Below, in pieces: positions 1 through 34,075 of a DNA stretch of 34,075 nt. The translations under genes were made by a program, and so were the position numbers. The DNA comes from a virus (taxonomy: Duplodnaviria; Caudoviricetes). The stretch lies in the IMG/VR virus record IMGVR_UViG_3300048579_000166, positions 1 through 34,075 of that record. One strand, given 5' to 3'. The notes under the pieces are model-generated. The model saw only the letters and a list, made by a program, of their open reading frames with translations. It was not told where the DNA came from and made no database searches. The stretch's first letter is position 1. Every line of letters begins with the position of its first letter.

Positions 1-561
1 CGAGTTAGCATCCGCAAGCACAACGTTTTGACCATCTGTACCTATACTGTTTAAATCGCCAGATGCCTGTGTGTCCAACCCCATATCTGCAAACCAGTAT
101 GCAGTAGTCTGTCCACTTCGTGTCATACCGAACTTTGCTACTTGTATAAATTTATAAGTACTATTGGTTATAATGTTTTGAATAGCCGTTTTAACATCCT
201 CAGGATTAACTGTGTCACTGGCAAGATAAGTTCCTCCAAAAATTATTATGTCATAGGCAGCTTTCCATGCATCTGTATTGTAATTTGCAACAAATTTCGT
301 CCATGTGCAAACGTGAAAAGGTATCCCTCTTGCAATTAAATCATGCCATAAAAAATAATTTGAATCAGCTGCCTGAGAACCTACTACAAGCACCCTTTTG
401 TTGTTTAAAGGCATTATGTCAAAGTGTCCTCTTCTGCGTAGCACCGCCTTTGACATAGATGAGTCAACAATCAATTTTGCTTGTTTCGCATTTTCAGCCT
501 GAACTGTTTTAGCTTTTTTTAATGCCTTATTTGCTTTTGATAAAATAATTTTATCATTCAT
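1..561 (-). CDS. Hypothetical protein, runs off the left edge (>=187 aa, MNDKIILSKANKALKKAK...)
   Basis: Not in ORF track. Frame read by hand is open from ATG 561 to base 1; GGGGGAGA RBS at 566-573; starts 1 nt after the upstream stop. Confidence 0.85.
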   Translation of the reverse strand, partial: MNDKIILSKANKALKKAKTVQAENAKQAKLIVDSSMSKAVLRRRGHFDIMPLNNKRVLVVGSQAADSNYFLWHDLIARGIPFHVCTWTKFVANYNTDAWKAAYDIIIFGGTYLASDTVNPEDVKTAIQNIITNSTYKFIQVAKFGMTRSGQTTAYWFADMGLDTQASGDLNSIGTDGQNVVLADANS

Positions 562-562
562 T

Positions 563-808
563 TTATCTCCCCCTTATGATAAGTCTCCAATCACCAGTAG
601 CAGTAATGGAAACTGTTCGAAATGAGATAAACGTTTCAGAACTAACATCTCCGGGTAAAACAGTGAACATCTTGCCATCTGCAACATATGTAAGCGTTGC
701 GGTTTCACTGTCATTCCAAACCTCTACTTGCTGAACCCGATCACCTTCATTTACAGTATAATTATAGTTTCCGGTACCTTTCTTTGAATCCTTAGTTATA
801 AACTCCAT
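563..808 (-). CDS. Small hypothetical beta-rich protein downstream of portal
   Basis: 81-aa ORF with GGAAGGTGA RBS, in operon order after portal. Confidence 0.75.
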   Translation of the reverse strand: MEFITKDSKKGTGNYNYTVNEGDRVQQVEVWNDSETATLTYVADGKMFTVLPGDVSSETFISFRTVSITATGDWRLIIRGR

Positions 809-833
809 CTTCTCTCACCTTCCTTTTTATTCG

Positions 834-2900
834 TTACTCTTCTTCCTCGATAATCGGTAAAATAGTACAGCGGCAGTTTGCGACTTCGCTTACAGGTCCC
901 GCAGGGTCACCAGGATACATTAAACCATTTGAAAATAGTTCATCTATAAGACGTTTTTGCCCGTCTAATCGAGAGTGGGAATCTCTAACCCTTGAATCTC
1001 TTGTGGATAGCCATTCTTTTTTTTGTACTCCAGCTAAAATATATGTTTCAATGCTTCCTGCATTAACAGCCCTCGTTGTTTCGGTCCGTGCTATCATTGT
1101 ACATCGAGATTTTTTATACTCAGTATAAATTTCTGAAACTCTGTCTCTCAACTTTGGAATTGACTCACCATTTGCAATGCCTTCATTTAAGGATTTTTGA
1201 AGTCTTTCCTTTGATGTTTTATTTATATCCGCAGCTGTCTTTTTGCCAAATGTTTTAACCCAATTTTTGAACCGGAAAAGCAGACTGGCTATAGGACCTT
1301 TTATAACTGTTTCGTCCTCATCAAACCCCAACTCTTCATCAAGGGAAAGGCTGTAAGTATCATTTGCAAAATTAAAGCCTTCCTCAAGGCACGCCATCCA
1401 AAGAGGCTCGAGAATATCAAAAAGCTTATTATTTTCTCCGTCCCAATCAAAAGAACTGCTTCTTTCATCCTCAAGGGCTTTATTCAACCTGTTTTGCTGC
1501 TCCTGGAAAAACTTTTTCATAACCTTTTCGAATTTCCGCTCATACTTTGTTGCTATTCTGTCAAAACTCTTCCAAATAGCTGTTTTGTGCTTCATAGACA
1601 GCCCTTTGGATGGTTTATCTTCCTCGTTTTCATCCTCATAGCCGTTAAGTATGTTCTCACTATTCAGGTCTGTCGGCATCATGTTTAATGGAGTATAGAG
1701 TATATTACCTTTTCCATCTGGCAAAGAATCATAGCCGTTTGTATGCCTCCATTCATCAACCGTAATTCCTCCGTTTTTCAACCCGGATTCGGATTTCTTC
1801 AATTCAAATTCCTTGTCAGTAGGTACCACACTATCATGCTCAATGTACAATTTTTCGTCATACTGTGGCCAGAACTGGCGGTTTAATGTATCATCGATAG
1901 CTTTTAATCTTATTGAAAATACATTCTTTGCATAAAGCTCATAAGCAAGATCAATTGTTGATCTGTTAGAATTCTCGAGTATCCCAAACAATTCACCCGA
2001 CATGGACCAGAAATTGTTGCAAGCATCCCTTAAGTTTCTTCTGGACTCAATAAAATCCATTTCCTTGGTAGTTTCCTTAAGGGTATGAAATTTAGCATCC
2101 CAGTTAATCCATGCGGTTTTATGTGCATTGTTCATTCCGCCATACTTCGAATTCCATTTTTCTTCTTGTCGATCAATAACATTAGGGTCGGCTCCGGGCA
2201 TCATACCAATAACAGGCGGTACAGCATCATTGTAAAAAAACTTTTTTGCCCATTTCGCCATATACTCATCAGTTTCCATTTCATCCCCAATACCTTCAGC
2301 TCGACCACGTCCACGGCCATATGGGTTCAAAGGATCAGGGTCCTTAAACCAAATTATGTCCCTTGGCTCTGCATATATGGTTCTAAACGATGTATTTCCT
2401 TGGGGAAGAATTGTGAAAAAAGGTCTGCTAACAGTTGGAGTTTCTAATACCCAGTGAGGAGGTATAATCCAAATCTCTGCCGGTACTCCAAAGCCATTCC
2501 TTTCAAGGAGCCAAAAAGACTCTCCCGAAGGAAGCAATGTATACAACTCTGTAAGATAAAACAGGGTATATTCAGTTATTTCAGCTATTGGACATGGCTT
2601 TTTAAGTAACTTAAGTCCTACATGTTCCTCAATTTTTCTTCGAGGCTTGGTATTGTTAACATACAATCCATAACCGGCAGTTGCAACGTCAGCACTTATT
2701 TTATGTATTGGTGCCATCCTGGGAGATTTCATAAAAAGGTCAATCCATTGAGCCGTCCCCCTTCGAGGAGGGTTGGAATACCTTGGTGTCAATGCATTTT
2801 CTGCTTTTGTTCTAAAGGCGGTATCTGGATTCTTGGACATTGCCATTTTTAACATGTCAACCCTTGTTCTAAGTCCATTCATAATACTCAAATCTATCAC
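834..2900 (-). CDS. HK97-like portal fused to a MuF/SPP1 gp7-like head morphogenesis domain
   Basis: Portal-like N-part (IIWFKDPDPLNPYGRG, KFFYNDAVP, ITVDEWR); C-part IARTETTRAVN, KEWLSTRDSRVRDSH, NCRCT; follows TerL. Confidence 0.9.
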   Translation of the reverse strand: MIDLSIMNGLRTRVDMLKMAMSKNPDTAFRTKAENALTPRYSNPPRRGTAQWIDLFMKSPRMAPIHKISADVATAGYGLYVNNTKPRRKIEEHVGLKLLKKPCPIAEITEYTLFYLTELYTLLPSGESFWLLERNGFGVPAEIWIIPPHWVLETPTVSRPFFTILPQGNTSFRTIYAEPRDIIWFKDPDPLNPYGRGRGRAEGIGDEMETDEYMAKWAKKFFYNDAVPPVIGMMPGADPNVIDRQEEKWNSKYGGMNNAHKTAWINWDAKFHTLKETTKEMDFIESRRNLRDACNNFWSMSGELFGILENSNRSTIDLAYELYAKNVFSIRLKAIDDTLNRQFWPQYDEKLYIEHDSVVPTDKEFELKKSESGLKNGGITVDEWRHTNGYDSLPDGKGNILYTPLNMMPTDLNSENILNGYEDENEEDKPSKGLSMKHKTAIWKSFDRIATKYERKFEKVMKKFFQEQQNRLNKALEDERSSSFDWDGENNKLFDILEPLWMACLEEGFNFANDTYSLSLDEELGFDEDETVIKGPIASLLFRFKNWVKTFGKKTAADINKTSKERLQKSLNEGIANGESIPKLRDRVSEIYTEYKKSRCTMIARTETTRAVNAGSIETYILAGVQKKEWLSTRDSRVRDSHSRLDGQKRLIDELFSNGLMYPGDPAGPVSEVANCRCTILPIIEEEE

Positions 2901-2907
2901 CGCCTTT

Positions 2908-4488
2908 CTATTTCATGTAATAATCAGGAGTTTTAAGTGTCTTAACTAAGGCCTGTGTACAATCCGCTGCATCATCATGAGGTGCTTTTGCGTGATATCC
3001 AAGTATTTCATTGTTAAATTGAACGTTGAGTTTATTAAATAAAATAAGCCCTTCATTTATATCTGGCTCCATTTGAATTATCCTATTATGTTTGTTAGTT
3101 GTTGAACGGAATCCAGTTACTTTACGGTAAACCCCTTTTTCAACAAGGTATTTTCGTAGTTCTTCTGTTCCGTCTTCTTTATAGGTGTTTTCCTCTATAA
3201 TAACCTCGTCAATGTCTGGATACGCATTTATGAACCATTCCGTATGTTTCATAATAGCACCTAGCTTATCATTTCTAAGCTGACCTTCTTGAATGCAAAT
3301 ACCACCATTTATTTTCCCACCAAGAGCATAGCCAGTTGAGTCTAAGCCCTTTCCTTCGGACGGGTCGACTGCCAATTTTAATTTTTCAATTTTAGGAAGT
3401 TCTTCGTATAGGTCTTGCCAATATCTCATAGTTTTAAAGTGCTTATCAGAACTGTTTCGAGGTTCGTTTTGATCTTCTTTAAAAAAAGCGTCCTCCCCAA
3501 AAGCCACACGATCAAGCATTACATTGTAATATCCACCAGGATATTTAGTCTTGTTTGAAGGAACCTTTTCTTCCCATAATACTTTTACGCCCCGCAGCAT
3601 TGTTTCTTTATTTTTGATATAAAAGTTCCATGCATCATCAAAGCGATTTTCGTTGGAAATATTACAATAAATCTTTCGCCATTGTTCCCAGAGCAATTCA
3701 CCGTCATTATCCGGGAAAGTAATAACCCTTTTAAGTATCAGCGATTTCCATGAAGGCATTTTTATAACTCTGGCAAGTAGCGAATCTTCGCTTAACAATG
3801 TTCCAATATAAAAAAAGTCAGTGTTATATGTCCCTAAACGCCCGATTTCTTCATTGAAGCATGTTTCAAGTTTTTTTCTAAGAGAATCACTTTCCATTAC
3901 CGATTTATCTTCTAGATCATCCAACGCAATGAGATCAGGACGAGTATCTTTATTCAATCCTCTTAATCCTGATGTCCAACCACTACAACTAATCCAGACA
4001 CCATTTTTCAAGCAGATCTCTTCAGAGTTCCAAACCTTACCTTTTTGCGGGCCAAAATCCTCTGTAATTGCTGGACTTTCAAGAGCTTTCTTAGTTTTTT
4101 CAAGAAAATTCGATGCGGTAGCTCCATTAGCACTGATAAAGAAAATAAACTTTTTCTTTTTATAGCACGCAGCCCAGGTCGGCATAGCAAACGAACTGAA
4201 CGTTGACTTACCATGCTCGCGAGGTGCAACAATAGCTTGTTTTTCCCTTGCATCTGACTCAATAACATTTTTCAGTGTATATAAGATCGTCCTTGAGTAC
4301 TCCGCAAACTCTCTCTCGAACTGATCAGGAAGATAAGCCAAACAAAAAAACTCGGGATCTAATTCTCCGAGCATTCTTCTCAATCCACCTGGACCGGTTA
4401 AAGGATATTCTGTTAATATGCTTTCAGCATCTTTTCCAAAATGCTTGTAAGTGAAGTCAATAATAAGGTCGATTTGCTTCTGGTCCAT
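2908..4488 (-). CDS. terL: Terminase large subunit
   Basis: Walker A APREHGKST, Walker B LIALDDLE, nuclease motifs LAVDPS and HDDAAD. Confidence 0.93.
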   Translation of the reverse strand: MDQKQIDLIIDFTYKHFGKDAESILTEYPLTGPGGLRRMLGELDPEFFCLAYLPDQFEREFAEYSRTILYTLKNVIESDAREKQAIVAPREHGKSTFSSFAMPTWAACYKKKKFIFFISANGATASNFLEKTKKALESPAITEDFGPQKGKVWNSEEICLKNGVWISCSGWTSGLRGLNKDTRPDLIALDDLEDKSVMESDSLRKKLETCFNEEIGRLGTYNTDFFYIGTLLSEDSLLARVIKMPSWKSLILKRVITFPDNDGELLWEQWRKIYCNISNENRFDDAWNFYIKNKETMLRGVKVLWEEKVPSNKTKYPGGYYNVMLDRVAFGEDAFFKEDQNEPRNSSDKHFKTMRYWQDLYEELPKIEKLKLAVDPSEGKGLDSTGYALGGKINGGICIQEGQLRNDKLGAIMKHTEWFINAYPDIDEVIIEENTYKEDGTEELRKYLVEKGVYRKVTGFRSTTNKHNRIIQMEPDINEGLILFNKLNVQFNNEILGYHAKAPHDDAADCTQALVKTLKTPDYYMK

Positions 4489-4496
4489 AAAATCAC

Positions 4497-4745
4497 CTAT
4501 TCAAAAGCTTCTTTTTTAAGTTCAGATGCGTTTTCTTCCAAGTAAGTTGAGATTTTTTGGTACCCTTCGGTATTGTTGTTTTCGCCAAAACCTCTGAACT
4601 TAACTCTAGCAGGATACACCTCTTTTACTTCGTCTCCATCCATGTTAAATACTATTGCCCATCCGAATGTATGAAGAATCATATTTATCCACCAAAGCAG
4701 CCCTGAATCTTTGAACTCTTTCCAATTTTTCTTTGATATCATCAT
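4497..4745 (-). CDS. Hypothetical phage protein
   Basis: 82-aa ORF with RBS, in operon orientation. Confidence 0.7.
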   Translation of the reverse strand: MMISKKNWKEFKDSGLLWWINMILHTFGWAIVFNMDGDEVKEVYPARVKFRGFGENNNTEGYQKISTYLEENASELKKEAFE

Positions 4746-4757
4746 TTTTCACCCTCT

Positions 4758-4877
4758 CTATTGGCATTCATGCTTGGTTTTACCGCAATATTTGCAGCGG
4801 TACCCAAACCCTAAAACGTGCTTAAATTTATGCTTTAAAAATAAAAAGCACTTACTTTTCCGCTGTTTCACCATCAT
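4758..4877 (-). CDS. Small Cys/His-rich protein (MMVKQRKSKCFLFLKHKF...YRCKYCGK)
   Basis: 39-aa ORF translated by hand, GGGGTGA RBS; not in track. Confidence 0.5.
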   Translation of the reverse strand: MMVKQRKSKCFLFLKHKFKHVLGFGYRCKYCGKTKHECQ

Positions 4878-5007
4878 CCTTCACCCCGTATATCGCACCT
4901 TTGTTATAGTGCTTAATGTACCACTCAAAAAACTCTTTATAGGTCTTGAACTCAAATACTTCGAGCTCGGAAATTTTACATTGTGGACTGAATTTAGCAG
5001 TAATCAT
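4852..5007 (-). CDS. Small hypothetical protein (51 aa)
   Basis: Translated by hand; ATGA overlap with the upstream stop. Confidence 0.45.
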   Translation of the reverse strand: MITAKFSPQCKISELEVFEFKTYKEFFEWYIKHYNKGAIYGVKDDGETAEK

Positions 5008-5225
5008 GGAAGTAGCTTTATTGTTTCAAAACCGTTTTCTAATGCCCACTCATTGAACTCTTTAACCGCTGCATTATAGCATTCTTTATGTAGTTCAATT
5101 TGTTTGTGATTTGACTCTATTAATCTTTTGGCGGCATCAATGCTGTTTTGGCATTCGTCAATACGAATTTTACGTTCATTTAACCATTCTTTCATCTGAT
5201 TAACATAGTTTTGATTGAAATCCAT
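5004..5225 (-). CDS. Hypothetical coiled-coil protein
   Basis: 73-aa ORF with GGAGG RBS. Confidence 0.7.
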   Translation of the reverse strand: MDFNQNYVNQMKEWLNERKIRIDECQNSIDAAKRLIESNHKQIELHKECYNAAVKEFNEWALENGFETIKLLP

Positions 5226-5253
5226 CTTTATCCCTCCAATTAGTTTAAAATGT

Positions 5254-5793
5254 TTATATAAAAAACGCTTTTAATTGCTCACGGACATAATAAAAAAGCT
5301 GGTAATATATAAACATACCAGCGTATCGTTTCTCTATAAAATTAATGTCGATGTTGTATCTATGCCCAAATGTGAACATTGTAGCCAAAAAGGATTTTTC
5401 TGAAAGATCAGTCCCGTACCTATGATTTATGATCTTTTCATACCCTTGTGATTCTTCAACCATCAATATAAATCTAGCTCCAAGAGATCGTGTTAATTCA
5501 TTTTCGAACCGAACTCTTTCTTTTGCTAAGTTATTGCTTATTTCTTCAAGACTATTTTTTCGTTCAATAGCTATTTGCCTGAAGAATTCAGTTTCTTCAT
5601 TTATCCCTAATTTAGGGATAGGCTTTAGAATTGCTGAATAATCGCCAAAATCAAGTTTTTGGAATAAATATTTTATATTTTTACTATCAAAGTATCTCGT
5701 TATATGCTCAACTTGATTTTCGCGGGTGTCTATTATAACCACAATATTTTTAAGAGCCTCTTGCACCATTTTGTCAATTTTAGAATCCGTCAT
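5254..5793 (-). CDS. ERCC4/XPF-family nuclease (possible branch or Holliday-junction resolvase)
   Basis: IIDTRE, DFGDY and AIERKNSLEE motifs. Confidence 0.88.
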   Translation of the reverse strand: MTDSKIDKMVQEALKNIVVIIDTRENQVEHITRYFDSKNIKYLFQKLDFGDYSAILKPIPKLGINEETEFFRQIAIERKNSLEEISNNLAKERVRFENELTRSLGARFILMVEESQGYEKIINHRYGTDLSEKSFLATMFTFGHRYNIDINFIEKRYAGMFIYYQLFYYVREQLKAFFI

Positions 5794-5811
5794 ACCCTCA
5801 CCAACTTTATT

Positions 5812-5967
5812 TTATAAAACAATAACAAACTCAGAATTACCTTCTTCATCTGTCTCGATACTGCCATCATGGCCAATCGCCCGAAAAACATCACCAGTTT
5901 TAAGCTGTTCAAATTCAATGTGCTGCCACTGACCCTTAATTTTAATTTCAAAACATTTAATACTCAT
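5812..5967 (-). CDS. Small hypothetical protein (51 aa, MSIKCFEIKIKGQWQHIEF...)
   Basis: Translated by hand; ATGA overlap with the upstream stop. Confidence 0.55.
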   Translation of the reverse strand: MSIKCFEIKIKGQWQHIEFEQLKTGDVFRAIGHDGSIETDEEGNSEFVIVL

Positions 5968-6512
5968 GGCAAATCGCCTTTTAAGTCTTTCCAGCGTTTA
6001 CCGTCTAAAATTCTAATACGGTAATTCTTAAACATTGTCTTAAGGACCTTATTGATCCTGTTTCCTTTGCAAAATAACCAAGGGTTAACAAAGAACTGCC
6101 TGTTCTTACTGTTTTTACCCTTATAGATTATATCTTTCTTTGAAAGATTGTTTATAGTATCAAAAAGAGTACTTCTAGAAAGGCCTGTAAGGTGAATTAA
6201 ATCATCTGTAGTTATATCATTGCCATTTTCATATTTTAAACAGCAATCCTCGTAACCAACATAAACCGCAATGCTGTATAAAAAAGCCTTCTCATAAACA
6301 TTAAGTTCGGCCATAACTTTTTTAATTTCCTCAATATGACCTTTGTAAAAATGTTCGATTTTCCACTCTTGAGTGGTTTCTTTTATCTTTTTCTTAGCAT
6401 TAAGGTAGTCAATACTTTTCCCTTTAATGATGCGGTCTCCTGATTTTAATTCATCCGTTATAAGCCCGGTACCTTTTTCTACCACATAGGCCTTAACCTC
6501 AGTATTTTCCAT
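5964..6512 (-). CDS. RepL-like winged-helix DNA-binding protein
   Basis: HTH DLIHLTGLSRSTLFDTINNL followed by FFVNPWLF; start at 6512 preferred for its AGGAGTGA RBS. Confidence 0.7.
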   Translation of the reverse strand: MENTEVKAYVVEKGTGLITDELKSGDRIIKGKSIDYLNAKKKIKETTQEWKIEHFYKGHIEEIKKVMAELNVYEKAFLYSIAVYVGYEDCCLKYENGNDITTDDLIHLTGLSRSTLFDTINNLSKKDIIYKGKNSKNRQFFVNPWLFCKGNRINKVLKTMFKNYRIRILDGKRWKDLKGDLP

Positions 6513-6527
6513 GCTTTCACTCCTATT

Positions 6528-6633
6528 AGTCCATATGGTGGACATATACCAAAAACAGAAATCGCTTTTAAGCCTTACACGCTCAAGGGGTTTAAGGCAT
6601 TTAAAAAAATATCACAAGTCCATACGGTGGACT
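6528..6633. promoter_or_regulatory. Two copies of palindrome GTCCA-N5-TGGAC upstream of the RepL-like gene
   Basis: AGTCCATATGGTGGAC at 6528-6543 and AGTCCATACGGTGGACT at 6617-6633. Confidence 0.6.
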
Positions 6634-6700
6634 AATCAAAAATCCATGCAGCCCTTGCCGTTGTATGTCTAGAACCCGATTTTTCGAGGTGGTGCTCCTC

Positions 6701-6967
6701 TTATTCTTTATTGGGTTTGCTTCGAAGGCCCTCAAAAACATCAGGAACAACCTCTATCTTTGAATAAACTCTTTGGCACTTAATTACCGCCTCAGGTATC
6801 TCACCAGGAACTACTTTAGGCAAATCGGGATGATCACCTGTAATATACAAGCAAACATTGTTGTCGCAATCTACCTCTGCACGATATACTTCTAAAAGGC
6901 TGGTATAATCCAACCCTAATTGCTGGAGCAGTAAGGGTAAACTAAACTTAATCTTAACTGCCTTCAT
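6701..6967 (-). CDS. Hypothetical protein (likely start MKAVKIKF)
   Basis: 3' part of track ORF 6701..7069; AGGGGTG RBS precedes this ATG. Confidence 0.6.
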   Translation of the reverse strand: MKAVKIKFSLPLLLQQLGLDYTSLLEVYRAEVDCDNNVCLYITGDHPDLPKVVPGEIPEAVIKCQRVYSKIEVVPDVFEGLRSKPNKE

Positions 6968-7151
6968 CAAAAACACCCCTTTTATTTGGAAGAATGAAAC
7001 TGTTCCCACAAGTACACTCAATGTCAACAGCAAGCTCATCCTCGTCAACAGCAACTGCACATATATCATTCGTTTCCATACAACTTAAATCAACTTCTTT
7101 ACCACATTTACAACAAATTACCTTAAAACAGTCACCTTCCATAGAAAACAC
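6954..7151 (-). CDS. Small zinc-ribbon protein
   Basis: CCKCG...CTCG. Confidence 0.6.
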   Translation of the reverse strand: MFSMEGDCFKVICCKCGKEVDLSCMETNDICAVAVDEDELAVDIECTCGNSFILPNKRGVFDEGS

Positions 7152-7310
7152 CCCTTTTATTTTGGTAAAAATTTTTATGGGACTTAACTGGCGGTTCCTT
7201 CCAAAAAACGGGAGAAACAGACCCCCGCCCCCTCAGTCCAATTTCCAGTTGAAAAGCTCTTGATTAAACGAAATAATGTTTTCGCAGTAATCTTAAATAT
7301 TTTCAATCCA

Positions 7311-7385
7311 GATTTGAGACGATTTAGGACGATTTTAGGCCATTTTAGACGATTAATATTTTTGACAAAATAGAAAATATTAATC
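7311..7385. repeat. Four degenerate 10-bp tandem repeats followed by a 12-bp inverted repeat
   Basis: gatttgagac/gatttaggac/gattttaggc/cattttagac; GATTAATATTTT(7351-7362)-N11-AAAATATTAATC(7374-7385). Confidence 0.7.
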
Positions 7386-7476
7386 AGATTGCTATCTGTA
7401 AAATAGCCTTCGAATATCTCTTAATTACTCGCAATATCTCCAGTTTTCAAATTAAAAAACGTAGCTCAACTGGAAA

Positions 7477-7935
7477 TTATTCCGACTGATTTTCCAATTT
7501 CTTTTTCTCCTGTAAACGTCTCTTAATGTCTTCTGCTGACAGCTTTTCAGGCTCATTGCTAACAGTAAGCTCAGTCTTATCCACATAGCCATGATTATTC
7601 TTAAGATCAAATATGGTCGTGATCTCCTTTAAGAAGCCAAGGGCAGCCTTTTCAATCTTAAACCCTGCTATGTACTGACTAGCCATTTTAACCGAGTCCG
7701 AAAAACTGTTCCCGTTACCATCAGTTCGTTTTGCATATTGATATAATGTATCTTTAACTATACCCATATGAGAGCAGAGATGTTCGACATTAAGTACTCT
7801 AGAGAGCTTCCCGCTTTCCCTTATTGAGGTCGCATTCTCTCTTTCGCATAAATCGAAGTAGGATGTCATGGCAGTTACGAAGTCCTCAACAGAATCATAT
7901 TTTCTTGGTCTACCTGTGAATGGCATAGTTATCAA
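7477..7935 (-). CDS. terS: Terminase small subunit (P22 gp3-like DNA-packaging family)
   Basis: GRPRKYDSVEDF...YF N-terminus, HTH, IFDLKNNHGYVDK motif; first gene of the late region. Confidence 0.85.
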   Translation of the reverse strand: MITMPFTGRPRKYDSVEDFVTAMTSYFDLCERENATSIRESGKLSRVLNVEHLCSHMGIVKDTLYQYAKRTDGNGNSFSDSVKMASQYIAGFKIEKAALGFLKEITTIFDLKNNHGYVDKTELTVSNEPEKLSAEDIKRRLQEKKKLENQSE

Positions 7936-7946
7936 CTCCTCTTCAG

Positions 7947-7981
7947 AAAAATAAAAAAGCCAGATAGGGTTATCTGACTTT
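7947..7981 (-). terminator. Intrinsic terminator-like hairpin just upstream of terS
   Basis: Minus strand AAAGTCAGATA-ACCC-TATCTGGCTTT followed by a U-rich tail. Confidence 0.55.
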
Positions 7982-8123
7982 CGTAAATGGGGTGCCTATA
8001 ATATTTTACAATACCATTTTATCACATTCGAATAAAAGATAATATCAACATTTTTTCAAAATTCCGAAACATTAAATCCTTTATTTTTAGGCTTTCTGAG
8101 ATTATTTTGTCAACAAATTGATT

Positions 8124-8474
8124 TCATAGGATTCTTTTGTTAAAGAACTCGTTAAGCTCTTTGATATGATTTTGAATCTGTATCTCATATTCTACTGCAT
8201 TATATATCTGTTTTTTGAGGCGTTCAAGTGAATTTTTGTAGGTTAGTATAGTGGTATAACTCATATCCTTTGCCAATCTATTAATCTCTTCTTTTTCACC
8301 CTTCCACCGTTTATCTAATATGGTTACAAGAGAATATGTATACTCTAAGGCAGAGGCATTTTGTTGGTATTGTTCTAAGTAGTGTGCCAATAGAGTAATT
8401 TGCATATTTGTATCCAACATCCTTTTGATAAACTCACCTTTTTCCATATAAATCCTCCTTATCCCATTGCCCAT
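8124..8474 (-). CDS. Hypothetical helical protein
   Basis: ORF in operon orientation; AGGAGG RBS before the internal MEKGEF start. Confidence 0.65.
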   Translation of the reverse strand: MGNGIRRIYMEKGEFIKRMLDTNMQITLLAHYLEQYQQNASALEYTYSLVTILDKRWKGEKEEINRLAKDMSYTTILTYKNSLERLKKQIYNAVEYEIQIQNHIKELNEFFNKRIL

Positions 8475-8475
8475 A

Positions 8476-9183
8476 TTACATTCTCAAACCATCAATGCCA
8501 AATATCAGAGAAGTGAGAGACCTTACAGCATCGTCTATATCATTATAGATGCAAGCAGAAGTTACAAAAAGTCTTTTAGCTGTTTCCTCTACGGTTTTAG
8601 CCTCTTCCTCAGGTGCAATATAAACATGATATATTGCTTTGTACTTTCTTTGTTCAGACTCTTTCTTGCTTTTTAGGCATTTTATTTCATATATTTCAAT
8701 CATATTGTCTATATGCCCAAGTATAATTGCAGTTCTTTCCTTGCTTCTATGAATAGAGTCAACAAACAATTCTTCGTTATCATAGCTTTCTAATTCCTCA
8801 AGGATGGATAATGCATTATTCTTTTTTGATTTTTTAAAAGTAGCATTCTCTGCAAAAGTTTTTAGGTTTCTATATTCCCTAAGAAGTAATTTTGTGTTTC
8901 TTAACCGTCTGTCAAATCTTTTCTTAAGATTCTCATTCTTTTCATTTTTTATTGCTTCTAGAGCTGTCTGAGTTCCTATTTCAGTTCCAATGCGAATAAT
9001 ATGGCTTGTAGACATTTGAGTTAGTGTCTTTATAACATTTTTTTCTTGGTCCTTATCTAACCTAAGGCTTAGTTTTTCAACCGACCTTTGCACTGCTTCC
9101 TCAGTTGTCCTTTTGATGATTTCCAATACTTCAGGTGCTATTGTTGATTTTTCTTCATCACACATTGTGATCATCCCTTTCAT
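8476..9183 (-). CDS. Putative late transcriptional activator (RinA/ArpU-like, C-terminal sigma4-type HTH)
   Basis: LRNTKLLLREYR motif, C-terminal HTH VEETAKRLFVTSACIYNDI, position before terS. Confidence 0.7.
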   Translation of the reverse strand: MKGMITMCDEEKSTIAPEVLEIIKRTTEEAVQRSVEKLSLRLDKDQEKNVIKTLTQMSTSHIIRIGTEIGTQTALEAIKNEKNENLKKRFDRRLRNTKLLLREYRNLKTFAENATFKKSKKNNALSILEELESYDNEELFVDSIHRSKERTAIILGHIDNMIEIYEIKCLKSKKESEQRKYKAIYHVYIAPEEEAKTVEETAKRLFVTSACIYNDIDDAVRSLTSLIFGIDGLRM

Positions 9184-9533
9184 GCAATCATATATTTAGG
9201 TGGCTTCGGTATTTTTTCGTTTTGAGGTCTCCACAAATGCAAGCAATAAGGAAATAAATTGATATTATCTTGATCTGACGGGTTGTACTGTATGGTCCAT
9301 TCATCAGGCTTAAAGAATAGCTTTTTTATATAACACATTTCATCCCAAGTGGGGCACCGATTATTATAAGATACTGATACATGGTCCCATCCATCACCCC
9401 AACTAAAAACTACAATCATATTCTTTTTAGCACCTGAATAATTAACATATGCCGAGTCGCCATCAATACCAGCTTTTATAAGTATAATTCTTTTATTCTC
9501 AGCTATTTCTTGTAGCGATTTCATTATTATCAC
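9180..9533 (-). CDS. Conserved phage protein of unknown function
   Basis: WDHVSVS...PTWDEMCYIK...CLHLWRP pattern. Confidence 0.75.
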   Translation of the reverse strand: MIIMKSLQEIAENKRIILIKAGIDGDSAYVNYSGAKKNMIVVFSWGDGWDHVSVSYNNRCPTWDEMCYIKKLFFKPDEWTIQYNPSDQDNINLFPYCLHLWRPQNEKIPKPPKYMIA

Positions 9534-9539
9534 GCCTTC

Positions 9540-10148
9540 CTATATCACCTTGCCACCATGTTTATAAGGCCGAGTTTTGTTATATTCGTGCTTGATTTCA
9601 ATTGCGGCATCAATGTCTATGTTATTTAGCTCACAGAAGCGGTATATTAACCAGATACAATTTGCTAAGTTAATGTTTTTATTTACTTCATCATTTGTTT
9701 CATCTTCATCAAACGCCTTACTTATGTAGCTGTGAGCGTTAGCAAGAAACTTTCCAAAATTCTTTATGTCGTAATACATGCTTGTTGTGACCACCAAAAA
9801 CTCAATAGGAATATCTTTCCTTCCGGAATAGTCTAAAATCCTAATAATGCAGTCAGCAAGCTCAATCGGTATTCCTTCGGGCTTTGGATTTTCGCACTTT
9901 TCACATATTCCAAGTTCTAAAGCCGGACAATCTTTTTCATGTGGTATTCCATTATCACACATGAAGTATACTTCATCTAGTTTATGACCATTCCTGAACT
10001 CTTCTAATGCTTCTGAAAGCTCACTATGAAACAAACATATTATTTCTTCAAAAGGTCTATCTTCTTCCCACCATCCATGGTCAACAGCATTTTGGTGAAT
10101 ATCTTTAGCCCACTGATTTAAACCTTTACTCATATACAGCCCCTCCAA
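9540..10148 (-). CDS. MazG-like all-alpha NTP pyrophosphohydrolase
   Basis: HSELSEALEE and ELADCIIRILD motifs; K..YN..R C-terminus. Confidence 0.75.
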   Translation of the reverse strand: MEGLYMSKGLNQWAKDIHQNAVDHGWWEEDRPFEEIICLFHSELSEALEEFRNGHKLDEVYFMCDNGIPHEKDCPALELGICEKCENPKPEGIPIELADCIIRILDYSGRKDIPIEFLVVTTSMYYDIKNFGKFLANAHSYISKAFDEDETNDEVNKNINLANCIWLIYRFCELNNIDIDAAIEIKHEYNKTRPYKHGGKVI

Positions 10149-10371
10149 TCTCTACTTTTGTTTGTAGCTCCTCTATTATCTTGCTGGCCTCCTTGGTAGT
10201 CATGTTGATAAAATCATAATCGTCAGGCTCACCAAGCTGAAGCGTTAAGTCTTTTATAAAATCAACCTGCTTAAATGTTGCAGGAGAAATACTTGCAATA
10301 TGTTCCTCGCACTTTTTATTTGTGCAGCTGCCCTTGATCTTTAGGCTGCCACACTTGCAAAATTCAGCCAT
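10126..10371 (-). CDS. Hypothetical protein with N-terminal Cys cluster
   Basis: 81-aa ORF with GGAGGTG RBS. Confidence 0.65.
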   Translation of the reverse strand: MAEFCKCGSLKIKGSCTNKKCEEHIASISPATFKQVDFIKDLTLQLGEPDDYDFINMTTKEASKIIEELQTKVEIGGAVYE

Positions 10372-10390
10372 GACCTCACACCTCCGTTAA

Positions 10391-10612
10391 TTACCTTTGA
10401 CAAAGGCATATAAATTGCTTATTTGAAAGCTTGCATTTATCGGCTTTACAATTCTCACATGGTGTTCCCTTATTTTTTCTTCTTTGTTTGAGAATCTTTC
10501 TAAAATGCCTATACTTAAAATTTGATATGTTTGAGCCCAAAGACCTTCGCAATCTTAAATAAGAATTAATCTCATAATTTAGTATTTTCTGTATTTTATT
10601 CAATTCAACCAT
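10391..10612 (-). CDS. Basic hypothetical protein
   Basis: 73-aa ORF with AAAGGA RBS very close to the start. Confidence 0.45.
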   Translation of the reverse strand: MVELNKIQKILNYEINSYLRLRRSLGSNISNFKYRHFRKILKQRRKNKGTPCENCKADKCKLSNKQFICLCQR

Positions 10613-10688
10613 TCCTTTCGTTAATTAACTTTTGATTGCTCCCGATATCGACCATATTGTGCACTTGACCAAATTGGTTTAATTTGTT

Positions 10689-10862
10689 CTAAAGTGCTAT
10701 TTCCATGATTTCGTTATATAGTTCTTGGGTTCGTTCCCCTTTATTAAAGCGATCTCTTAGAGGATTTATAGTAAATCTCATTGCAAACAGACCTGCTGAA
10801 CCTATTTCCGCATAGGCCGACTCACAACATTTTAAATGTTCTTCTGCTTTTCCCCAGTCCAT
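10689..10862 (-). CDS. Small hypothetical protein (57 aa, MDWGKAEEHLKCCESAY...)
   Basis: Translated by hand; GGAGGT RBS within the end of the radical SAM gene. Confidence 0.6.
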   Translation of the reverse strand: MDWGKAEEHLKCCESAYAEIGSAGLFAMRFTINPLRDRFNKGERTQELYNEIMEIAL

Positions 10863-10864
10863 AT

Positions 10865-11770
10865 TTACACCTCCAGTAAACTTAATTGCTTATATTTTTT
10901 ATCCCGTTCTTTGACCCATGGTTTATATTCATCCCATGAACATTTGTAGAAAACAAAACCATTGACCCATCTTTCAAAATGCTTTAGCCTGATATCTTTT
11001 TTATCATTAAAGACCATAACATAAGGCAATATTTTCAGCTTTCTAAGCTTTTCAAATCTGTACATATCCTCTTCAAAAGCGGTGTTGAATCCGCAAAGTA
11101 TGTAACACTTTAGCCTTGAACCACTGCAATATTGTGTCATTACTTCTATCCCTTGCATTACCTGCTTTTCATATTTCATGAGATCCCAAGCAAACTTTAT
11201 TCTGTCTTTATGCCTTATACTTGTTATTGCTTTAGCCTTTTCGTCTGTCATTAGCCTAATATCTAATCCTTGGCAAATATTTATCGTAAGATTTCTTTCT
11301 TTGATCTCTTGACATTTATCAGTCATTAACGGGTCGGCTGTAAAGTTGTTGTCCAGAAGTGTTAAATTAGGACCGTTTATAATGTCTGATATCTTTTGGT
11401 CTTGGCAAAGCTTTCCTTCTTTCTTTGGAACAAAACAGAATTCGCAGTTTCGAATGCAACCTCTGGTCGTAAATCCCATACCTTCAGTAAAGTTGTATAA
11501 ACTATAGTCACAATTCATTTTCTCAACTTCAGAAGGAAGTTTCTTTTTAATGTCCCAACTGGTGCCACCAATTTCTATTCCTGGATATATGTTTTGCAGT
11601 AATTCACAGCGATACTTTGATTTTGTGAATATAGCTGAAGCATAGACTTTGTCAGGCTTATCACATTTGTTCAAAAACACAGTGTCACCATTAGCTTTAT
11701 GATAAGCAGATAGTTTCATTAAAGCGATATTTGGAATTTTGCTGTCAACATCTATCAATAGCACCTTCAT
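10865..11770 (-). CDS. Radical SAM protein with a short N-terminal domain resembling B12-binding-type rSAM enzymes
   Basis: TTRGCIRNCEFC (CxxxCxxC), LDNNF, PNIALMKLSAY. Confidence 0.9.
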   Translation of the reverse strand: MKVLLIDVDSKIPNIALMKLSAYHKANGDTVFLNKCDKPDKVYASAIFTKSKYRCELLQNIYPGIEIGGTSWDIKKKLPSEVEKMNCDYSLYNFTEGMGFTTRGCIRNCEFCFVPKKEGKLCQDQKISDIINGPNLTLLDNNFTADPLMTDKCQEIKERNLTINICQGLDIRLMTDEKAKAITSIRHKDRIKFAWDLMKYEKQVMQGIEVMTQYCSGSRLKCYILCGFNTAFEEDMYRFEKLRKLKILPYVMVFNDKKDIRLKHFERWVNGFVFYKCSWDEYKPWVKERDKKYKQLSLLEV

Positions 11771-11781
11771 AAATTCAACCC

Positions 11782-11946
11782 CTATCTTTTGGGAGTCCAG
11801 TCCCAGCCTTGCTCCACCAATTCTGCAAGACCATGTTTATCGTAATGCCTTAGAAGAGCTGCTATTATTGCTGGAACTATTGTTTCCGGGAGTTTCTTTA
11901 GCATTAGATATAACTTTGCACCGTACATACTTGCTTGTTTGTCCAT
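11782..11946 (-). CDS. Small hypothetical protein (54 aa)
   Basis: Translated by hand; AGGGGG RBS. Confidence 0.5.
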   Translation of the reverse strand: MDKQASMYGAKLYLMLKKLPETIVPAIIAALLRHYDKHGLAELVEQGWDWTPKR

Positions 11947-12112
11947 AATTGCCCCCTTTGGGTCGGGTGAAGGCTGCCCGACCGTGTAAATTGCCCCTTT
12001 TGTCCCTTACTAATACTTAACGTATCCTTTTTTTTGTTTAGCCCAGGTCTTACAGATGGCACCTCTTCGACCTGAGGTTATATCAACACCAGCCTTCATA
12101 GCGGTGATTTAA

Positions 12113-12334
12113 TTAAAACGGTAATTCATCACTGGATTCTGCTCTTATTGATTTTGAATTTCCATAGGCATGTTTAAATATTTCCTCGTATGCATCGCCA
12201 GATATCCAGCCAACATAAATTGTATTTTTGATTTCACCTTTGCATAGTTTGATAGATAATGGAATCTCTATGCCGGCAAGTTTTAAACGTTTATCAATGA
12301 TTTTTATAATTTCATTTTTATCCACTAAAATCAT
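12113..12334 (-). CDS. Hypothetical protein ending in an SSB-like acidic tail (SDELPF)
   Basis: 73-aa ORF with AAAGG RBS very close to the start. Confidence 0.6.
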   Translation of the reverse strand: MILVDKNEIIKIIDKRLKLAGIEIPLSIKLCKGEIKNTIYVGWISGDAYEEIFKHAYGNSKSIRAESSDELPF

Positions 12335-12338
12335 CCTT

Positions 12339-14852
12339 TCAACTTATGGCCACATTGAATAAATCAAACAATGTTGGGGTTATCGTGGTTGTTTCAGTTG
12401 CTTTCAGGTACCCAACTCCATCCCTGAAATAATCTGCATTAAGCTCAACTCCATAACCTTTTCTGCCCATTTTGACAGCTGTTACAGGGACTGTCATGAG
12501 GCCTCCAAAGGGGTCAAATACAACATCACCTGGATTAGAGTATCTGTTGATTATTCGCTCAACTATGTCAATCTGGAGAGGACACACATGGAGCTGCAAC
12601 CGCTTTTGACTTTGTTTGGTGTTCATAGTTTTCATGCGATTGATATCATCCCAAACTTCGTCTGTCCAGGAACCAGGAGCCACAACCATAAAAGTTGCAG
12701 GTAATTTCCCGTCAGTATCGAGCTTTTTAGCCAGTTCCACATGCTCTTCATAACTGTAAATGGTTTCCCTTGAGAATTTTCTATAAGCCGCCTGAAGCTT
12801 ATTGACTGGTACCGCTGCGAGTTCATCTTTTGAGATCAATCTATCTCCGGATGATCTCCAAAAACCATGTGCGTCGATCTGCCATTGGGCCCTTGTGTAA
12901 TCCTCTTTTGACTTAGTAACCGGTATGTCCGCATAAGCTTTGCTTCTGTCTGTGGGTAACTTCCTGAATAACAATATGTATTCTGGGCAACCTACGCCCA
13001 TTTTGGTCCCGTCCTTGCATTGTTCTGTCCAGCCAAGGCGGTATGTTTGGTTGTTTTCCCTGACCACATCTGTAATGACTGTTATCATGCCGAAGTACTG
13101 GAAACCATGTTTCATATAGTGATTGATGCACATTGCGTGGAATGGCTCTATAGTTGGCATTCCTGTACCAGTTGTATTGCCGAATAACACACGGTCCTTG
13201 ACATGGCAGGCTAATACTCTACCGGGGTTCAATATCCTTAACATCTGTGGTGATAGAAAATCCATTTGCTCGAAAAACATTTCTGTATCTTTGTTATGGC
13301 CAAGGTCGTTATAACTTGGCGTATACTCATAGTGGTTACTGAATGGAATCGATGTGTGAATGAGATCAACACTGTTAGATTCCATATGTTCACATTCAAG
13401 TATACAATCGTTATTTACCGCTACCCAGTTGTTACCTTCCACTTTCACACGTTCCACCCCCATACTTCTTGTCATTTTGTCTATTATCGATGTATTACTA
13501 AGTCCATGTTTTTTGATAATTGCGGTCATTTTCTCTGTAAGGTAATCATGTTGCTTCCATTTCTCCAAAAGTGCCTGTAAAATCTGCCTTTCGCTTTCGG
13601 TGTATATAATGTCTATAATTACTTTTTCTGTTTGTAAAAAACGATGTGTCCTATGGATGCTTTGGATAAAATCATTGAACTCATAGTCAATTCCCAGATA
13701 TATGGCTCTATGGCAATGTCGCTGGAAATTGCACCCGGACCCGCTAAGATCCTTTTTAGTGGCGAACCGTTTTATTCGGCCTTCTGAGAAGTCAATTACC
13801 CTTTGTTCCCTCAAGTCTAAATCTTGGCTACCATAGATATCAACTACATCAGGTATTGCCTTCTTGATGGCCAGTCTTTCAGCCTCCAGGTCGTGCCATA
13901 ATATAAAGTGGTCATCTGGATTTTGATTGACTATTTCGGCCATTTTTGCCACTCTGGAATCAATACTGTCTCGCTTTTCTTTTGCTGCATCCTGGAGTGA
14001 CAAAGCTGCATTCCTTATGAGTTTCATTTGCCCGTTACGGTCAACTCCTGCCGTCAAGTGGTCAACGGGAATTTCGTGGTACCTAACTTCGAGTTCAGGC
14101 AAATCATATCCCTCGTCAGAGTATCCCAAGTCAGATGGTTTTTGTATAAATAACGCCCAGCTACTTACCCAGAGCCAAAACTCCTCTTCTTTATGAGGAT
14201 ATAAAGTTAAGTTGTTAGCCTTGGTAGAATCCCTCTGAAAAAATCTCGTAAGTGCTTGCCCGGTATCCATGATTTTCAGGTACCCAGCATAATGTATTAA
14301 TTCTTTGTACCGGTTAGGTGATGGTGTAGCAGTAGAAACCAACTCATAAGGTACCTCTTTGAATTTGTCAAGGAACGTTTGGTAAGTCTTACTTCCAAAG
14401 CTCCTGAGGACTGAAGCTTCGTCAAGGGATGTTGCTGTAAAATAAGTTGGGTCAATATCCCCATCTCTAACCCGCTCATAGTTTGTCAGGAGAATAGTTT
14501 CTTTGGCCTTTATGGCTTCATCCATAGTCTTTATGTATTTTGGCAGCTCCATGCCCAATAAATTAACCGCATCCCTGGTAAACTCTTGTTTAACCCCAAG
14601 CGGTAAAACTATAAGAGCCTTACCGCCTATTTTTTCTGTCACTATCCTGCAAAACTCCAACTCCTGAAGGGTTTTCCCAAGCCCAAACGCCTCAAACAAT
14701 CCACGTCTACCGCCTTTTATCGCCCATTTAACAGCATCTCTTTGGTGTGGCTTAAGTATGGGGTGAATGTCACTATCAGATATCTCAAAGCCTGAATCTT
14801 TAGCTACTTCAACTTTTGAAAGCAGAAAATCCTTATACCCCATCATCATCAC
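12339..14852 (-). CDS. SF2/SNF2-like helicase fused to a beta-class N4/N6 DNA methyltransferase
   Basis: GLGKT, DEAS, TATP, QSIHRTHR helicase motifs; TSIPF catalytic motif precedes VFDPFGG SAM-binding motif. Confidence 0.88.
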   Translation of the reverse strand: MMMMGYKDFLLSKVEVAKDSGFEISDSDIHPILKPHQRDAVKWAIKGGRRGLFEAFGLGKTLQELEFCRIVTEKIGGKALIVLPLGVKQEFTRDAVNLLGMELPKYIKTMDEAIKAKETILLTNYERVRDGDIDPTYFTATSLDEASVLRSFGSKTYQTFLDKFKEVPYELVSTATPSPNRYKELIHYAGYLKIMDTGQALTRFFQRDSTKANNLTLYPHKEEEFWLWVSSWALFIQKPSDLGYSDEGYDLPELEVRYHEIPVDHLTAGVDRNGQMKLIRNAALSLQDAAKEKRDSIDSRVAKMAEIVNQNPDDHFILWHDLEAERLAIKKAIPDVVDIYGSQDLDLREQRVIDFSEGRIKRFATKKDLSGSGCNFQRHCHRAIYLGIDYEFNDFIQSIHRTHRFLQTEKVIIDIIYTESERQILQALLEKWKQHDYLTEKMTAIIKKHGLSNTSIIDKMTRSMGVERVKVEGNNWVAVNNDCILECEHMESNSVDLIHTSIPFSNHYEYTPSYNDLGHNKDTEMFFEQMDFLSPQMLRILNPGRVLACHVKDRVLFGNTTGTGMPTIEPFHAMCINHYMKHGFQYFGMITVITDVVRENNQTYRLGWTEQCKDGTKMGVGCPEYILLFRKLPTDRSKAYADIPVTKSKEDYTRAQWQIDAHGFWRSSGDRLISKDELAAVPVNKLQAAYRKFSRETIYSYEEHVELAKKLDTDGKLPATFMVVAPGSWTDEVWDDINRMKTMNTKQSQKRLQLHVCPLQIDIVERIINRYSNPGDVVFDPFGGLMTVPVTAVKMGRKGYGVELNADYFRDGVGYLKATETTTITPTLFDLFNVAIS

Positions 14853-14921
14853 CTATTCTGTAGTAGTACTCGAATCCGTCCGGGTCTAATATTTTGGTGT
14901 CTTTATCTTCATCCATCATAA

Positions 14922-16031
14922 TCACCCTTTCTCTATTCTTACAGGGGCACATATATGGAAGAATTCATTCCCCTCTACCGGTGCTATAAAAACTGGTTTA
15001 AACCCACCTAAAAATTGAAGTATAATAGATTCGTCATCGATTGATTTAATGGCATTAATAAGCATTTTAGGATTAAATCCATTTTTCACATATGACCCTT
15101 CAACTTTTTTAGCTGTTATTTCGCTGTTGCTTTCGCCGAACTCCGATGAGTAATTAACATTAATTTTGTTTCCTTCAACTGTAATAAATAACGGTGGATT
15201 TTTTGACATGTCAGTACTTGGAATAAACGGGAATACGGCTTCTAAGGCATTACGCAATTCTTTTGTTTTAATTTCTACGGAGGCAGCAAAGTCATTTCTG
15301 AAAAAAGTTGGAAAATCAAAATATTCTCCCGTTAGTGTATTAGCAGTTACTAAATAGCTATCTGTTTCAAACAGTACCTGATTGCGATTTTTGTAAATTT
15401 TGACTGTTCCTTGATTCTCGAGTATTTTTGATATATCTGTAATCACCTTTCCTAAAATCACCGCTTCAAACTCATTGACGCTTGTTTTAATCCTTCTGAT
15501 TGCTACACAATTTCCATCTGATGCAGTACCATTCATGTAGCCATTTGATATTTTTATTTGTTCTCCATTAAGCGGAGCTCTTTGAGGGTCAGCACACACC
15601 GCAAATGCAGTTTTGTTAATAAGATCTTTAAGATCTTTCTGGTTTATTTCTATAACTTCTCCCCCTTTTGCACCCGTAATGGGTAAAGCCGGATACGCAT
15701 CTGCTTCAAGCCCTTTGATTTTTACAGAGGAATTCTCACCTTCAATCAGCATCGTGAGACCCTTGAGGGTTATGTCAAGTTCCCCTTTGAGATTTCTGAC
15801 AACATCCGAAAATAATTTTGCGTTGACGACAACCTTTCCTGGCTTAAGTACTTCGCACTCACATTTTGCTTGTATACCAATTTCATAGTTGTTTCCGGTT
15901 ATCTTCAATATGCCGTCTTCGGCTTCAAGCAGTACACCTTCAAGGATCTTTTGTAGCGGTTTTGGACTGACTGCTTTTAAGGCCTTATCTAATGTATTTA
16001 TAAGCAGAGTCTTATCTATAGCTATCTTCAT
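14922..16031 (-). CDS. dnaN: DNA polymerase III beta sliding clamp (phage-encoded)
   Basis: 369 aa; ILEGVLLEA, ITGNNYEIGI, TAFAV, ASDG, GFNPKMLINAIK, C-terminal PVR. Confidence 0.9.
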   Translation of the reverse strand: MKIAIDKTLLINTLDKALKAVSPKPLQKILEGVLLEAEDGILKITGNNYEIGIQAKCECEVLKPGKVVVNAKLFSDVVRNLKGELDITLKGLTMLIEGENSSVKIKGLEADAYPALPITGAKGGEVIEINQKDLKDLINKTAFAVCADPQRAPLNGEQIKISNGYMNGTASDGNCVAIRRIKTSVNEFEAVILGKVITDISKILENQGTVKIYKNRNQVLFETDSYLVTANTLTGEYFDFPTFFRNDFAASVEIKTKELRNALEAVFPFIPSTDMSKNPPLFITVEGNKINVNYSSEFGESNSEITAKKVEGSYVKNGFNPKMLINAIKSIDDESIILQFLGGFKPVFIAPVEGNEFFHICAPVRIEKG

Positions 16032-17209
16032 CTAAATACCTCCAATCTTCTGGCAATTTCATATATAACATTTACCGTAACTGAATTTCCTGCTTGTTTG
16101 TAAAGCTGACTGTCTGAGTTGACTAACGCAGCTCTATTGAAATATTCATCAGGAAATCCTTGGAGCCTGAAACACTCTTTTGGAATTAATCTGCGTATCC
16201 TTTTTTTATTAACAATTCCAAACGAACCACAATGAGTCGTGCTTGAGTTTCCGCTAGCTGTTAATGTTCCACATAATCCATCATTTCTCTGTTTGTGGTT
16301 GTATAAGTCAAAGATTGCAGCTCCGTGTATATCTTGAGTTGTTAATGTAAACATTGGCTCATTATTATCTTTTATTCTTCTGCCATTTTGCCTTTTTTCT
16401 TCTCTGTCTGGTGTTAAAACAGCTTTTACTTCAATTATACTTGTTCTATCCTGTCGAGCTAAAATGCCTTTGTGATAATTTGCATCAATGCAGTGAGAAT
16501 TCCCTTCTTTATCAGTTTTATATGGTTCAACTATCAAGTCCATATCTGAATGATTTCCACCACTATGACCTCCGCCTGTTAAGCATGAGGCAATGCTTTT
16601 ATTTTTTTTATTGCCTTTCTTATCAATTAAACAAACATTTGATTCTACGGCTTTCTTAACAATCTCTCCGTTGCCTCTTGCGAGAGGAAATATTTTTCGG
16701 GTACCTGCTCCTCTAAGATGTCCGATAATGAACACTCTTTTCCTGTTCTGTGGGACTCCAAAATTTTTACTGTTAAGCAATTGCCATTCTGCATCATACC
16801 CCAGTTCATCCATTGCAACGAGGATTGTTCCGAAAGTCCGTCCTCCATCATGGTTAAGTAATCCTGCAACATTTTCAAGGAATAATATTTTTGGTCTGTT
16901 GTCATAGGCAAGCCTGAACACCTCAAAAACAAGAGTTCCTCGCATATCTTCGAAACCTCTCCGTTTGCCAGCAATTGAGAAAGCTTGACAAGGGAAACCT
17001 CCGCAATAGCAATCTGCTTTTGGAATATCTGAGGAAACAACTCTTCTAATGTCATTTTCATACCATTCATCCTCTCTTGGGTTATGCATTCCCCTATAAC
17101 TTTTGTCTGCAAATTTATCAATTTCACAGTGTCCTAAGCATTTATGACTAGCCATTTCCATTCCAAGACGAAAACCCCCGATGCCTGCAAAAAAATCTAT
17201 AAATGTCAT
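16028..17209 (-). CDS. C5 DNA cytosine methyltransferase
   Basis: FAGIGG, GFPCQAFS, ENV, QNRKR, RRLIPKECFRLQGF and GNSV motifs. Confidence 0.95.
   Translation of the reverse strand: MTFIDFFAGIGGFRLGMEMASHKCLGHCEIDKFADKSYRGMHNPREDEWYENDIRRVVSSDIPKADCYCGGFPCQAFSIAGKRRGFEDMRGTLVFEVFRLAYDNRPKILFLENVAGLLNHDGGRTFGTILVAMDELGYDAEWQLLNSKNFGVPQNRKRVFIIGHLRGAGTRKIFPLARGNGEIVKKAVESNVCLIDKKGNKKNKSIASCLTGGGHSGGNHSDMDLIVEPYKTDKEGNSHCIDANYHKGILARQDRTSIIEVKAVLTPDREEKRQNGRRIKDNNEPMFTLTTQDIHGAAIFDLYNHKQRNDGLCGTLTASGNSSTTHCGSFGIVNKKRIRRLIPKECFRLQGFPDEYFNRAALVNSDSQLYKQAGNSVTVNVIYEIARRLEVFR
16645..17127 (-). CDS. Overlapping alternative-frame ORF inside the C5 MTase (M.EcoHK31I beta-like); start uncertain
   Basis: 160 open codons ending CSLSDILEEQVPEKYFLSQEATERLL. 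Confidence 0.45.
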   Translation of the reverse strand: MKLINLQTKVIGECITQERMNGMKMTLEELFPQIFQKQIAIAEVSLVKLSQLLANGEVSKICEELLFLRCSGLPMTTDQKYYSLKMLQDYLTMMEDGLSEQSSLQWMNWGMMQNGNCLTVKILESHRTGKECSLSDILEEQVPEKYFLSQEATERLLRKP

Positions 17210-18501
17210 GATGCTTCACCATCCTCAACATCTGGGTCGAAGTCTGGTTCTTCCTCAACCCATGTGTCATCTTTCAAAATTAGCTTATCAACTCGGTCAA
17301 ATATACAGGGCCTCATTTCAAGAAGTTGCTGTGGCTCAAGCATATCAAACAAAGTTATAACACCGTTTCTCTTTGCGATCTGTAAGGCTTTTATTTGTTC
17401 AGCCATTCCAAGTTCCATGAATGCTCTCCACTGTTTGTTGTGGGTCCTTCTTAACATGGCCATGTGATTATTTTTGTAGAGCAGATCAGTACCACATCCC
17501 ATGCAGCCATTACGTTTTATAGTGTAGTATTTGCCGCTTTCATCAGTCCACCCCATGTTATACAGGTCTGAATACGGCACATTGAATCTGTGTATGTATG
17601 CCCAAATATCATCATCTGTCCATATTGAAATTGGGTTACAGTGCCAAAAGGAATCTCCTGACTTTTCTAAATGTGGCCTTTTTGATTCAAAAAGGTATCC
17701 TCTGCTCATGAAGTTAGTTTGCCGTGATCTGGACTCAGAAGCCATCAGCCCTTTAAATATGACATCAACATCCCATTCAGCTTGAAGCTTTTCAGAAGGT
17801 TCCTTTTTAAGCACATCACAGCATGCCTGAGATATTTTTACCTGCTTTAAAATGTCATAATAGGCAAGTAGCTTGGGGTCCTCACTCTGACTTTGTGAGA
17901 AATTAAGAAAGCAATCTATGTTTATTCTGTGAGCTTTAAGTTTAGAGAATGCTTTCCCTAACAATGGCCATCCGTATTGGTCAACACACCACCAGTACGA
18001 TTTTCTGGTGCCTTCTGGCCATATTAAGCCTTGTTCCTCAAATTCCTCATACATGCATCCTGGGCAAGCTGCTTCAAGAGTTCCAGTAGTTTTAAGTTTT
18101 CCATCGTCCTTAAGTACTTCTTGTACTTTGTCATTGTCAATAAGGTATTGTAGTACCTTTTGCTGAGCTGGGTATTTCAAGCTCTTTTTCTCAGTTCTTT
18201 CAGGCTTAGTCTCTTGAAAGTTACTCTTCCAGTCTTTCTTAAGCTGTCTGGCAAACTTAACACATTCAGGATATTCAACGCCGGTATTTCCGTAGATGAT
18301 AACAAACCTTTCAGCCCATTCAGGGAAATATGTCCTTATAAGGTACCAGAGAACCGTACTGTCTTTACCTCCTGAGAATGCTATTGCAGGCCGATGTTTG
18401 CATACTGCCAAACCTGAGGCAACCGCTTCAACTGCTTTGCTGATTTTATAATCTAGATCTTTCTTTTGCTCTATCTCTAAATCTTTGTAACCTATGTACA
18501 T
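17206..18501 (-). CDS. PAPS reductase family (CysH/DndC-like) protein
   Basis: PP-loop AFSGGKDSTVL, ACCDVLKKEP and RNGCMGC Fe-S motifs. Confidence 0.9.
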   Translation of the reverse strand: MYIGYKDLEIEQKKDLDYKISKAVEAVASGLAVCKHRPAIAFSGGKDSTVLWYLIRTYFPEWAERFVIIYGNTGVEYPECVKFARQLKKDWKSNFQETKPERTEKKSLKYPAQQKVLQYLIDNDKVQEVLKDDGKLKTTGTLEAACPGCMYEEFEEQGLIWPEGTRKSYWWCVDQYGWPLLGKAFSKLKAHRINIDCFLNFSQSQSEDPKLLAYYDILKQVKISQACCDVLKKEPSEKLQAEWDVDVIFKGLMASESRSRQTNFMSRGYLFESKRPHLEKSGDSFWHCNPISIWTDDDIWAYIHRFNVPYSDLYNMGWTDESGKYYTIKRNGCMGCGTDLLYKNNHMAMLRRTHNKQWRAFMELGMAEQIKALQIAKRNGVITLFDMLEPQQLLEMRPCIFDRVDKLILKDDTWVEEEPDFDPDVEDGEAS

Positions 18502-18512
18502 ACGGCACCCCT

Positions 18513-19433
18513 TTAAATTTCCTCATACAAGCCTTCAAAGAATTCTTCTGGATATTCACGCTGCTTATGGTTATGGTGTTGTGCTACGCAGTTTCCTTGT
18601 GGGCTGTCTCTGCCTTTTTGTTTCCTAAGCTCACGTTTTTTTTGATCTTCTTTAAACTGATCTGCTGTAAATATCTTTGAAATGAAGCAGCGATTTAGTA
18701 TTTTTTCAGCATAATTCAAAGTTGGAACATTATTTTTTTTCGCTTCTTCCAGTGCTAATAAAATAACCTCTTCCTGAATGCCATCATCAATATAGCTGTT
18801 GACTTTTTGAAGTTCATAACCGGCAAATAAACCAAAGTTATTTTCCTCATAAAATTTTTTGATATCAGAAATTGATTTTGGCAGCAGCGGTTCTTCTTTT
18901 ACTACTTCTACTTTACTTTCCTTTACTTTACTTTCCTTTCCTTTACTTTTGTCCGTTTCTGGCTCAGTTTCTTCCGTAGTTTCTGCCGCAGAAATAGGGG
19001 AAGAAATTTTCTTACTGTCTTCTGAAACCCTTGTTTTATCTCGCTTTTTCTCATTAAGCTTTTCATAATATTCCTTCATATTTTCACGTTTTTTAGTTAC
19101 AACAGCTGCTCGTTTTTTTACCCCATTGCTCGTAAGCTTGCCAGTTTTTTCATAATATTCTTTGTCAAAACACTTTTTTTTCAGGCAAGTTTGTAAAATG
19201 TGATCATATTCTTCATTAGTTATTTTGAGTTTCTGGCAAATTACTTCCCTAGTTTCTGCGTCAGAAATGTCAAATTCCATGCCAGAATTTCGGTAGATAT
19301 ATTCAAGATGCAAGAAGTAAAATCCGTAACCCTTGGAACCATAAAGCATAATTATTGGCTCCAGTTTTGGGTCACTTGCTGCATATACATCATGTGGAAA
19401 ATAATCTAATCCTTCCTTTTGTGGTCTAGCCAC
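18513..19433 (-). CDS. Replication initiator (Lin1244/DUF4373-like N-terminus, DnaD-like C-terminus)
   Basis: MARPQKEGLDYFPHD start; FYEENNFG...LNYAEKIL DnaD-like region; low-complexity linker. Confidence 0.85.
   Translation of the reverse strand: MARPQKEGLDYFPHDVYAASDPKLEPIIMLYGSKGYGFYFLHLEYIYRNSGMEFDISDAETREVICQKLKITNEEYDHILQTCLKKKCFDKEYYEKTGKLTSNGVKKRAAVVTKKRENMKEYYEKLNEKKRDKTRVSEDSKKISSPISAAETTEETEPETDKSKGKESKVKESKVEVVKEEPLLPKSISDIKKFYEENNFGLFAGYELQKVNSYIDDGIQEEVILLALEEAKKNNVPTLNYAEKILNRCFISKIFTADQFKEDQKKRELRKQKGRDSPQGNCVAQHHNHKQREYPEEFFEGLYEEI
18905..18990. repeat. Repeats in the initiator linker, candidate replication origin
   Basis: TACTTTACTTTCCTT x2 at 18909-18938; GTTTCT at a 12-bp period (18955, 18967, 18979). 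Confidence 0.5.
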
Positions 19434-19452
19434 CTAAACCACCGCCTTTCAT

Positions 19453-20271
19453 TTAACCCACCCTTTCAAAGTCGAACAATGACATTTGCTTATATCTCGG
19501 TTTTTCTTCCTGCTTTGAATCTGTAGGTTTTTTATTTACAGGAGGATCCACAACTTTTATTTCTTCAGGCTCAAATAGTTCCGAAATTGATTCATCATAT
19601 ATCTGTGCCTCTTCCTCAGTAAATCCCCTAACCTCACCAAACAGCTCCCTGGCTTCCTGATATGCAGTTGAAGATTCTTCTTGTTTAACCTCAACTGGCA
19701 TAATTTCCACTGACTTTTCAGGTTGAATTTCATCAGGAAGATCAACATTTTGAATATTAGAGTACCTTCCGACTATTTCCGCTCTTACATCAAATCCTTT
19801 TGCCTTCAATGATTTAGCTATCTTTTCAGCTCTCCAAAATTTGATTAAATACCCATTGTAGTTATATAAATTGAATTCCATATCATCAATTTTGAAATAA
19901 ACTCGGCTGTTTGCAGGTGTAGGATCTGACTGGTCAGGCATATCAATAAAACATTCTTGGTCCAGTCTAGTTAATCGATATGGTATGCTGTACGCTTCAA
20001 AAACCGTTTTAACCGTTTCAAATTGTTCCTTGGTCAAATTATAAGACAAATCATTTTTTTGTCGCATTTTGACAGCAAACAACCTCTCAAAGCAGTATAT
20101 AAAAATTTCATTGCCTTCCCTTACTCCGATATTCCTGTTTTTGCCGTAGAATACCTTACCTGCCTCAAGGTTCTGCCTATAATAGCAGTACTTACCATGT
20201 TCAGGATCTATGCACTTGAGAGCATCCGAGCATTTTTCACAACTTCCGCAGCATCCGAACCAGTTACCCAT
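19453..20271 (-). CDS. Hypothetical protein with Cys-rich N-terminus and C-terminal QMSLF motif
   Basis: 272-aa ORF with GAGGTG RBS. Confidence 0.75.
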   Translation of the reverse strand: MGNWFGCCGSCEKCSDALKCIDPEHGKYCYYRQNLEAGKVFYGKNRNIGVREGNEIFIYCFERLFAVKMRQKNDLSYNLTKEQFETVKTVFEAYSIPYRLTRLDQECFIDMPDQSDPTPANSRVYFKIDDMEFNLYNYNGYLIKFWRAEKIAKSLKAKGFDVRAEIVGRYSNIQNVDLPDEIQPEKSVEIMPVEVKQEESSTAYQEARELFGEVRGFTEEEAQIYDESISELFEPEEIKVVDPPVNKKPTDSKQEEKPRYKQMSLFDFERVG

Positions 20272-20282
20272 GGCTACACCTC

Positions 20283-20954
20283 TTAATAATCATCTTCCGG
20301 CGAAGGGTAATATGTATCTACTTTGTCTATTGTTAGTTTAGCTTTGCTTGCATAGAGGTTAAAAAGAAGTTTCTCATACCCGTATAACTTACCTATAAAG
20401 AATTGCTTGTCAAAATTTCTATCTTTGTATTCAACTGAACTAATCTCACCTTTATAAGTCATTATCCTAGTTGAGCACTCATATTTACTTTTTTCAGGTT
20501 CCTTATCTAAATAAATGTGTGTAAACCATTGATCTTTATCGTCAACAATGAGAGTAATTTCATCCCATTCCTTTTCCTGTGCATCGTCTTCAAAATTGCT
20601 TTTAAGCTCTTCTACAATTTCTGAAAGTGCACATTCAGATTTACCAACAAGCATTTCTGAAAGATCTGCTTTCATTTTTTCAAGACCTTCCTTTTGTATG
20701 CACTCATCAACATAGCTATTGATAATATTAAGAATGATTTTATTGTATTCTGGCAGTGACAAATCGCTCATGCTGACTTTAACTGTGTTTTTAATATTAT
20801 CCTTTAACTCTTTGGAAAACTCAGACCAACTTCCAAAAATCTCCGCAATGCTTCTTTTAATGGTTTCTTTTAAGTTCTCTTCAATGGTTTTTTGAATGAA
20901 ATCACCTGCTGCTATATTATCAAAGCTATTTATAACCAATCCTTTTAAATCCAT
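20283..20954 (-). CDS. Hypothetical phage protein
   Basis: 223-aa ORF with RBS. Confidence 0.75.
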   Translation of the reverse strand: MDLKGLVINSFDNIAAGDFIQKTIEENLKETIKRSIAEIFGSWSEFSKELKDNIKNTVKVSMSDLSLPEYNKIILNIINSYVDECIQKEGLEKMKADLSEMLVGKSECALSEIVEELKSNFEDDAQEKEWDEITLIVDDKDQWFTHIYLDKEPEKSKYECSTRIMTYKGEISSVEYKDRNFDKQFFIGKLYGYEKLLFNLYASKAKLTIDKVDTYYPSPEDDY

Positions 20955-20971
20955 TATTAATCCACCCTCTC

Positions 20972-21106
20972 TTAATCCCAGTTGAGGCTATTGATATCGA
21001 AGTCCTCAACTGGCCCATTTAATATTTGCTTTAAACAATTTTTGCAAAATACTTTATCTTCTCCATTTATTCTGAAATCTTCGGTACCACACTTGATGCA
21101 CTTCAT
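20972..21106 (-). CDS. Small zinc-ribbon protein (MKCIKCG...CKNC)
   Basis: 3' part of track ORF; GGAGG RBS before MKC. Confidence 0.55.
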   Translation of the reverse strand: MKCIKCGTEDFRINGEDKVFCKNCLKQILNGPVEDFDINSLNWD

Positions 21107-21324
21107 AGAGTCCTCCATATCTGGATGAGGATATAAATTATTATTAAGCAATACGGAATCCAGAATAATGCTGATGGCCATTTGGATTTTATTTCAACAT
21201 TTACTTGCAATTCTTGAGCTGCAACTCTGGCCACAAATCTATCGCAAGCACAACAATCGTAGCATGGAAAATCATCCAGATCATTTTCCCAATACTCACA
21301 CTGCAAACAATCTTTCATTTTCAT
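21103..21324 (-). CDS. Small Cys-rich protein with C-terminal TM helix
   Basis: CxxC motifs and hydrophobic tail; AGGGTGG RBS before MKMKD. Confidence 0.55.
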   Translation of the reverse strand: MKMKDCLQCEYWENDLDDFPCYDCCACDRFVARVAAQELQVNVEIKSKWPSALFWIPYCLIIIYILIQIWRTL

Positions 21325-21406
21325 GTGAACCACCCTTTCTAAATGGCACACCAGGGACTCAACCAGTCCCCAGGTGCCTATATCAATAACAGGAGGAGGA
21401 AGCCTG

Positions 21407-22264
21407 TTATGTTCTCAAAAATGACGCTATTTCCTCTGGGTTGCTTGAATCATTATCCGCACTTTCCTCACTTGGGGTTGTTACGCTATAATCCACGTTG
21501 TCAACATATTCGAATGATTCATCATCCTCAAGATTATCTGACTTAATGGCTGCATCGTCAGCTTTAACGGCTTTCTGCATTTCGATGGAAAGAATGCCCC
21601 ATTTCGACAAAAGCATTTTCAATACTGTTTTTAATGCCATAGCATCAAAATCTTCTGACCATCTTCCAAAACCTCTTCTATAGGTATAGCTGTACTTTTT
21701 AGCATGTTTTTCAACTCTCTCACGCTTCCAGTACAAAGCCTTCTCAAATCCATTTAAAAGCCTAAATTTTGCGATATAGCCAACAGGCTTATCTTTTTCG
21801 GATATATCATCACGAGGCTCATATTCGATAATTCCAAGGAGCTCATCATAATATTTGACTTCACCTTCATAAGCCGGAACTGCACCTATGCCTTTATACT
21901 CTGCCGTTCTTAATGCAAGCTGAACATAACCCTTATAACCCATTTGAAACTGAGCAACCTTTTTCCCATCTTCCTTATATGGGACTATCCAAGCAAATCC
22001 AAGGTTTTTATCGATTGGTAAATCCAATGTAGCTGCTACTGCTGCGGCCATGATTATGCTTTTAGGTTCTGCCTCTAATCCTCTTGAAACGTTTATAATG
22101 CTGGATATAAACTGAGGTGCACGATCTTTTAAAATGTCAACAAACCTATTTTTATACTCAGGAAGAGACAGTAATGAATTTACGGTTGGAGCTTTCTGTA
22201 TTGCCTGAGTATTATTATTCAATTGTTCTTTTAAAGCTTCATTTCCCTTACCTGCTTGTGCCAT
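21407..22264 (-). CDS. recT: RecT-family single-strand annealing recombinase
   Basis: LGFAWIVPY, AQFQMGYKGYVQLALR, FDAMALKTVLK. Confidence 0.93.
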   Translation of the reverse strand: MAQAGKGNEALKEQLNNNTQAIQKAPTVNSLLSLPEYKNRFVDILKDRAPQFISSIINVSRGLEAEPKSIIMAAAVAATLDLPIDKNLGFAWIVPYKEDGKKVAQFQMGYKGYVQLALRTAEYKGIGAVPAYEGEVKYYDELLGIIEYEPRDDISEKDKPVGYIAKFRLLNGFEKALYWKRERVEKHAKKYSYTYRRGFGRWSEDFDAMALKTVLKMLLSKWGILSIEMQKAVKADDAAIKSDNLEDDESFEYVDNVDYSVTTPSEESADNDSSNPEEIASFLRT

Positions 22265-22279
22265 AAAATCACATCCTCC

Positions 22280-23269
22280 CTAACCTATTCTCATTTGTCT
22301 GCTTTCACTTGCTTTGACTACATATTCCTTCTTTTTAACAACCTTCCAAGTTACTTTTTTATCTCCAACGAAAGCAATTTCAGCGTCACCCATAGCAGCC
22401 ATAAATTCTTGTTTGATTTGGTCCTGTTCACGTTTGAGAATATCCATCTCTTCCGAGATCCCTTTATATCTGACCCGCTTATCTGCCATAGTTGAAAGGT
22501 CAAGAAATTTTTTCTTAGTTTCATTAGGATATAAATCTTTCAAGGTCCTCGAATCAATTTCAAGTCCAATAGGAGCCGGCGGATTTTTCTTCAAGATATT
22601 TTCTGTCCAGAATTCCCATACTCGGTTTTTTATAATGTCAATAATATCTTCATCCCTAGGAACATACCTCCAGAGAAGCGTTTTATCTATAAGAGCTACA
22701 ACAAAAAAGTACGGCAATCCAGTTACGGCCATATAATGTTGAGTCTGTAGGAAATAATGATCTGGCAATGAATTTTCCTTCCAGTTCTTCATCGTAAAGC
22801 CTGAACCTGTTTTTATTTCCATTCCTCCCACTTGGCCTGCTGGGATGAGGTATTCCTCCCATTCGTTTTCACCGACCTGTAAATTGAATTTATAATCCTG
22901 CTGAGGGTCAATAAGTCCGTCTATGTTAGCTAACATATATGAGTTATCCTTAGATTGCATGGTATGTGGATATTCTTCTGCCTTAACCTCAATGCCGGTA
23001 GCCTTTAAAAATTTGATTGGAAACTTTTCTCTAATAATGGGTTCCAGTGTTTTTCCCCATTCCATAAACTCATTTTCTTCATCTTTAATTTCATCCGACA
23101 ATTTATCCATATAGATTGATAAAGGACTTGCATAATTGCTTTTCCCGAACAATGCAGCAACTTCGCTCCCACCTATGCCGGTCTTGCGTATTTTTAGCCA
23201 TTCTGCATTCGTAATATTGTTTGTATTTGCAAGATAAATAACATTCTGTGAAACTATTGAATCATTCAT
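22280..23269 (-). CDS. YqaJ-like exonuclease (lambda exonuclease family)
   Basis: WLKIRKTGIGGSE, ANIDG, EIKT, QTQHYMAVTG. Confidence 0.93.
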   Translation of the reverse strand: MNDSIVSQNVIYLANTNNITNAEWLKIRKTGIGGSEVAALFGKSNYASPLSIYMDKLSDEIKDEENEFMEWGKTLEPIIREKFPIKFLKATGIEVKAEEYPHTMQSKDNSYMLANIDGLIDPQQDYKFNLQVGENEWEEYLIPAGQVGGMEIKTGSGFTMKNWKENSLPDHYFLQTQHYMAVTGLPYFFVVALIDKTLLWRYVPRDEDIIDIIKNRVWEFWTENILKKNPPAPIGLEIDSRTLKDLYPNETKKKFLDLSTMADKRVRYKGISEEMDILKREQDQIKQEFMAAMGDAEIAFVGDKKVTWKVVKKKEYVVKASESRQMRIG

Positions 23270-23433
23270 TTGTGTACAACCTCCTTGACTATTTTCTTAA
23301 TTTCCTTTGTTTCTCTATGTTCTAAGACCATCATGCTTGATGTATCTTTACAAACAAGCCATTTGGTAGAATTCAAGCCATGAACCTTCATAAAATCGCA
23401 CTGCTTAACTGTTGGATTTTTACCATTCTTCAA
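23266..23433 (-). CDS. Small phage protein (55 aa, MKNGKNPTVKQ...WLVCKDT)
   Basis: Translated by hand; GGAGG RBS, TTG start, ATGA overlap with the YqaJ-like gene. Confidence 0.7.
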   Translation of the reverse strand: MKNGKNPTVKQCDFMKVHGLNSTKWLVCKDTSSMMVLEHRETKEIKKIVKEVVHK

Positions 23434-23448
23434 AATACATCCCTCCTA

Positions 23449-23781
23449 TTAATCACAAGGTATAAACTCCGCATTATCCGGTAAAAGATTTATATGAGAT
23501 TCAGGTATTTCCCCGTTATGCCACAAGCATTCAGTCTCAACTATGCGACCGTCAAAAAACTTTATTTTAAATTTTCTACCTCCATAGCCCTTGAATCCAC
23601 TGTCTGGTTGACCAATTGTATATTGATTTGCATCTATACGAACTGAAACTGAATCCGTTTTATGTTTTAAAAATTCATTCCAAAAATCCATATGAAAACA
23701 TTCTGTGCTGCATAAGGTTTCATTTACATAGGAATTTTTATCAATTTCCTTTTCGCAGATGATACATTTCAAATTAATCAC
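23449..23781 (-). CDS. Hypothetical phage protein
   Basis: CxxC N-terminus; GYGGRKFKIKFFDG...LWHNG. Confidence 0.7.
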   Translation of the reverse strand: MINLKCIICEKEIDKNSYVNETLCSTECFHMDFWNEFLKHKTDSVSVRIDANQYTIGQPDSGFKGYGGRKFKIKFFDGRIVETECLWHNGEIPESHINLLPDNAEFIPCD

Positions 23782-25346
23782 CTCGATTCAATCTGTAACT
23801 CACCGTCAGTAACCCAACTTATGAAATACTGATAGTCATTATCTGCCTCAATCTGTTTCAAAAATTCTTCCCTGGCAGATTCGTCAAGATGTTCGAATTT
23901 GTCTACGCAAATAAGTTTGACCGAGGTATCCTTTGCATATGCTTTAGCAATATCCAAGCAAACAGTTACTTGCTTTGCTGTGTTTAGATTCTTAAGCGGC
24001 AGGCCGTCAATGATGACAATGCCGTCTTCGTTTATGCCAAGTCCCTGTACTGGTAATTCAACCGTTTTAAGTAATTCAGTTGGCTTGTTCCGGCAGAACT
24101 CAACAAAACTATCATATTTTGCAGCTGTCTTTTCCTGCTCAATCAATGTTTCGCTGACCTTTTGTAGGTTGTGAGCCATTTCAACATAGCCCTTCATTTT
24201 TTCAGCATCAGCATACTTCTCTTCAAGTGGCTTAATATCTACCTCAAGATTATCCTTAAGATAGGTTTCAGCATACTCAAGGCGATTGTCCACTTCTATG
24301 ATCTCGTCTCTTCTATTAATCTCAATGGTATTTACTGCTGCATTCATTTCATTAGTAAGAGACACTTTTTTAATTCCAAATATCTCATCATCAAGGCGGG
24401 CCATGGACCCCCGGGTTACCTTTATAAATCCTTTCAGCTGCTCAATCTTTTTCTCAAGCTCTTTGATTTCGCTCTCTGCATTGTCAATTTCAGTCTGAAA
24501 CTCATTTTTTCGAACATCAATTGACTCTTTGGCTTTGCTGATTTTAAATTCAAGTAATTCTTGCTGCTCTTTCACCTGAAGGTCGTACTCGTTATTGATA
24601 TCTTTAATTGAATTCTCATAATCCCTGATAAATTCAGCTGCTTTTTGACGGGAGTTATTAACCTGCTCACCCTTCCTTATTTCATCCGACAATTCCATAA
24701 GGCTAAAACTTTCCCAATCTTCAACTTTGTAGTTATCAGGCAGCAGGCTTTCCAAAGACTCTACCTCTGCCTTAGTTGCTTTAACAGCCCCATTTGCTTC
24801 ATGTCGTGCATCATACCAGTACTTTTCACACTCCTTAAGAACCAGTAAGCCGTGTTGATTTGGATTAACCGGTATTACTTTCCCAAAAGCACCTATCATA
24901 TCATTTTGACTAAAAGAAATCGGCATCAATGATAGCAGGATCTTTGATTGCTCCTTATCCTTCTTATTCATAAAGTCCACGGGGTTAAAGGCAAACACGT
25001 CCTTTCTTTCCTTCGAGACCCCAAACAGCTGATCTAAAAAAGTCTGTGGAGTCTTAATGGGGATTCCATCATGAAGAACCTTAACAGCATCCTTTCCATC
25101 GTCAGAAACAACCCTCTCGACATGAATCCCATCATCGGTATCCAACTCTATGTAAGCTTTATCCGCACCGGTACGAACAAACTTTTCCCGGCGGTCTGTG
25201 TTATAAAGAGCCTTCTCTATTACTTCCAAAATTGAGGTTTTACCCTGTGCATTTCCTCCACTGATTATATTTACATTGCCGACATTGATCGCACGCTCCT
25301 CAATGCCAAGGCAATTCCTAATTACTAACCTTTTTATCTTGCTCAT
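23778..25346 (-). CDS. SMC/RecF-like ABC ATPase with coiled coil
   Basis: Walker A GGNAQGKTS, long coiled coil, Walker B ICVDKFE. Confidence 0.85.
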   Translation of the reverse strand: MSKIKRLVIRNCLGIEERAINVGNVNIISGGNAQGKTSILEVIEKALYNTDRREKFVRTGADKAYIELDTDDGIHVERVVSDDGKDAVKVLHDGIPIKTPQTFLDQLFGVSKERKDVFAFNPVDFMNKKDKEQSKILLSLMPISFSQNDMIGAFGKVIPVNPNQHGLLVLKECEKYWYDARHEANGAVKATKAEVESLESLLPDNYKVEDWESFSLMELSDEIRKGEQVNNSRQKAAEFIRDYENSIKDINNEYDLQVKEQQELLEFKISKAKESIDVRKNEFQTEIDNAESEIKELEKKIEQLKGFIKVTRGSMARLDDEIFGIKKVSLTNEMNAAVNTIEINRRDEIIEVDNRLEYAETYLKDNLEVDIKPLEEKYADAEKMKGYVEMAHNLQKVSETLIEQEKTAAKYDSFVEFCRNKPTELLKTVELPVQGLGINEDGIVIIDGLPLKNLNTAKQVTVCLDIAKAYAKDTSVKLICVDKFEHLDESAREEFLKQIEADNDYQYFISWVTDGELQIESR

Positions 25347-25657
25347 GTTGTCCCTACACTTTCCCCAGGGAAGTTCACCTTCACAAATGACCCGAACAGT
25401 TCCCCAGACGTTTCAAACGTAACCTTGTTGTTTTTGATATCTTCCTCGGTGATATCATATTCTTCGATCAACTCACCATCCCAGACCGCTATATTAATAA
25501 CTCCTTCATCAACCGCAGTTACAAGGCCATTATAGAAATTAGTACTTCCTTTATCCTCATGCCATTTGACCCTTATAAAATCCCCTGGTCTGGCTATATT
25601 TTTAAAACCACATTGAACATATTCCACACCCATATAAACCTCCTTGATTTTTCTCAA
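25343..25657 (-). CDS. Hypothetical protein
   Basis: ORF overlapping the ATPase start; GGAGG RBS before the internal MGVEY start. Confidence 0.65.
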   Translation of the reverse strand: MRKIKEVYMGVEYVQCGFKNIARPGDFIRVKWHEDKGSTNFYNGLVTAVDEGVINIAVWDGELIEEYDITEEDIKNNKVTFETSGELFGSFVKVNFPGESVGTT

Positions 25658-25723
25658 GTTTTGCTATATCATTGAATTAACAAAATAAGACTTTCTTTTG
25701 CCACTTTGAATGTGGCTATTTTT

Positions 25724-25882
25724 CTATAATGGAATATCAAAATGCACTTTAAAGTAATTTGACTTACTTGCCTTTTCTTTCTGAATTCTGTGCCTGCGGT
25801 AAATTCCGATGCAATGACGAGCCGTAAACCCTACTTTGAAACTTATGAGACATAAAACTACTGCCAATGCTCCTGAAATCAC
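25724..25882 (-). CDS. Small membrane protein
   Basis: GTG start, hydrophobic N-terminus, basic tail. Confidence 0.45.
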   Translation of the reverse strand: MISGALAVVLCLISFKVGFTARHCIGIYRRHRIQKEKASKSNYFKVHFDIPL

Positions 25883-26043
25883 TCTCCATTCCTCCTCTCT
25901 TCGTAATATGGACACTCAGACTTAATCCAAAACTTTAGCCTGCACTTGACCTTCTCACAACTTTCGTGCCTGCTGCATGTGACCGGCACTAACTCCTTGG
26001 TAACCGCATTCTTATATATCCCATCACCTCCCCTATCGCTCAT
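25879..26043 (-). CDS. Small Cys-containing hypothetical protein
   Basis: 3' part of track ORF 25879..26211; start uncertain. Confidence 0.4.
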   Translation of the reverse strand: MSDRGGDGIYKNAVTKELVPVTCSRHESCEKVKCRLKFWIKSECPYYEERRNGE

Positions 26044-26245
26044 CAATTTTTGGGTTCTTCTCATGCCAGCACTTGCCCTTTTTGTAATACTCACATGCTG
26101 GTCTATCTTCCCAAAGTTTATTTTTGTCTTCCTGCTTGACAATCTCCGGTATGTGCTGCCCATTACAAAAATACTGCTTGTGCGGGCAATGTAATAAAAT
26201 AAATAACTCAAGAGATTGAGATGGTTTTGTTTGTAGAGCTCTCAA
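26033..26245 (-). CDS. Small Cys-containing hypothetical protein
   Basis: GGAGGG RBS before TTG. Confidence 0.45.
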   Translation of the reverse strand: MRALQTKPSQSLELFILLHCPHKQYFCNGQHIPEIVKQEDKNKLWEDRPACEYYKKGKCWHEKNPKIDER

Positions 26246-26259
26246 GGCAATCCCTCCTC

Positions 26260-26631
26260 TCAGCCTCTGTCGCAAAGTTCTACGTCTGTAACCCTTGATG
26301 TGTTAAGATACTGAATAATGCCTCCGGGATAATTTGTACTACCGTATCTGATATGTATGTAATCTGGAGTTATATCTACGACCTTGCCAACTATTTGATA
26401 TATCCCGTTGAATTTGTTACTTTTGAAAGATATCTTCATTTCTTTATCCATGTTGTTGTGCAAGAACTCGATATTTTGGCTATACTTGCTTACCTTATGT
26501 TCTATCCTCTGCTCCACCGCTCCTAATGCTAAATCCTTCAAAACATCGGATTGACCAATGCTAGATAATCTTTGATCGATATCACTACATTTACAAAAAG
26601 CTGTATGCCTACTGCACTTAATGCAATACAT
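26260..26631 (-). CDS. Hypothetical protein
   Basis: 123-aa ORF with GGAGG RBS. Confidence 0.7.
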   Translation of the reverse strand: MYCIKCSRHTAFCKCSDIDQRLSSIGQSDVLKDLALGAVEQRIEHKVSKYSQNIEFLHNNMDKEMKISFKSNKFNGIYQIVGKVVDITPDYIHIRYGSTNYPGGIIQYLNTSRVTDVELCDRG

Positions 26632-26646
26632 CGTCAGACCTCCTTC

Positions 26647-27357
26647 CTATGCTGATTTTTGAACCTTCGGCAGCCACGCTCTTATGTACGCTATGGCATT
26701 GTCAAAATCCAGCCGCCTTATATCTCTGTAACTGGGAACTCCTAATCTTTCCTTTAAGTCCCTATGCAGCTGACTAAAATATGAGCCCTTTAAATTTCTG
26801 TAATCCGCTGTATCCTTGCCGCCCAAAAGTTCCACTACCCGACGGCTGATTGCAAATTGAACCTCTGCTTGTTGGTTATAAGTAAGCCTGATCTCGTTGT
26901 CGATCTTCTCGTCAAGCTGGTTGATGCGGTTCTCGTGATCTGTAAGTACTTTGACTGTCTGTTGAAGTGCCTCAAGTGCGTTCGCTGGCTGTACTGAATA
27001 TGTACCAGTCTTGCGTATGGAAGGTAATATTTCATCACAAACTTTTGCTTGAAATCTTTCAGCGGTTTCATTCTTTGCTTTCATAGCTAAACGATAAAAT
27101 ATGTTTTCGGGAATAAAATCAGGAGTTATTGCCTTAACCTGCATAGCAGTTAATTCTTCTTTTGCCACTTGTGGCAAAAACTTAAATTCCTCTAAATGTT
27201 CTCTAACTCTTGACCATCTTACATATTCAGAACCGTTTACCTCTGTCGTAAATCCTAAACCTCTTGAAACATCCTCAAGATTCAACTGAGCTGTTCCATC
27301 TTCATCAATAAAGCCTCTTACATTTTGAATGGTTATTAAGTTTGACACGACTATCAC
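26647..27357 (-). CDS. Phage antirepressor (BRO-N-like plus ORF6C-like domain)
   Basis: FIPENIFYRLAMKA, EILPSIRKTGTY; C-terminal LGVPSYRDIRRLDFDNAIAYI. Confidence 0.88.
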   Translation of the reverse strand: MIVVSNLITIQNVRGFIDEDGTAQLNLEDVSRGLGFTTEVNGSEYVRWSRVREHLEEFKFLPQVAKEELTAMQVKAITPDFIPENIFYRLAMKAKNETAERFQAKVCDEILPSIRKTGTYSVQPANALEALQQTVKVLTDHENRINQLDEKIDNEIRLTYNQQAEVQFAISRRVVELLGGKDTADYRNLKGSYFSQLHRDLKERLGVPSYRDIRRLDFDNAIAYIRAWLPKVQKSA

Positions 27358-27383
27358 CTCGCTTTCATTGTGTTAGTACATGA

Positions 27384-27412
27384 TTGCATTTATTCCCACG
27401 TTTTAGTAAAAT
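27384..27412 (+). promoter_or_regulatory. SigA-type promoter
   Basis: TTGCAT-17 bp-TAAAAT. Confidence 0.6.
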
Positions 27413-27433
27413 TCAAGTAACGGGGGTGATATA

Positions 27434-27604
27434 ATGGCAAAAGTAGAACTTTCTCGAAACCTAATCAAAAACTTAGTAGATCGTGCTGCGGATGATATTA
27501 GAAAAAGTGGTAATGACACTTTGACTAAAGAAGAAACATCCAAGCTCATTGCAGAATCAATTTATTTTGTAATGAACAACTTAACTAACCAAATAAACAA
27601 ATAA
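27434..27604 (+). CDS. Small hypothetical protein (56 aa, MAKVELSRNLIKNL...)
   Basis: Translated by hand; GGGGGTGA RBS and own promoter; not in track. Confidence 0.7.
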   Translation: MAKVELSRNLIKNLVDRAADDIRKSGNDTLTKEETSKLIAESIYFVMNNLTNQINK

Positions 27605-27778
27605 TTATTTCTGCAAAGTTAATGTCTTGATTCCATTAAGTGCTATGCGTAAAGTCTCTTCCGCTTCTGCATAGCTCATTTTTTTGTCTGCTAAAAGGTC
27701 AACTACCTCTTCTGCTGTGGGTAAGCATTTCCTTGTCAGATCCCCTGTCGGATAATCCTTTAAAAAATCGTTTTTCAT
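27605..27778 (-). CDS. Small hypothetical protein (57 aa, MKNDFLKDYPTG...)
   Basis: Translated by hand; its stop abuts that of the plus-strand gene; resembles 28574..28813. Confidence 0.65.
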   Translation of the reverse strand: MKNDFLKDYPTGDLTRKCLPTAEEVVDLLADKKMSYAEAEETLRIALNGIKTLTLQK

Positions 27779-27867
27779 CGTTCTCGCCCCACTTTCTTGT
27801 AAATTTTAATCTTATTTAGTAATATTAAGTTAGAGTCAGCACATATTTGAAATGGAGTGATATTTTT

Positions 27868-28071
27868 ATGGCCGTGCAAGCTGTTCAAATATGTAGCAAC
27901 CCAGATTGTAATAAAATCAATACCTATGCTTACGGTTCTGTTACTAATGATTTCAGGCCCCAAGCATTCTGTGAATGCGGAAGTAAAATGATATCTAGCT
28001 GTCCAAAATGCAACTCCATATTTTTAAAGTCAAGCCGCACTTGCTTAAATTGTGGAGAAAAGCTTAAATAA
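27868..28071 (+). CDS. Multi-zinc-ribbon protein
   Basis: Four Cys pairs; GGAGTGA RBS; promoter TTGTAA-17-TAATAT at 27797-27825. Confidence 0.7.
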   Translation: MAVQAVQICSNPDCNKINTYAYGSVTNDFRPQAFCECGSKMISSCPKCNSIFLKSSRTCLNCGEKLK

Positions 28072-28075
28072 TTAA

Positions 28076-28321
28076 TTACTGTGCTGGCTCTGCTAAAAAA
28101 CAATATCTGCACATCCCACAATAATTTGCTGCCGAAATTGTTTCATGCCCGCATGTGGGACAAGTCTTCCAGTTTTTTGGGTCAAATGTCACAGCATGAT
28201 CTTTTCTATACTCTTCTAACATTTCTGTGACTTCTTCCGACGGCTCAGCCTTGGAAAGTAATTCAAGCCCCTTAAGGATTTTTTCAGATTGTGACTTATT
28301 AAATATCAATTCTATTTTCAT
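28076..28321 (-). CDS. Hypothetical protein with C-terminal zinc ribbon
   Basis: CPTCG...YCGMC; GAGGTG RBS. Confidence 0.7.
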   Translation of the reverse strand: MKIELIFNKSQSEKILKGLELLSKAEPSEEVTEMLEEYRKDHAVTFDPKNWKTCPTCGHETISAANYCGMCRYCFLAEPAQ

Positions 28322-28404
28322 CCTTGCACCTCGATTCTTGTGGTATTAACTTCCTTATGGTAAAATTTTGTTGCATGCCTGACTAAACAAAGGAGTTGTT
28401 TGCA

Positions 28405-28572
28405 TTGACAATTAATAATGAAACATTGGAAAAGCTTGCTTTAATTGTTGCTGAAAAATCTACGCCAGGTTGCAATGTCGAAGAAGTTTCAGAACAGGTT
28501 TTAAATGATTATCAAAATGCCTTAGTACACCTTAATAAGTTAAGTCCAGCAGTACCATATTACTCGAAGTAA
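28405..28572 (+). CDS. Small hypothetical protein (55 aa, MTINNETLEKLALIVAEK...)
   Basis: Translated by hand; AAGGAG RBS, TTG start; promoter TTGTGG-17-TAAAAT with TG extension at 28338-28366. Confidence 0.65.
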   Translation: MTINNETLEKLALIVAEKSTPGCNVEEVSEQVLNDYQNALVHLNKLSPAVPYYSK

Positions 28573-28573
28573 T

Positions 28574-28813
28574 CTAAATTTTATTGTCAGGCGTGCCTTT
28601 TCTTTTACCGTAAGACGTATCATTAATAGAAGTTTCCTTAATAATGTCCTTCAAAGCTTCTCTTGTTGTTTCCAAGCACAAATCAGCTTCTTCTAATGTC
28701 AGGTTTTCACTTCTAAAAACTTCAAGTATCTTTGTGTTTATCTCTCTGATTTTTTGTTTCTTATCTTCATTAAGAAGAAACCACTTAGGCTTGGAAAGTA
28801 ATTCTATTTTCAT
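28574..28813 (-). CDS. Small hypothetical protein
   Basis: GAGGTGA RBS before the MKIEL start. Confidence 0.7.
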   Translation of the reverse strand: MKIELLSKPKWFLLNEDKKQKIREINTKILEVFRSENLTLEEADLCLETTREALKDIIKETSINDTSYGKRKGTPDNKI

Positions 28814-28895
28814 CGTTCTCACCTCTTTTCTGTTGGGTATTTGGGTTGTTCCTTTTCATTCATTGTGATAAAATCCCCTTAAAGGGAGTGGTTTT

Positions 28896-29240
28896 ATGGA
28901 ACATTTGCTTGATAAAAAATCTTACAAGGTTTTAAAAATAATCTACAAACATTCAACCATTTCAAAAGATAAGCTATTTAAAAAATCTAAGCTAAAAGAT
29001 ATTAAGGCATTTAATTGCATTTTATTTGTGCTTAACCCATTTATCTCAAATCCTTATTGCGGCATCACTGAAGAAGGTATTTCGATTTATGATGAAAGCA
29101 TTATTTTAATCAGTGACAAAGGGAAAGTTTATGTTGAAAATTATAATAGAGAAACCCTTCGTTTCCGCATTCCGGTAATAATAAGCATCACTGCATTAAT
29201 CATTAGTCTCAGCTCATTGCTTTATAACATATTGAAATGA
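28896..29240 (+). CDS. Winged-helix-like protein with C-terminal TM helix
   Basis: GGGAGTG RBS; promoter TTGTTC-17-TAAAAT at 28846-28874; hydrophobic C-terminus. Confidence 0.75.
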   Translation: MEHLLDKKSYKVLKIIYKHSTISKDKLFKKSKLKDIKAFNCILFVLNPFISNPYCGITEEGISIYDESIILISDKGKVYVENYNRETLRFRIPVIISITALIISLSSLLYNILK

Positions 29241-29490
29241 TAGAAATTATAATAGCGATGATTGATACAACCAGTGCAGCGTTCCACTTAGCCAAATAAT
29301 GATTAAATCCGAAATATCGTTTCCTATATTTTTTAGCCGTAAGATTAATTATTCTTTCAACAAATACAGGCTGCTCTATTGTATTTAGTTGGAACTCATT
29401 GACCATTTCTATTTCTTTCTTTAAAAGTTCAAGCAACTTTCCCGAGATATGGCCAGCTATTTTCTGTTGAGTATCTTCCATAAAGTCCAT
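29209..29490 (-). CDS. Hypothetical protein with C-terminal TM helix
   Basis: AGAGAGG RBS; hydrophobic tail. Confidence 0.65.
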   Translation of the reverse strand: MDFMEDTQQKIAGHISGKLLELLKKEIEMVNEFQLNTIEQPVFVERIINLTAKKYRKRYFGFNHYLAKWNAALVVSIIAIIISIISICYKAMS

Positions 29491-29553
29491 CCTCTCTGGT
29501 TATGCATTGTCCTCCTTCATGTGGTATAATACTTTTGGAAGGAGGTGTTATTC

Positions 29554-29754
29554 ATGATTAATACTGTCAAAGATTCCGTACTTAATATTTGTAAAAACAG
29601 TACTGATACCCAAATAACTTTTGAAGAAGTTGTAAATGCTACCGGTTTATCTGAACCTGATGTTGACAAAGCTTTGCGACAGCTTGAAAAATCAGGTTTT
29701 ATCGAAAACGTTCTTTATGCTGATGATGTCCCTGCAATTTTTTATCTAAGGTAA
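29554..29754 (+). CDS. Small winged-helix protein
   Basis: FEEVVNATGLSEPDVDKALRQLEKSGFI; GGAGGTG RBS; extended -10 TGGTATAAT at 29522-29530. Confidence 0.75.
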   Translation: MINTVKDSVLNICKNSTDTQITFEEVVNATGLSEPDVDKALRQLEKSGFIENVLYADDVPAIFYLR

Positions 29755-29778
29755 TTGGGTAACAATTTATTTTGTTTT

Positions 29779-30015
29779 CTACGCCGGCTGAAAATAGTCG
29801 GTATTTTTTTCGCTTTTCTCTTTGAGATAATCCAAATCATGCGAGTTTAAATATTCATCTGAATAAAACACGTGTGTACCGTTATAACTTTTGAAGCATG
29901 AGTATTTTCCCGCTTGCTCTCTGTCATGACCACACTTTCTTATAAGGTGGTTTTCAATAAGTTCCTGCGTTATAGGCATCAACCCAAGCAATTGCTTCTT
30001 TTCATGTAATTCCAT
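29779..30015 (-). CDS. Hypothetical protein
   Basis: 78-aa ORF with GGGGGTG RBS. Confidence 0.65.
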   Translation of the reverse strand: MELHEKKQLLGLMPITQELIENHLIRKCGHDREQAGKYSCFKSYNGTHVFYSDEYLNSHDLDYLKEKSEKNTDYFQPA

Positions 30016-30041
30016 CTCTGCACCCCCTCTCTGGCTATGTA

Positions 30042-30305
30042 TTAAGCTTTAATTTTCCTTAACTTGCCATACCCGCTAGATTCTAAATTTTCATTATGTA
30101 TAGGCTTTAGCAGTTTGTTTTGCCACCATAATTCCAAAGCATCTGCATCAAAGAGTATTTTGCCATTCGACAACTTCACATGAGGAATTTCATTTTTCTT
30201 TACTAAGTCATATAACATTCCGGGAGACACATTGCCTTCAAAAAAGTCTTCGGATGCTTGTTTTACTGATAAGCGTTTTTTCTTCTTTTCAATCAAATCT
30301 TCCAA
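30042..30305 (-). CDS. Excisionase-like (HTH_17/MerR-type) DNA-binding protein
   Basis: LSVKQAS...MLYDLVKKNEIPHVKL...KILFDADALELW; TTG start 9 nt from AGGAGG. Confidence 0.75.
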   Translation of the reverse strand: MEDLIEKKKKRLSVKQASEDFFEGNVSPGMLYDLVKKNEIPHVKLSNGKILFDADALELWWQNKLLKPIHNENLESSGYGKLRKIKA

Positions 30306-30306
30306 T

Positions 30307-30570
30307 TTACATAGCCTCCTTCTTTTTTTCAAACGAAGGGAAAAAGTTATCAATTGAACATCTATATAGTTCAGCAAGTTTTTTCGCCAGATCCAGGGAA
30401 GGCTTTCTTTTTGTACCTTGTTTTTCAATCTGGCACAAATGAGCTTCTGTGCACCTAAACCCACTATCAACTACCTTCTTGACGACATCTTTTCGTGAAA
30501 GATTTGATGATTCTCTTAATTTCCCCAATGCATTCAACCTATCAACTCTTACCTTTTTCATATTTTGCAT
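30307..30570 (-). CDS. Cro-like XRE HTH regulator
   Basis: HLCQIEKQGTKRKPSLDLAKKLAELY; divergent from the repressor. Confidence 0.85.
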   Translation of the reverse strand: MQNMKKVRVDRLNALGKLRESSNLSRKDVVKKVVDSGFRCTEAHLCQIEKQGTKRKPSLDLAKKLAELYRCSIDNFFPSFEKKKEAM

Positions 30571-30587
30571 AACCTCCCTTCACAAAT

Positions 30588-30736
30588 ATAATATACTATA
30601 AGTTAATTATTATCCACTTTTAAATAAACTTAAAGTTAATTATTGCATCGAAAAAAAATAACTTAGGTCTATAATGCTAAGTTATACATAAAATTTCTTG
30701 AATTATCTTGACATTAATTAACTTTAAGTTTATTAT
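30588..30736. promoter_or_regulatory. Genetic switch: divergent promoters with AACT-N3-AGTT operators
   Basis: Rightward TTGACA(30708)-17-TATTAT(30731); leftward TGGATA(30616)-17-TATTAT(30593); operators at 30594-30604, 30627-30637, 30720-30730. Confidence 0.8.
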
Positions 30737-30761
30737 AGATTTTGGAAGGAGGTAGGTGTTA

Positions 30762-31331
30762 ATGTTTTTTGCCCATCGTTTCAAGACTTTGCGAGATAAA
30801 AGCGGATATGATCAAAAAGAAATAGCAAAAATAATAAATGTTACCCCAGTTGCTGTTAATAAATACGAATTAGGGAAAGGTACTCCTAGTTTAGAAAATC
30901 TTATAAAGTTACGAAAACTCTTTAATGCATCTATCGACTACATGCTTGGTTTAGATCTTGAAGATGCTAAAGATTTAATTTCTAGTAATAGTAGTAAGCT
31001 AATTTGCGAAAGTATTAAAACTCTACGTTTGAAAAGAGGTGACACACAAAAGGAATTTGCATTTAAGGTTGATATGGATGTAAAGGAAATTGAAGAGATA
31101 GAGGGAGGTAAAATTCCTCACTTGGATCAGTTGATTAAGATAAGCTCAATGTTGGAAGTAAGCTTAGACGAGTTAATTGGAGATACAAAAATAAAAATAG
31201 TAGACAAAGAGCAAGATAGTATAATCAATTTTGCCCTCAATTTAGATAATAGGGGATATATAAAATTGGCTATGGCAATTAAAGAGCAGGGGCTTTGTCC
31301 TGATGATGTTGTGTTTGGTAAAAGATTATAG
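30762..31331 (+). CDS. CI-like repressor with two tandem XRE HTH domains and no peptidase domain
   Basis: QKEIAKIINVTPVAVNKYELGKGTPS and QKEFAFKV...IEEIEGGKIPHL; ATG 30762 is 9 nt from AGGAGG. Confidence 0.88.
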   Translation: MFFAHRFKTLRDKSGYDQKEIAKIINVTPVAVNKYELGKGTPSLENLIKLRKLFNASIDYMLGLDLEDAKDLISSNSSKLICESIKTLRLKRGDTQKEFAFKVDMDVKEIEEIEGGKIPHLDQLIKISSMLEVSLDELIGDTKIKIVDKEQDSIINFALNLDNRGYIKLAMAIKEQGLCPDDVVFGKRL

Positions 31332-31349
31332 ACACAGGGGGTTTAATAA

Positions 31350-32090
31350 ATGGAGAAATTTAATATAATTAATATAATATTATTGTCGATACCAGAAGCA
31401 ATTTTAAATATTTATATAGCGTTATTGTTTGTTATGGAAAATAGGTTTTTACCATTTAAATGTGATAAGGCTACTAGAAAAATCAACGTTTTAAAAATAA
31501 TTGCATTTACGCTATCATATTCTTTGTTTGGGGCAATTCTAGATCATTTTTCACATAATATGCAATTTAATTCACTCGCTAAAATATTATCAATGTTTAT
31601 ACTTATAAGACTCATATATAAAATCACTTGGATTAAATCGTTTACAGGAATGATAGTTAGCCTGGGATTTTTAATTGGGTTTGAGGCGTTTTATGGACCA
31701 GCCTGTGTTAATATATTTTATTTAGATATAAATGATTTTTTCAATGGGGATCAGAAAACGAGAATATTATTATCTTTGGCTGTGCGTGTTGCTCAACTTT
31801 GGGCAATAGTGAGTTTATGGAACTGGAAACTTGTTAATGACGAGTTGGGAAAATATAAATTGAAAACAAAAGCTTTATTTATAACAATTGCTTTAATATT
31901 AATTGCAATAGAATTTGAATTTAGCCAACTTTATGCATTAAACTTTAATTCCTTATCCATAAATTACAAAATAATTGGAGGAATTGTATGTGTTTGTTGC
32001 GGACTACTCAATTATTTGATATTCTATAGCTACATAGTAATAATTAGAGAAGTTGCCAAACATTTTGCTTTAGGCAAAAAAGGAGGATAA
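31350..32090 (+). CDS. Polytopic (~7 TM) membrane protein resembling an AgrC/VirS-type sensor domain without a kinase
   Basis: Seven hydrophobic segments; ends about 14 aa after the last; directly upstream of the AgrD-like gene. The functional call is inference. Confidence 0.6.
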   Translation: MEKFNIINIILLSIPEAILNIYIALLFVMENRFLPFKCDKATRKINVLKIIAFTLSYSLFGAILDHFSHNMQFNSLAKILSMFILIRLIYKITWIKSFTGMIVSLGFLIGFEAFYGPACVNIFYLDINDFFNGDQKTRILLSLAVRVAQLWAIVSLWNWKLVNDELGKYKLKTKALFITIALILIAIEFEFSQLYALNFNSLSINYKIIGGIVCVCCGLLNYLIFYSYIVIIREVAKHFALGKKGG

Positions 32091-32094
32091 GGAT

Positions 32095-32220
32095 ATGAAA
32101 TTTAAGATTTGTTCCTTTTTATCAGTTTCACTATTCATCATAGGAGCGATAGTAACATCAACAGCAAGCACATTCTGGTTTTATCAACCCAAAGCCCCAA
32201 AAGTCCTTATGAAGAAATAG
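32095..32220 (+). CDS. agrD: AgrD-like cyclic lactone autoinducer peptide precursor (41 aa)
   Basis: MKFKICSFLSVSLFIIGAIVTSTASTFWFYQPKAPKVLMKK: basic N-terminus, hydrophobic leader, S-x4 ring, YQPKxPK tail; AGGAGG RBS at 32081-32086. Confidence 0.9.
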   Translation: MKFKICSFLSVSLFIIGAIVTSTASTFWFYQPKAPKVLMKK

Positions 32221-32338
32221 TATTTAAAAGAAGGACAAAAATAAAGGACCTATCAAAGAAGTCCTAATATAATTAATATAATAATAATTTGTCGATTAAT
32301 GTCGATTATAATTCAATATGTAACTGTTGTCAATATCC

Positions 32339-32367
32339 ACGGCCTGTGATTATTAGGCCGTTTTTTT
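32339..32367 (+). terminator. Intrinsic terminator closing the repressor-7TM-agrD unit
   Basis: ACGGCCTG-N7-TAGGCCGT followed by a T run. Confidence 0.8.
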
Positions 32368-32419
32368 ATTAAGACTTACATACATACAATAAACGACATT
32401 TTACGACATAATAAAACAC

Positions 32420-32464
32420 TAGGCTATAGCTTATTAAAATATTTTATTTAAATAGGCTATAGCC
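32420..32464. promoter_or_regulatory. Duplicated palindromic operator upstream of the second XRE gene
   Basis: TAGGCTATAGC at 32420-32430 and 32453-32463 (core palindrome GCTATAGC, 33-bp period). Confidence 0.6.
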
Positions 32465-32560
32465 CCAAATTATATAAATATAATTATTTTTCTACTAGTT
32501 TTATATGTGTCCATAACTTTGCGTTATAAAATATAAAAAACAACAAATTAAGGTGAACTC

Positions 32561-32902
32561 ATGGACATAGGAAAAAATATAAGGAAAAACAGAAGCAAAT
32601 TAAAACTATCAAGAAAAAAAATCAGCGAAATTACAGGTGTAAGCGAAGGATACATAGGAGAAATTGAAAGAGGAGAGAAGGTTCCATCTATAGAAACTTT
32701 GCTTAAGATTTCTAGGCCGCTAAAATTAACAGTTTCTCAATTGATAGGCGAAATTAATATTCTTGATGATTACTTAGTCGATCTTCAAAAGATAGCTGTT
32801 AAAAAACCTGAAGAAATAAAAAGACTTGTTTCTCTACTAAAATTATTATCTAATGACGAAATAAGAGCTATTTCTAATTTCGTAGAAGCTTTTAAAAAGT
32901 AA
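32561..32902 (+). CDS. XRE-family HTH regulator
   Basis: ISEITGVSEGYIGEIERGEKVPSIETL; AAGGTGA RBS. Confidence 0.9.
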   Translation: MDIGKNIRKNRSKLKLSRKKISEITGVSEGYIGEIERGEKVPSIETLLKISRPLKLTVSQLIGEINILDDYLVDLQKIAVKKPEEIKRLVSLLKLLSNDEIRAISNFVEAFKK

Positions 32903-32921
32903 CTTATTCAACAAAAAATCA

Positions 32922-32954
32922 GGACGCACTTGGGACACATTTTGGGACACATTT
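32922..32954. repeat. Putative integrase arm-type repeats, left of the att core
   Basis: GGACGCACTT, GGACACATTT, GGACACATTT at 32922, 32933, 32945. Confidence 0.65.
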
Positions 32955-33076
32955 TTTTAAAAATAGTATGAAAAATAGATAAAAATATAAAAATTCCAAA
33001 ATACTCCATGTCTGCAAACCCTTAATTTATGCGATATATGCGAAAATATAAATATAACAAAAAGCAAAGCCGCTAA

Positions 33077-33121
33077 CTCCAAAACCGTCGGCTGCAGGTT
33101 CGAGTCCTGTCTCCCCTGCCA
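33077..33121 (+). mobile_element. att core: 3' half of tRNA-Trp(CCA), not a complete tRNA
   Basis: CTCCAAA anticodon loop, T-arm GCAGG-TTCGAGT-CCTGT, acceptor 3' strand ending GCCA; 5' half absent; adjacent to integrase. Confidence 0.88.
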
Positions 33122-33146
33122 CATTTGAAGGAATTGACGAAATGAA

Positions 33147-33167
33147 AGCGACAATTCTAGCGACAAT
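33147..33167. repeat. Putative arm-type repeats, right of the att core
   Basis: AGCGACAAT x2 with a 12-bp period. Confidence 0.55.
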
Positions 33168-33170
33168 AAG

Positions 33171-33206
33171 AAAAGTTAGAGGGAATTAAACCTTCTAGCT
33201 TTTTTT
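33171..33206. terminator. Possibly bidirectional intrinsic terminator between att core and integrase
   Basis: AAAAGTTAGAGGG-N7-CCTTCTAGCTTTT with A and T flanks. Confidence 0.65.
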
Positions 33207-34075
33207 ATTGTGCATCTGTAGAAAGGTTTCTTGATTTTCTAGCATTAAGAATATTATTAAACATGTCTGCAGCTTGTTGATCTGCTTTTTTAAATGCATG
33301 AGTATATATATTATGAGTTGTAACACTACTACTATGTCCTAACCGGGCAGCTATTGCCTTAACATTCAAACCTTGATTTATTAATAAGCTTGCACTTGTA
33401 TGCCTTAATCCATGGAACGGTAATGGAGGCATGTTATTTTTCTTAAGGAATTTATTTAACCATTTAGAAGCTGTATATGGATGCATAGGTTTTCCAAATT
33501 GTCTTGTCTTATTATCATAAGCAACAAAAACTGATGTACTTTTAAACCAAAGATTTTTTGATTCTGATTTTTCTTTTTCATAAACGGCTTGATATTCTGC
33601 AATAAGCGACATAATTTCCGGCGACAATGCAATAATCCTTTTGCTTTCTTCTGTTTTGGGGTCCTTTGTAAAAGTGCCTTGACCTGGGATATATTGCGAA
33701 GCTTGTCTTATTTCAATTGTACTCTTCTTAAAATCTATATCAGACCATTCCAAACCCATAATTTCACCTAATCGACAACCAGAAACCAAAGCTATATTAA
33801 TTATTGTACGATACTTAATAGGTGCTTTTTCAAGTAAATCCAGTAATAAAAATGTTTCTTCCTCATCATAGCATTTTGGGTCTTTCTTACGAACCTTTGG
33901 AGCATCTGCTCTCACTGCAGGATTTTCTTTTATTTGTCCTTTTTGTAGTGCATAGTTTAATATTGAGGTTATAAGCCTATGATGATGTTTTATTGTCTGC
34001 TCTGAGATACCTTTGGATTTTATTTTTTCTCCATCATTATCTTTCTTTTGTGATATAAAATAGTGTTCTTTCCTT
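33205..34075 (-). CDS. int: Tyrosine integrase, N-terminus beyond the window
   Basis: GCRLGE, PKT, HGLRH, LGH and NIYTH catalytic motifs; frame checked by hand is open to the right edge. Confidence 0.95.
   Translation of the reverse strand, partial: RKEHYFISQKKDNDGEKIKSKGISEQTIKHHHRLITSILNYALQKGQIKENPAVRADAPKVRKKDPKCYDEEETFLLLDLLEKAPIKYRTIINIALVSGCRLGEIMGLEWSDIDFKKSTIEIRQASQYIPGQGTFTKDPKTEESKRIIALSPEIMSLIAEYQAVYEKEKSESKNLWFKSTSVFVAYDNKTRQFGKPMHPYTASKWLNKFLKKNNMPPLPFHGLRHTSASLLINQGLNVKAIAARLGHSSSVTTHNIYTHAFKKADQQAADMFNNILNARKSRNLSTDAQ

Follow-up and report, generated by a model that had tools for sequence, protein, structure and literature searches.

A partial temperate phage genome carries, within the anatomy of an immunity switch, a likely repressor gene followed by the genes of a membrane protein, which we interpret as an AgrC-like receptor that has lost its kinase, and of an AgrD-type peptide precursor. 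Our preferred reading, to which we give about an even chance, is that the peptide binds the sensor and that the sensor controls the repressor without phosphorylation, tuning lysis versus lysogeny. The sensor-agrD module itself is mainly chromosomal, is common in the host order and is not phage-specific.

The DNA analyzed (hereafter the window) is the whole record of 34,075 bases, which ends in the portal region; protein family scans of the window found a portal, a terminase, RecT/YqaJ, replication genes, an antirepressor, and an integrase. The tyrosine integrase gene (33205..34075, minus strand; PF00589, phrog_1) is cut by the record end. Between it and the module, in an attP-like layout, lies an att core that corresponds to 45 bases at the 3' end of a tRNA-Trp gene (33077..33121, plus strand). 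This core was matched exactly in 26 genome stretches, that of Anaerobacterium chartisolvens among them, and a tRNA-Trp was called in 18 of the 19 matching stretches scanned; 43/45 bases are identical in the prophage loci L065, L067, and L068. Judged from this tRNA-Trp match, the host is likely a cellulose-degrading clostridium. As the core matched its genome exactly, the order of A. chartisolvens was the one searched for the module. Direct searches confirmed no relatives of window proteins in viral contigs, metagenomes, or GenBank phages; a word-based search with a window protein returned the query alone, and two further searches for relatives gave nothing beyond prophages already known from genomes or a near copy.

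All the elements that the initial annotation had described at the locus were found: a promoter TTGACA-17-TATTAT, a dual-HTH repressor, gaps of 18 and 4 bp, a 7-TM gene, a 41-aa ORF, and a terminator. The putative operon promoter (30708..30736, plus strand) has 11/12 consensus matches; this match alone is weak evidence, because the region holds 33 promoter-like sites versus 22.8 +/- 4.6 in shuffles. The likely immunity repressor of 191 aa (30762..31331, plus strand; ORF start 30756/30762) combines two HTH_3 domains with a helical C-terminal domain of ~50 aa (about 31167-31310). No peptidase S24 domain was detected in it by the family scan, and its full-length identity to the repressors of the prophage loci L065-L067 is 37-40%. 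On the opposite strand, the first gene of the leftward early operon encodes a cro-like XRE protein of 87 aa (30307..30570, minus strand), whose HTH_3 match falls just under the cut-off and which shares 38-47% identity with the cro-like genes of the same prophages. Its putative promoter, TGGATA-17-TATTAT (30588..30616, minus strand), is the mirror image of the repressor promoter, and an inverted repeat between the two (I1) is 82% complementary. Operator-like palindromes AACTTWAAGTT span 30594..30730: exactly two perfect copies occur in the window, at 30627 and 30720, a third site at 30594 has 2 mismatches, and two of these palindromes sit in the spacers of the divergent promoters. These palindromes are putative binding sites. 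As in a cI/cro arrangement, a divergent XRE pair with common predicted operators stands ahead of the early genes, and the cro gene, the repressor, the mirrored promoters, and the palindromes are together the anatomy of an immunity switch. The cro family of the window was found in 3/149 genomes of the order, and all 4 copies are head-to-head with a repressor-sensor-agrD set. The repressor gene is separated from the sensor gene by 18 bp and the latter from agrD by 4 bp, with an SD-like site at each gene and a putative terminator, a hairpin plus T-run, at 32339..32367 (plus strand). This spacing suggests that a single promoter transcribes the repressor, the sensor, and agrD.

The membrane protein of 246 aa (31350..32090, plus strand) has seven hydrophobic segments and an all-helical AlphaFold2 model (pLDDT 89.3), and has no match in Pfam, NCBIfam, or PHROG. 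An exhaustive search with it gathered 36 proteins at E<=0.001, the query counted in. The initial annotation had called it a kinase-less partner of the peptide, and the homology searches agree: hhalign of the sensor family against kinase N-termini gave a probability of 98.2 (E 4e-14), the alignment of the family profile with the kinase L142 runs over the whole length, and the window protein is homologous to the sensor part of AgrC-like GHKL kinases. The protein stops at 246 aa, ahead of the DHp hairpin, and has no GHKL ATPase domain; the tail of longer family members falls on the SPOB_a (DHp-like) hairpin, with a consensus that has no histidine. In an atlas model comparison, the window sensor reached a TM of 0.74 to a HATPase_c_5 kinase cluster, while searches of solved structures with it gave no clear match. 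The kinase L142 itself resembles the staphylococcal AgrC model only weakly (28.6 bits over residues 36-428, for a cut-off of 500). In a quick version of the sensor tree, the window protein has no starred placement, and the nearest rows include P0002, P0003, and L065/L066.

The 41-aa ORF (32095..32220, plus strand), which had been called AgrD-like from its letters, scores 36.3 bits against the AgrD model TIGR04223 (cut-off 19, E 4e-9). According to the supplement of PMC8251862, the cyclizable residue lies ten residues ahead of the conserved proline. Ser25 stands ten residues before Pro35, and applying this rule to the precursor gives the predicted serine-type ring Ser-Thr-Phe-Trp-Phe (STFWF, codons 32167-32181), with QPKAP following. 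The same rule parsed 95/100 precursors found beside sensor homologs (58 with Cys and 37 with Ser), among which 85 distinct rings were counted; all eight neighboring peptides tested passed TIGR04223. Precursors identical to those of our loci L067/L068, L066, and L059 occur among the Ruminiclostridium agrBD loci of PMC8251862. The AgrD of L067/L068 is letter-for-letter that of Cpap_1451, a locus that Table S1 of that paper (Molloy 2021) lists with no AgrA or AgrC and with the mature cyclic peptide CFLWG; the main text describes the candidate peptides as lactams detected by HPLC-HRMS and does not contain the word "phage". No receptor is given in the table for those Ruminiclostridium agrBD loci that have no AgrA/AgrC. 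The table also lists no detected product for the serine-type precursor that is identical to the one in prophage locus L066, which matters since the ring of the window is likewise serine-type, nor for the chromosomal-module precursor identical to that of L059.

The order of genes seen in the window recurs in its closest prophages. In three genomes (L065, L066, and L067/L068), cro|repressor-sensor-agrD is kept and followed by a convergent agrB, with an integrase or recombinase near the module, and the sensors are 32-34% identical to that of the window; the XRE-7TM-agrD triad that the initial annotation expected in prophages is thus present there. The order is also seen on mobile DNA in a second group (L080-L082). 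In L080, the integrase stands between the module and another repressor/cro-like pair, and L065 contains a second XRE pair; we count both against direct control of the switch by the sensor.

Across the order, a sensor profile search gave matches in 93/149 genomes (150 of the 180 matches being listed). Neighborhoods were analyzed for 109 sensor genes, the window gene counted in, which represent part of the matches listed minus ten duplicate loci and proteins >400 aa. An agrD-like ORF follows the sensor gene in 100/109, and 3 of the 9 misses lie at the edge of the available DNA. An XRE gene of varying size and layout flanks the sensor in 75/109, none being adjacent in the other 34, and agrB lies <=1 kb away in 30/109. 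Within the DNA available per locus, no GHKL kinase was found within 1.5 kb of any of the 109 sensor genes. A loss of association with agrD or repressor genes, which would have spoken against the proposed system, was therefore not what these homologs displayed. The neighbors are mostly housekeeping genes in 11/20 large loci, a set chosen so as to include the matches most like the window. With this figure and the 93/149 genomes, a phage-specific module was ruled out, and the cassette, presented at first as a phage system, turned out to be a common chromosomal module of the host order. It should be noted that these genome counts are phylogenetically non-independent, the close phage clade amounting to just four independent phages.

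The XRE proteins that flank the module vary in size and orientation and share a helical C-terminal domain that has no Pfam name. A model built without the window protein found this domain in the 191-aa repressor (24.9 bits, E 8e-6). A model from the convergent XREs alone recovered it in 21/26 upstream-type XREs (E<0.01) and in the window repressor (E 1e-5), while 29/37 other XREs of the same loci do not have it; recovery in 73/74 with the full model is circular, as that model was built from those same proteins. In a tally of the 149 genomes, 87 have both sensor and domain, 6 the sensor only, 8 the domain only, and 48 neither. Among 40 domain loci selected for their distance from the listed sensor matches, just 3 had a sensor gene within ~3 kb, and such orphan XREs ruled out a domain exclusive to the module. 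A second XRE gene of the window, encoding 113 aa (32561..32902, plus strand), was rejected as the sensor partner since its product does not carry the domain, and it is probably not part of the circuit. The relay to the XRE regulators that had been proposed is consequently narrowed: the 191-aa repressor carries the C-terminal domain of the module and is the likely partner of the sensor on that basis, whereas the 113-aa protein is not a candidate. A complex prediction of the sensor with the repressor C-terminal domain scored 0.00 with an uncertain partner fold, and we give it no weight either way.

Behind agrD, the initial annotation missed a conserved antisense promoter-terminator unit. A perfect sigma-A-type promoter, TTGACA-17-TATAAT (32305..32333, minus strand; 12/12 matches), faces back into agrD and is followed by TCGACA and, ~35 bases on, by a terminator (hairpin plus T-run, 32265-32245). 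The predicted antisense RNA of about 50-60 nt (32235..32298, minus strand) would cover the 3' untranslated region of the operon. The combination of promoter and TCGACA was found in 4/100 loci, namely the window and L065, L066, and L067, against 0-1 of 2000 shuffles each, and behind agrD in none of the other 96; the layout is the same in all three prophages. Rfam has no family for the unit. A leftover agrB promoter was ruled out as its origin, since in the relatives it sits after the agrB stop. Tandem near-0A boxes, TGTCGAT-N3-TGTCGAT (32290..32306, plus strand), lie over the start of the unit, and a second tandem pair lies at about 32394-32409 (minus strand); the tandem pattern has 1 match versus 0.05 expected. 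Its spacing resembles that of the Bacillus abrB promoter. On the opposite strand, TCGACA approximates the 0A box consensus TGNCGAA given in 10.1101/2024.07.15.603595, and Spo0A may bind at the near-0A boxes.

We propose that, in lysogens, one promoter transcribes the repressor, the sensor, and agrD, as the gene spacing and the detected peptide of a relative suggest. AgrD would then be cyclized to cyclo-STFWF by a host AgrB, a source proposed because this phage has no agrB at the usual slot. The secreted cyclic peptide would bind the sensor, as expected from homology and gene linkage, and the cytoplasmic face of the sensor may bind the C-terminal domain of the repressor, a step that co-occurrence points to. 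An empty sensor would hold the repressor at the membrane and the peptide would release it, so that a high density of lysogens would favor lysogeny; arguing by analogy, we lean slightly toward this arbitrium-like polarity. The antisense RNA could, speculatively, trim the 3' end of the operon under Spo0A control. In favor of direct control we count the AgrD model match, the sensor-kinase homology, the agrD linkage, the XRE adjacency, the C-terminal domain in the repressor, a cro family found just with the module, the lack of an S24 domain, the lack of GHKL kinases near the sensor genes, the co-occurrence of sensor and domain across genomes, the CFLWG precursor identity, and the diversity of the rings. 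Cyclization by a host AgrB is favored by the many modules without a nearby agrB, the AgrB genes in most sensor-positive genomes, and the likeness of the window peptide to chromosomal precursors. Against it stand the domain in orphan XREs, the weak SinI likeness of that domain, the 34/109 sensor genes without an XRE, the mainly chromosomal module, the lack of agrB, and the precursors identical to those of L066 and L059 for which no product was detected.

The wide chromosomal distribution would also suit a phage that manipulates its host, with the sensor and peptide riding on the repressor promoter just so as to be made in lysogens and acting on host modules, orphan XREs, or sporulation rather than on the phage switch. 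The sensor family is common in host chromosomes (93/149 genomes), orphan XREs with the C-terminal domain occur in many genomes, and the window peptide is host-like, being more similar to chromosomal precursors than to those found in prophages with agrB (ranks 52-96 of 99). Downstream of agrD there are near-0A boxes, and a cyclic autoinducing peptide controls sporulation in R. cellulolyticum (PMC8251862). We nonetheless regard this explanation as unlikely, as the phage repressor itself has the C-terminal domain of the module, the cro family was found solely with the module, and the ring sequences are diverse and not copies of one host signal.

We consider it improbable that the sensor serves as a decoy or pseudo-receptor, either sequestering peptide or associating with a full-length AgrC-like kinase of the host, with the XRE link an inherited gene order and the C-terminal domain simply oligomerizing the repressor. 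Full-length kinases with the same sensor domain do occur in the order, and longer members of the family retain a DHp-like hairpin; the window sensor has no such hairpin with which to pair with a kinase, and sensors from across the tree repeatedly have an adjacent XRE gene, in differing layouts. The best non-repeat match of the C-terminal domain among solved structures is to SinI chains, with a weak E of 0.016-0.019 (PPR matches were set aside as summed repeats, and the Pfam SinI family is absent among the listed hits for members of the domain alignment). Given this likeness, the domain may be a plain oligomerization domain; its presence in orphans also speaks for the decoy reading.

The state of agrB bears on whether the phage has a signal of its own. 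A search of the 34,075-base partial record for AgrB-like and GHKL-like ORFs yielded none, in agreement with the initial annotation; its best matches (E 0.016-0.095) are to short ORFs that are unrelated and to the peptide ORF. Equally, general scans found no LytTR or TPR domain among the window proteins scanned, and the flanking regulators have HTH_3 only. The description of a cassette without agrB holds for this record, whereas the closest prophages (L065-L067) do have agrB (PF04647), in the slot that the unrelated 113-aa XRE gene occupies here. This replacement would fit a phage that has lost its own signal and whose sensor answers the peptides of the host or of other phages, or a unit in decay; decayed modules exist (L148, L151, L161, and L165), and Table S1 of PMC8251862 lists no product for the serine-type precursor of L066. 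Such eavesdropping or decay seems quite improbable to us, given that all three ORFs, the SD-like sites, and the antisense unit are intact and that modules without nearby agrB are the majority (72/100). AgrB is encoded in 129/149 genomes of the order, including 88/93 sensor-positive genomes, and processing of the window AgrD by a host AgrB is plausible.

Genes behind cI often block superinfecting phages, and the sensor gene lies directly behind the repressor gene; a membrane protein that blocks the entry of related phages and is modulated by the peptide is very improbable here, as the homologs are mostly chromosomal, linked to agrD, and derived from a kinase sensor.

The preferred reading, a relay from the sensor to the repressor, can be set beside several known systems. 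The window shares with the canonical agrBDCA system an AgrD precursor (TIGR04223), an AgrC-like sensor domain, and, in related prophages, AgrB; unlike it, the linked regulator is an XRE protein, there is neither a kinase domain nor an AgrA (receiver plus LytTR), and agrB is absent from this partial record. Phage phiCDHM1 carries agrB, agrC, and agrD, its AgrC having a HATPase_c domain, and kinase-less agr cassettes were mentioned in 2014 for the Brevibacillus phages Davies, Emery, and Abouo (PMC3901668). The latter cassettes also combine temperate-phage membrane protein(s), agrD, and agrB, without a HATPase and near the integrase/repressor. However, their membrane proteins barely match the window sensor family (best 5.6 bits), and the cassette is followed by a 121-aa gene and lies outside the repressor operon. 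As in arbitrium (AimR-AimP-AimX), a phage-encoded peptide would act at the lysis-lysogeny switch, its effect here being a proposal. In arbitrium, the peptide is linear, is imported by Opp, and is bound by a cytoplasmic TPR receptor, whereas here an AgrD-type cyclic peptide is paired with a membrane sensor; the AimR model NF038310 scores 14.8 bits (cut-off 70), on the HTH only. AimX of phage Wbeta is reported to act antisense on cI (PMC11945551), and the predicted antisense unit of the window likewise faces the repressor operon.

For the proposed relay, the nearest mechanistic precedent is CylR1-CylR2 of Enterococcus, in which a peptide signal is relayed by a membrane protein together with a DNA-binding repressor, with no phosphorelay involved (PMC3709268). 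CylR1 differs in having three predicted helices, and its signal is a lantibiotic subunit; the likeness seen between CylR2 and the repressor is a generic HTH fold match, the fold search with the repressor being driven by its HTH. The SinR/SinI hook may offer a further parallel, as an XRE HTH is joined to a C-terminal two-helix domain and SinI is the best non-repeat match (E 0.016), with the difference that the partner proposed here is a membrane protein.

No description of an XRE-sensor-agrD triad was found in the literature searched, in which few subscription papers were within reach, so that its absence is unproven. Somewhat short of an even chance, in our estimate, a widespread kinase-less quorum-sensing family of Acetivibrionales-type clostridia has been co-opted here into a second class of phage-to-phage communication beside arbitrium. 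The kinase-stripped AgrC would directly hold or release the master repressor, a Spo0A-gated antisense RNA would be the counterpart of AimX, and the signal of one member, cyclo-CFLWG, would already have been isolated with its phage origin unnoted. Phage agr genes have been known since 2014, but no output regulator is named for them in the papers cited here, and for many clostridial agrD loci no receptor is annotated. The sensor-XRE family is a candidate receptor plus regulator for a large set of these loci, and in the phages described here the lysogeny repressor itself seems to be that regulator. If the proposal is true, phages count lysogens with cyclic peptides through a phosphorylation-free relay from membrane to repressor, which would bear on prophage induction in biomass-degrading cultures. 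A direct test is possible, as a chemically characterized cyclic peptide is made in a cultured, non-pathogenic clostridium from a precursor that matches the one of a related prophage exactly; peptide synthesis and CRISPR editing have both been used for the genus Ruminiclostridium (PMC8251862).

Beyond the order, a wider profile matched 43/399 genomes drawn from the class, several of the matches being frames of kinase length. A degenerate AgrD pattern matched 23 stretches of viral contigs, two of them known prophages and one, L188, a phage module not seen before; the others looked like chance matches.

The sensor family, to which the kinase-less seven-helix membrane protein of the window belongs, also occurs in split kinases at loci in other genomes or contigs (L233, L235-L237, L239, L240, and L242). 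There, a sensor-family membrane gene of ~160 aa is followed by a SPOB_a/HATPase gene of ~282 aa, and agrB (processing protein) and agrD (cyclic-peptide precursor) come next wherever the sequence extends far enough. The split kinase is a possible intermediate en route to the kinase-less form. At another locus (L241:261-3777), two proteins of 415 and 436 aa with the sensor domain precede agrD, a receiver-domain protein, and agrB; no Pfam match was found in the C-terminal part of either protein. Sensor-agrD pairs were also observed in tandem arrays within one chromosome (L123 and L132), with differing rings (the five-residue cyclic part of the peptide), and these arrays resemble a receptor library.

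On mobile DNA, one phage contig encodes the sensor, agrD, a PemK-like domain protein, and agrB as a single run (L188:1905-4463); no XRE regulator with the shared ~50-aa C-terminal domain was found with them. In two mobile modules (L080 and L082), agrB is followed by a DUF5317 gene, whose product may be a membrane protein with an accessory role in processing. In genome G038, one prophage immunity region is present twice (L067 and L068, among the closest prophages), with the copies 63 kb apart: one sits at an att junction, with rRNA-like DNA nearby, and the other is arranged as holin-endolysin-integrase-att-agrB. This duplication suggests a tandem prophage or an excised form within the assembly.

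Candidate Spo0A-box-like sequences were found repeatedly ~100-125 bases upstream of chromosomal sensor ORF starts (for example, at L054, L058, L061, L063, L064, L085, L086, L092, and L099). A conserved orphan XRE regulator of ~225 aa with the shared C-terminal domain, surrounded by recurring housekeeping genes (L147, L149, L152, L155, L156, L163, L166, L167, L171, L175, L179, L181, L183, and L184), is a candidate target in trans.

Elsewhere, the window encodes a portal-MuF fusion (834-2900), an SNF2-methylase fusion (12339-14852), a phage-encoded DNA polymerase III beta clamp (14922-16031), and a PAPS-reductase-domain protein (17206-18501). Upstream of the 113-aa XRE gene lies a 20-bp inverted repeat, I10 (32420-32464; arms GGCTATAGC...GCTATAGCC), possibly an operator or a terminator.
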